A stretch of 63,458 nt of DNA, filler included, from Lenisia limosa (lineage: Eukaryota > Protista > Breviatea): NCBI GenBank assembly GCA_001655205.1. It is 12 parts of 12 records of this genome, joined end to end, with 100 filler letters (N's around TTAATTAATTAA, not from the genome) between each part and the next. Parts side by side here need not be neighbours in the genome. Positions count along the whole stretch, not along the records: positions 7,107 to 30,640 come from LPNZ01009183.1; 11 more parts are not named here. One strand, written 5' to 3'. Every line of letters starts with the position of its first letter. The first letter of the stretch is position 1. The position numbers and the translations under genes were made by a program. Below, piece after piece: positions 1-63,458 of this stretch. A model generated the notes under the pieces. That model had not been told where the DNA came from, made no database searches, and was given only the letters and a program-made list of their open reading frames with translations.

Positions 1-43
1 GGGGGGGTATTTGAAAATTTTGTTTTGACAACCTATCCATTAG

Positions 44-3000
44 AAACTGGAAGAGGCGGCCCTCCTCAAAATGGAAGCACAGAAGGAACGAGATTTGGCT
101 GCTCAGGAGCGACTGAGACTCACTCAGTTATGCCAGGATGTGCATGTAGGGTGGCAATTACTATGCTCTACATTTCTTCATTCAAAAATATTTGGAAGAA
201 TTTATGGTTTGAGGTGTTACAGATTGACTGTGTTCGCTCCTCTGTCAGACAGTAACCTTGAACGTTTTTCAACGAATCAATAACTACAATAGAGTCGCAA
301 GGCTGAATTAGACCAAGTTTTTGCCGGGGTCCTCTCACAACGACGCAAAAACATAGGCCACCAGGTGGGATGACTCATACTTTATTGTTTTTTTTTTTTT
401 GCATTTTGTGATAACCATAGGCGCTGAAGGCATGCTTCTATCATTGTCATCATCCTGTACCGATATCTACTCTTGTCCTTCATATTCCTCTTTTACCACC
501 ACTCCTCAGATTGCCGGACTTGAGGCTCAGATTCGGCGCCTGACTGAGGAAGAGTCCCTGTGCTGCAACCAGTCGTTTACCAGAGACCCAAGGTTGGGGG
601 AGAGGGCTTTTGAGGATGGCTACGCGTGCTTAGCCATTACCCTTTCTTTCAATTTAATCCAATATTTTTTTCTGGGAGCTAGATAACCTGGCGTTTTTGT
701 AGCGCCAACCTACCAAAAATGAATGTGTCATCCGTTCCCCTTATTGCTTCAGGTATTCACCAAATTCTGAAACTCTTCCTGTCACCGGAATCATAACAAG
801 CAGGTTAGGAAGTGTGTTTTTTTGCAATTTCCACATCAATATTTTGTTTAGAAATGATGGTTATCGTTTTGTTTTAAGTCCCTCTGAACACAGCTTCCCT
901 ATATTGTTGTTACTTTCACCAATCAGTTCAATGGAGGACCTCAGGACTGCAACTGTATGCTAGGATGGGGCAAAGACTGCATATTACTCAATAACAATAT
1001 ACTATAATAGATGTACACACTATGCATAATATATATTATGATATGTAGAACTATTCTATCCACTTGTTTTTGTACTGTCGTTTATTTTCACCCCCACCTC
1101 CCGCCCAGCCTCCTCCCCAGCCGAAATCTTCCGCTTCCCCCCCATCTGCCCAATCTGTTCCCTCCAAAGTCCCAATCGTGAGGAATGGTGATATCCTTCC
1201 AGTCCGTAAATCTAATATTGGGTTGGAATAATTGCGGTTAGAAGAATGCTCTTAACTCACTTCAGGCACCACCCCGTGCTGCACCTATCCCCCCGAAGTC
1301 TTTCCCTCAGGTTAAATGGATCAATGATTTATCTTCCCTCTTGAAATGACCTTTTTCGCGAATTACTTGGCATGTTTGTTTTGTTTTTTGCACCATAGTT
1401 TGCCAAAAAAACAATCAATCGATCTAACCCGCTTCAGAGCGGCCCTGCTACCACTTCCTCCAGACCGCTGTTGTCACAAAACAATATTGGTGGGCTTTTA
1501 TACTCCATCCAAATATTCGTAGGAATTACTCACTTCGTCCATTGGTGAGCTGCTACCTCGGACTTTCTTTTTCTTGATTTCAAGCTATACTGAGAAAAAA
1601 AAACATACCTTTTCTTCTTTGGATGGGGGGGGGGNNNNNNNNNNNNNNNNNNNNNNNNNNNNNNNNNNNNNNNNNNNNNNNNNNAACTTACTCTTCAGCA
1701 CCACCTTCTAAATCTGGTGCTCCAGGAAAGGCCGCTCCTACCCCACCTATCGGTTCCCCCAAGTCCACTGCACCCCTTCCTCCCAGTCGGAGAGAGAGTA
1801 TTGATGACTGTACATGTGGATCATCTCCTGGTTTTATTTCTATTTATTACTTTTTAGGTACAGCGCCGAAGGCTCGGGCCCCCGCTACTCCTCCCCAAAG
1901 CAGTCAACCTGAAAGTAATGATTATTTCATAAATGGGAATACATGAGGGGGGGGGGGGTATCTGGTGAATTNNNNNNNNNNNNNNNNNNNNNNNNNNNNN
2001 NNNNNNNNNNNNNNNNNNNNNNNNNNNNNNNNNNNNNNNNNNNNNNNNNNNNNNNNNNNNNNNNNNNNNNNNNNNNNNNNNNNNNNNNNNNNNNNNNNNN
2101 NNNNNNNNNNCCTTCTGCTACACCTACACCAACCTTTGTTCAAGAGGTATGCGGTATTATGGAATATTGAAGAAATCCAATGCGCCTCCTATTGCTGAAA
2201 ATGTGTAATTACCATTAGGAAACTCCGTCTCAAGAAATTGCATCGCTGACGTCAGCTGAAGAGCCCAATCGAGAAACGATTCCCGAAATGGAGACTAGCC
2301 CGAATTTGGATATTTCAGTTCAAGACACCCAGACCACTCCTCCACCTGAACAGGTTTGTCAGGTCTTTGAATAAATATGCGGATCAACTACCGCCATCTT
2401 CCTTTCATGCTAGGGACTGTTGTTTTTAGTTTTATTTTATCTGCCTATCTCTTTCCATTTTGGTCCTTCACTTATCCTGTTGACAGATTTTACCGTTTAG
2501 GACCTTCTCGCCACAAACCCCGTTATAGCAACTCAACCAACAAGGTATTGCTGGATTGTAGACGGTTATGGTGGTGTAAATATTTACATTGCTTTCTTTT
2601 CCACAGAAAAAAATGCCTTAATTTCAAACCTTCTTGTGTAATTCGAATATAGTATTGTATTATCTTTCATTTACGAAAAATGTTATTTCTGACAATAAAG
2701 CCCAACGTCAGCATTATCTGGAGTTGAAGCTTCCCCCATTACACCAACTGGTTGGCTGGATATTCATTGTCGTAACTTCTAGACAGTACTCATGGAAAAA
2801 TTATCTTTTCCACTCTAACTATATAGCCGCCGCACCTGTCCCAAACACTGATCTCTTGTCCCCTACTCCTCCACAGGTCAGTGTTTATTTGAGATTAATG
2901 GCCAACTCTACAAAACAGTTGGTGGTTTCGGCCGCTTCCACTTTTCCATATTCTTACGTATTTAGACCCAAGATGCTGCTGAACCGCTGCTCTCCCTTGA

Positions 3001-3323
3001 TGATCCAGTTACTCCCGTGAAAGGTTGGGCTGTATTGAGTGAAATTTTAACTTTTCTACAACCCCTTATTTCTTTCTTTTGACTTGCCTTTCTGCGTTTG
3101 GAATCTTTTCTTTCCTCTAATATTGTAGAATCCACGCACTACTACCTATCCGAAACCCCTAGCAGTTCACGAAAGGTGGGCTTTTGAGACAACTTCCACA
3201 TATTTTGCGATTAACCCCATGCCGTATGCCTAACTCTCATCACAGGACTCCCATGACCCGTTTGCCCTGGCCGAGCCAGCTGAATTTTCACCCTGGATGC
3301 TTGATTCGCCTGCAGGTCTCTGA
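44..3323 (+). CDS. Multi-exon uncharacterised protein, coiled-coil N-part and Pro/Ser-rich C-part (5' partial)
   Basis: GT-AG bounded exons reading KLEEAALLKMEAQKERDLAAQERLRL, IAGLEAQIRRLTEEE, PPPQPKSSASPPSAQSVPSKVP, APPRAAPIPPKSFPQ; probable last exon DSHDPFALAEPAEFSPWMLDSPAGL* (TGA 3321-3323). No family recognised. Confidence 0.5.
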
Positions 3324-3554
3324 TGTGATCGGTACTTCGGTACTTCTGTTGAATGGGGCATTGGGTTTTAGGGTTATTGCTTTATGAATCTAATAAATAG
3401 TTTTTTTTTTTGGAATAATTCTCCCCCTTGATGTCAGAGATTCGGTTAGGGTTGTAAATTGTTTATTATTATTTCGCGAAAAAAGCCAGTTTACTATCAA
3501 GTAAGTAGGATACATTTTAAAAAAGGTGAAGGGAATAAGGAGTGAAATAAGGTT

Positions 3555-3654
3555 NNNNNNNNNNNNNNNNNNNNNNNNNNNNNNNNNNNNNNNNNNNNTT
3601 AATTAATTAANNNNNNNNNNNNNNNNNNNNNNNNNNNNNNNNNNNNNNNNNNNN
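3555..3654. other. Artificial contig spacer N44-TTAATTAATTAA-N44 (11 copies; linkers at 3599, 7051, 30685, 37554, 40770, 43450, 48618, 51914, 54633, 59751, 62364)
   Basis: Identical six-frame-stop linker between 44-N flanks; genes are truncated at these points. Confidence 0.95.
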
Positions 3655-5450
3655 CCGCTTTCAAGGTCACAGTCCTGGGCCGGGCCCTCAACGCACATGG
3701 GCTCGCCCACTGAAATCAAATCCAAAACAAAAAACATGTCCAAACACAAGAAAAAGGTTGGTAATTATTATGCCAAAGTGACCCTGCCCAACTTACGTAT
3801 TAGAAGTCCATCGACGTTTCAACAATATCCACGTCTCCCCCCGCTGAGTCCCCGAAAGTGAGCGCAAACCGAAATTGGGTTAATTGAGATAATTAGAATC
3901 ATTGTTATATCATGATAGTCCTGTCCTGTTGCATTATTCCCCTATCGATGACCCCTCAGCCACTGGGGAACCGCAGCCAGTCCTTTGCAGGTCCTATTCG
4001 CAGTCATGAAATCACCAACACTGTCGTACGGGGGGGGGGGTATTTCTTCAGATTTGCTTTTGATACTATTTGGCTTGTGTTTGATACTATTTGGCTTGTT
4101 TTTTGATACTATTTGGCTTGTGTTTGATACTATTTGGCTTGTGTTTGCCCTCGATACTATTTGGCTTGTGTTTGATACTTGGCTTGTGTTTGCCCTCAAT
4201 ACTATTTGGCTTGTATTTGCCCTCAATACTATTTGGCTTGTGTTTGCCCTCAATACTATTTGGCTTGTGTTGGCCCAATTCTCCGATATTCATCCCATCA
4301 GGTCACTTCCGCTAAGACCAGTCAAGCATTCAAAGAGCTCGACTCCCTTGTAAACATTGCTACTTCTGTTGGAGGGGGGGAGGAGAGGAGGGGGGTCTAG
4401 GTCACTTCGGTTCGAAAAAAGACTGAATTTTCCGATAAATCCTCGAAAACTATCTTATTTTTCGAAGTGAAGCCAAAGATGGGTCTTCATGTTTACTCTT
4501 CAGCACCTCCTTCAATGCCATTTCTATGATCAAATTTCAAAAAGTTTCCCACGTTCGAGTAATTTCCATCACACCCCCAGGTCGAGAGTGAGGGAGAGTC
4601 GGATAGCAGCGACTCTGAAATGGAGAGCTGCAGTGAGGTTGAGTCAGTGAGTGACATCGACTCCATCACTGACGAGCAGCCGAGACAACGTAGNNNNNNN
4701 NNNNNNNNNNNNNNNNNNNNNNNNNNNNNNNNNNNNNNNNNNNNNNNNNNNNNNNNNNNNNNNNNNNNNNNNNNNNNNNNNNNNNNNNNNNNNNNNNNNN
4801 NNNNNNNNNNNNNNNNNNNNNNNNNNNNNNNNNNNNNNNNNNNNNNNNNNNNNNNNNNNNNNNNNNNNNNACCTGGATGACTGCTCTAGTATTTGTACAC
4901 CCTTTCATTGACGCTTACTTACCCCCCCCCCCTTAGGGACATTCAGCGAATGAACACGCAGCGTACGCCCGACTTCCTGCGAGGCTTCGGCAAGGGTGGT
5001 GCTGCCTCCGTCGAAATGCAGAAGAGGTTCGTGACGATGGGGGAGGAGGGGGGGGGGGAGTAAAACGAAGGAAATTTTTATGAAGAATATTGGTGTATGG
5101 CGTAGAGGTACGAATCACGAACCGAATAATCTGAAACTCCAATCAAAAAAACAAATGAAAGCAAGCAAAAACAAACATTAGCAACCAACGCTAAAACTAG
5201 ACATCTTTCAACTACGTTTTCTTCCCTGACCATTAAGCAACTCCATCCCCGTCCCCCCCAAGACCAACTCGGCGCTTTTGGCTCCCGCAGACCCCGACTC
5301 TCTTTCAAGCAGGTTTGGGGGGTTGGAAGGTTGGGACTGTTTCGTTCCATATTTTCGCACCAAAATATAGATTATTATTCATTGAATTCAAATCCCTCCC
5401 TCTCACGAATCCAGTCCAACGTCATCTCAAGAGGGGAAAAGCCGATTTAG
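3655..5450 (+). CDS. Multi-exon uncharacterised Ser-rich/acidic protein (5' partial, 3' end approximate)
   Basis: Exons PLSRSQSWAGPSTHMGSP, PLGNRSQSFAGPIRSHEITNTV, VTSAKTSQAFKELDSLVNIATS, VESEGESDSSDSEMESCSEVES, RDIQRMNTQRTPDFLRGFGKGG, each flanked by AG/GT. Confidence 0.5.
4059..4272. repeat. Intronic minisatellite, 21/27-bp unit GATACTATTTGGCTTGTGTTT(GCCCTC)
   Basis: About 9 tandem units visible; explains the repetitive ORFs at 3942-4400. Confidence 0.9.
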
Positions 5451-5775
5451 AAGGAAAAGTGAGCTAATGAAAATCTGAAGTTTCCTTTAAATTTCCCCTT
5501 GTATTAATCACCTATGGACGGCTTCGGTCAGATACTACAACCTTATTTTTTATTTCTCATTGCAAGAAATAAATCACCTGTGGTCGTGGACTATTTAGTT
5601 ATGGCTGAATCGCCCCTATTGATTCTGACTATTGTTGTTATTACTTATTCCTCCAGACCGACGCTCCAATTCAATCGGCAACAAAACCCGTATGTTGACT
5701 TGGGGGTTTTGGAGATGAGTAGTCCGGTGTCTTTATCTGATGAGTTGAGATCTCTTTTTTTGTAAAAAGCTAAAA

Positions 5776-7006
5776 TGGCCGAATTGAGCATTTTGCAATA
5801 CTTACACCACATTAGTTCGACAGCGCTCCCCTTCCACCCACAATTTTGGCGGTGAGTGGGCGTGTGGTTGTCAGTGGGCCAACACTAACATCAATCGAAT
5901 AGACTTGGCATAGATTATGAGAATTATTGGCAGACCTAACCCTCACCCTACCTGTCCATTCTTGCCATTTTGCCTCACATTATTGCTCTTTTGCCTGATA
6001 TTATTGCTCTTTTGCCTCACATTATTGCAATTTTGCCTCACACTCCAGCCCAGAACACGATCCTTGCCAACGGTGTTGAGAGCTTCTCAGTGGTGTCTCG
6101 TGGCGAACTTTCCATTTTCTCCGGTAGAGGGGGGGGGGTGACCGAAATGGACAAAACCGGGTTACTAAGTTGTTACATTACAAGAAAGCATATTCGATAA
6201 ATGTCTTTTCGTCATACGCTACTGAAAAGGAAGAGCCTAAAACGCATATATAAAGTGGTCTTTTACTCATAATTTTTTTTATTATTATTATTTCCTTCTC
6301 ATGATAGCAATAATAATGCTGACGCAAAATTCCAGGCATTTCGATTTAACACTACAGCTCGAGTGGACCGCCTCGTGAACGCCCTTATGACAACTGACCT
6401 CCCGATCCAAGTGCAGGTGGGTGTGTCCCCACATCTCTTGATTTATATTAATACGCCCCCCCCCCCTCCGTGCAAATCGAAAACAATATTACTGTGATCC
6501 ACTCACAAGCTCCACCCCAATGACCGATTAGGCCTATCGCCTTGACGCCATTAACCAGTGGTCCGAACGCACTAAAGAGTGGAACGAATGGTGTGTGGGC
6601 TGTCTTTCTGTTATCTTGATAAGTTTTATCATATCTCCTTCGTTGAATGCTTTCAGTATCTGTATATCAACGTACAACAGGCCAGATATGGATATGGTCC
6701 CAGTTGAGGGTAGTGTAAATTGAGTGTGAATGGTTAATTGTGCAACTATTTACATTTTCTGCAACCCCTTCTTCACTTACGGCACAGGCGAAGAGGCAAA
6801 CGCCAGGGTCTCATGTCGCTGTTCAGTCGGAAGGCCGAAGATGCGCCTCCCCTCGAGGTATGGCAGGCAGGATATTAGGATAAAGAGGGATGCTTATTAT
6901 CTTCTCAAACAAACACAGTGTCAGACTTTTTTGTAAGAGTTTGTTGTTGAAACAGTGGATTTAAAACACCCCTCAAATTGATATCATGGTCTTATCTACA
7001 GGTTTG
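5776..7006 (+). CDS. Multi-exon uncharacterised protein (start uncertain, 3' truncated by contig join)
   Basis: Exons AQNTILANGVESFSVVSRGELSIFS, AFRFNTTARVDRLVNALMTTDLPIQVQ, AYRLDAINQWSERTKEWNEW, RRGKRQGLMSLFSRKAEDAPPLE with canonical splice sites. Confidence 0.4.
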
Positions 7007-7107
7007 NNNNNNNNNNNNNNNNNNNNNNNNNNNNNNNNNNNNNNNNNNNNTTAATTAATTAANNNNNNNNNNNNNNNNNNNNNNNNNNNNNNNNNNNNNN
7101 NNNNNNT

Positions 7108-10100
7108 ACCTTCAAGGGAGCAACAATGACGCATGATGACACCATCCAAAAGATTGACTTCAGCCCCACTGAGCAGGGGTGGGTGTCTCCAATTTGGTTC
7201 AGTCCTAATATTTCAGAGACTCACTTCGAATGTATCTCCTTGACGCTTGTGCTGACCCCGGTAGCCGACCAGACAGAATCTTCCTCTTCGGCAAGGTGGG
7301 ACTGTTAATATGAAATGGGGGGTTGGAGTATTGTTGGCGATTCTGACCGGCAGGTTGAAGTTCGGCCCGGAGAGTTCGCTTCCACTTGTTGTGCTGTTGA
7401 GGGTCTTTTGCGTTGCCTCTATTTCCTTCCAAGAGACAAGCCCCTGAGTAAGGAGCTTTGAAAATTGTATTTATGAAGTACCATCCCAAATATTTTTTTT
7501 TGTTGCTGACAACCCTTGATTTTTCAGATGGCGAGGATCAGGATGAAACCGTGATTATGGATGATGTGGATGAGGAAGTCTGCCGCGTACTTGGTAGGAG
7601 GGCTTGTGACGGTACAGCACTAACATTGTTTTACCCATGTAGAACGGTCCTGTGGAGTACGGGCATCAGACCAGGTTATGTCCAAACCTGTCAGTCGGAA
7701 GTGGGCGTTCGGCAACGGTATTCCCTCAGAGGCTGAGTGGCTCAAAGTGTTCTACGGATTCAACAGTGCGAGGCTCCCCCCCCCCCCCNNNNNNNNNNNN
7801 NNNNNNNNNNNNNNNNNNNNNNNNNNNNNNNNNNNNNNNNNNNNNNNNNNNNNNNNNNNNNNNNNNNNNNNNNNNNNNNNNNNNNNNNNNNNNNNNNNNN
7901 NNNNNNNNNNNNNNNNAGATAATCATTTCCCACTTCAGTGTCCATAGTTCTCTACTTAACTCACTCATTTAGGGGGAGCTTTGCCTCAAAGTAACTTCAG
8001 CGGTCGGACCTATAGCCACGTCAAAGGCGCCAACATCACTGCCTTGGAGCACTTCATCCTCTGGTTAGAAGTGGTTTTGATAGTTGGAAGAGAGTTAAGT
8101 TTCATATTTGTTTATGAAGAAGTCCTCCATATCATCTCAACAACGTCTGTCTATATCATATTATTCTGACAATTTTAGCCGAAAGATCAAGGGACCATGT
8201 TGGATTGACCTCAAGAATGTGACCCCCAAACATGGCTCGGTAACTGGGACTCGTCATATTCCTAACTTCTCAGTTCTCGCATTGTGCGCAACAGTTTGTT
8301 GTCGCCTCTCCCGACGACTGTGTGGTGGTTGAGAACCCCCCCGAAGCCCCTGTTCTCACTTTCATGTCCCTTTCAATGAAGACCGTAAGGGACGCGTGTC
8401 TTACTTTTGCTGCTTTGCGTCTTCTTTTCTTGATAATTTTGATCTTGTTCAACGTTACCCCCCCTCCCCACCCTTTTACCCTTTAGGCAAGGAACCCAAA
8501 AACAGGCACTCATGAAATCGTGATCATTTCTGGAGGTGGGGGGGGGGTAGCAGATCATTTCCCTTCCAGTAAACAGAGCAGTCCTTTCTGTTTCAGAATA
8601 TCAGTACACACCTTCAGTTGTTGATAATTCGGTGTATTACTTACACCTTCAGTTGTTGATAATTCGGTGTATTACTTACACTTTCAGTTGTTGATAATTC
8701 GGTGGTAGCTGACTGCCCGAAACACGACCAGGTCAGTCAAAGTTTGACACAACTTCTCATTTGTTCGGTCTTTTTTTTTTATCCCTCCAGCCACTCTACC
8801 GTTTCGCAGCCGTGAGGCCTCTCACCGGAACTGTTCTGCCACGCGACACTGCTAATATCGTGACCGGGCCTCCCTTCTTGCATTCTTTTCTTGGCCTGTG
8901 TATCCCTTGAGAGCATGATGTTCACCTCTGACCAATTAGCTCCGAGCAACCGGGGACAATATGCGCTCATTTGATTCGGAAGTTGCCTTATTGAGGTACT
9001 TCTTTGCTATCATTCAAAAGGTAGGGGGGGGGGGGGNNNNNNNNNNNNNNNNNNNNNNNNNNNNNNNNNNNNNNNNNNNNNNNNNNNNNNNNNNNNNNNN
9101 NNNCTGACGGCATTATCGGGCACAACTTCCTCGGCTACGACTTAGACGTTCTGCTCCACAGATGCCAGTCCCTCAAGGTGGGTTTGGTCACCCTAAATTT
9201 CAATATAGTGCTGTGTTTTGAGTTGCTGGTTTTTCATTTCACTGTCTTCGTTTACCCCCCCCCCCCCNNNNNNNNNNNNNNNNNNNNNNNNNNNNNNNNN
9301 NNNNNNNNNNNNNNGCCAAAGTTGAGCAGCGGCTCCGGCGGCTCTGGAGAGTCGACCTGGGGCGAGAGAATGATTATGGCAGGCCGGCTTGTTGTCGATA
9401 CCTGGGTGTCCTCCAGAGTGAGTTTGAGGTGACGGTCACGAGCGATTCTGACACTGTAGGAACTTGTGAGAGAAAACAACTATGAACTTGGCACGTTAGC
9501 TCGAAGACATCTCAAAATGGACCGCACTACTCTCTTAAGAGAACATTTGCCATCCTTCTTCTCGACCCCTTCTGGAATTGTGGATGTCATGAGGTACGCT
9601 GGGCTTGTCATTAGAGCTTATTATCTCCAAATTTTTTACCATTCAGACACACTCTCAATGATGCCTACCTCGTTATTCGGCTCACGTTCACCCTCAACAT
9701 CATTCCCCTCTCTAAGCAGCTGAGCAACTTGTCAGGCGCCTTGTGGGCACGAACTCTTCAGGTTGGGAGGAAATGCTCCAGCACTCATAATCATTGTTAG
9801 GGGAGTGCTGAAATGCTCTCATACTCACAACCATTTCACCAATATAGGGCGGGAGGTCCGAAAGAAGCGAATTCCTTCTCCTCCATCATTTCAGCCAGTT
9901 GAAGTTCATTGTCCCCGATAAGGTATACTCAAGGTCCCCCTTTATTTAGTCCATTTTTTTTGTGGGGGCTTTAACTCGATGGTGATTTTTTTAGGAAAAA
10001 AGAGATAAGAAAAAGAAGATGCATTACGAGGGAGGACTTGTACTTGACCCTAAGAGAGGTATTTGGTCATATCATCTGGTGACAATAACCCCCCCAGGCT

Positions 10101-13100
10101 TCTATGATACCGCCGTTCTCCTTTTGGATTTCAACTCGCTCTACCCGAGCATTATCCGAGAGTACAACATTTGCTTCACCACTGTCGACACTTCAAATCT
10201 CAATGAGGTTGGCTGTGTACAAGCATCAATTAATTGGACAACAACTGACAATAACCGTACAGGAGGATGGCCAAATTGCCCCAGTGCCGCGTGCCGGCAT
10301 TCCCGAAGGACTCCTCCCCAAAATCATCAAAATGTGCGTACCTTTCGTAGCTTTTCGTACGGCGTCTTTGTTTTTGTTGTCGTTTTCCTGCTTTGAACTG
10401 TCTTACTGATATTTTCATTGATGTGCTATCTGGATCGAAAACTTGTTCAGTATCTTTACGCCAAATATTCCATTCGAATTACACATCATGACAGCCTAGG
10501 TTGATTGACAAACGAAGGGCTGTGAAGGCTTTGATGAAGAACGAAGTCGACGAGTCCAAATCCAAAGTCCTCAATATTAAGCAGATGGCGTTTAAGCTCA
10601 CCGCCAACTCGGTAGGCTGACTACTGGCTTGGTGGTGCTATCGCAGTTTAATCCTTTAGCTCTACGGTTACTTGGGTTTCGAAATGTCACGGTTCTACGC
10701 AATGCCACTCGCTGCTCTGATCACCAGTCTCGTATGCGGGGATTTGAGGAAATAGAGTTATTGCTTATCTTTTCAAATAAGCACGATATATTGCCAGCTA
10801 ACAGTTAAGGGTCGAGACATTCTCTCAATGACTGTTGACGACGCCAAGACTCTTGGATATGATGTGCGAGGGGGATATGTAAAGTCTTAATTTCATTAAT
10901 ATTTCTGGCGTTTGCTGATAGTATAGGTTGTATATGGTGACACCGACTCCATCATGGTCCACACTGCCACCCAAGATCTCAACGAAATCCTGAGAATTGG
11001 AGACGAGTACGATGGGTCTCTTTTTGGATTTTCATAATTATCGTTTCACGGACGCAGTGATGCAGACCAGCAAAATCATTAATGTTTCGACAATAGAGTG
11101 GAAAAAATATTTTGTTTTTGTGTGTGTGTGTGTGGATTACACAGACCTGACTTTTTAGAATCAAAAAGGTAGTCAACCAGAAGCGTTCAGTGTTGGAAAT
11201 CGAGATAGACGGAATTTTCAAGAACATGCTCCTCCTCAGAAAGAAGAAATACGCTGCTGTGCTGCTGACCCAAGGTAAGCAAAATACAAAACGTATATCA
11301 TATAGTGATAAATATGTATTATAATATATATATGACTAAACTGAACTGATATTTAGGCCGTAACGGCTGGGAAGAAACACGAGAGCTTAAGGGTCTTGAT
11401 TTGGTCCGTCGTGATTGGTCAATTATCGCTAAGGAGGCTAGCCAGTAGGGAGGGGGGGGGTATCTACGGCTGNNNNNNNNNNNNNNNNNNNNNNNNNNNN
11501 NNNNNNNNNNNNNNNNNNNNNNNNNNNNNNNNNNNNNNNNNNNNNNNNNNNNNNNNNNNNNNNNNNNNNNNNNNNNNNNNNNNNNNNNNNNNNNNNNNNN
11601 CAGGGTAGGGTACCCTCCTTGCTTTGTTTCAACATCTAACAATGCAGACAATGGACTTCAGTAAGTTCCTAATCACCAAGTCCTTAACCAAAGCTCCCGA
11701 GCAATACCCCAACGGCAAGACTCTGCCGCATGTTAAGGTTGCTCTTGATATGAGACTGGAGGTTAGTGTTAATGTTGTTTGCATGTTGCTCCAAATACCC
11801 ATGTTGAAATAAAGAGTAGTGGCGTTTGTTTGTGACTGCCCAGGGTATCCCACTGCACCAAGGCCAGGTCATCCCCTACGTTATTGTGAAAGGAGAGTCG
11901 AGTGCTGTGTCTGAGAGAGCAATGCACCCCGACACGTTCACGAGGAGGCAAGAACAAGGTAGGCTTCCTGTCTGGTCGACTATTATGGAGTCCTTGAGAT
12001 AGCCTTACTGTTCAGAGGGAGATCAAGCCCCAGAGCTTGACTACACCTGGTATCTTTCTCAACAGGTGGTTGGGAAATGGTAAACTAGAATGAAAGTTGG
12101 ACGCTTGCCCTTTTAACGTTTCACCATCATCCCAGGTGTACCCTACAGTGTCCCGTCTTTGTGATGTCATTGAAGGTACTGATGCTGGCCGTGTTGCCTC
12201 CTGCTTAGGCCTTGACATTCTCAAGTACGCCGGCAAATACGACGATGACGAGGAGGTTAGGGGGAGGGGGTCTGGCATTTTGTGTTGATTCGAAGGCAGT
12301 TGTAACATCTTCAGAACACATCGCAGATCAACCTTGACGACGCGCAGAGATTCGCAAACTGCCCTCGCTTGGAGGTGAGTCCCCCTCCCCTTGGAATAGT
12401 GGTTTAAACGTCTTTGTTTTTTGTTTCACCCAGGGGCACATTTGGTTGTGAAACTCTTCAAAGGCTGGCTCGAGCTTATTTCTGTTTGAATATTGTTGTC
12501 ATCTGGCTTTTTGTCTAGTTTTAGCATTGGTTGCTCGTGTTTGTTATTGCTTGTTTTTTTTGTTTTTTGTTTGTTGGAGTTTCAGATTATTCGGTTCGTG
12601 ATTACCTTTACGCTAATATTCTTCATCGAAATTTCCTTCGTTTTACCCCCCCCCNNNNNNNNNNNNNNNNNNNNNNNNNNNNNNNNNNNNNNNNNNNNNN
12701 NNNNNNNNNNNNNNCGAATATCCCACTGTATCTTACTATTTTCAGATTCCCTGTCCTTGTGGCTCGTCTTTCAGTTTTGATGTGAACCGACCGTTTGTGG
12801 GAATCATCTCTAAGGCGAAACCTTTGCCTTTTGTCATTATTTGACGGTATAGTGACGGAGAATCACCTTTCATGTGCGGTACTTGCTTCAAGAAAACTCC
12901 AAAGGAAAAGTCAGCAGTGTCTTAACATTGTATTTTGTTCAAATCCTTCTTGCATGGAAATTAACCTCCCAGGGTTTTTGCCAATATGAAGAGTCAGATC
13001 AGAGGTTTCCAAGCAGAGCTTTATCAGTCAGAACTCTTGTATGCTTCTGGCTATTTCTGTGGCTTTTTATTATCCATTCACATGATGAATACTCACCCCC

Positions 13101-13804
13101 CCCCCCCCANNNNNNNNNNNNNNNNNNNNNNNNNNNNNNNNNNNNNNNNNNNNNNNNNNNNNNNNNNNNNNNNNNNNNNNNNNNNNNNNNNNNNNNNNNN
13201 NNNNNNNNNNNNNNNNNNNNNNNNNNNNNNNNNNNNNNNNNNNNNNNNNNNNNNNNNNNNNNNNNNNNNNNNNNNNNNNNNNNNNNNNNNNNNNNNNNNN
13301 CACACCCAGCTTGACTTCTACCATCATATGGTCACTCCCTCAAGGCATCACAAGGTTTGAAAACTAAGGCATGTGCCTACCTGCTCTCGGAGTTTATGCA
13401 AGATTTTGAGTATTGTCATCATATCACCACCCAGGGATCAGAGGAGCGGCAAAGGGCACTGATGGAGACTTTGTCGTCGTCAGACAAGGACGACCTGACC
13501 TTCCTCTCACACCATATGTCCGCGATTTTGGACAAAAACAGCATGCACAGGTAAGGCTCATGCTATTGGCTTCCTTTGTTATGTGTGTAATAGATGGTGC
13601 CCATCTGTTTCTCCAAATTGTTCTTCTGTCGTTTGTTACCCCCCCCCCCCCNNNNNNNNNNNNNNNNNNNNNNNNNNNNNNNNNNNNNNNNNNNNNNNNN
13701 NNNNNNNNNNNNNNNNNNNNNNNNNNNNNNNNNNNNNNNGTGGAACAAAAAGCGGCGGTATTTCAGCTGATCTGTCACGGGCTGCTGCTGTGATGTATTA
13801 CTAA
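7108..13804 (+). CDS. POLA1: DNA polymerase alpha catalytic subunit (5' partial; >30 exons; 3' end approximate)
   Basis: Spliced motifs [107 protein letters not shown]-terminal Cys motifs and YTQLDFY; all match family-B Pol alpha. Confidence 0.95.
8608..8703 (+). repeat. 35-bp tandem triplication spanning a POLA1 splice acceptor
   Basis: ACACCTTCAGTTGTTGATAATTCGGTGTATTACTT x2 plus a partial third unit. Confidence 0.9.
12575..12654 (+). repeat. Dispersed intronic repeat family B; representative copy
   Basis: GTTTGTTGGAGTTTCAGATTATTCGGTTCGTGATT...AATATTCTTCATCGAAATTTCCTTCGTTTTA(C)n; other copies ~5050-5150 (-), 43779-43940 (-), 45480-45530 (-), 46617-46700 (+). Confidence 0.8.
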
Positions 13805-14060
13805 TGGTCGCGTTCTATTGTACTTTTGTTGTTTTGTTTTACATGTATTGTTGTTTTGAGCCTTTACCTGGTTGGAACACCGCCGCCTTGGGAACAAATG
13901 GCAATCCAAACAGCTAAGAATTAGATGAGTTCTCAGTTTGGATTGCATCCACTTTGGTTATTTAACTCAAATTTAACTAGAGTTTACCAGGTTTAAGAAT
14001 ATGAATTTAACTCGGTGGGAACGAGGATGAAAAACAACCAAAGAGCTTAGCGGAGGAATT

Positions 14061-16153
14061 ATGCCCGGTGCGTACCGGGAAGTTGTAGTTCGGTGTTCTT
14101 CCCTTCTTCCCGAAATCTACGGACTGAAAAGGAAGTATAACCAGGGACCGTCCGGGCTGGTAGAGAATCGTGTTCTCTCCACTCTCTCCTCCTCTCCATA
14201 ATGTATGTTTCACCATCCATTGACTTGAGCCTACCACTGGTTTGCTCAGCAAAAGTCACAAAAGCTAAAGTTGTCAAGGTTGAATCAAGCACTTTTGCAG
14301 TGGGTCCAGGACTTCAGGACTTTTTCCCTCTGTTTTTTTTTTGTTCCCCTGTTTTTATTCCATGAGGAGTACCTTGTGACTGTTTCCATCTGTGGACGAC
14401 GAATTGAAGCATGGAGAAGATACTCAGACTTCAGAAGAGCGTATGATGAAGTATGTTCATTCAGGATAGCTTTTATTGTTTTTGTTGTTTACATCGGATG
14501 ACATGCTTCAGATTTCCCCATACAGTGCAACAATGCCCCCCTTCCCAAAGAAAGTCCTAATTAGCAACCTGGTCAGAGATGGTTTGTGATCATCATAATA
14601 ATTAATGAATTTCAAGGGGTTAATTTTTTAATTAAAAAAGGACAGGATTGGGGGGAGCTTCCAACAAGGATATTCTCTGAAAACTTGATTTTTAAAAGAA
14701 GCTTCTCCAACTTTCTTCCTTCTCGAATGCATGAGATTTATCCCTTCTTCTCCAATTCTCTTCCAATAATCAATGATTGTTACGGCAAACATGTGTCCTT
14801 GAGAATGCTATAATTCATATCCAGTTTTCAACAAAAGCAGTGTTTCCTTATCCATCAGAAGCCACAAGTTATACGACAACGCATCTCTGCCTTAAACACG
14901 TGGCTTCATTCAGTGATGATGGTGGGTACTGGTTCATGGATATATTTCAAGATATTAATTACTTCATTTTTTTTGTTTTAATAGTACAGGTTCCTCATTT
15001 ATCAAGAAACCCCTACATTCAACTCCTTGTTGGTATTTCGGTAGGTAGCTCCATCCACATATTCTGGTACCCTAAGGAATCCAGCTGCGTCTCTCACCTT
15101 CAAGACACACCCATCCTCCCTCAACACGACGGAAGAAATCATGATCAACAATTTTCATGGGCCAGCTGGTGGGTCTTCACACCTCTTTTACTGCTACAAT
15201 GAATCTCTGAAAACAATATGGAAGCTAACAAAACCATTTTTTAGGAGCTCAACTATCTATTTGAGTCTTTTTTTTTCCCAAACTTCATTCAAATATTTTT
15301 TCACACCTCCAAGACGGACCGGGAATTTTGTCAGTTTTGGGACAGGGCAGTCTTGGCTTCTCTATTCGGGTTGCTCCGTCCATTGAGGGGCTTGTTGAGG
15401 GTTCAGAAGCATCAAAACACATAGGCAAAGACTCTCACACTCTCAAGTAGGGGTATTGGGAGATTGTTGGTCTGAATGTAAGTTAATAATGTAGGGCACT
15501 TTTGACAGAAGGATCGTACTGGATGATTGAATGCTCAAGGTGATTGTTCAGTTTGACAAGATTGGCATCTTTTTCTCCTATTTCGAAACAGGAACTAATG
15601 GATTCTTTAGACTCTTTACACTGGAAAGTCTCAGATGGGTACCACTGAAGTCTCAGAGTCACAGGTGCTGCCCCTCCATCGCCACCCCGAAAGCTATTGA
15701 TGCAAAAGTTGTCTATAATTTTCTGTTTTCTTTTTTTAAGGAGGCTTATTTGGAGAAATTTGCTTATATTCTAGATCTCAGGAGGAGAAGAAGAGACTAT
15801 AGTTGAAGAAGTAACAGTTGAAGAAGAGAAGTTGCCAACTTATAATGACGTTGCAGCTTCGGAGGTACAGCCTTCTGCTCCTGCTAGCAATGTGGGTGTT
15901 AATTTCCTCCCCAAGAGTCTACAATGGTGACATGAACCGTTTAGATTTTGTGGACGGTTTTCTTTACCACAGTTTTCATTATCCAGGCATCCGCTACAGC
16001 GGAAACAGCAATGCCAGTCACACCACCTGCACCTGTTGAAACCGAAGTTAGTGCAAACAGATCAGATGCTTTATCCACATTCCCATTCATAGAGTTTTGC
16101 TGACTACACAGAAAACCAATGAGGTCCTGCCTTCAGCCCCTCCCCTCGAGTAA
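14061..16153 (+). CDS. PX (Phox homology) domain protein with Pro-rich C-terminal tail (start uncertain)
   Basis: Exons EYLVTVSICGRRIEAWRRYSDFRRAYDE and ISPYSATMPPFPKKVLISNL match the PX signature (RRYSDF...P.FP.K); last exon VLLTTQKTNEVLPSAPPLE* (TAA 16151-16153). Confidence 0.7.
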
Positions 16154-16256
16154 CTCAAGTTTTTATGGTATATTTATTAAAGCTAAAGTCCATGGACTGT
16201 GTGATATTTATTGAAAGTTGGAATGACCATAAGAAGTACCATAAGAGCAGACAGGT

Positions 16257-19200
16257 TTAGTATCCGGGAAGCTTAACACCCTCATCGTCAGATTCAGACT
16301 CGGAGTTCACAAATTCAATGCGTTTCGTCTCGTTAGTGAACTTCAAATACTACAACCTAAGACACGACACAAAAACTGACGAAGTAATATTAGTAAAACT
16401 AAAACTATGAAGGCTTAACTATGATAAAATATACCACATACCTCAAGGAACTCCTTTTCAAGGAAGTGGCTTTCCCCCGGAATGATAAGGGAATGCAAGG
16501 GCTCACCAAAGTCGATTGTCAAAAGCTCTTGCAAGGGGGCAGCAATGATAATCTGATCTGTTGGTGTAAGCAAGCATTCGGAAGGAAAATTCACATTCAA
16601 CTTTCTGTCCTTATAACTCAAAATGCACCAGAAACAGCAACCATGATATCCAATTCGACCAACCTTTTTGTCCAACACGAGAGAGACCGATACAAAGCTC
16701 ATCAAGGGGAATGGCTGGAAGATCAAAACACCTTCAAAATAGATTCACCATAAAAAACCGAATACTGTTTGGAATAAAGTGTATTTCTATTAGAGAGCCC
16801 ATTTTAGTCATTTTAATAATAAAAAACGGAACTGTGTAGCTGATACTATCTCGTTTTTAGAAATTTTACTCTATAGATTATTTTCGGGGGGGGGGGGGGG
16901 TNNNNNNNNNNNNNNNNNNNNNNNNNNNNNNNNNNNNNNNNNNNNNNNNNNNNNNNNNNTAATTTTTTACTCAAGGAGCACAACCAAGGAATAAGACTCA
17001 AGCGACACAAAGACTTTCTCCACATGAAAAAGAAGTAACAACCCGAACAACGTTTCCCGCTGCTTAAAGCCTTCCGTAAGCTGTTGATGAACACAAAAAG
17101 AAGCCGTTTTTAATTTTTTAAATAACTAAAATAGGCTCTTAAATAGAAACAAAAACTGTTTTCCAAACATATTCGGTTGACTGAATATGATCATGATTTA
17201 GCTTCTGAATACCCACCTCCGCGGCCGTACTTCTCCTCAACTGCGATGAGCTGCTCAGCTGCCTGGTTGACAGTCATGTAGCGCGGTGGTTCGTAGACAA
17301 GACGGCCCCTGTGTTGTCAGTGTATAATGATTGTCAATATTCCGATTGAATCCACCAGTAATACTTTTTGCAAAAACAGATATTATTTGCATCAGAGATA
17401 AAAAGTTGTGATCTGACCAAAACTCTGTTATTTTTGATAATAAAACCTGCTTAAGAATTCAACTTTGAGTTCCAAACAAACCGAGCCATGTTCTCCAGAG
17501 ACTGCTCTTTCACCTTAATATCTAAACCATAAGGAACATGTGTAAAAATGAGAAAATATGCTTCATTTTCATATCACTATTTGATTCATTTTCACATTTT
17601 CTACGCAATGATCCACTCGCGCGATAATAAGTATTAATACTCGGATACACTTGCGGTGAACCCTCATAATACGCATATATATATTATCATCTAGTATATA
17701 TGATATGTCACTTCATCACTTCGACTCGAAAGTCGGCCATATGATCACATCACTTCCTGGGTTATTTTAACACGTGTGTACTATCATTTTGCACGCAGTG
17801 ATATGATACTTCCTCTCGTTTGATAACTACACGACAAGTCACAGTGATACTCTGATACATTCGGGATGAAATTCATATCACTTGCAGATAGATTATGAGT
17901 CCGCATATTATTCAAAAAAAAAGGTAAGGTCTTCTGCCCTTATTTATTGAAGAAGATATGAAAAAGGATGCGGGTGAGAGACAATTCAAGAGATATATTC
18001 AGCAATTNNNNNNNNNNNNNNNNNNNNNNNNNNNNNNNNNNNNNNNNNNNNNNNNNNNNNNNNNNNNNNNNNNNNNNNNNNNNNNNNNNNNNNNNNNNNN
18101 NNNNNNNNNNNNNNNNNNNNNNNNNNNNTTTTCTAAAAAAAAAAACTCAACCAACCAAGAAGACAAAGAGTGTGCATGCCGCCATTACGATTCTTCTCAA
18201 TCTTTTCGTACCTGTATTATTTAGCTATATTCCCTATTAACCGCTGGATCTCTATGATCCTAGCTTCAATAGAGACTTTACTGCAAAAAAACCCCATTAT
18301 CAATTATATTGTAGCAAAGGATCTTAATCATTTTCTATTGAGCATCATACAAATTGCTTCAGCCTCCTATCTTACGAATTCTTATGGATACTTTGATCGA
18401 TCAGCCAACACTCATATTAAACCTTGCTTACCACGAGTCAGGAGTCCATGAATCAGTCCAGAAACACAGGGAAATGGTGATACCAAAGTTGTAGAGCTGG
18501 AGGCTGAGGGGTGAGGGGGTTCTGCTTTGGAATTTGTGAAGAACTGTTTCGGATAATTCGCTGATTTCACGCTACAATCCAACATACCCACAAGCACCAG
18601 CAGCATTCATAATGGAGGCATTGTGGATCACCTATAAAATTAAATTAGCAGGGCTCTAGCCACTCAATAATTAGCTTTATTTCAAAATAATGTTGTAGAT
18701 TATTAATATGACACAAAAGATTGCAACTTATGACGCAATTATTTTCAATTATTGGCAATTAATTTCAAGGTGCTCCTAAAAACTAGTATAAAAAAGATTG
18801 AGGCTGAAACAACTAACCAACATACCAAGGGTTTTCACTTCAGTTCGAAAAATAACGGTAAAATGTCGATAATTATCGAGGATTTATCGAGAAATTTAGT
18901 CTTTTTTCCAACCGAAGTGAAGGCCTAAACATACCTCGATGGGAATGTTTTTCTCCTTGCACCTTAGAACAAAGTCTGTGTGGGTGGTAGCCCTAAATAG
19001 TGGTAAAGCGGCAAACAATCATGTTGCAAAACTATTATAAACCACCATACCCAAAAGGATCACCGACAACAAGAAGAGCGACGTTGCCGTTGACAGCACC
19101 TTCAATGATGTCTTCGCTTCCGCTTTCAACCAGCTCACGATCAGCAATGGTGATTTTCTTTCCATAGAATGCTTCCTATGTTCTTAGTCAATCGGGTTAT

Positions 19201-19384
19201 AACCAACCAGCTTCTCAGTATCTACACCAAGAATAGATGTGTAAGCCTCTAGGAAGATTTTATCACATGACTTCACGGCTTCTAATCCCTAAGATGTAAG
19301 CAGGTCAACAACCGGGAGGCGATGACTTACACGGACTGTAATGTCCTTTTCGTCTCCAAGTCCAAGACCAACTAAGTACAACAT
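16257..19384 (-). CDS. DPH5: Diphthine methyl ester synthase
   Basis: [100 protein letters not shown]; stop at 16257-16259. Confidence 0.95.
16756..17178. mobile_element. Foldback-type element with ~70-bp imperfect terminal inverted repeats in a DPH5 intron
   Basis: AACCGAATACTGTTTGGAA...AAAAACGG at the left mirrors CCGTTTTT...TTCCAAACATATTCGGTT at the right; an N gap lies inside. Confidence 0.7.
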
Positions 19385-19530
19385 TATTATATATTTACGA
19401 TTAGAGAAAAAGAGACGGGTGAGACGGGACCAAATTGATATAACATATTCTACTACCCCATGCACTCAAACTCAATATCCACTCCACAATCAATTTGAAA
19501 ATAAGCGCAAAATCACCACAAAATCACAAA

Positions 19531-21510
19531 ATGCTTGCCTCTCGTATCGTAGCATCTGTAATCCCACGAGTTGTTGCCCAAGCGTAGGCTACCAAACCAT
19601 AATCTTTTCATTGTGGTTTAATCATAATATTTTAACCAATCCAGGTCTGCGAGTGCTTTAAGGTGCGAAGCGGGTAGTTTATTTTTGATTCGTTATCATT
19701 TCCTTTTGAGAAGTATTCCATTCTTCTGCTCTAACATGCTTTATCAGGGCCTTTTCCACCTTCAAGAATAAGGAAGGGACTAAGGTGCCTGATGTCACCT
19801 TCCCTGTCATCACCAGCAATGGTTTTGATGGAATCACAACGGATGATATTTTTAAGGTGAATGTTTTTGATGAGTCTAATTTCAACTTGTTTTTTCCCCG
19901 AATTTTTGTCTTTCTCTCACCCAGTTAATTTTATAGGGCAAACGCGTTGTTCTCTTCTCTCTCCCTGGAGCTTTCACTCCCACCTGTTCATCCACCCACC
20001 TTCCTCGTTACAATGAGCTTGCTGAAACAATCAAGGTCAGTGTTGAAGGGTACTGGATATTTATTACATGACAAAATTAAATTGTTCCCACCCTTTTTGC
20101 ATGTTAAAACTCTTGGTTACACTCCAGGCTCAAGGTGTTGATGACATTGTGTGCATGTCTGTCAATGATACTTTTGGTGGGAAGGGACATAAGTCAAGAC
20201 TTATAGGTGAAAAGGACTACTACATTAATACATATAATTCCTACATACACCTCACTGCTGTAGTGATGAAGGAATGGGGACATCTACAAGAGGCTGATAA
20301 TGTCAAGTACGAAGGATGGTCATTCTTAAAACCGGACACAGCCCTTTTATTATGTGTTACCAGTGTTATATTAATTACGATTTAGGCTCATTCCTGATGG
20401 TAATTGTGAGTTCACCGAGAAGATTGGGATGGCCACCGACAAGTCCGCCATTGGTTTCGGCAAGCGCTCATGGAGATACTCAATGGTCGTGAATGACAAG
20501 GTGGGAGTTTGGTTCTCTCTGGACACTGTTTATTGTCTGGCAATGTCTCCTCCGGGATAAGTTGTGACCGCAATGTCAATTCCCAAGGAAAATAGGTCAA
20601 GACTTATCCCGGTCACGTGTATATCATATTAAAGTGAAGTAGTATATTATATATCGATAAAGATTTTTGATTGAAAAGTAATTGCGGTTTTATTGGTTAT
20701 TAATTGAAATAATTAGATAGTAAAATGACAATACTTGTAATTATGTTAAATCTGAATACCTAGTGTATTTTTATTCTAAATCTTACATCATAATATAGCT
20801 AATACATGCATATAAATAAATCAGCAATAGAAATTTTGGCAATTAATCCCACGCCATGTTTTTGAGGAGACATTGCGGGCAAGATAGTGTTTTGTCACAT
20901 TTCTCATGGACAAGGTTGTGGAGAAGATGTTCATTGAGCCCGAAGTTGCTGGAGATCCGTTCGAAGTTTCCGACGCTGATACCATGCTCAAGTACCTCAA
21001 CCCCAACGCTCAGCCTCCTAAGTTCTTCACAGTCTTCTCGTGAGCGACCATATCACAGCATAATCATTAGTTTACAGTTGCCATTAGGGCTTCACTTGGG
21101 TTCAAAAAATGCTTGTTAAATATCGGTTTTCGAGGATTTATCGAGAAAATCAGTCTTTTTCGAACCGAAGTGAAGTTCTAATTGTCATGGATGTGTTAAC
21201 CTCGCAGACGTCCCGGATGCCCTCATTGTGCCAATGCCAAGTCACTTCTCGAGTCCAAGTAGGAGGAGGATGATATTGTAGCCCCTTTGCTTCATCTCTC
21301 AAATCGAAGGGGCTGCAAGTACGAGGAGATTGTTCTTGGAAAGGACATTACATCAAAGTCTCTCACTGCGGTCTCCGGTGCCTCTACAACTCCCCAGGTA
21401 TGGTTATTTTGAAAAGGATTTACCACTGTCTAATTATTTAGGTGTTCTTCGGAGGCAAACTCGTTGGTGATTCTAAAGACCTTGCTACTTTTGCTGAGAA
21501 GGAGCTCTAA
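19531..21510 (+). CDS. Hybrid peroxiredoxin (Prx5-type)-glutaredoxin fusion with N-terminal mitochondrial-like presequence; 11 exons, 272 aa
   Basis: Exons 19531-19583, 19645-19662, 19748-19856, 19937-20035, 20128-20176, 20264-20306, 20386-20500, 20915-21039, 21208-21258, 21310-21397, 21442-21510 join in frame (819 nt). Motifs [73 protein letters not shown]. Confidence 0.95.
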
Positions 21511-22201
21511 ATCCCAACCAACTGTCCGAAATCTATGTTTCACGTTTTCTATAAATTAAATATTAAAATATCTGATAACCTTGAAAGCTTGAAAACTTTC
21601 TCTTGACTTTCTCCAATTGCTTCTGATTATTCCACAGATCTGGTATGGCTTATCCTATGTTTATTATCTGATTTCATATATATTACTCAATCTTCCCACC
21701 ACTTCAGCACAGCAATACAACAGCAATAGCACAGACTGACTAAACTTGGAGACTCAATGTCGTTCCCAAGTTCGAAACTCCCAAACTCTGGTTTCCACTT
21801 GAATAACTGAATATTGTCTCGGAGGCCTAGCACCTGCGGGCGTGAGGGGGTCAAGCCACTGTCAAGCCACGGTCAAGCTCCCAGTAAAACACACTACCAG
21901 AAACATGGTGTTTCCATGGTGTTCAATTCGGCAAAGGCTCGGCAAAGGAATGTGTGATGGCGTTTGCGAGCCTGTCCAGATTCAAACCTGGACCAGTATC
22001 CCCCATTCTATACAACCGCCCGCCCTCCTTCTCCAAGATCTTTCAAAAATTATCAGGTTTCAATTTCAGGGGTTAGCTAGGTCTGTTGTGTTTCATTCTT
22101 CTTTCCATATTTCTTTGAAGAGGAACGTTGAGTTTATACTGAAGTTTCACAGTTTCACCCTACTGATATTCACTACACCTCCATATAGGCACGAAATTCC
22201 A

Positions 22202-24178
22202 ATGATGCTTGCGTTACTACTTTCTGTGTTCTGTATTCTTGCCATTGGAGCGACAAATGTAAGTTTTCTTCTCTGCCACTCAGAACATTTCTCACAACCT
22301 AGGTGCCTTCTGTTGCAAAGAGCCATGAAATCCCAAAATTCAATTGTACTATCCACACTAACGTTCCTCCCGCCACTACTGCCTGGAAATTACACCCAAG
22401 TGTGAGTCACTCACAACATTGTTCTCATAGTTTCAGAATGTAAAGGTTGTCGCCGCTATTGGTGACTCAATTTCTGCTGGATTAGGTGCTGTTGGCATTA
22501 CTCCGCTGGAGTATCGTCAATATTCGTTCCCTATTGGTGGTGCCAAGGACGAGGCGACTATTGCTAATTACATCCACAATTATGGGTCTGGGGGACTATT
22601 GGGATACTTTTTTAAGAAGGATTTTGTGATTCGCTTCTCAAACCCCTTCATCACCAACCTTTTTTGCCCTTCTCATCCTACAGTGGAGCTGTTGGTTCAG
22701 GGAAAGGAAAGACAATCACTTTCACCAGAGGAAAATGGGTAAGCTCTGGTCCTTGTGCCATTAACCACATTCCTGCATTTCATTTCCTCAGTAATTTTTT
22801 AGCTTGACGCTGGCATTTCAGGCGGCATTGTTTCTGATATCTTCGAAGAAGTTGAGTATGTTTGGATTTGACTGACAATTGAAAGGAATTTTTTTTTGTG
22901 AACAGCGTATCGGAAGAATACAATACAATCTACATAATTCCTTTCTAAAACCCTAACCACCCAGCTATCTTCTTGACACCATGGACAAGGAGTACGACAT
23001 CGATATCCAAAACGACTGGAAGTACATCAATATGGTGGGGTGTGTACATCAAGGTTAAGCTTTGTTTGTCACATTTTGCTTCAACCTGGGAGTTGCTGAC
23101 ACAGCAGCTAATGGGAGCAAACGACCTTTGCCATGTTTGCGACGGTGTTCGTCCCAGCAACCGCACTATTAAGGAGCAGATCGATTTTGTCATGGAAATC
23201 TACTACAAAGCAATTGAGTACACAAAAAAGATTCCTCGCGGTAAGTGGGATGTACACTCTAGGATGTTTGTACATTTTACCTCAAAAACCTTTTTTTTTT
23301 TTTTTTTTTTTTTTAANNNNNNNNNNNNNNNNNNNNNNNNNNNNNNNNNNNNNNNNNNNNNNNNNNNNNNNNNNNNNNNNACACATATTACATGAAAATA
23401 TTTTTATTTATATATTACATATATATATATACACTATCAAAAAATATTTTTTTTTTATCATTATGATTTAATATACCGTATGTCATCTGTTTATGCTATT
23501 CATGTAGAGTTAGTTGTGGATGTTATTGTTTTTTTGTTTTTTTTCAAATCCGTGTCGCTTTGATCCTGCAGCATTCGTCAACGTTATGGCAGCAAACGAC
23601 ATTGCCTCGGTGGCGAAGGCGGCGCAGGCCTCGTTCTTCTGTCGTGACATTGTCCTCCCCTACTACAAGGGCGAATGCCCATGTTTCCACAAGGGCCCCG
23701 AGGCTATTGCCCAGATCAATGAAGGATTCCTCCTCTTCAACGCTGCCGTTGAGAAGGTGAGGTGCCTGACAATATTTGCTTTCTGTGAAGCGTCTCTCAC
23801 TCTTACGTATATAGATGGTTGCTGACTTGAGTGATCGATCAAATCCCAACTTTGCTCTTGCCTTTAACCCCCTTCTTGCTGGTGTTGATATGTCTTTCTA
23901 TGGTGAAGACTACCTTTCAAAGTGGGGAAAAAAATTGCTGCTTTTATAATTGTTTTTACGATTCAAGCTTTGACTGCTTCCATCCTTCTCGTCTGGCTCA
24001 CAACACGTTAACAACTGTTCTTTGGAAGAACAGTGAGCTTGGTTGAAAGATAATAGTCCTATCAGATTTTTTGTCTATAATCCCCGCAGTGTTCGTCCCT
24101 CTCTCGCAGAAAGACCGCAGTTACAACTCCTTTGAATTCCCTGCTTTCTGCCCGGGTCCAAACGATTTCCTGCAGTAA
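22202..24178 (+). CDS. Secreted GDSL/SGNH lipase, phospholipase B1-like (single domain)
   Basis: Signal peptide MMLALLLSVFCILAIGA; NVKVVAAIGDSISAG (block I), NDWKYINM..GANDLC (block III), SSFDCFHPS (DxxH); last exon ...FCPGPNDFLQ* (TAA 24176-24178). Confidence 0.85.
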
Positions 24179-24564
24179 GACTTTTCTTTTTAATGGTTAT
24201 GTAACTTGGACACAACTTGGAGGTCTTTTATTCTTCTATTGTGGGGCTAGATCCTTGTGTTAGAATGTAATTGATAAGAGAGTTGAGAGAAGATTCTCAC
24301 ATAAAATCGCATAGAACTGGCTTTGAAGAAATGACTGAATTACTAAATATGATATATGATCGATAATTTTCGATGAGTGAATCGATCTTTTTGTAACGGA
24401 GTGTGAAGTCCTACATAAAAATATGAACAAAAAGAAAAGACCGGCTTAATGTTGACAGGTTTTCACTGGGAGGGGGGGGGGGGTTCTGGNNNNNNNNNNN
24501 NNNNNNNNNNNNNNNNNNNNNNNNNNNNNNNNNNNNNNNNNNNNNNNNNNNNNNNNNNNNNNNT

Positions 24565-25864
24565 TTAATGAACCTCAGAGTATCCGCCGGATCCACGTTT
24601 GAAGGTCTTGGAGGCGAAGAAGCTGCAGCCCTCCTAAAAGCGTTGGAACCAATATTGCTAAGCTAGATTACAAGAAGCCCGAATTACAAGCCAATCCGCC
24701 ACAGAAAGAAGCTAAAAAATATCCACACCTTGACGAGAGAGGGGATACCAGCCCAAAACTCCTTGTTGGGGAAGGCAGCAGGACCAGTAACACCCTTTCT
24801 GTAGTTGAGTCCAATACCAACACCAGCATAAATCACGAAGCCAACACCAGACCTTGAGAGTCAGTGCTTAAACTTAAATCGTCTACAGTATGCGAGGAAT
24901 GATAACACCACCAAACAGGATAAGGGCAAGAGTTCCGAAAGAAAGACCACCCTTCTTCTCCTTCTTGCTGGAGTCATCATCAGAAGAAGAGTCATCAGAG
25001 CCTTCGCAGGCATTGGCAGTGGTGAAAGTCATTTTGTAGTTGCCATTGGGGTTCTTGGACTCGGAGATGAACTCAAGCTTGGCTACAATGTTATTCTCTT
25101 ACCTACAGAAACACACTCACTCACCAGTATCAGCAGTCATGGTAGCATCGCAGACAACAGTGAGCTCAGTCTGACGAGCGTTTCCAGAGCCGGTGGGGGT
25201 TCCGTTCTTGTAAGTAATCTGAAAAGATGACATTTTAAGGTGAGGTGCGGAATGCCAAGTTGGGTTGTTCGCGGAACATCTCTGATAAACATCTCTGAAA
25301 AAAAAAGGGGGGGGGGGCTTAAATTAGCTTCATTGGTATAAAAATGGCTAATTGGTGCCAATTCCCACCTACCACAAACTTGCCTTCACCTGCATCAGTC
25401 CAAGAAGCACCGTCAAACTGTCCACAGGACTTGTAAGTGCTAGTAGCGGTCTTTTGGCAGATCTAAATCGTAAATATGCCATCAAAGACGTTTACAACGC
25501 ATTCGAAAACACAATTCCCACAAAACCTAAATCTCAAAGTACTATCGCCCAACTTACAGCAGTCTTGCCGTCACACTTAGCAAGAAGGTTTGGAGCTGCG
25601 CGAAATGAGACAAACGATAAAAACAAAAAACAAAAACTCACCAGAGCAAACGTTGAAAGAATAATGGTTGCTGTCACCATCAGTAACATCAAAATAACTG
25701 GAGAAGGTCAGAGTTATGGCTTAAATGACAAACCCGTCAGCAGTACCACCCTTTCCGGCTAAGTTCGAAAGATCAGCGCCATTAGGGAGCTTGCAGAGGT
25801 CAGGGAAGTCATCTGCGAAAGAAAGAGCAGCTATAACAAGCACAAAGAACAGTTTCAACATCAT
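24565..25864 (-). CDS. Mannose-6-phosphate-receptor-homology (M6PR/ATG27-like) type I membrane protein
   Basis: Signal peptide MMLKLFFVLVIAALSFA; HYSFNVC, ARQTELTVVCD, YKMTFTTANAC; TM segment then FPNKEFWAGIPSLVK-GC and a tail ending GGYSEVH* with a YxxPhi-like sorting motif. Confidence 0.75.
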
Positions 25865-26437
25865 TACAATAATGGCTCCGAAATATACAATTCACTGCAC
25901 TCAATTAATAATCAAGAACACAAGAAGTCAACAAGAAGTACTCAAGAAACTCAAAGAAAATAGAAAATTTTCTTCCCCAAAAAAACATGAGATCCAGGGA
26001 TCCGGTAAGGATCTGGGAATCTGGGATGAGTCTTTTCGTCCAATTTCGTTTCACCTATTCTTTTTCACTCTTTCTTCTCTTCTTCTTCACAAAATAATAA
26101 TTGATGAATCAAAGGAAGAAAATTCGATTCAAAATTTAATAAGCCAGCCTAGGCACATAGACCGTGTTGCCTGCCCCCTGTGCTCCTGACCCGTGGTTGG
26201 TCCCGTGCATGAGCACGTGAGCACCCCCTTACAACTTAACCCGATAATAGTGCGATAATATATTAACAATATTGTTTTTTTTTTTTATTATTTTTTTTTT
26301 TTGATATTCTGCCTGCTCTGGTTCTCTGCTTATGTGCTGATTATTGATTGAAGAAATTCAGCCAGAGAACCATAGGTTCATCGTAATTCCCCCCTCCCCT
26401 AGGCTTGTGGATTCCTCAATCTACCTTCAACAGTACA

Positions 26438-28460
26438 ATGGTAAGCTTCTGCTATTAAAATGAAGAGCGTGATTAGCAATTCTAATGTGTTAGCCAAAAA
26501 AGAAGACTGGTCAAGCGAAGAAGAAAGATGAACAGAAAAGAAGGCAAAAAGAACTTGCAAATCTGAAGGTATTATTGATAACCACATTATTCTTTCTTCC
26601 AATGGAATTTATTTTTCAGTACTATTAGGCACTTCAAGGTTGTTATGATTCAGGCATCTGATGCCTACATCTTAGAGAAAAGTCCTGCCAATGCCACCAT
26701 GGTCTGTGATAAGTGTGACACGTAAGAGGAGATGTCTTTCATGATGCTATGGCATTTCTCCCCTATCAGCTTCTACCAGATCTTCCTATTTTATTGACTC
26801 ATTTTTACATTTATCAATTCCTTTTAGCCGTCAACGTAACAGAGCGTTTTGCTACTTCTGTGCTGCAGTTCAAAGATTACCTCAGTGTGCTGAGTGTGGT
26901 GAGAGGACTTTGGTGGACTATGGTCAACAAATGCAAATATCATGCCTGATTGATCTAGGAAAGTCTAAATGTATGGCCGGGTCTGGCGATTGCCTGGTTA
27001 AGCACCCTGGTAGACATGTCACTGGAATTCAACTGGTTGGATTCTTTGGGAAGTTTTGCTAGTAAAACACTTCTCTTTGTATTATTTATTTCGTTTTGTA
27101 GGTTGGAGCAGTATGCGCTTTCTGTGATGCGTGGGTTTGTCACTCAAAGTAGGGGGTTGGGGGCTTTTTGATAACTTTCTTTCTAAATCGCAGTGGTTTA
27201 TTGTCTCAGAAAATGTATTCAAAAACACACCTGTCCACGGTGTCCTCTTGAACATGCCCAATGTATTGAATGCCAGGTTTGCCCAAGTTAACAATGAAAT
27301 AGTTCAGACATTGTTTATTGAATTACTCTACATTGTCATATAATATATCTCATCTAGTACGAATACAGGTTTCAACTCATCTATTAGAGAACCATTTTCG
27401 ATCATGGAGGAAGAGTTTTTATTTGCGCTCATTGCGGGTATGGTTGAATGCCTCAACTACTTGACTGTTGACAAATCTCTTTAATCTGCATTTCTAGATC
27501 ACACATTTGCGAGGATGACAATATGGAACACCAGGCTAGTTGTACTAAAATCGACAAAGAAACCTTCAAATGTAGTTTTGGAGGTTTATGTGCTATTTAT
27601 ACTCTTCGTTTGCTCTATCTTGTAGTATTTATTATCTGGTTATTTATTCACTCTAGGTATGTCATGCAATAAATTTGGGTCGTACTCGTGTCTCAAGTGC
27701 AAGATTTCGTTTTGTGACGACCATGCAAGAAGAAAGGGTTGGTTTATTCTTCGTCAAACACCACATTCTTTGGACTACAAGGAAGCATGGCATTGTGAAA
27801 GGGATTCAATTCTTTGATTTTTGACTTTGAAGGTGTTAAGTACAACAACGCTGACCCGATTCCATGTCCGAAGTGTGGATACAAATGCACAGAAACAAAA
27901 GCAGTCGCGATGTCAAGTGAGTTGAATCTCATTATCATTGTTTCAATGAGTAGAATGCTCATTTTGGAATGCTCATTATGATGAGATTTCTCACACTGTT
28001 CAGCGAAGACTCATGAATACGGACGACAGCAAATTGAATATGATGTGGGGGGGGGGGGNNNNNNNNNNNNNNNNNNNNNNNNNNNNNNNNNNNNNNNNNN
28101 NNNNNNNNNNNGAATATTTAATACATATTGGATTGTTTCAAAGAAAAGTTGATTATTTAGGATGATGATTTGGGTGGTCACTTCAGCAGCATGAACTTCT
28201 TCTCATCTGCGAAGGTAAAAGGAGGGTTCATCAAACTCACCAACCAGCCGTCCTTCACCTTCGGAGGCCAAGCCATTGAAGGTTGCTCAGATGATGATAG
28301 CGATGACGATGAGGATGGTTATGACGACGATGACGAGGAGGAAGATGGCGATGAGTCCGATGAGGTGGGTGAGGATTTTTTGCTATTCATATTTGTGCAT
28401 CTTTGATACTTTAGTAAATCGATAGATCTGAAGGCAACATGTCTGATTGTAATTAATGTA
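26438..28460 (+). CDS. ZNF330: NOA36 / ZNF330 nucleolar zinc-finger protein (3' end approximate)
   Basis: M|PKKKTGQAKKK, PANATMVCDKC, FCYFCAAVQRLPQCAECG, CEDDNMEHQASC, CNKFGSYSCLKCKISFCDDH, CPKCGYKCTETK, acidic Asp/Glu tail. Confidence 0.9.
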
Positions 28461-28581
28461 TATGAAGGTATTGGTTGAACCCTGGCCTCACTTCAGTTGT
28501 ATTACATTACACACATACGCACACAAATGTCGTATTCATATTTGAAGGGGAATACCATATAGGAGGTGAAAAAGGAAGAGG

Positions 28582-29418
28582 TTACTCAAGAGCCTTGTTA
28601 TGGAAAGCTGTGAACGTTCGTAGCACATGGTTAAAAACAGACTCAAAACCATCTTGACCACCTGGAAAGGTAACACGGGGATTAGGCTAGGAAGAGACAG
28701 TTTAAAACCTAAAACATGACTTGAGTACCATAATAAGGGTCGTCAACCTCCATTTTGCCTTTCGGGTCGTATTCACCAAATAATTCCACTTTTGCCTTAC
28801 AGCTTTTCGGCATCAGCTTCCTGAAAGATCACAGAGAGTAGAAGCAAAAAGAGAAAAAAAAAAAAAAAAAAAAAAAAANNNNNNNNNNNNNNNNNNNNNN
28901 NNNNNNNNNNNNNNNNNNNNNNNNNNNNNNNNNNNNNNNNNNAAGTTGGATTTATCCATGCAGAGAATATAGTCGAACTTGTTAAAGTCAGCCTTGGCAA
29001 ACTGCCTTGCTGCATGAGCGGTGGGGTAACCATCTGACTAATGTAAGGATAGCTTTTCAATATTGAAAAAGAATCTTTTCTTGGACTACCCCATATATTT
29101 TGATATCATCCTATCCCACGAGATTTCAAGGTATCCTGCATTCGGTGATCACCAGAGTCCCCGACATGGTAACCACAAGTACCACATGAGTCAAAGGAAA
29201 ACTCTGCTTCCGTGTCTGAAGAGGAGCGTGAACTTATCACAGCTTATATGATTGGTGAACCAATGGTGAACACACAGTGAAAACAATTTATATTTTTGCG
29301 ACCCTAGAAGGGCTATCAAAATCCTACCTTGACTTTTGGTGAAATGCCTCGCCACACAAATTGCGCAATACGACCTGCAAATGTTTCCTAAACACACAAA
29401 TAAGACGGATTTAACCAT
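28582..29418 (-). CDS. ACP1: Low-molecular-weight protein tyrosine phosphatase (ACP1-like)
   Basis: [16 protein letters not shown] (CX5R P-loop), [53 protein letters not shown], stop at 28582-28584. Confidence 0.9.
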
Positions 29419-29615
29419 GATAAGCTGGAAGGAAGCAGCCTGTCAGCTGCGTAAGAGACCCGAGTAACTCCCATAACAACCCCACAAATGATTTGTTGCG
29501 GACCCAACCGGGTTGTTAGTTTAGTTCTTTGGTAGTGTGTCGGGGTCCGGTAGTAAGTGTGTGTAATAATAGACAGAATAAATATTAAGAAGCATCAGAT
29601 TATAATCATCTTATC

Positions 29616-30640
29616 ATGGAGGGGGAGTACGAAGGAGACTCTCTCGCAGACTTCGCCTTTTCTGTTGATGACGGGTTAGCGTTCACTATATAACTGAAAT
29701 AACGTTTACCTTCAACTTTAGAAACCAGCGCCCGGATTACCGTGAAGAGAAAGTTGGACATAAATCCCATGGTGACGTTGAAGCAAAATTAGAAGAGGTT
29801 TGAAAGGGTCATAGTTGAATATTTATTGTATCTTAGGTTCGGCTTTTCCTACAGCGAACTGAACTGGACACGCTCCTCCCCAATTCCTCCAAAGTTAGTA
29901 GTTTGACCTTTTTTTTTTGTTCTTTTTTGGTCTCAATGCTTAGGTTGTCGTGTTGGATACACAGCTCCAAATTAAAATGGCATTTTATGCCCTTGTGGAA
30001 AATGGTGGGTTACCTATATGTATATGGGAGGGGGTGTCCAGATTGTGTGTTGTAGCTTTTGATTTTCCTTACAATATTAGAGATCCGAACAGCGCCTCTC
30101 TGGAACTCCAAGGACGAAATATATGAGGTTTGATAGAGGTAATCCAATTTTATTTTGATTTGAGCTGTATCTCTTGGATGTTTAATGGATTTGAGCTGTA
30201 TCTCTTGGATGTTTAATGGATCTGAAATCATGGATTTTTTTTCTCCAAGAATACTTCACAGAAGATGCACTTCGATTTCATGTTTTTTTTTTTTTTTTTG
30301 TTNNNNNNNNNNNNNNNNNNNNNNNNNNNNNNNNNNNNNNNNNNNNNNNNNNNNNNNNNNNNNNNNNNNNNNNNNNNNNNNNNNNNNNNNNNNNNNNNNN
30401 NNNNNNNNNNTTTTTTGTTATCCAGTATATCTCCTTTAAATTCCTATTAATCAACAAATAGGCTTCAAAGGGGATTCAAGTTGAAAATTTGGGCTTATTT
30501 GTTAGAGCTCTATGTATCCCATATTTGTTACTTTGACAAGAATTTGAAACCAACTTTTGGAATGAATTATAAAACAAATCACCCCGAAAATGAAGGTTAA
30601 CCAAAGTCAAGATCATTTTACTTCCTATTTTAGACTTGTT
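29616..30640 (+). CDS. AMP-activated protein kinase gamma subunit (SNF4/PRKAG-like), 3' truncated
   Basis: Spliced LDTLLPNSSK-VVVLDTQLQIKMAFYALVEN...IRTAPLWNS resembles CBS1 of AMPK gamma ([37 protein letters not shown]). Confidence 0.8.
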
Positions 30641-30740
30641 NNNNNNNNNNNNNNNNNNNNNNNNNNNNNNNNNNNNNNNNNNNNTTAATTAATTAANNNN
30701 NNNNNNNNNNNNNNNNNNNNNNNNNNNNNNNNNNNNNNNN

Positions 30741-33700
30741 CAGCAATACGGCTCTCCAAACGGTTACGCCCAGCAGTACCCGCAGCAATACATGCCTCAG
30801 AGGTGGGAATACTCAGAAAGAATTCCAAATAACAATGATCCAAGTTTTACATCAGCAGCAGAGTTCATTCATAGTGTTGATTAATTGTAAAATGAAATTA
30901 ATGTGTAATGCATATACTAGACGCTCTAGAGGTGAGGGTGTAGTCTTGGGAGAACGATACTATATTTAAGGGGGAATACCATGAACAAAACTACCATACT
31001 TCCGCTTGCGATACAGTATATGCTCAAAGATGGGCTGATATGATCATATGTGTCGAAAGGATGAACAGAGATAACACAAGGGTTCATCACGAGTGAATCA
31101 GAGTTTCATTGAGACTTAGATTGTCATACGAGTGTGGTACCATTCCAAATTCAATGCATAGAGTCCACAGTATTTAAGTTTAATCTTTGCGTGCTTCTCA
31201 AATGTTGACATTGTTGTTTATTATTATTATCTGTTCATAAATTTTCCATTTTACCCCCCTCCTTCACAGGTCCTGGCAGTCACCTTCACCCTTTATGTAC
31301 CAACAGCAGCAGCAAAGCGTGTACTATGTAGGGGGTGTTTTACTGGGGTGAAGATGTCAAGCAATTTTTTCAAAGAGAAGCAAGAGCAATAACTTGGAGG
31401 GGGGGAGGGAGGTAAAATAGAACAATATTATGATGATTTGCCAAGAGAGTGAAGGGAGTTTATTGAACCAGCTCTTCCCCCCATTCACCTCCCTCAGGAT
31501 GATGCTCCACCTCCCCACCACCACCACAACAGGTCCCCTATGATGGACATGCGGCAACAGCGCAACGTATGGAGGGGTATTGATTGTGTGGCCAATAATT
31601 ATATATTGATATATATGTCTATCTGAGACATGCAGAAAGCTGTGTGTACAGATTTGTAAGGCAAATGACAGAAAGAGAGAGAAATTCACACCACACCCCC
31701 TAACCATTTAGCGTCGTAAGCGCGAGGACATGGCGGCGTTCAGAATCGACATTGCTGCCATCCTGCAGGTACAGGGGGGAGGGGGGGTAGAGAATCCTCG
31801 GCTATTTTTTGGCTTTATTTAAGTTCCACTTTTGGTTCTGAAAAACGACGGATTAATAATCGATATCGATGATTTCGTCATTTTGCACCTTCAGAGTTTT
31901 TCATATTGGTTCAAATTTATCGTATTCTACCGTGTCCCTAGTTTCTATTCAATGTACATTATATACTTCCTGATGCGAATATTGAGCTAGTAGTCGTGTT
32001 AGGACTAATCAATATCATTCTCTACTTATCTTGAGCCCGCATTCTATACTTATCTCTCACTGTGTAGGGCGAGGAGACACGTTCCACTGTAATGGTCCGC
32101 AATGTTCCCAATAAGTACACCTGTAATATGCTGATGGAGGTGCGAGGGCTGGTTTTACGCAACCATTCTTGGTTATTATGCAGCGAACAACTATACGTAT
32201 ATATATGCTTACCATTTTCATATCTCCACATGTTTACCATTTTCATATCTCGACATACTTACCATATCCAGATCTTCACAAGCTTAACCTTCACAAGCTT
32301 ACCATATCCAGACCTTTACACGCTTACCATTTTCATATTTACACGTACTTACCGCATCCAGACCTTCGCTGATTTCGAGCATCTCTACGACTTCTTCTAC
32401 CTTCCAATCGACTTCACCAATAAAGTGGGGGGGGGGTATTATGAATGACAAAAAAAGAGTGGAAGGAGGCGGTGACAATAAACAATTTATCAAAAAACAA
32501 ACCCGAAATCAACTTGATTGGGGGGTGAAGTGTCAGTTCTTTCCTCCATTCTCCACACCCCTTCCCTCCCCCGCCTCCCATATATCTAGGGCTTCACTTC
32601 GGTTCGAAAAATGACTGAATTTCTCGATAAATCCTCGAAAACTATCGATATTTTACGCCCTAGATATATCCCTCCATTCCTTCACCATAGCCCTCCATTC
32701 CGCCTACAATTCCCATCTATCCCTCCATACGGCCTACAATTCCCATCTATCCCTCCATTCCGCCTACAATTCCTGTCACCCTGCAGTGCAACGTAGGCTA
32801 TGCCTTCATCAACTTCCTCGACGCCCAAACGGTGGTGGAGTTCTCAAAGCGTTTCAACGGCTTCCGCTGGCAGCGGTTCAACAGCGAAAAGATTGCCGAG
32901 ATCACTTTTGCTCGCCTCCAGGGTGGGAGGTGGCTTTTCTTTTAATTGTGTTGGGTATTAAAAAGGCCAACGATAATTAGATCATCCTGGCTTCGCCAAT
33001 ATACCAATCATATGAGGCAGACCCAATTTACCTTACTTACCATTTAAGGCAATTCCGATTTCCTAACTTACCATATCAGGCAAGTGCAGCCTTGTGCAGC
33101 ACTTCCAGAACTCGTCTCTGATGAGAGAAGACGAGTCCTACCGCCCCCGCTTGTTTGCTTCTGACGGCTCGGGTCTCGAGGAGCCTTTCCCGGCTCCTTC
33201 AAATGCCAGACAGGTGGGTGGACTCCACTCTGGTCTTTTACACTATGGGATACATATCGACTGGGCATTGCCATAAAATTATCGGGGATTATCATGGTTT
33301 CTATTTTGTATGGAATTATATGTGCTTATGTGGAAATCTGAAGACATTTATGGGATTCCCAAATACAAAATGGGAGTTGATGCACTGTATGTATTTGGAG
33401 TGCAAGAAATACAGCTACGTACTTAAAGAATTCTTCCCCATTTTGACAAATAAACAATCGTGTGGACAACTCTGTTCTGTTGCTCCCTTTAAGTTCGAAG
33501 GAAATCATCTGTCTGGTCTGATAAAATTTCGCCCTCTCATTCCCCGCAGCAGCCCGTGAAAATGGAACGGATTTCTCCCCCTCAGCAGAGACGATTCAAG
33601 CAGCAACAGGTAGGGCAAGGGGGGGGGGGGGGNNNNNNNNNNNNNNNNNNNNNNNNNNNNNNNNNNNNNNNNNNNNNNNNNNNNNNNNNNNNNNNNNNNN

Positions 33701-34465
33701 NNNNNNNNNNNNNNNNNNNNNNNNNNNNNNGAGCTATTTACAAATTATTTTGAATATCAGCTGCATTGTACTTAACTGGCTCTCTGAAATGTACCTTTTT
33801 TAAAAATATTCCAATTTCAAATCCTGTATTGAAAGAAGGAAAACTAAACCAACTATCCGTGTGACTCTTTTAAACCAATCTGGAGATCAAACCATGTAAC
33901 CGGAACCGAAACTCGATTTTCAAAACTGATAACCGAGAACCGGAACCGGGAATGAAGCTTTGTTTGTATACCATCCTCTTTTGGGCAACTTTGTGGTTCA
34001 TGTCATGCTTTTCTGTGTGAAAATATCGATAGTTTTCGAGGATATATCGAGAAATTCAGTCTTTTTTTGAAATGAAGTGAAGCCCTAACTGTACCTGATT
34101 GTTTAGGGTAATGTCTTTCCCCAGCAATATCCGCAATACGCGAACCAGGTAAGTTGCTGTTGCAATATAACTATGATTTCCCTTAACTAACAAAGGTGTC
34201 AGTCACCTCCTTTAACTGTCATATATTTCATGTCTTGTATTGTTTAAATTCACTGCATAATTTGTTGCTTTTTTTGAACAAGAGCAATAATATACAGTAG
34301 AAATCTGTTGCATAGCGTCAACGTTGCCCCATATTTAGTACTCATACCTAGATTCATTGAAAACATTCCTTGCACTGTGAAGCCAGGGAAAACGTCTAAT
34401 ATCTTCAGTCGTTCACCCAGCCCCAATACCCCTCCCAGCGGTACTACCTCCCAGCCCAATTCTAA
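30741..34465 (+). CDS. Mei2-like RRM protein (5' partial), Gln/Tyr/Pro-rich flanks
   Basis: [78 protein letters not shown]...YRPRLF is the Mei2 RRM3 signature; last exon SFTQPQYPSQRYYLPAQF*. Confidence 0.85.
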
Positions 34466-36200
34466 TATCCCCATGTCAGTTTTGCCCCTATTTTCTTCTT
34501 GTTTTCGAGCTGTGCGCTAGTGTTTCCCTGCCATGTTTCTCCTATGTATTCAGACTCTAATCCAATTGGGGAGGGGGGAATGAACATGTACATCAATTTG
34601 ATATAAGATGGGATGCTTAAGAAACTGGACTTTCAATTGACATAAAAACACTATTTGTTGAAAACTGACGCTAAAACACGCCACAGTATAAAAATCCCAA
34701 AATTGAGGCGTTGAATGTTGACATTACTTCACTGGCAGTTGTTTTCATCTCATGGTACTGGAGCTTATTGCGTCACCAGATTCGCAACTAAAATCCCAAC
34801 ATTAGCGCTAATCTCTAGCATTTTAGCGATTAAGATTGACCAATATTATTCTAAATAGTCTATACTGCAGCTTGCAGTTTTGTTATCCAAAAGAACAGCC
34901 AATGAATCTAGGCTACTGTCAGTCTAAAGAAATTTAGTAAAAGATGACCATATGGAGTCATATTGTAACTGCTGATAAGTTGTCAAATTAGTTATTGTAA
35001 CTGCTGATATGTTTGTCAAATTAGGCTATTCCAACAAAACTTTTCATTAAAGAAAAACTATATTCATCAAACTAAGACAACTATATTCAACAAATATAAA
35101 ACTGAGCTTCCCTGCCTTTAATATTCTTAAACATTCGATATTTTGCATATTTGCGCGTATCAAGTCTGATACCGAAGACTGAGGGATTTATTTGAAATTG
35201 GGTATCCACAAGATTTCCCAAAATAATTGAGATTCAAGATTCAAATAGTACTTTAAATTTCATATGGTTTTGTCAGAAATTTGAATAATGAAAAATGTTG
35301 CAGGTGTGTTTCGACAGTTGTACCATTAACACTTTCTTTGTTTATACTGTGCTGCTAGCAATATAACATAATAAATACTTAGAATATACTAACATTTTGT
35401 ACAGCAGCAGCCTTTACCTCTTTCAGTTTGTCAGATTCGAAACTAGAAGCATCGCACTCACGTCCTTGCATCCTTCCAGCCATCAACTACACTTGATCTT
35501 GACCCTCCCCTCCCTTCACCAGCTGTCGAACAACCACCATCCAAGCACCTAACCTTCAGCAGCGCCACTAACTTTACATAAAGGAAACCCATTTTCTAAC
35601 AAGGTCCAAGTGAGTAAGTAACATTATGTGTTTCTTGTCAGCGGGAATTCCATTGAGGTTTTATACAGTTCCATCATTCCTTTGGGTTTTAGTTATTTAA
35701 TTTTCTTCTGGATGTATTCATTGATCATATGATATCTCATATTATATGTTTGTGTATGATGATATACTTTGAGGTGTATTCAAAGAGTAATGGAAGAGTG
35801 CTGGGTGAGAGTTTCGTTGGAAATCACATTGCAAATTGGTGACGACTTATCCTGGTCACTATCTGTGTCTAACTGAGATGACCTTGTATAATTAATAATA
35901 ATATTTCTCCAAGTATTTAATTATATCTCATATTGTAGAAACAGTGCTTCAGAATAATAGCTTCAGGAATGTCTTTTGTTTTCATTCTCGAGCCTATCTT
36001 CACTATTTTTATTGTAAAATGTGTCGTTCTATCACCCCAGATCCAAGTTTATGTTTTAAAACATATTTTCCAAAAACTGAACTGAACTGAACTTTCTAAG
36101 TTAGGAAAGTTTAAAATTTCGTACCTATTTTTAGCAAATTTTTATAAATGTCGTATCATGAACGAGAAAGATTATGATAACACGGAAATCGATTGTTAAT

Positions 36201-36290
36201 ATTTCCATAAGCACGAATAACAGCTTCACATCTACGAGGCATGGTCAAAAACTCTAAGCAGGCATCGAAGCTTAAAGCTTTTGTAATACA
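36201..36290 (-). pseudogene. Tc1/mariner transposase C-terminal remnant
   Basis: Translation ALSFDACLEFLTMPRRCEAVIRAYGN resembles the conserved Tc1 C-terminal SMPRRCxAVIxAKG motif; no upstream DDE domain seen. Confidence 0.5.
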
Positions 36291-36375
36291 TGTGCGCCAA
36301 AATTTCAAATTGAAGAAATTCCAAAAAGAGGTACGAAATTCCAAAAATTTTCTAATTCTGAAAGCTTAGTTCAGT

Positions 36376-37435
36376 TCACTTCAATCTATATTTGCTTAAA
36401 AAGTTGTTCACCCTCAATCCACCCTTGTTTTGTTTTCTGTTGTTAAGATATCTGTGTTTCTCTGTTTCGCTCAAAATTGCAGATGGAATTTCGACAATAG
36501 AATATTTCAGTGAAATCATGGACTGTTTGTACAACCACAGAGATACCATTGAAATCATAAATATCCGCCAAAATAAAACCAGCACAAAACCATAGAACGT
36601 GACAAGATTAGGTCTTCTTCTTCTTACCAAAGACCATACCAAGAACCGCGTTGTCAGCGCTCGTCGTTTCCTTGTCACTTTCACGAGTTCTTTTGGCTGC
36701 TCGTTGCGTGAAAGTTCGCTGATGGGGGGGGGGGGGTCAAAATGGAAAATTTTTGAAAATAAAAAAGCCCAAAATGGCAAGCAACACACGCTGGTTGAAA
36801 ACAGGGGTGAAAAATGCAAATTTTTGAAACAAATCAAAGTCTAAATGTAATTTTAAGATAGTATCCCCCCTCCCTACCACGACCTTCTTGCCCTCATCTT
36901 GGATAGAGATCTCCTCGCCGCGCATGGCCTTTTTAAGCAGCTTCTTCTCGTCACTGTCCTCCATCCGCTTGATCGTTGCGGAGTGCTCCAGGTTCTTAAC
37001 CAGTTGGTCTGCTTCTTTCTGGGGGGGGGGGGGGNNNNNNNNNNNNNNNNNNNNNNNNNNNNNNNNNNNNNNNNNNNNNNNNNNNNNNNNNNNNNNNNNN
37101 NNNNNNNNNNNNNNNNNNNNNNNNNNNNNNNNNNNNNNNNNNNGGCTAGAAACACATGATGATTGAAATCAACTAAACAAACAAAGCCCAGACAGTCGCT
37201 TCTCTGCAACCCATTCGTTAAATGGAGCTTTCAATAATTTTGATAAAAGAAAAAATAAATAAAATCAAACTAGGACTGATATTGGAGTGAACATGTACAA
37301 CTGGATAAGACAAGATGAAATTCGCATCTTATAGTCAGCAGCCCAAAAGAATACCAAATGTCCTACCTTAGCATGGGAGAATTCCTTTCTAACGCGTTGT
37401 TCGCGTACGGCTCTGTCATAGGCTATTGCAGGTGA
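36376..37435 (-). CDS. ESF2: Pre-rRNA-processing protein ESF2/ABT1, C-terminal exons (5' partial)
   Basis: AIAYDRAVREQRVRKEFSHAK|KEADQLVKNLEHSATIKRME resembles ESF2 (IAYExAVRxQxLRxEISQAKxExxxYLxNVEKS); ends GGLRVNNFLSKYRLK*. Confidence 0.7.
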
Positions 37436-37654
37436 GAAAAGAACGCAAAATGAAAATGTAATAAATGCCATAGCACCACCCCAAAAAATCAATCAACCCC
37501 CCCCCCCCCNNNNNNNNNNNNNNNNNNNNNNNNNNNNNNNNNNNNNNNNNNNNTTAATTAATTAANNNNNNNNNNNNNNNNNNNNNNNNNNNNNNNNNNN
37601 NNNNNNNNNTTTTGTCCACTGATCCGCATTTTGTCCAGTGATCCGCATTTTGAC

Positions 37655-37686
<32 letters not shown>

Positions 37687-38094
37687 AGTGAGTGTGTCTA
37701 AGGGTCTTAACTAGATAAATATTTTGTTGTGTGCCTTTTTTGTTAGTTTTTTTGGCAGGAATTCTTATTATGTTTACTACAAAGATTATTTTCAATAAAG
37801 TAGAAAAAGTTGATACAATGGGGGGGGGGGGTAAATTTTACTAGGCCCTATATCTANNNNNNNNNNNNNNNNNNNNNNNNNNNNNNNNNNNNNNNNNNNN
37901 NNNNNNNNNNNNNNNNNNNNNNNNNNNNNNNNNNNNNNNNNNNNNNNNNNNNNNNNATACTGTACAATGACCAGTATAACTTTGACCGATTTGCTGTGTG
38001 ATTTCCCGGGGGAAAACGATCAAGACTTATCCCGGAAAAAATATTAGACAAAAATAAAAAGTATAATGTGAAGATTAAATATCTTAACGTCCTC

Positions 38095-40570
38095 CCACGA
38101 ACAGTGAAACAGTTAGCGCCATCAAAGTACTGACCCCATGGGCAGAAGCAGGCGCGAGAAATATCGTCCGTATATCGTGAGTCAATAAAGCTGCTTTGGG
38201 TGTAGGAGCAGAACTAGATAATTGAGCATGTCGTTGCGACCAAATACATGGGGGGAAAGTCGGATCTTAAAAATGAATCCACAGCATCCATGATATTGGT
38301 GGTAAGGATTACTGTATTCTACCATATAGCTTCTCTTTTGCTCAACATTTATTTTGAGCGATATTGATATAATATTTGTAAATAATTAGATTGATAACAA
38401 AAAAAGTCAACGTTTTGGAAATTATTGGTCACGAAGAACTTGAGTGTTAACAGGATTACAATAACTCAAATTTACAATCTTACGTGTTATGAATATGAAT
38501 ATGCATACAATATCTTACATCCTACTGTACTCCTACCTAAAATTATTGTTTAAAGAATAATAATTATTCCAATCTAACAAAACCCACATACATCATACGG
38601 GGTTTTGGGGACCATACTGTACTTATCAGACTTCTTAAACATCTAAAAAATAAGGCCTCATGTCCCTAAGAAAAGCTCCAAATAAGACTTTTACTTTGAA
38701 CAAAAAAAAGTCCAAGATCACGAAGTTATATCGATATAGGTATATTCAAGCTTAGAAAAGTGGGTATATTTTCTAAATTGTACAATCTGCTCATCACATA
38801 AATGTATTATTATAAGAATTAACAGAAATAAAATAAAACAACATTATTTCACTACTCTGATTGACTCTGCATAATATAATATAATCTGCTAATCTTAAAA
38901 CCTAAGGAGGAATATAACTCCGTTTTCAGTTATACGACAAACCCTGAGAAATCACTCCCAACCTACCAATACACCCATATCACCACTGTACATCACTATG
39001 AGTTCTTCCCACAAACGTTAGGAACTGGATCGCAATGTACTCCAACACCAGTTTCACAGTAACAGTTCTCCTAAAGGCATTACATTACTCAAATTATTCA
39101 ACTCTGTGATATAAGTGGGTTAGGGGGCAAAGTATGAACTCTAGCTATTACATATGAAATTGCAAATTGTAGATTCACGCAATTAGGTACTGATCTATTC
39201 CTCCTCTTCACAAACGATAAGTCTTGATTTCCCCAGCAGCCTTCATAATCCATTAGGGGGTTACTTGGGTTCGAAAAAAGACCGTATTTTTCGATTAATC
39301 CTCGAAAACTATTGATACTTTGCTAGTATTTTTCGAACCGAAGTGAAGCCCTACAAATCACAAATTTGTATACATTGTAAATAACCACAGTTATCTTAAA
39401 GCATACCACCGAGAATTATCTCCCCCTCCAATAACAGTCCCAGTCATAATACCTTCCAATTACCACCCCGCCCCACTCTCAGTGCTGTAGTCGAGTACAT
39501 CGTAGTCTGCCCCTCGGGACACTAAAGGTGTTAGTTCAAAGGGAATCAATGATATGTTTGGGAACTATTGATGAAAACGGAAAGACTTACAAAAAAAATT
39601 TACTAAAAACCCTAACAGTAAATGTTTGTTGGAAGAATGCGTCTTTCCGTTCAAATAAAAATATCCATTGGTATTGTATCATATCAGTCTATTTTCAGTA
39701 TCGTTACCAAGCCCTCAAAATTTCGGACTCATCCAAAGAGAGGGAATCAATATTCTCTATTTTACAAAAGAGAGGAATCATTATCATGTTTATTACAGAA
39801 TGAATATAATCTTATATATAGTGATCGGGATAAGTCTTGACTTATTTTCAATGGAAAAGCAGATAGAAAATCGGTCAACACTTATCCCGGTCACTGTTTA
39901 TATTGTTTCATGATACAAGTTCCCTGCTTACTGACAGGCAATCGTCGTTGCCCATTCGAGCGTAATAGCCCACACCACAGGCTTGACAGTTTGCTCCTCC
40001 ACCATGGTTGCCGCCACCACACTGGGAACCAGACTGGGAAAAACCAGGGGCGTTCGTACTGGGGAGTTGGAGATGAAGAAGCTATAGTGCAAAACTGGTC
40101 CTTTTGAGTAGTTGAACAGGATCGTATACTTGTTACTTATCAACACAACTGTATTCTTCATATGTATCACACGGAGCATAGCACGGGGTGAGAGTTGCAA
40201 TTAATTTTATCAGCAATACTTTTCAAAATGACATGGTTTGAGTCAGTTTGTTTTATGATATTGGACTGTTCATCTTAGTTATACCGTGTGCGTCACAACG
40301 GATAGAAAAAGTCCGACAGAGTATCGGTGGTATATATCGAGATGTTAACTAGAAATTTGTTAGATAAAGACCTATCTACTAGGGGTTACCTAGTCCGAAA
40401 AAGACCGGAAAACATTAAGACAAATTCAGTCTTTTTTTGGGTTCGTAGGGAAGCCCTGTGTATCTCTAAAATATAACACCAACCATGTATCAAGTCCGGA
40501 TGCTAGGCTGTTCAAGGGAACAATTTGACTATTCGGACAAAATGAGCACTGTGATGGGGATGACCTGTAG
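38095..40570 (-). CDS. Cys-rich repeat (GCC2/GCC3, ephrin-receptor-like) protein fragment
   Basis: Exons QCSFCPNSQ, GANCQACGVGYYARMGNDDCL, CPEGQTT, ENCYCETG, RACFCPWGQYFDGANC. Confidence 0.5.
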
Positions 40571-40825
40571 CCAGGATTGCACTTCACACATTTTCCAGGA
40601 ATCATGTCGTCATGTGAGCTGTTGGGAGGGGCGTGGGATAAAATTGGAAAATATATGAAACAACAAAAAAAAAGCCCGATAATTATATATATATATGTAT
40701 ATAAGTGGTCGAGTTTGGCCTTGACNNNNNNNNNNNNNNNNNNNNNNNNNNNNNNNNNNNNNNNNNNNNTTAATTAATTAANNNNNNNNNNNNNNNNNNN
40801 NNNNNNNNNNNNNNNNNNNNNNNNN

Positions 40826-43285
40826 ATTGGCTTCAAGGAAGCAACTGTTGAAACTAGTTGGCGGGAGGAGTAGATTCAATATCAGAGGAGTAGGGTAAAT
40901 GCCCATTATACCCAGCAGCGCATGGACTTGGGATTCCCTTATATTATTTGGGAATCTCATAAATTTCTTCAAATTTCCATAAAATTCCATAGTATTCCCA
41001 TGTAAAACATGGGAAATCCAACGTTTTCACAAGAATCCCAAGTCAATGTGCAGTTAGTTGTTGATTTTGCCTCTTTGTTTTTTTCCCATAACTGCTCAAT
41101 TGACTCCACCCCCCCCCCCTTATTACGGGGGAGGGATTGGGATTCTGATGGGGGGAAAAAACAAGAGCCCAAGATCAAGATAAAGCAAGGGTNNNNNNNN
41201 NNNNNNNNNNNNNNNNNNNNNNNNNNNNNNNNNNNNNNNNNNNNNNNNNNNNNNNNNNNNNNNNNNNNNNNNNNNNNNNNNNNNNNNNNNNNNNNNNNNN
41301 NNNNNNNNNNNNNNNNNNNNNNNNNNNNNNNNNNNNNNNNNNNNNNNNNNNNNNNNNACTTTCCACAATTCAGCTGACTAATGCGGGTCCCTCTGCGGGT
41401 GTTGATGTCTCCTTTGATGTCACTATCCCGTCTCAGGTTGGGCGGTACTGCGTTTTTCGAATTAAATTCTTTTTTTCTGAGTACATCCATGGGTGATGAT
41501 GACTGCTTTCCCAGATTCGCCCGTCTTGGTATTTTTTGAACTAAATTACTGGTTTTGACTCTAAAGAATCTTTCGTTCCTCACCTCTATCTATAGTTCGT
41601 TATCAGTACTCGCGCGTCCTACTGTCAAGTTCCTGTTAAACAGGTGGGACGGTTCTGCGAATTTTGAGGAAAATAAGAGGGAAATAAAGGGGTCTGTTCG
41701 AGTGTTCCTTTATTTTCTTTGTTACATTCGTAGCCTATATTCCCAATCGGGGAACACTCTTGTTTTATTACATTTCGCTTGTGTTTTTTTGAGATGCATA
41801 CTCTCATGTTATTATTTATTAGCAGTTGTGTTTATTGGTGCCAATTCTGTTTAGTTTGGTATAGGACTTCACTTCGGTTCCGAGATATTCAGTCTTTTTT
41901 TGAACCGAAGTGATGACACACTTTAATCTGTTCACTTAAATTTCTCAACTTTTTTATTTTTATCTATCACCCCCCCCNNNNNNNNNNNNNNNNNNNNNNN
42001 NNNNNNNNNNNNNNNNNNNNNNNNNNNNNNNNNNNNNNNNNNNNNNNNNNNNNNNNNNNNNNNNNNNNNNNTCTCAAGCTCTTTTTTTTTGTTACTTATC
42101 TCCGGGAGTATCTTACCCGCACCCCCAGACTTCCGCCCCCTTCCTATTCGTTATGACCTGTATGGCCAAGAAAATCGCTCCCCTGAGGTATGAATACGGT
42201 CATATTATTACATTATATATGTCAGATCTTCTCAGTTTTCAGTACTGAAATGGGACTGATTACTGTGATGTAAATGTTAAATGATTCTGATTACTTATTT
42301 TTTTTGAGAAAGAAGCAAAGGATTTTTTACAGTTTGAAATGGGACTGATTAGTTAATGTAAAATGAATCTGATTAACTTCTTTTTTTTATTTTCGAGCTT
42401 GAAACAAAGGATCACAAATCGTCTTCTTATCTTAATGGACTTATTTCCCGTTCAGCTTTGAAGGATTATTGACACCAAATAATTACATATTCTTCTTATT
42501 CAATTGCAGTACCTTTGAAATGGGGCTGATTATGGATGTCAATTCAACTCGCCCTGCTGGAGCAGCACAAATCTCCGTTGTTGTTGCCGGTCAGTCCGCT
42601 ACTTACGTGGTTTGCGGGGTTCAGTTCAGTTCAGTTCATTTTAATTTTTGCGGTTCAATTTGTCAACAAAAATGTTGAATTTTTCCCCAGATTTGGGCTC
42701 TTTTTGTTTCATCAATTTTCCAATTTACCCCCCCCCCCCNNNNNNNNNNNNNNNNNNNNNNNNNNNNNNNNNNNNNNNNNNNNNNNNNNNNNNNNNNNNN
42801 NNNNNNNTATAACTCGTGAAGCAACAATGGGAATTTCACATGTCGGTCCAGCCGCTGCTGTTCCTGGCTCTGGCGTGACCTACGTTCTTCATCCTACTAA
42901 TCTTGGTAAGGTGGTACCCTCAAAATATGATATATTTATCGAGGATTTATCGGGAAATTCAGTCTTTTTTTTTGGGATAGTAGGGAAGCCCTAGGTATTG
43001 CTATATGATATGCATATCATATGATATATGATATTATTATATTGTTGAAGTATTCTTCCTTGAGGGGGTATACTGAGGAGGCACAGAGTTGTAAGGCAAA
43101 TGATTTGGTGAATTAGATACTATCTCGAAGCAAGTGTTTTAACCATTGTGTATTCCAAATACAAGCCAACAGAGTTAATTGTTGTTTTTTTATTTCAACA
43201 ATTATTCATGTTGACCACCCCTTAGGCCCTTCGTATGCTTACAATGCCGTTTTGCTGATCGAACTGCCTTCCACAGTGGAGGTCA
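40826..43285 (+). CDS. Protein with DUF11-like Ig-fold repeats (partial)
   Basis: LTNAGPSAGVDVSFDVTIPSQ and ISHVGPAAAVPGSGVTYVLHPTNLG|PSYAYNAVLLIELPSTVE match the DUF11 pattern (T..PG..VTYTITVTN.GPS.A..V.V.D.LP). Confidence 0.6.
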
Positions 43286-43505
43286 GGGGGGAGGGGGTTG
43301 AGAAGAATTGACGACGTATCTTTTTTTTCTTTTCTGACATTTTTCCTTACATTTCTCTTACATTTCTCTTACATTTCTCTTACATTTCTCTTACATTTCT
43401 CTTACNNNNNNNNNNNNNNNNNNNNNNNNNNNNNNNNNNNNNNNNNNNNTTAATTAATTAANNNNNNNNNNNNNNNNNNNNNNNNNNNNNNNNNNNNNNN
43501 NNNNN

Positions 43506-46500
43506 GCCACCTGATGTGTCATACATGGAGGGTTTAAATATAGAGGGTCTTTCATTCAGCAGCAAGAGCTCTTTGAAGGAGTGTTGTTAGTTTAAACAGA
43601 TATGGCACCCCCACTTGGAATGCGAAAATAGACCCCAATGCGAAAATAGTCCCTCTATCCCACTTGGAATGCCGAAATCGATTCGGTGTTGTTTTCGAGG
43701 AGGAAATGGATTGTGCCCAGCTGGACCCAGGCGTAGAGCAGTTGAGGGTCGATGGCAATGGCTTCCTGGGGGGGGGGGTAAAATGAAGAAAATTTCGATG
43801 GAGAATNNNNNNNNNNNNNNNNNNNNNNNNNNNNNNNNNNNNNNNNNNNNNNNNNNNNNNNNNNNNNNNNNNNNNNNNNNNNNNNNNNNNNNNNNNNCAC
43901 AAACCGAATAACTTGAAACTCCGAACAAACAAACAAAAAACACCTGGGTGGCCATTCCAAGGCCAATTCATTTGCTAGTTCAGTCCATTCGAAAACCAAC
44001 ACTCATTCTCACGCCTCAAACCTGAAGAGTGTCGAGGCTCTTTTGGGACTCGCCAAGCTGGTAGTACACCAGAGCTAGCAGCACAAAGACCGTACCGGAC
44101 TTGCCGGTCTGAGGAGTGTGACAAAGGAGTGAGATGGTAAACGAGAATCGCCATGGTTGGATAAGAAAACACAAGAGTAGGGCTTCACTTCGGCTTGAAA
44201 AAGACTGAATTTCTCGATAAATCCTCGATAAATCCTCGATAAATATCGACATTTTATCTTTTTTCGAACCGAAGTGAAGCCCAACACAAGAGAGCTGAAA
44301 ATTACAAACACAGCTCAGGTAAGTCGCTTCTGCAGCACCGCATCCCAAAACTGATATTGTGCCCATGAATATTGGGAGGAGGTGAAGCAAAAACAACAAC
44401 AAAGAAAAAAAAAAAAAATCGATGAAGGGAAGGTACTATCACAAACTGACACTAACACAAATACATAGAACACCTTCACCTGTATCAAGGCGGTAGCGAG
44501 AGCTCTCTCTGCAAGATTGCTGAAGTTGAGTGAGACAAGCCACTCGGCCGTCCACGTGGCTGCCTGTCCCAAGTCTCCTGAGGAGTAAAACTGTGTCTTT
44601 GTGGGCAATATCATCATATGGTGGGAGAAAACAAGAGCACTGTAAGGCGCCCATATCACACCTGAAGTATAACCCCCCCTACCACCACAACGCTGGGCAG
44701 CTTCACGCCAAGAGTTCTGTGAACTATTGTCTTCTGAGGCAAATTCCTGGGGGGGAGGGGGGGATTGGAAAATATGAAACAAAAAAGCCCAAAATCAAAT
44801 ATGTTGGCTGAGAACACACGAGGGTAGGTACAAAAACAAAAACAAAAACAAAAGCGAAACATTCCAGTACCGCGCACCTGCATAACAGCGAGCACACCAT
44901 GGCACTGTACCAGTGTCTTTGTCAGCGCTTCTATCTATGAGGGGTTAATACTTGTAATATAACTCAGATGTCAACTGGTTGTTGGACGCCTGCCAACCAA
45001 AAACTCATGATTGTATCAGGGAGAATCTCAGAATCCCCAGTCCCCCCACTTTGGAGTCTTCTTCGCACATCTCAAGCTCCTTTGAGGCACTCTCGATGGC
45101 ACCCTAAAAGGTCATGGAAGAAAAAGAAATGAACGAGTAACTTGGCCAACCTCCATTATAATACACAGAAATGACAATCCACACATCTTAAAACACACCC
45201 TCCCACTTCGATGAAGACGTTGGCCTGTCTTAAATCGCCAGTTTTCCACTGAATGCAGCCATATGACATAAGTGCGGGTACCTCGTCAGCTGTGGGGGGA
45301 AGTAAATTGGAAAATTTATGAAATAAAAAAACCCAAATCAACTCTGTTGGNNNNNNNNNNNNNNNNNNNNNNNNNNNNNNNNNNNNNNNNNNNNNNNNNN
45401 NNNNNNNNNNNNNNNNNNNNNNNNNAAGGAATTATAATAACAATCAACTCTGATAGCTAAACATTTGATGGGTGATCCGTATGTGACCACAAACTCAATA
45501 ATTTCAAACTCCAAACAAAAACCAAAAAAAAAAAACAAGCATGTGAATGCCTAATTTGATTCTTGAGAGCTAGGATTATTGCTATTAGTACATGTTTTAC
45601 TGTTCAAATAATGGATATATTTGCAAATTGTGAACATGTCAACTAACAAATTAACACCCAGTCCCATAAAAATGAAGATAATACCAGATGACCAAAAAGA
45701 AAAAAGAATAAAACTAACACCCGTAAGCCCCTCCCCATTGCCGCTTACCTGACAGTGAAATGGCCTCATGGAAAACCTCTTCAGCCTAGGGGAAGTGAAA
45801 GGACGGAATAACGGAACGGCAAAGTAATGACAAGGGTAATGCAAAAAGTGAAAGAAATACTATCACATCAGGACAACCTGAACTCTAATTTCCTCTGTTC
45901 CCAGTAAAAAGCCAAACAGAGAGAGAGAGAGAGAGGATAAGGATGATGGCAGTGCAGTGAGCCGACTATCACGCATCTTCAAGAGGGTCAATATATTATA
46001 GCGTGACCGGGATAAGTCTTGCCTGATTGTTATGTGATTTCCCAAAAATCGGTCCAGATTTATCCCTCTCCCTGGTTCTCAAAATGACCCCCTCTCACCT
46101 TGCCTGTAGCACTGCATCGAAGGAGGAATTCACCATAATCCACCCAAACAGAAGACTGGTCACCACCATAGGAGAGTCGGTCCTAAAGGGTTATACCTTG
46201 GGCTTCCCTACGGTCGGAAAAAGACGGAATGTCTAGATAAATCCTCGATAAATATCGATATTTTACCGTCTTATTGGGACCGTTGGGAAGCCCTAGTTGT
46301 ACCTTGGTCCTTCGGTCGAAAAAAGACTAGTAAAATATCGATAGTTTTTGAGGACTTCTCGAGAATACACTCTTTCCCCCAAGGTATTGCGGCAGTGAAT
46401 ATGCATTGTAGGACTTTCGGTTATTCATTTCAGACCCTTTAATTACAAATTCTGTCAACTACACCACACTGAGTCCTTATGCTATAAGTGACCGGAAAGT

Positions 46501-48573
46501 CGACCTATTTTCCTTGGGTAATCCTATAGCAAATAGGCCAAGCCTTACCCAGGTCACTGTAAGTGGATATGGGTCATGAACCACATGAATTGATCTGTAT
46601 GTCTGCCGATACTGCATTGTTTGTTTGTTTGGAGGTTCAGATTGTTCGGTTCGTGATTAGTAGTACAATATTCTTCATCGAAATTTCCTTCGCTTCACCT
46701 TGTGGCATTTGTCGGCCTCCGTGTGGTCCAATACCGCCTCGGCTTCCTGGGCAAGCCCCAGTAGTCCAGGGAGATTCTGTACGCGCACATCGCCGTACTC
46801 AAATTGCGGACTAAGGGGAAGAGTAAGATGCTCTTCAATACGATTGTGAATAAATGAGTAAACTATACGACATATTCCATCCATGATTAGGGCTTCCCTG
46901 AGGCCCGGTCAAACATCGATATTTATCGAGGATTTATCTAGAAATTCAGTCTTTTTTGGGACTGTAGGGAAGCCCTAATATTGATATAATAGTACTATGG
47001 CCCACCACCCCCACGTGAGGTCCTCTCCTAAAGCTTCTGCAGAGGCTCTATGGGCAAGTTCAAGCTAAGAAAGTGTGAGAATGATGTTACAATCAGACTT
47101 AATAAGACAAGCTTGATTGGCCACAGAAGCCCCACAAGTCCACAAAAGGGTGTTAGTTTTTATCTCTCGTTGTAATTCGTATCGTTTTCTTGATCTCCCA
47201 AAGCCCCTCTCCCCTCTCCCCACGAAGTCGACATAGGCTGCGTGGAGGAAATTCCTGGCCTCTTCCTCTCCAGGCACCTTTCCGGTACGCGCGGCTTCTC
47301 TACGGCTCCATCTACAGTGTTAACTCGTCATATTATAGCATCAGTTACAGTGATAAATGGTCATATTATTATCTTCCGCTACATATCATATTATTGGTTC
47401 ATCTACAGTATTGAATTCTTTTTATATCCTTCTTTACCAATTTAGAAATATAGAAAGAAAACAAAGTTACAAATTCAGCCCCCCCCCCGTCAATAATAAA
47501 TAATAAAAAAGAGTATGATAGCACTTGACAGTATCTCAGTGTGGGAAACAATCTTATCGCTATATCAAGTAGACGGGAAATGGTCAATATATCAATACCC
47601 AGCCAACTCTTTGAGTAAGCGGAGGACCGGGAGTTTCAAGGCGTCCTATAGGGTTAGGGCGTGGATGGTTGTGCACGTATTATTATATTTGAATGTATGC
47701 ATGAACACTATATCATATGAATTTAAATGTATGTGAGATGATGATGGTGTTTGTGGTATGACTAAGAATGAAAAATCTTTGCATTTGATAAAGACACCCA
47801 CTTTCATTTCCAGAAATTTGCCTGACTTGTTCATAAATTCGATGAAATCTTGGCCTGAAAAGATGAGGGGGAAAGAAGGGTATGATGAAATAGCTCTGGT
47901 GTTTTGTGTTTTAAGGTTTATTCTGACCGAAGCGTCCACACGCTTAGAAGGGATATTGGATTTTAGTATAATTCACCCAATCATTTGCCTTACAACTCTG
48001 TGCAGCTTTCCCCAGCATACAATAATACCTGCATCTGGTGACATACTACACAATTGCACCAGCCTCTCACTTGTTGAGGGTTCCTGTCCTTCAGGCACAA
48101 GGGTGTCCGACTTCATCCAGGCCGAACCAAGGTGCTGCTGAGAACGTCAATGCAAAATTGCTGCTGCTATTGAAATATCAAGACGATTGTCTCAAAGAGG
48201 GCTTTGTCAAGCAAAACAAATCAACTCCACCTTATTTTGCCCGTGCTGCCATTGGCGCCACACTTCACTGAGGTTGGCCACGGCGGTTTTGACTTCCTGC
48301 TCAAACTCGTCCGAAGCAGAAATCATCTAGAAGGGGGGGTGAGCCGACATTTCGATTAAGAAGATGAGAAAATGATAGACTATAGATATGTATTATAGAC
48401 TACATGTATGATATGTACAGGGACGGGATAAGTCTTGACCGATTTGCACAAAGATTTCCCAAGGAAAATCAGTCAAGACTTATTCCGGTCACTGTATAGT
48501 AGAGCACCCCGGGCTACCTGGTGTCGGAGAGTTGGAGGTGTTGTGCGTGGGGGGATGAGGTCCGACGGCTTGA
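43506..48573 (-). CDS. CFAP70: Cilia- and flagella-associated TPR protein CFAP70/TTC18-like (both ends truncated)
   Basis: Collinear exons KPSDLIPPRT, EFMNKSGKFLEMK, ARNFLHAAYVDF, LAQEAEAVLDH, AEEVFHEAISLS, PALMSYGCIQWKTGDLRQANVFIE, TAEWLVSLNFSNLAERALA, VLLALVYYQLGESQKSLDTLQ|EAIAIDPQLLYAWVQLGTIHFLL follow the CFAP70 domain order as recalled. Confidence 0.7.
46890..46975. mobile_element. MITE family 1 (GGGCTTC(A/C)C... TIR, TA-flanked, ~45-105 bp); representative copy
   Basis: TA|GGGCTTCCCT...AGGGAAGCCC|TA with internal GATAAATCCTCGA repeats; related full or partial copies near 4397, 18828, 21087, 32590, 34020, 39256, 40380, 41862, 42930, 44180, 46200, 48995, 50380, 52250, 53375, 53806, 60466. 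Confidence 0.85.
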
Positions 48574-48673
48574 NNNNNNNNNNNNNNNNNNNNNNNNNNN
48601 NNNNNNNNNNNNNNNNNTTAATTAATTAANNNNNNNNNNNNNNNNNNNNNNNNNNNNNNNNNNNNNNNNNNNN

Positions 48674-49680
48674 TGTTCCGGGCCTATTTGGTCAAAATAG
48701 TCTTTGATTAAAATAGAACATGTGAAATAAACTCCTACATATATAAACACTGTTCGCTCAGCACTTGGGAAACACAAAAAAAGAAACAACGCAGCAAACA
48801 AAGCCCCAAATTATTGTCAAAAATGAGGATGGGTGGCTTGTTGTCTCAATTATTCTCTGATACGCTGGGATGAACCCTGGTGCTACTTCCTTCATCATTT
48901 TAACTTGAAAGTCTATATATGATCATATTACCAGTGGATATTGGTTATCCTCGTACTATAGTTCATTGCACCCTTAATTAATCGACATCTGTATCTAGGG
49001 AAATAGACCGATTTTCACGATCAATCCTCCAAAAATATTGATATTTAAACGGTCTTTTTCGGTCCGCAGGGAAGCCCTATCTGTATTCATATTCCTCTTT
49101 CACGCAGTGAGACTTATAAGGCGGTCATATGAATATATTACTATTGGATATGGGTTAACATCCAAGTCTTTAGTTCCAAAATCATTCGGCTTGTTAATAA
49201 ATACCTATCATTAATCAATACCCCTTTCATTCTAAACTGCTAGAACTCCCTGCAAATATTTGTTTGGAGAAAATTTGAAATAAAGAGTCTGAAATATTAC
49301 AATGCTATTCAAATCTTGCAATTAGTTTTGCAATTAATTACAAGAAGTCTTAAAAACCGCTCACCTTGGAACGGAAGCGATCGTGTTTTCATCAAGCAAC
49401 ACCTCTCCAACACCCTCTTCCTCGAGATCCACGTCGTCTACAAAGACCTCCTCGGTCAGCGAACGGGCTTTCAAGAAGAAGGCAGCCTGTGTGGTTAGAG
49501 GAGCGGTGGATATCACTTTAAATGAATTGAACTACAGCGTTTTGGACCATTTTCATAGAACAAAAGGAAGCATTGTGGAGTCATGGCTTCAAGATGAAGG
49601 GCAACATACCTGATCACGTTGATTGCGGCCGAGAAGACGGGTACACTCTTCGGTGCACCTCGGGAGGTCGCGCCTCCTGT
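48674..49680 (-). CDS. BBS8: BBSome subunit BBS8/TTC8, N-terminal exons (start upstream uncertain, 3' truncated)
   Basis: RRRDLPRCTEECTRLLGRNQRDQ|AAFFLKARSLTEEVFVDDVDLEEEGVGEVLLDENTIASVPR|PGT closely matches the TTC8 N-terminus. Confidence 0.85.
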
Positions 49681-52051
49681 ATTTATACAAAGCATAGTAG
49701 AGAGGATCCATAGTAACGCTTTTAGTTAAAATTTTTACAGTTTTTTCGTTTATGGGAACACGGAGGGTATATAGGTTGATCTTTTCTCTCCTTTTTTGTC
49801 AGAATTTTGGAGTTTTGTGCCTGAATATTTCATTAAAATATCATAATACAACAAAAGAAATAGTAGAAAGAATGCTTGTGCATCTGGCTGTTACTCTTAT
49901 TGGCATGTAAGTCACCTGTGCCTCTCTCCTCCCCCTAGAACGAATATATATACATATATTGATCCTGTAATATGATAAGCGTGGGTTATAATATGCAATA
50001 CGTGCGGAGTATTACTCATTTCCGCCTCACCTACCAGAGCCTTGACCGTGTCTTCCGCTCCATTGGTAGTTAATACGCAAGGCAATCTTGGATTCAAGGT
50101 AAACTCGTGCTCTGACCCCCTCCCCCCTCCTATTTCTTGTGATCCCCCACCCTCTTATCGCATGCACTCTTCCCACCTGATTAGAAATGGATTATTGGCC
50201 ACATTTTCTCATTTTTGCAGCATTTTTGTGATTGTTTATAATCATTTTTTTGCTTTTCGAGTGGTTTCCATATTGTTTTCCGCGAGCTTAAGCTTTGTGA
50301 GGGGGTGGAAGTAATTTGGAATATCCAAAGAAAGGTAGGAGGAGAGTGTTAATTGGGGACAGGGGAAGGTTTTAGGAAAAACTTCACTTACGGTTCCAAA
50401 AGATCAGAAAATTATCGATATTTTTTGAGGATTTATCGAGAATTCAGGCCTTTTGGAACCAAAAGTGAAGCGATAGGAAGAAGTTGGGCTTCCTTTCGGT
50501 CTCAAAAAGACTGAATCGATATTTTGCCGGTCTTTTTCGGAGCAATCGCTCTATTTTTACTTCCTTTTTTTTTTTAGTGAAAAATCAGTCTCATCCTCAA
50601 GAAATTAACAACATTTTACTAAAATGACACAAGTATCAAAATGTTTGAGGGATATTTCAGAGAGAGAAAGAGTTAATGGAGATTATTGAGGCTTGTAATC
50701 CTGACGCGTGAACAATGATGTGCGTGAAAAATGACATTAAAAAACTGCTTGCTACTGATGGTGGTTACATTTGGGCTCTCGCTGAAATGGTCACACACAA
50801 AAAAAAAAAAAGAAAGGGGAAAGCGCAGTATTTGCTCTGCCCGCGCAGTTTTCGAAGAAATAAGATCTCCTGAGTTAGCATTGCACTTGGCGTAGCCTGT
50901 GGGACATTCGTTCATGTGTAGTTTCGCTTTTTGAAACACTCCATTTGGCACATTCCGAAGATGGTAGATCTGTTGCTCGGTCTTGGCAGCTCTCATAAAA
51001 CGAATTCATATTGGGAGCGCCCTGAAGAAGTTAGATACATCAGCCATTGGGGGGCAGAGAAGGAGATGAGCATTTTCTTCAAAAATCTGACCGATAAAAT
51101 TCTGCTAAAATATAAAAGAAAACAGATTAATGTGAATGCAAGAACGTATTTTAGTAAGTTCGGCTGAATGCTTTGAAGAGCGACGTCGGTGATCTCCAGA
51201 TGATTCTCCAGGTACCTGCTGAGGTCCGAAGAAATGCTTGAGAAGGTTGTGCACTGTTGAGCGTATCTTTTCAGATATTGCCGCAAGGGGGGTTTCCGTC
51301 AGGTCAGCTCTCGGGAGCGTCAAGAAGACGGCGGCTGATTGGAGAACGGGAAGGGGAAGGATGCTAAGGTGCCAATTGGTTCTGGGCACAGAATCGGGCG
51401 AGAAATTTGGTGTCATCCATGGGGCCAGGGAACGGCAATTTTCCGGCCGGCCGAACAGTTCCCAGGTCCTTCGTCTCTTCTTTTTTATTCGAGGAGGTTG
51501 ATAAAATTTTGGTTACACCAGGGATAAAATTCTTATTTTTAGTCCAGAAATAAAAAGCAATCGCACCCTATACCATTTTTCTGATCTACGCACATTCCTT
51601 CATTCTAATTTTCAGCAGGCTCACCCAGTTGCCCTCTCACCGTTCTCCTTTTTAATTTCAACATTCGCTCATTATCTCTTATTTTTTTATAACTTTTTTT
51701 TTTTCTTTTTTTGAATAACAAAACATCTTTTCCACATTATGAGTTTAAATATTAGTCAGTTGAACCAGATTTTCAAAATACATTATACAGTCAATCATAT
51801 ATGTGACTTATCTTGAGTTAATCATGTCATTCACCGGTCCAATATTTCTTATAAGCGTGATGGTGTGGANNNNNNNNNNNNNNNNNNNNNNNNNNNNNNN
51901 NNNNNNNNNNNNNTTAATTAATTAANNNNNNNNNNNNNNNNNNNNNNNNNNNNNNNNNNNNNNNNNNNNTTTGGGGGGGGGGGTTACAATATATGAAAAG
52001 AGCGCCCAAATCAAATCTGTTGGCTGACAACACAAGAATTAATCTGCATAC

Positions 52052-54125
52052 CTGGGGGACACAGGGTGCAGTTTCCGTCAATCATGACCAAAGGAGGGGA
52101 GCACGAGCTAGAGGGTTATTGTTCAGAACTACACAGACAATTATTGAATTTCACAATACACTCGAAAGAAAACTGTATTTCTCGATAAATACTCGAAATC
52201 TGATATTTGACCAGTATTTTCCGACCGAAGTGTGATATGACTAGGACTTTTTCACAGTCTGAAAAAGAACGGTAAACTATTGATTTTTATCGAGGATTTA
52301 TCGATGAAATCTCTCTTTGTTGGGACAGTAGGGAAGCCTTCCATATGAAGCGATCCCGACCACGATTGACTATATTAGATGTGTCTTTTTCTTCTTCTTA
52401 ATATTTTGTCACTACATTTAGTTTCATTTCTAGATAGCCTCAAATATACACTAACCGCAATAAGTCCTGACACGATTGACTGAAGAAAAAGCTCAATATC
52501 CATGTCAGGGCTTGTCGTGGTCACTGTAGAGTACAGTACAGTACAAGAATGTTGACCCATATAAGTGTGATATGATCATATGACCGACATTCGAGAAAAA
52601 AACATCATCTTCAATTCCCTGTTACCAATCCCAATGAAGCAAATGACGTTATCCCCATTTCCCTGCTACCAATCAAGTGCTGAAGTGGCCAGAACGCCCT
52701 CGAGCACAAGAGTTCCATTAGGACATCGTACACAGTCCGTTTGATCTTCATTTCTGTAATTGTAAATATCTGTAAAATTGGACAATTTATGAAATATAAA
52801 AAAAAGCCCAAATCAATCTGTTGGCTGAATTACTTTTAGTTCCCTAAGTTTCTAATATAATATTTTTCTGTAAAAAAAAGTCCTGATACAGAAATCGAAC
52901 CCTATAGTTATCCCATTAATCCCACCACCCACGGGTAGCCCTCTTCACAAGGCCGACAGTCCTCAGTGGAATTCGCCCCAATTGCGCGATAGTAGCCGTC
53001 CTCGCATTTCGAGCAGATTTTATTGGTCATTTCAGATCCAGCTGGACAGTTGCATTTGTCATACGCCACGTTATACCTCTGGTCTAAGGCCTAGAGGGGG
53101 CGGGGGGTAAAATCGGACAATTTAAGAAACAAAAAGAGCCCAAATCAACTCTGTTAGCTGAAAACACATGAGGGTTGATAACAACAAAACAAGCAAAGCC
53201 CATGCCAGTCGTTTTTGCAAACAGTACACGTGTCTGAATTGACAAAATATAACAATCATATAGAGAATATCGTTGAACAAAATATAAGACTCAAGAATAT
53301 GACTATTCAAAATTAAAATGAAAATGCTGTGAAGAAACAAAAAAGTAAACAAGTACAGACAGCGACTACTCTAAGTAGGTCTTCCTTTCGGTCCGAAAAA
53401 GATCGTCAAAAAATCGATATTTATCGAGAAATTTTGTAATTTAGTCTTAAGTGCGGCAGTAGCATGGTAATTTGTCTTATTTTATCAATACATAGATATG
53501 TGTGTGATATACTGCATACAATATATAATATAGTATTATATATATCATATATATACATATATGTATATATAATGAAAAACTACACAATTGAACACTATAT
53601 GATTATTATCACATGATATACAATATGTTACAAATATATAAATCCCCCCTTACAGTGCTCTCTGAAGGACACCGCTCCAACTCTTGCAATCCAGAAGTAG
53701 TGTTGAACCTCAGCACAGGTAGAACGGTATAACTGCGACAATTGTACGGCATCAGAAAATGCCGATGCTGGAACGAGGTAAGTTACGGTTGAGATTGTAC
53801 AAGTAGGGCTTCACTTCGGGATATTTCCCCGAAACGAAGTGAAGCCTTAATGCGAAGGCGCTCGTATTTCAATGTGTGAAAAGAAATAGGGTTGTGTTTG
53901 TTGTTGCAAATAGTAAATGTAAGCCGTCTGTAAGAGATATATTATAAAATATAACGTTAATTCTGATACTTAAAAACATCCACTACAATATTATATCTAC
54001 CAACCAAATCATATAGTGTATTTTATGATGGTATATCGATATATAGTACATTTACACTCCCAAACCATATCATCTGGACAGTCTACACAGTTGCCATCAT
54101 TGTCAAACTCCATGTTATATGGACA
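52052..54125 (-). CDS. Cys-rich repeat (GCC2/GCC3-like) protein fragment
   Basis: CPYNMEFDNDGNCVDCPDD, CNCPAGSEMTNKICSKCEDGYYRAIGANSTEDCRPCEEGY, DCVRCPNGTLVLEGVLATSALDC|SCSPPLVMIDGNCTLCPPG joined in frame. Confidence 0.65.
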
Positions 54126-54324
54126 AACACTGAGCGAGTTAGTATTTATTAGATATTAGGACAAATACTGGGCATTACAAACACTGGTGATGTTAGTCAT
54201 ACAATATCATTGTTTGCAAACAAGAATATAACACACATTCTGCACAGAGAATAATAGAAAGGAACAAGGAAATAGCTTGTACAACAAAACTGTACGGATT
54301 CGTAATGTAAGAATGCCACTAAAT

Positions 54325-54566
54325 GGCTTGTCTAAAAATGAGGTTCTTTAAAAAGTAGTCAGTAGTTGTAAAAAATAGCAAAGACGTCCCGCAATATCTT
54401 GATTCACCCCCACCCCCCAGTGGCTGAAAGGGCTCATCTAAAAAGGGGGTGGCAGCGTCTGTAGTTAAAAAAATATAAGTGGTATTTTTATGAACAAAAT
54501 TAATAAATAAATGTTTAATTTACATGTAATTACAGTCGTTTTTTTAAGAGCATTTTTAGACAAGCC
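54325..54566. mobile_element. MITE with perfect 16-bp TIR GGCTTGTCTAAAAATG
   Basis: 54325-54340 is the exact reverse complement of 54551-54566. Confidence 0.7.
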
Positions 54567-54779
54567 CAGAAAAAGATTATTCAGCTAANNNNNNNNNNNN
54601 NNNNNNNNNNNNNNNNNNNNNNNNNNNNNNNNTTAATTAATTAANNNNNNNNNNNNNNNNNNNNNNNNNNNNNNNNNNNNNNNNNNNNGAGTAAAATTGA
54701 AACATTATGAAACATAAAAGCCCAAAATCAACTCTGTTGGCTGACAACACATAAAGGGCAATTAGTGTGACAGTGGATT

Positions 54780-57700
54780 AGTCAACATCGTCCCAATCAC
54801 CTTGTTTTGGAGCTTCGGGCATGGGGGGAGCCCCGGGTAGTTTGGAGGGGCGAATGCCTATTTCGGCCTAAAATAGTCATCATGGGGTTTGAAGCACAGT
54901 ACCTGATCAGTTATTTATGATGTACTTTCTTCAGGAAGTACAATCTAGAAAATCAAGAGGCTTGTCACCACCTCAGGACACTTTGATCCAGATTTCACTC
55001 TGTCTCAAAAATTAGTTCACTCTTTACTGCTCTCCTTCTTTTCCTACCTTAANNNNNNNNNNNNNNNNNNNNNNNNNNNNNNNNNNNNNNNNNNNNNNNN
55101 NNNNNNNNNNNNNNNNNNNNNNNNNNNNNNNNNNNNNNNNNNNNNNNNNNNNNNNNNNNNNNNNNNNNNNNNNNNNNNNNNNNNNNNNNNNNNNNNNNNN
55201 NNNNNNNNNNNNNNNNNNNNNNNNNNNNNNNNNNNNNNNNNNNNNNNNNNNNNNNNNNNNNNNNNNNNNNNNNNNNNNNNNNNNNNNNNNNNNNNNNNNN
55301 NNNNNNNNNNNNNNNNNNNNNNNNNNNNNNNNNNNNNNNNNNNNNNAAAAACAAATCCCAGACCAGTCGCTTCTTCAGCAACGCATCCAGTTATAGGAGG
55401 GAGGCAGGGTTATTGACAAGGTATGTGTGGTGTGTAGGGAGGTGCGACTTTGGAAGAGCGAGAGAGAGAGTTTGTGAGTGTTTTTACAAGGGGTTAAAGG
55501 GGTAACATTTGTTGGGTGGGTCTAAGGTCGGTTAGGTCTCAAGAAGGTCCTTATACCCTTCCCTAATAGTCTTCACCCACCTTTTAGAAAATAACATATT
55601 CCCCACCTACCTTATACTGTTCACTCCTGCCCTTGAGCAGTTTCACCATTTTGGCAATTTCCGCGTCCGTAAGGGGGGGCTTTTCTTCCTCTTCGAGGCC
55701 GCCTGTGGGAGGGGGGAGTAAAATTGGAAATTTATGAAACAAAAAAAGACCCAAAACACTCTATTACACACGATGATTGAAAACAACAAAAAAACAAAGT
55801 CGAGGGATAAAAACGGTGGAGGAAGGAAATACAGAATAACCCCCCCACTAATCAAGGGAGCTTCTTGAGCCGCGACAGGGGTTTGTTCGACAACCGGGGA
55901 GGGAACTGGCGAAGGTACTGGGGAGGGAGTTGCGGCGGCGGCAGCAGCCTGGTTTTGATTAGTTATGATGTGTTTTTGATTAGTTATGATGAAGTTTGAT
56001 TAGTTACGATGTGGTTTTGATTAGTTATGATGAGGTTTAGTTATGATGAGAAATAGTTTTGATGAGTTCAGCTTATAAGAGATATATAATTACATAAGCG
56101 ATATGATATGTATAATATAGTTATATCATATACTATTATATAATCGGTATACTATATCATATTTAAAATTATGCCATATCATATGATATTTAATGTGTAG
56201 CAAAATTAGAAAAGTAAAAAGTAATCGCCTGTAATACAAATCATAAAACAAAGGTCCAACATCAGATCAGACTGAAGAAGAAAAAAGAATACCTGGGGGG
56301 GCTGAGCCACGAGAATCAGAGCAAATGCCTCGCCAGCATCCTGAGACTATTAGAAAAGCGGGTGGGAATTGTGACGGTATTTGCTTTGGAAACTTCGGGG
56401 ATCTGACAGATCAATTTAAATTAATTTGACCTTCAAAACAACTGTATAGCCTCACTAAGTGAAACATTAATCATCTGTCAGATGGGTAAAAATGTGAGTC
56501 TTGTCTACCCCTTACTCCAAATATATATATAAGATTGCTACTTCCTTGTGATCTTGCACCCACAAAACATTGGATATTATATCATCTACAAATACCAAGC
56601 CATACCACAGCGCTCTGCACGGATTGCGCGTTTTTGAGCGTCCGCGCGAAACCACCATTGTCACCTGCTTTCTTCAATCCTGGAGGGTCAGGTTGAACAT
56701 GGATAAGAACAAATACAGTGACCGCAAAAGGCCCTATTAGTACCATGGGTAGTGTAAATACCGCTAGATCTTTATAACCATCTCCCTCCACCCCCTCTGA
56801 GATTATAACATAAAGAGACAAAAAGACCTTGCTTTGGGTTTATTTCCCACCCCACCAAAAGCCTCCTTCTTCAGTTCAAGAACTTTGTCTCCACTCGCTT
56901 CAACCTTGATCTGTGCCATGCCCTCTGAATTATCAGCACGTTTTGCAGGGAAAAACATCTGATAAATACACAGGTCCCCAAACAGGCTACTGTGTGAATT
57001 CGGTCCAAAAAAGACTAAAAAATAGCGATAAAAAATTCATCAAGAGAAATTTGGTCTAGTTTTGGACCAAAGTAAAGATTCCATAGTGTAGTATATATGA
57101 TATGCCTAGAATGCAAACCGTTTGTGGGGGCCTGGGGTTTCGGCTGGGGTACAACTTCGGCCTGAAATTTGGTCATGGAAGAAAACATTAGCATTGGTAT
57201 CATCATATTATTATCACAGACTTCAGAATTACCCACACAAATAGTGCCAGAATAAGAATATTTATTATATATGTACATATTATATCGAGATGTATATTTC
57301 AGCGGAAAGCACATAAAATATCTGTTTTCAAATCAGCTGTTTAAGCATGTCTGCAAACCAGATTTATTAAGTAGTCTTAACAGAGCTCCATTATCCAAGA
57401 ATTTGTTCAAAAATAAAAAATAAAAATCTTGTCATAGTCATAACCCCTCACGTCATCAACATCGCTTCCGTCCTCGTCAGAGTCCGACATGTCTCCTAAA
57501 AGGGCCTGGGCAGCCGCCATCGCCGCCGCAGCTACAGCAGGTTACCAATAAAAACAAAAAAAGGAACTGCCAAATAAGGAAACTTCCAAATAAGGAGGGA
57601 GAGAGGGAGGGAAATAAATATATCAATAAAACAGTAATATGGTAAAAAAAGAAAGCAGTAATGAGTATTTAGTGGATGCTATTATACAGCTGAGTCCATA

Positions 57701-59560
57701 ACAACTAGTTTTATTTCTCTTCATATAAATTGAGTCATTAACATACAGTGACCGGGATAAGTCTTTATCAATTGTCCTTGGGAAATCAAATAGCGTTTCG
57801 GTCAAGACTACCCGGTCACTGTACACGTACAAGTCTTACCCCCCCCCCCCCAGGTACCTTGGGGACNNNNNNNNNNNNNNNNNNNNNNNNNNNNNNNNNN
57901 NNNNNNNNNNNNNNNNNNNNNNNNNNNNNNNNNNNNNNNNNNNNNNNNNNNNNNNNNNNNNNNNNNNNNNNNNNNNNNNNNNGCGGCGGGAGGGGGTGCG
58001 GAAGCTTGCTCATGGTCATCCTATTTAGTCATTTAATGAGCAAATCGAAACAATTTTGCGATTCATTTTCCGATTACTTGCCCCACAAGGAGCCTCTCCA
58101 TTTCTTTAGCTTTCTTGAATTTGGCCATAAATGCTTGTTCATCTCCAGCTTTCTTCAGTTCTGAGAAATTAGAAAAGGGAAAAGAAATATATATTTATGT
58201 TTTAAACGGACAAAAAGAATGTCGAAATGAGAATTTAAACAAGGTGTTTCACGCCTATCAAAAACACACCCCCCCCCACCAAAAGCCTCCTTTTTGAGCA
58301 TGAGAATCTGCTGGCGGGTGGGAAGGGATCCCTGGGGAGTTGCAGGTTTTGGCTGAAGGACGGCTTGAAGGTCGGCCTAGGGGGGAGGGAATTTATGAAA
58401 CAAAAAGCCCAAAATTCTGTTGGCTGACAACACACGAGGGTTGATAACAAGAATACAAACAAAGCCCAGNNNNNNNNNNNNNNNNNNNNNNNNNNNNNNN
58501 NNNNNNNNNNNNNNNNNNNNNNNNNNNNNNNNNNNGCGTGGCCAGCATTATCCCCTCACGTCATCAACATCGCTTCCGTCCTCATCTGAGTCCGACATGT
58601 CTCCTAAAAGGGCCTGGGCGGCCGCCATCGCCGCCGCAGCTACAGCAGGTTACCAAATAGAAAGTGCCAAAAAAGAAACTGTCGAATATGGCAATTGAAT
58701 TAACAGTGAGGAAGAAGAATCAAATCAGAAAACTGCCACACCTGGCAACGGAATACAAGTTTCGAGGAATAATAAGTGCGAACACTTCCCTCCCCCATTA
58801 AATCAATCAATTCCAAAGCATACCAGAAGCAGGCATTTTAGGGCTCTCCTGGGGCTCAGCTTTCGGCGGAGGGGGAGCGGAGGCTTGTTGGGTGGGCTAT
58901 TGGAAGTGAAAATGAAGTCTTTATCGAAAAAACCCCAAAATCAACTTTGTTGGCTATCAACACACAAAGGTTGAAAACAATAAAACAAACAAAGCCCAGA
59001 CCAGTCGCTTCTGCAGCACCGCCTTCCATCACTCCAGCGTTGGGAGTTCAAATGGAGTATTTATGAAACAAAAAAACAAGTTAGGTAAACATTTGTGAAT
59101 GAAAAGGTAAAAGGAGAAATGGAATTAACATCATAGGAAGAAATGAGAAATCAAAAGTAACCCAGACTTCGCACACATTATTTTGTTGAGACAGTGACTG
59201 GGATAAGTCTTGACCAATTTGCTCTGTGTTTTCACAAGGACAATCGGCCAAGACTTATCCCGGTCACTGTATCCCACTCACCCCTCCAAACCAGTTTTGC
59301 TTCCATGGCCTTGGCTTCCGCCAGTTTCCTCTTTGCTCCCTCTATGTCGCCTGCTTTCTTCAGCGCTGTGGGGAGGGGTGAAGAATAAGTCGCTTTTTAT
59401 GATAAATATCCTTTCTTTTATTTTATTTTATTTATTATTTTTAAAATCCTTTTCTACTGAAATCTCAGTCTTACTTGATTGCATTCCCATCCCCGTACCT
59501 AAGGCAGCTTTTTTGGTGTTGAGGATGTCATTCTTTTGCTCTGAAGAAATCAACAATCTT
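54780..59560 (-). CDS. Pro-rich protein with three DM14-like repeats (CC2D1/Lgd-type), partial
   Basis: KKAAL|ALKKAGDIEGAKRKLAEAKAME, LKKEAF|ELKKAGDEQAFMAKFKKAKEME, LKKEAF|GLKKAGDNGGFARTLKNAQSV separated by Pro/Ala-rich and acidic linkers. Confidence 0.6.
57444..58656 (-). repeat. Near-identical duplicated exon (57444-57548 vs 58552-58656) in the DM14-repeat gene
   Basis: About 105 bp with about 3 mismatches by eye, encoding PAVAAAAMAAAQALLGDMSDSDEDGSDVDD. Confidence 0.9.
57746..57821. mobile_element. MITE family 2 (CAGTGACCGGGATAAG TIR, TA-flanked, ~77 bp), Tc1/mariner-like; representative copy
   Basis: TA|CAGTGACCGGG...CCCGGTCACTG|TA; other copies near 20550, 37968, 39819, 46000, 46486, 48418, 59192. 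Confidence 0.85.
58897..59022 (-). repeat. Dispersed intronic repeat family A (3'-splice-site cassette); representative copy
   Basis: Consensus GCAGAAGCGACTGGTCTGGGCTTTGTTTG...CCCTCGTGTGTTGTCAGCCAACAGAGTTGATTTTGGGCTTTTTTGTTTCATAAATTTTCCAATTTA(C)nAG; about 14 full or partial copies between 36.7 and 59.1 kb. Confidence 0.85.
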
Positions 59561-59929
59561 TGACAAAGTGATGATGGTGGTGGTGATAATGATGTTGTTA
59601 TTGTTATTGTTGATGATAATGATGGTGGTGGTGGTGGTGGTATAAAACATTTATGTTTATTTTTTTAATTTAATGGAAAATAGACAGACAAAACCCTGAA
59701 ATAACANNNNNNNNNNNNNNNNNNNNNNNNNNNNNNNNNNNNNNNNNNNNTTAATTAATTAANNNNNNNNNNNNNNNNNNNNNNNNNNNNNNNNNNNNNN
59801 NNNNNNGGGGGGGGGGGGGATTGAATTTCTTACTTTTACATATATACCAATTAACTATCCTGGGGGTGGACCAATTACTTACTATTATAAGAAGAAAGCC
59901 TTCCGTGTATATATACAGAATTTTTGACC

Positions 59930-62320
59930 AACACTTTAGGCCCATGTCCCCCATGCCTTGTTATGGCCACTAAAAAGTGCTTCTGTGGCAAGGTGAGTGC
60001 TTTTGTGGACTCTCCTATAATACTGTAATATGATATCTTGTACCTACAAACATGTCTAAGTCTAAATGAATAATAGTATCAACGTGCTTCAACTTGATTA
60101 ATTTCTTATTATGTACCTTACCAGCTAACCATCCTTGCTCCTCTCATCATGTTTCTACATATTTTTTCACCCCTCCCCCTCCAGACATCCTACCGAATCG
60201 GATGCTCAGCAAAAGACGTCGGTAAAAGCTGTCACCAAAGGTAGGGTATATTGTAACCTTGGAAAGTGTTGACCGATGGACTATTATCATCTCTATAATG
60301 CATAGTGTATAAATTGTGATATATATTTCAAGACTTAACCCCACATTCAGATGCGGAAAGACTCTCAGATGTGGTCATGTTTGCTCCTCTATATGTCACG
60401 CAGGCCCTTGCAAGCCGTGCGGAAGGGAAAATACCTGGTTGGTTAGGGGTGAAAAATGTCAGAGCTTCAGTTTCGGTTACAAAAGACCGGTAAAATATCA
60501 ATATTTATCGAGGGTATGGTACCGAAACTGAAGCTCTAAACAATATGGGGTAACCAGCCGTATTGGAGGCGAAATAACTTGCTTTTGACTCAAAACCCCA
60601 TTATACAATTACAGTGGCAAGTCCCGACTGATTGTCCTTTGTATACCAAATTGGTCCAGACTTACAAAAATCACTTATTAATTCTAATAGGTCATGTTAC
60701 TGTCACTCTTCATCCAAGGCTCTACCTTGCGGGGAAGAAAACGAGGACGGAAACGCTTCACTGGGTGAGATCCGTGAGTAGTAGTGCTTTACGTTTGCTT
60801 CTGTTGAATTATCTTAACAGAGCATTGTTATTTTCGTTTTCATTCGTCTCTACCTTCTCCTCCTTGACTTCATTCACATTTCCAGAGCCGTTTCAACGAG
60901 CACACATTCGCCAGCATTTCGGCGAGGGACTTAGTACCGATGTCTCTTCCTTTGTCAAATGCCAAGGTGGGGGGGGGGGGTGTCAGTAGTTGTTGAAGAG
61001 CCTCGATCTTTTCTTGTATTACTTGATTACTTGATATTTTATGAAGTTTGCCTGACTTTATTAGCCGCAACGACTGAGACATTACGAGATTGGGAGTCGT
61101 GGAGAGTCAGTAAAACTCAATTGAAGGTCTGTTTTGGAGATACTTGTTTTTCGGTTCCTACAAAAGGGTGTAATTCTTATATCAAATAAGACAATTTCCA
61201 TGATTATGAAGCGAAGGGATTTAAAACTAATCGATAAATCATTTGAAAAATCGAAATTGTCACCGAAATGAAACTTGGAAGTAATCCACTCACCCTACCT
61301 ACAGTCGCAACGAAAGAAGAACGCCACGCCCGCCCCCACNNNNNNNNNNNNNNNNNNNNNNNNNNNNNNTTGGGACGTGCCCATAACGGCCCTCTTGCCG
61401 ACTCTTCGGGGAGCAAATCGGTTTGGATGATGGGAGGGGGGGGTGCTACAATAATTTTTTACAAACAATTTTAAAATATTTTGTGTTTCACTCACGTATC
61501 TTTTTTCTATTTTCTTTGGCTTTAAATTGCACTTTTGATGAATTTTGTCTTTTGCTGTAATTGAAAGGGGGTCAATGCTAAAGTGGCCATTATATTCCCT
61601 CCACCCATCATTTTACCAACTTATTTGCTTAGAGTTTGGGTGGATGGTGCGCCGACAGACACAGCTGAAGCCAATGGAGCAACTCGCTTTGAGACGTTTG
61701 ACCCTTTGGTGAGGTTGGATAACATGTACACGCAACATTATTTTCTGGATCTATTTTTTTTTTTCTTCATATTGTGCCTCCTTTTATTGATTTACCTCCG
61801 TTTGAAGTTTGATGCGTTCATTCAAGTCTGCGCAATATCATAATTATACATGCTCCCACACTAAGTTTACCCATCTTATACTTGGAACAAACTAGAGTCG
61901 TAACCACCATTACACATCTTTTAAAACAAGAAACTCCCTTTCCCCATGTTTTCTGTTGATGATAAGGAACCTATTAATCAACAAGAGACTGGAAAGTGGG
62001 AAAGTGAGACGAATAATACTAATAGGACATTGTTGTGTCGTCTGCATAGTAGAGCCGCTGTGTTTATGAGTGATTGGTTATGACCATGTAAAAAATTGAC
62101 AGTTTATCATTTAAGCGAGTACTTATCGGTGTGGAGAGTATTTACGTTCATGAATGATGATTCCTCGTTTTGTTGTTTTTCTAATAAAGAGTTATCGATA
62201 TCTCTTTTTTTTTCTTATTTCAACACGCTTAGCGTCATTTTTCCGTTGTTGTGTACATTAACAATTGTCTCATTCCAAGATATTCTGCAATACTCTTGGA
62301 ATCCTGAATTAACCCCTCGN
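59930..62320 (+). CDS. NF-X1-type zinc-finger protein fragment (extent beyond ~60800 uncertain)
   Basis: GPCPPCLVMATKKCFCGK and RCGKTLRCGHVCSSICHAGPCKPC are NF-X1 finger motifs. Confidence 0.65.
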
Positions 62321-62650
62321 NNNNNNNNNNNNNNNNNNNNNNNNNNNNNNNNNNNNNNNNNNNTTAATTAATTAANNNNNNNNNNNNNNNNNNNNNNNNN
62401 NNNNNNNNNNNNNNNNNNNCCCCCCCCCCGCTCTAAATATTGAACCATTTTGTCTTTCTTATAAATAACATTGTTATTATAAATGGGCCATTTGCCAAGA
62501 GGATAACATTACAATTTGTTCCTTTCACTCCTCTCGCTTTATACTATATCGATATATAGTATAGCTAGTAGATAGATTTATTACATCCCCATTTCCGCTT
62601 TTGATAATCTAACATCCCCATTTCCGCTTTTGGTAATCTAATATCTCTAG

Positions 62651-63352
62651 TTCCGCTTTTGGTAATTGTCGACGCCATCAATCAAATTGATGCAGAAGCT
62701 GGCCAGGCTCCAGATCTTTCCTGGCTTCCAACATCTTTGCCTGATAACGTGTGGAGTGAGGGTCTCATTACAAAAGGAATTCAGTTCACACCTATTTTTT
62801 TTACAAAAAAAGTATCTTTCAACATTAGTATATTACATACATATATCCTTGGACTGGTGTTGAGTTCAATTGTCTTTGTTTGTCTTATTTGCCTCTTCTT
62901 TTATATGCCTTTTTACAGATTACGTGGTTTGACAGGTTTTCAATATTAGGGCAATACTTCACCAAAACCGTGAGATTACGTGGGGGTTTTTCATGTTTTT
63001 AGTTTTGTTTGTTTCTCTAATGTTTCGCTGGGGGTTTTGTTGTTACATATTATTACTTTTTTCCTTTTCATTTCAATAATTGAACTCCCCCCCCCCCAGG
63101 TTACAATGCTAGTTTCCACTCTTGTTGGTCCGGTTCTTGACGCCCTTCAACTGGTGCTGCCTGAGGCTAAACAGGTTGGGGAATGGGGATGGAGAAATAT
63201 GTCATGATGGTGTGACTGGTATTTCTGTTTTAATACAATCTTGATTCAAGGATATAATGCCTTTAGACACACATTGGACTGCTGACTGACGAAGAGAGAA
63301 AAGACCTAGTGAGACTGACCCTGATGCGCTATAGAAAGAGGCTTGATGAGAG
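62651..63352 (+). CDS. NACHT NTPase fragment, TEP1/NPHP3/NWD-like
   Basis: PLLVIVDAINQID (Walker B) ...DLSWLPTSLPDNV|TMLVSTL ...GLLTDEERKDLVRLTLMRYRKRLDE resembles the TEP1-type NACHT region. Confidence 0.65.
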
Positions 63353-63458
63353 TGATGGTTTGGGGGGGGGTTATGGTTTAGATTATAATAAGATGGAGTT
63401 GGTGGAGGGGTATGGTTTAGATTATAATAAAGAGATGTGGAGGGGTATGGATAAGGAG

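What the first reader, a model, noticed from the sequence alone, without database searches (positions are those of the whole stretch)
19531..21510. Bacterial-type hybrid peroxiredoxin-glutaredoxin domesticated with 10 introns and a mitochondrial presequence
Seen: 11 exons splice in frame to a 272-aa protein, [29 protein letters not shown] (Arg/Ser/Ala-rich, no acidic residues) followed by a Prx5 domain ([14 protein letters not shown]) fused to a CPHC glutaredoxin. It sits on a 23-kb scaffold between DPH5 and a GDSL lipase, so contamination is unlikely. Known: this fusion is the PGdx/hybrid Prx5 of Haemophilus, Neisseria, Vibrio and cyanobacteria; from memory the [11 protein letters not shown] and [11 protein letters not shown] blocks are near-identical, whereas typical eukaryotic PRDX5 is unfused. 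Inference: lateral transfer giving a self-contained glutathione-dependent peroxide detox enzyme in the mitochondrion or a related organelle, with the presequence encoded on the first two small exons plus the start of exon 3.
Basis: partly seen in the sequence, partly recalled or inferred. Interest (0 to 1): 0.75.

Follow-up and report, generated by a model that had tools for sequence, protein, structure and literature searches.

The report
Bacterial peroxiredoxin-glutaredoxin gene in anaerobic protist
An intron-rich, apparently oxygen-avoiding single-celled eukaryote carries a peroxide-destroying fusion enzyme otherwise found almost only in bacteria, and this copy has gained a leader peptide like those of its mitochondrion-derived organelle's own proteins, an interesting but not unprecedented kind of gene borrowing.

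Summary
Eleven exons (19531-21510, + strand), all with GT..AG borders, add up to 819 nt, which is 272 codons plus a stop. Exons 3-11 are collinear with bacterial hybrid peroxiredoxin-5/glutaredoxin (PGdx, hyPrx5); the best solved relative is H. influenzae HI0572 (1NM3). About 29 N-terminal residues have no bacterial counterpart.

The gene belongs to this eukaryote. It has 10 spliceosomal introns, a genome-wide dispersed repeat inside intron 7, and eukaryotic neighbours. A second gene on another contig has 245 codons, no leader and a CPYC motif. It shares 7 intron positions with the window gene; dN/dS between the two is 0.05.

The genome shows no cox1, cytochrome c1 or ATP-synthase gamma. It does have PFO, a HydF-like hit, IscU, Cpn60 and glutathione synthesis. 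The organelle is therefore probably hydrogenosome-like. IscU and Cpn60 carry leaders of the same style as this gene.

The family is overwhelmingly bacterial. The few other eukaryotic copies found sit elsewhere in the tree. Exon-by-exon likelihood placement puts this gene among bacterial sequences, but the donor is unresolved.

Verdict: a bacterial-to-eukaryote transfer, followed by intron gain, duplication and leader acquisition. It is a new member of a known enzyme family, of moderate interest. No joined-protein search, fold or RNA evidence was obtained.

The parts
19531..19583 (+). Exon 1: start codon and the first 17 codons of the N-terminal leader (plus 2 nt of a split Ala codon)
   Evidence: ATG, donor GTAGGC. 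The peptide has 2 Arg and no Asp/Glu. No in-frame ATG exists in or just upstream of exon 3, so an upstream start exon is required.
19645..19662 (+). Exon 2: 18-nt micro-exon in the leader (S-A-S-A-L plus the Arg split codon)
   Evidence: acceptor ATCCAG, donor GTGCGA. Its length is a multiple of 3, so inclusion is inferred and not shown.
19748..19856 (+). Exon 3: end of the leader (about the first 5 codons) and start of the Prx5 domain
   Evidence: the bacterial N-terminus aligns from about 19761 onward. One search gives the phase.
19937..20035 (+). Exon 4: peroxidatic-cysteine motif PGAFTPTC
   Evidence: Pfam Redoxin E 1.7e-6; 73-74% identical to Vibrio and Cupriavidus PGdx.
20128..20176 (+). 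Exon 5 (Prx5 domain)
20264..20306 (+). Exon 6 (Prx5 domain). The intron before it is absent from the paralog.
20386..20500 (+). Exon 7: [10 protein letters not shown] block with the conserved active-site Arg
   Evidence: 1NM3 residues 98-132, E 4e-11.
20501..20914 (+). Intron 7 (414 nt), enlarged by a palindromic dispersed repeat (hairpin arms 20552-20569 and 20595-20612)
   Evidence: One search found the inverted repeats. One search found 796 first-look candidates genome-wide; of the 40 scored, the rows shown are 73-96% identical over about 70-100 nt. The paralog's homologous intron is 78 nt.
20915..21039 (+). Exon 8: end of the Prx5 domain and the inter-domain linker
   Evidence: 1NM3 residues 135-175, E 5e-11.
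21208..21258 (+). Exon 9: glutaredoxin active site CPHC
   Evidence: CPHC is also common in bacterial PGdx (66 of 278 sequences).
21310..21397 (+). Exon 10: glutaredoxin core ending in TTPQ (glutathione-binding TxPQ)
   Evidence: TIGR02190 E 5.9e-9; 1NM3 residues 194-222.
21442..21510 (+). Exon 11: glutaredoxin C-terminus (GG..D motif) and TAA stop

Best explanation
This is a functional nuclear gene of an intron-rich, probably anaerobic or microaerophilic protist. It encodes a PGdx-type enzyme: a 1-Cys Prx5 peroxidase fused to a dithiol glutaredoxin. By homology, the mechanism is as follows. The peroxidatic cysteine in PGAFTPTC reduces H2O2 or an alkyl hydroperoxide and becomes a sulfenic acid. 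Glutathione resolves the sulfenic acid. The fused glutaredoxin (CPHC) then removes the glutathione, releasing GSSG. The only external reductant needed is GSH, which this genome can make. The gene descends from a bacterial PGdx acquired by lateral transfer. It later gained spliceosomal introns and then duplicated. One copy, on contig C1683, stayed leaderless and is inferred to be cytosolic. The window copy acquired a leader of about 29 residues on two small upstream exons. It is inferred to be imported into the mitochondrion-derived, hydrogenosome-like organelle, where it would protect oxygen-sensitive Fe-S enzymes. Shown here: the gene structure, family membership, native genomic context, the paralog, purifying selection, and the similarity of the leader to the IscU and Cpn60 leaders. 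Inferred: catalysis, localisation, and the direction and donor of the transfer.
For: Gene model with 10 GT-AG introns, in frame. Redoxin on exons 4 and 7. The hybrid-specific glutaredoxin model TIGR02190 on exon 10. 1NM3 is the best PDB hit for three exons. Whole bacterial PGdx proteins align collinearly across exons 3-11, with no counterpart for the leader. Native context: a dispersed host repeat in intron 7, DPH5 and a family-B DNA polymerase on the same scaffold, and a paralog with exons 83-89% identical in nucleotides, unalignable introns and 7 shared intron positions and phases. dN/dS is 0.049 at dS about 1.2. Glutathione supply: GCS and glutathione synthetase are present. Organelle: IscU and Cpn60 are present, and their first exons encode leaders of the same style, starting with ML, rich in S/A/V/R, lacking acidic residues, and ending with Arg 2-3 residues before an aromatic. 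No cox1, cytochrome c1 or ATP-synthase gamma was found, whereas PFO and a HydF C-terminal hit were. Atlas clusters are 96-100% bacterial. Best exon-wise identities are 65-67% to bacterial proteins, against 52-58% to eukaryotic P0122/P0276. Summed exon-by-exon likelihood placement falls among bacterial branches and disfavours the branches of the other eukaryotic copies by 22-77 lnL units.
Against: There is no RNA evidence for any junction, and micro-exon 2 could be skipped without breaking the frame. The amphipathic-helix score of the exon-1 peptide is not exceptional: 172 of 2000 shuffles reach it. No targeting predictor could be run. The placement is unstable. The window exons alone favour u_P0366 (LWR 0.80), while the paralog exons favour P0391, a long branch only 59-60% identical. 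Long-branch attraction is therefore possible and the donor is unresolved. Absence of the respiratory genes rests on six-frame exon-wise searches of a fragmented draft. Glutathione reductase was not examined. The organism was not identified.
Confidence: 0.75

Rival explanations
1. The N-terminal extension is not an organelle-import signal. It could be a mis-modelled 5' end, a signal for another compartment, or an untranslated region, and the protein would then act in the cytosol like its paralog.
For: There is no transcript evidence. The 18-nt micro-exon is only inferred. The hydrophobic moment is not significant against shuffles. The paralog's ATG lies directly after an acceptor-like TTTTAG at a near-homologous place, so this region may be 5'-UTR-derived in both genes.
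Against: Exon 3 has no in-frame start codon, and the upstream intron reads into stops, so an upstream coding exon is needed. The leader matches the composition and the Arg-x-aromatic ending of this genome's own IscU and Cpn60 leaders.
Confidence: 0.15
2. The gene came from another eukaryote, by eukaryote-to-eukaryote transfer after a single older bacterial acquisition, and not directly from a bacterium.
For: Other eukaryotic PGdx genes exist: an intron-bearing gene in GCA_002919055.1, mRNA-like Logan contigs P0122/P0276, and a four-unit protein in Gregarina sp. Poly1.
Against: Those copies fall in different parts of the backbone tree. Placement of this gene's exons on their branches is worse by 22-77 lnL units. 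Identity to them is lower than to bacteria. The single intron of the GCA_002919055.1 gene lies at a position not used here.
Confidence: 0.08
3. The fusion is ancestral to eukaryotes or came with the mitochondrial endosymbiont, was inherited vertically, and was lost almost everywhere else.
For: One copy is targeted to the mitochondrion-derived organelle. Introns and the duplication show long residence in the genome.
Against: The distribution is extremely patchy, and the eukaryotic copies are polyphyletic. The nearest sequences are from Cyanobacteria (Symploca), a Polaromonas (betaproteobacterial) MAG, a cluster with a member named Polyangiaceae bacterium, and several unnamed metagenome proteins, and none of the named ones is alphaproteobacterial. 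About 65% identity to present-day bacteria is high for a gene of that age.
Confidence: 0.05
4. The gene is bacterial contamination, an assembly chimera, or a decaying pseudogene.
For: It has high similarity to bacterial proteins.
Against: It has ten canonical introns, a host dispersed repeat in intron 7, eukaryotic flanking genes, a second diverged copy on another contig, intact frames, and dN/dS of 0.05.
Confidence: 0.02

Closest known systems
Haemophilus influenzae PGdx / HI0572 hybrid Prx5 (PDB 1NM3) and bacterial hyPrx5 'glutathione peroxidase' of Vibrio, Cupriavidus, Neisseria, Acidithiobacillus and cyanobacteria
   Same: It has the same two-domain order and is collinear over the full bacterial length. 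It has the PGAFTPTC peroxidatic motif, the [10 protein letters not shown] arginine block, the [11 protein letters not shown] block, a CPxC glutaredoxin site and TxPQ. Exon-wise identity is 58-67%.
   Different: It is encoded in a eukaryotic nucleus, is interrupted by 10 spliceosomal introns, carries an N-terminal leader of about 29 residues, and exists as a leader/no-leader gene pair.
Eukaryotic mitochondrial Prx5-type peroxiredoxins (human PRDX5, plant PrxII F, yeast Ahp1 class)
   Same: It has a Prx5-subfamily fold and, by inference, organelle targeting. Plant PrxII F is also regenerated through glutathione and glutaredoxin (from general knowledge, not tested here).
   Different: Those proteins are unfused and score far lower: the Prx5-class PDB chains give E 2e-4 to 0.5 against exon 7, versus 4e-11 for 1NM3. 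Here the reductase is covalently fused. No separate Prx5-type (Redoxin) gene was detected in this genome.
Other eukaryotic PGdx-like genes found here: GCA_002919055.1 contig PPCM01001107.1 (P0132), Logan RNA-like contigs (P0122, P0276), and Gregarina sp. Poly1 four-unit protein (P0121)
   Same: They have the same fusion architecture in eukaryotic sequence contexts. One has a GT-AG intron, and two lie on contigs of about 900 nt that look like mRNA.
   Different: They show no leader, have different or no intron positions, and fall in different positions in the tree. They most likely represent separate acquisitions.
Laterally acquired oxygen and peroxide defence enzymes of anaerobic protists (for example rubrerythrin, flavodiiron protein and bacterial-type glutathione peroxidase in Fornicata; PMC6934886)
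   Same: It fits the same evolutionary theme: anaerobes patch their ROS defence with bacterial genes. This genome also has GSH1, GSH2 and a true GPx.
   Different: That study does not describe a Prx-Grx fusion. Its 'glutathione peroxidase' more likely corresponds to the PF00255-type gene also present here. This point is unverified.

Membership tests
Hybrid Prx5-glutaredoxin (PGdx / hyPrx5; NCBIfam TIGR02190 architecture) | N-terminal Prx5-type Redoxin domain with the peroxidatic Cys in a PGAFTPxC motif | tested here: met
   Exon 4 hits Pfam Redoxin at E 1.7e-6. The motif was read and matches 221 of 278 family members.
Hybrid Prx5-glutaredoxin (PGdx / hyPrx5; NCBIfam TIGR02190 architecture) | Conserved active-site Arg block (GxRSxRYS) | tested here: met
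   Exon 7 aligns to 1NM3 residues 98-132, with the block identical.
Hybrid Prx5-glutaredoxin (PGdx / hyPrx5; NCBIfam TIGR02190 architecture) | C-terminal glutaredoxin domain of the hybrid-specific type, with CPxC, TxPQ and a GG motif, on the same polypeptide | tested here: met
   TIGR02190 on exon 10, E 5.9e-9. CPHC in exon 9, TTPQ in exon 10 and GG..D in exon 11. All lie in one frame-consistent model. Each exon alone scores below the full-length curated cut-off.
Hybrid Prx5-glutaredoxin (PGdx / hyPrx5; NCBIfam TIGR02190 architecture) | Collinear full-length similarity to characterised members | tested here: met
   tblastn of the Vibrio and Cupriavidus proteins covers exons 3-11 in order. Exon-wise identity reaches up to 67%.
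Hybrid Prx5-glutaredoxin (PGdx / hyPrx5; NCBIfam TIGR02190 architecture) | Glutathione-dependent peroxidase activity and tetrameric assembly | not testable with these tools
   This needs a recombinant protein.
Mitochondrial/MRO matrix presequence | N-terminal extension absent from bacterial homologues and from the paralog | tested here: met
Mitochondrial/MRO matrix presequence | Positively charged, hydroxylated and aliphatic, with no acidic residues, and Arg at -2/-3 of a plausible cleavage site | tested here: met
   Three Arg and no Asp/Glu in the first 29 residues, with Arg-Ala-Phe before Ser.
Mitochondrial/MRO matrix presequence | Resemblance to leaders of bona fide matrix proteins of the same organism | tested here: met
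   The first exons of IscU (L026) and Cpn60 (L027) start with ML, have the same composition, and end Ala-Arg-Phe|Tyr and Ala-Arg-Thr-Tyr|Ala.
Mitochondrial/MRO matrix presequence | Amphipathic helix, or a positive call by a trained predictor | tested here: inconclusive
   The best 11-mer hydrophobic moment is 0.67, reached by 172 of 2000 shuffles. TargetP and MitoFates were not available.
Mitochondrial/MRO matrix presequence | Demonstrated import and cleavage | not testable with these tools
   This needs an experiment.
Bacterium-to-eukaryote lateral gene transfer | The eukaryotic gene is nested among bacterial homologues and separate from other eukaryotic copies | tested here: inconclusive
   Exon-by-exon summed likelihood places it on bacterial branches and disfavours the other eukaryotic branches by 22-77 lnL units. 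The best branch differs between the two paralogs, backbone support is modest, and no full-length tree was made.
Bacterium-to-eukaryote lateral gene transfer | Patchy eukaryotic distribution against a broad bacterial one | tested here: met
   A 2009 survey found the fusion only in proteobacteria (PMC2679010).
Bacterium-to-eukaryote lateral gene transfer | Not contamination: integrated in host DNA | tested here: met

The most novel reading that the evidence does not exclude
An anaerobic protist runs a self-contained, glutathione-fuelled peroxide trap inside its hydrogenosome-like organelle, using a fusion enzyme taken from bacteria. The import leader was created after gene duplication by turning 5'-UTR exons into coding sequence. 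The hint for this is that the leaderless paralog's ATG sits directly behind an acceptor site, near-homologous to the window gene's exon-3 acceptor. This would be a traceable example of how a foreign cytosolic enzyme is recruited into a mitochondrion-derived organelle, and it would imply a glutathione pool in such an organelle.
Probability: 0.4. Interest if true: 0.55.

Novelty: new member of a known kind. Interest (0 to 1): 0.42.

Why it matters
PGdx has been treated as a bacterial enzyme; a 2009 domain survey found the fusion only in proteobacteria. This is a clear eukaryotic case, with introns, a duplication and a leader. It documents the full path from foreign gene to organelle-targeted host enzyme. 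It also suggests that some anaerobic protists protect their oxygen-sensitive organelle with glutathione-based chemistry. The leader/no-leader gene pair gives a natural experiment on how targeting signals arise. This is an incremental addition to the well-known theme of laterally acquired oxygen defence in anaerobes, and not a new kind of system.

Tried and rejected
(1) Word search with bacterial PGdx plus window exons, and with eukaryote-like rows plus the exons of both paralogs. The named hits listed were all bacterial, and the window's own spliced protein is not in the collection.
(2) Exon 8 alone was too short for the search for related loci.
(3) Naming the organism did not succeed.
  - A cyclophilin exon found only an identical ORF in the ENA assembly ERZ3820729; the next hits were 85% identical or less.
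  - The assembly statistics resemble those of the Kipferlia bialata draft, but GC does not fit: about 41% here against 49.4% reported. Pelomyxa schiedti does not fit on scaffold number.
  - Marker scans gave 2 hits for the fungal-type Zn2Cys6 domain, none for light-harvesting proteins, and none for nuclear receptors; the nuclear-receptor scan had no positive control.
(4) CPHC as a eukaryote-specific signature is rejected, because it is common in bacteria.
(5) P0056, P0371 and P0391 were considered as eukaryotic copies with leaders. P0056 looks like a partly duplicated or chimeric metagenome (ENA) ORF. P0371 is an unassigned metagenome ORF with an extended N-terminus. P0391's cluster holds a member named Polyangiaceae.
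(6) Two degenerate-pattern scans of metagenome contigs for lineage-specific exon peptides found nothing.
(7) Literature searches found no report of a eukaryotic Prx-Grx fusion.
(8) The search of earlier findings was not open, and the look-up of encoding contigs closed.
All comparisons were made exon by exon, by reference.
Full report
**Observation.** I re-derived the gene model from the sequence. Eleven exons on the + strand between 19531 and 21510 are each bounded by GT..AG. Their lengths sum to 819 nt, which is 272 codons plus TAA. No exon carries a stop in its phase. Every search, alignment and likelihood calculation used single exons by reference, and the joined-protein search, fold prediction and full-length tree were left out.

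**What it encodes.**
- Pfam Redoxin hits exons 4 and 7.
- NCBIfam TIGR02190, the glutaredoxin-family domain defined on Prx-Grx hybrids, hits exon 10 at E 5.9e-9.
- Against the PDB, exons 7, 8 and 10 each find H. influenzae HI0572 (1NM3) first. Exons 7 and 8 score E about 4e-11 and are roughly 70-75% identical. Unfused Prx5 chains score many orders of magnitude worse.
- Complete PGdx proteins from a Vibrio vulnificus replicon and a Cupriavidus replicon align collinearly over exons 3-11. They have no counterpart for the first ~29 residues.
- The catalytic inventory is intact: PGAFTPTC, the [10 protein letters not shown] arginine block, CPHC, TTPQ and the GG motif.

**It is a resident eukaryotic gene.**
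- It has ten introns.
- Intron 7 (414 nt) holds a hairpin-forming element with hundreds of candidate copies across the assembly. There were 796 first-look candidates; 40 were scored and the rows shown are 73-96% identical.
- The same scaffold carries a diphthine synthase exon and a family-B DNA polymerase exon.
- The assembly (49.0 Mb, 11,727 contigs) holds a second gene on contig C1683. It has 9 exons and 245 codons, starts directly at the bacterial-type N-terminus, and has a CPYC site.
- The two genes' exons are 83-89% identical in nucleotides, while their introns do not align. Seven intron positions and phases are shared, and each gene has one private intron.
- Summed over six gap-free homologous exons, dS is about 1.2 and dN/dS is 0.049.
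- The duplication is therefore old and post-dates intron gain, and both copies are under strong constraint.

**The host.** I could not name it.
- GC is about 41%.
- Six-frame family scans found no light-harvesting proteins and only two Zn2Cys6 hits. They found no nuclear receptors, but that scan had no positive control.
- They also found no cox1, cytochrome c1 or ATP-synthase gamma.
- Pyruvate:ferredoxin oxidoreductase is present on at least four contigs. There is a hit to the HydF-specific C-terminus.
- IscU and GroEL-type Cpn60 are present.
- Both glutathione biosynthesis genes are present, as is a true GPx.
- This profile points to an anaerobic or microaerophilic protist with a hydrogenosome-like organelle. 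The caveat is that absences in a fragmented, intron-dense draft are weak evidence.
- A cyclophilin exon found only an identical ORF in ENA assembly ERZ3820729, then nothing above 85% identity. No close relative is in the collection.
- The assembly statistics recall the Kipferlia bialata draft, but its published GC (49.4%) does not fit.

**The leader.**
- Exon 3 has no in-frame start, and the sequence upstream of it runs into stops, so an upstream coding exon is required.
- The modelled leader has three Arg and no acidic residue. It is rich in Ser, Ala and Val, and ends Arg-Ala-Phe before Ser.
- I read the first exons of this genome's IscU and Cpn60. Both begin with ML and have the same composition. 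Both end with Arg two or three residues before an aromatic, immediately ahead of the conserved mature N-terminus.
- IscU even shares a V-P-R-I-I stretch with the V-I-P-R-V-V stretch of this gene's leader.
- This in-genome comparison is the best available support for matrix targeting.
- The hydrophobic-moment test was not significant, and no predictor or transcript data were available.
- Micro-exon 2 could be skipped without changing the frame.

**Origin.**
- Both PGdx word searches saturated at 8000 hits; every listed hit that carries a name is bacterial.
- The exhaustive profile search returned 13,277 hits at E 1e-3 or better.
- The nearest ESM Atlas clusters are 96-100% bacterial.
- I found three other eukaryotic contexts:
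  - a gene with one GT-AG intron, next to GAPDH, in GCA_002919055.1;
  - mRNA-like Logan contigs P0122 and P0276;
  - a 1075-residue Gregarina protein made of four divergent Prx-Grx units.
- In backbone trees these copies are scattered among bacteria.
- Exon-wise identity of the window gene peaks at 65-67% with bacterial proteins (an unnamed ENA protein and Symploca). It is 55-58% with P0122 and P0276.
- I placed each exon separately on every branch of a 40-taxon backbone with IQ-TREE and summed the log-likelihoods.
  - The window exons favour the branch of an unnamed JGI protein, P0366 (LWR 0.80).
  - The paralog exons favour P0391, whose 90% cluster contains a Polyangiaceae MAG protein.
  - Branches leading to the other eukaryotic copies are worse by 22-77 lnL units.
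- P0391 is a long branch and only about 60% identical. I therefore treat the donor as unresolved. The conclusion is limited to a bacterial origin, independent of the other eukaryotic copies found.

**Mechanism and comparison.**
- By homology with H. influenzae PGdx, the enzyme should reduce peroxides at the Prx5 cysteine and be recycled by glutathione through its own glutaredoxin domain.
- With GSH1 and GSH2 present, the system is plausible. The GSSG-reducing step was not examined.
- The leader/no-leader pair suggests one enzyme for the cytosol and one for the organelle, where PFO, hydrogenase and Fe-S assembly are oxygen-sensitive.
- The protein meets every sequence-level criterion of the PGdx family. 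Its novelty lies in its host, its introns, its duplication and its leader.
- Literature searches found no description of a eukaryotic Prx-Grx fusion.
- The 'glutathione peroxidase' reported as laterally acquired in Fornicata (PMC6934886) more likely corresponds to the PF00255-type gene.

Noticed in passing
L012:3650-5111 (G000:C1683): A second PGdx gene: 9 exons, 245 codons, no leader, CPYC site, GC3 of 0.79 against 0.55 for the window gene. Its ATG lies directly after an acceptor-like TTTTAG, near-homologous to the window gene's exon-3 acceptor. This hints at an upstream (UTR or alternative) exon.
   Followed up: partly
window 20552-20630 (intron 7): A palindromic element of about 75-100 nt (hairpin arms 20552-20569 and 20595-20612) that is very abundant in the genome (796 first-look candidates, on both strands). 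It behaves like a MITE-type dispersed repeat.
   Followed up: partly
window 21083-21156 (intron 8) and 18834-18902; L012:7118-7194: Another short repeat, shared between intron 8, the upstream intergenic region and the paralog's contig (about 80-88% identity).
   Followed up: no
whole genome G000: No cox1, cytochrome c1 or ATP-synthase gamma was detected. PFO (at least 4 contigs), a HydF C-terminal hit, IscU, Cpn60, GSH1, GSH2 and a true GPx are present. This is the profile of an anaerobic protist with a hydrogenosome-like organelle. The organism was not identified, and the only identical sequence found is in ENA assembly ERZ3820729.
   Followed up: partly
P0121 (EukProt, Gregarina sp. Poly1): A 1075-residue protein made of four tandem, strongly diverged Prx5-Grx units. 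Several units have altered active-site motifs. This is an unusual eukaryotic elaboration of the same fusion.
   Followed up: no
L013:3763-4573 (GCA_002919055.1, PPCM01001107.1): A GC-rich (64%) eukaryotic contig with a leaderless PGdx gene. One GT-AG intron splits PGAFT|PTCSS, and the gene lies next to an intronless GAPDH. This looks like an independent eukaryotic acquisition.
   Followed up: partly
window 19645-19662: Exon 2 is an 18-nt micro-exon. Skipping it keeps the frame but removes the Arg of the putative cleavage motif, so alternative splicing could in principle modulate targeting.
   Followed up: no
window 7107-30640, several places (e.g. about 7900, 11450, 13200, 23330, 24500): Short N gaps in the scaffold are flanked by homopolymer runs (poly-C, poly-T). 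This is typical of short-read assembly breaks. None falls inside the gene.
   Followed up: no
window 10019-10396: An exon of a family-B DNA polymerase (Pfam DNA_pol_B, E 1e-16) upstream on the same scaffold.
   Followed up: no
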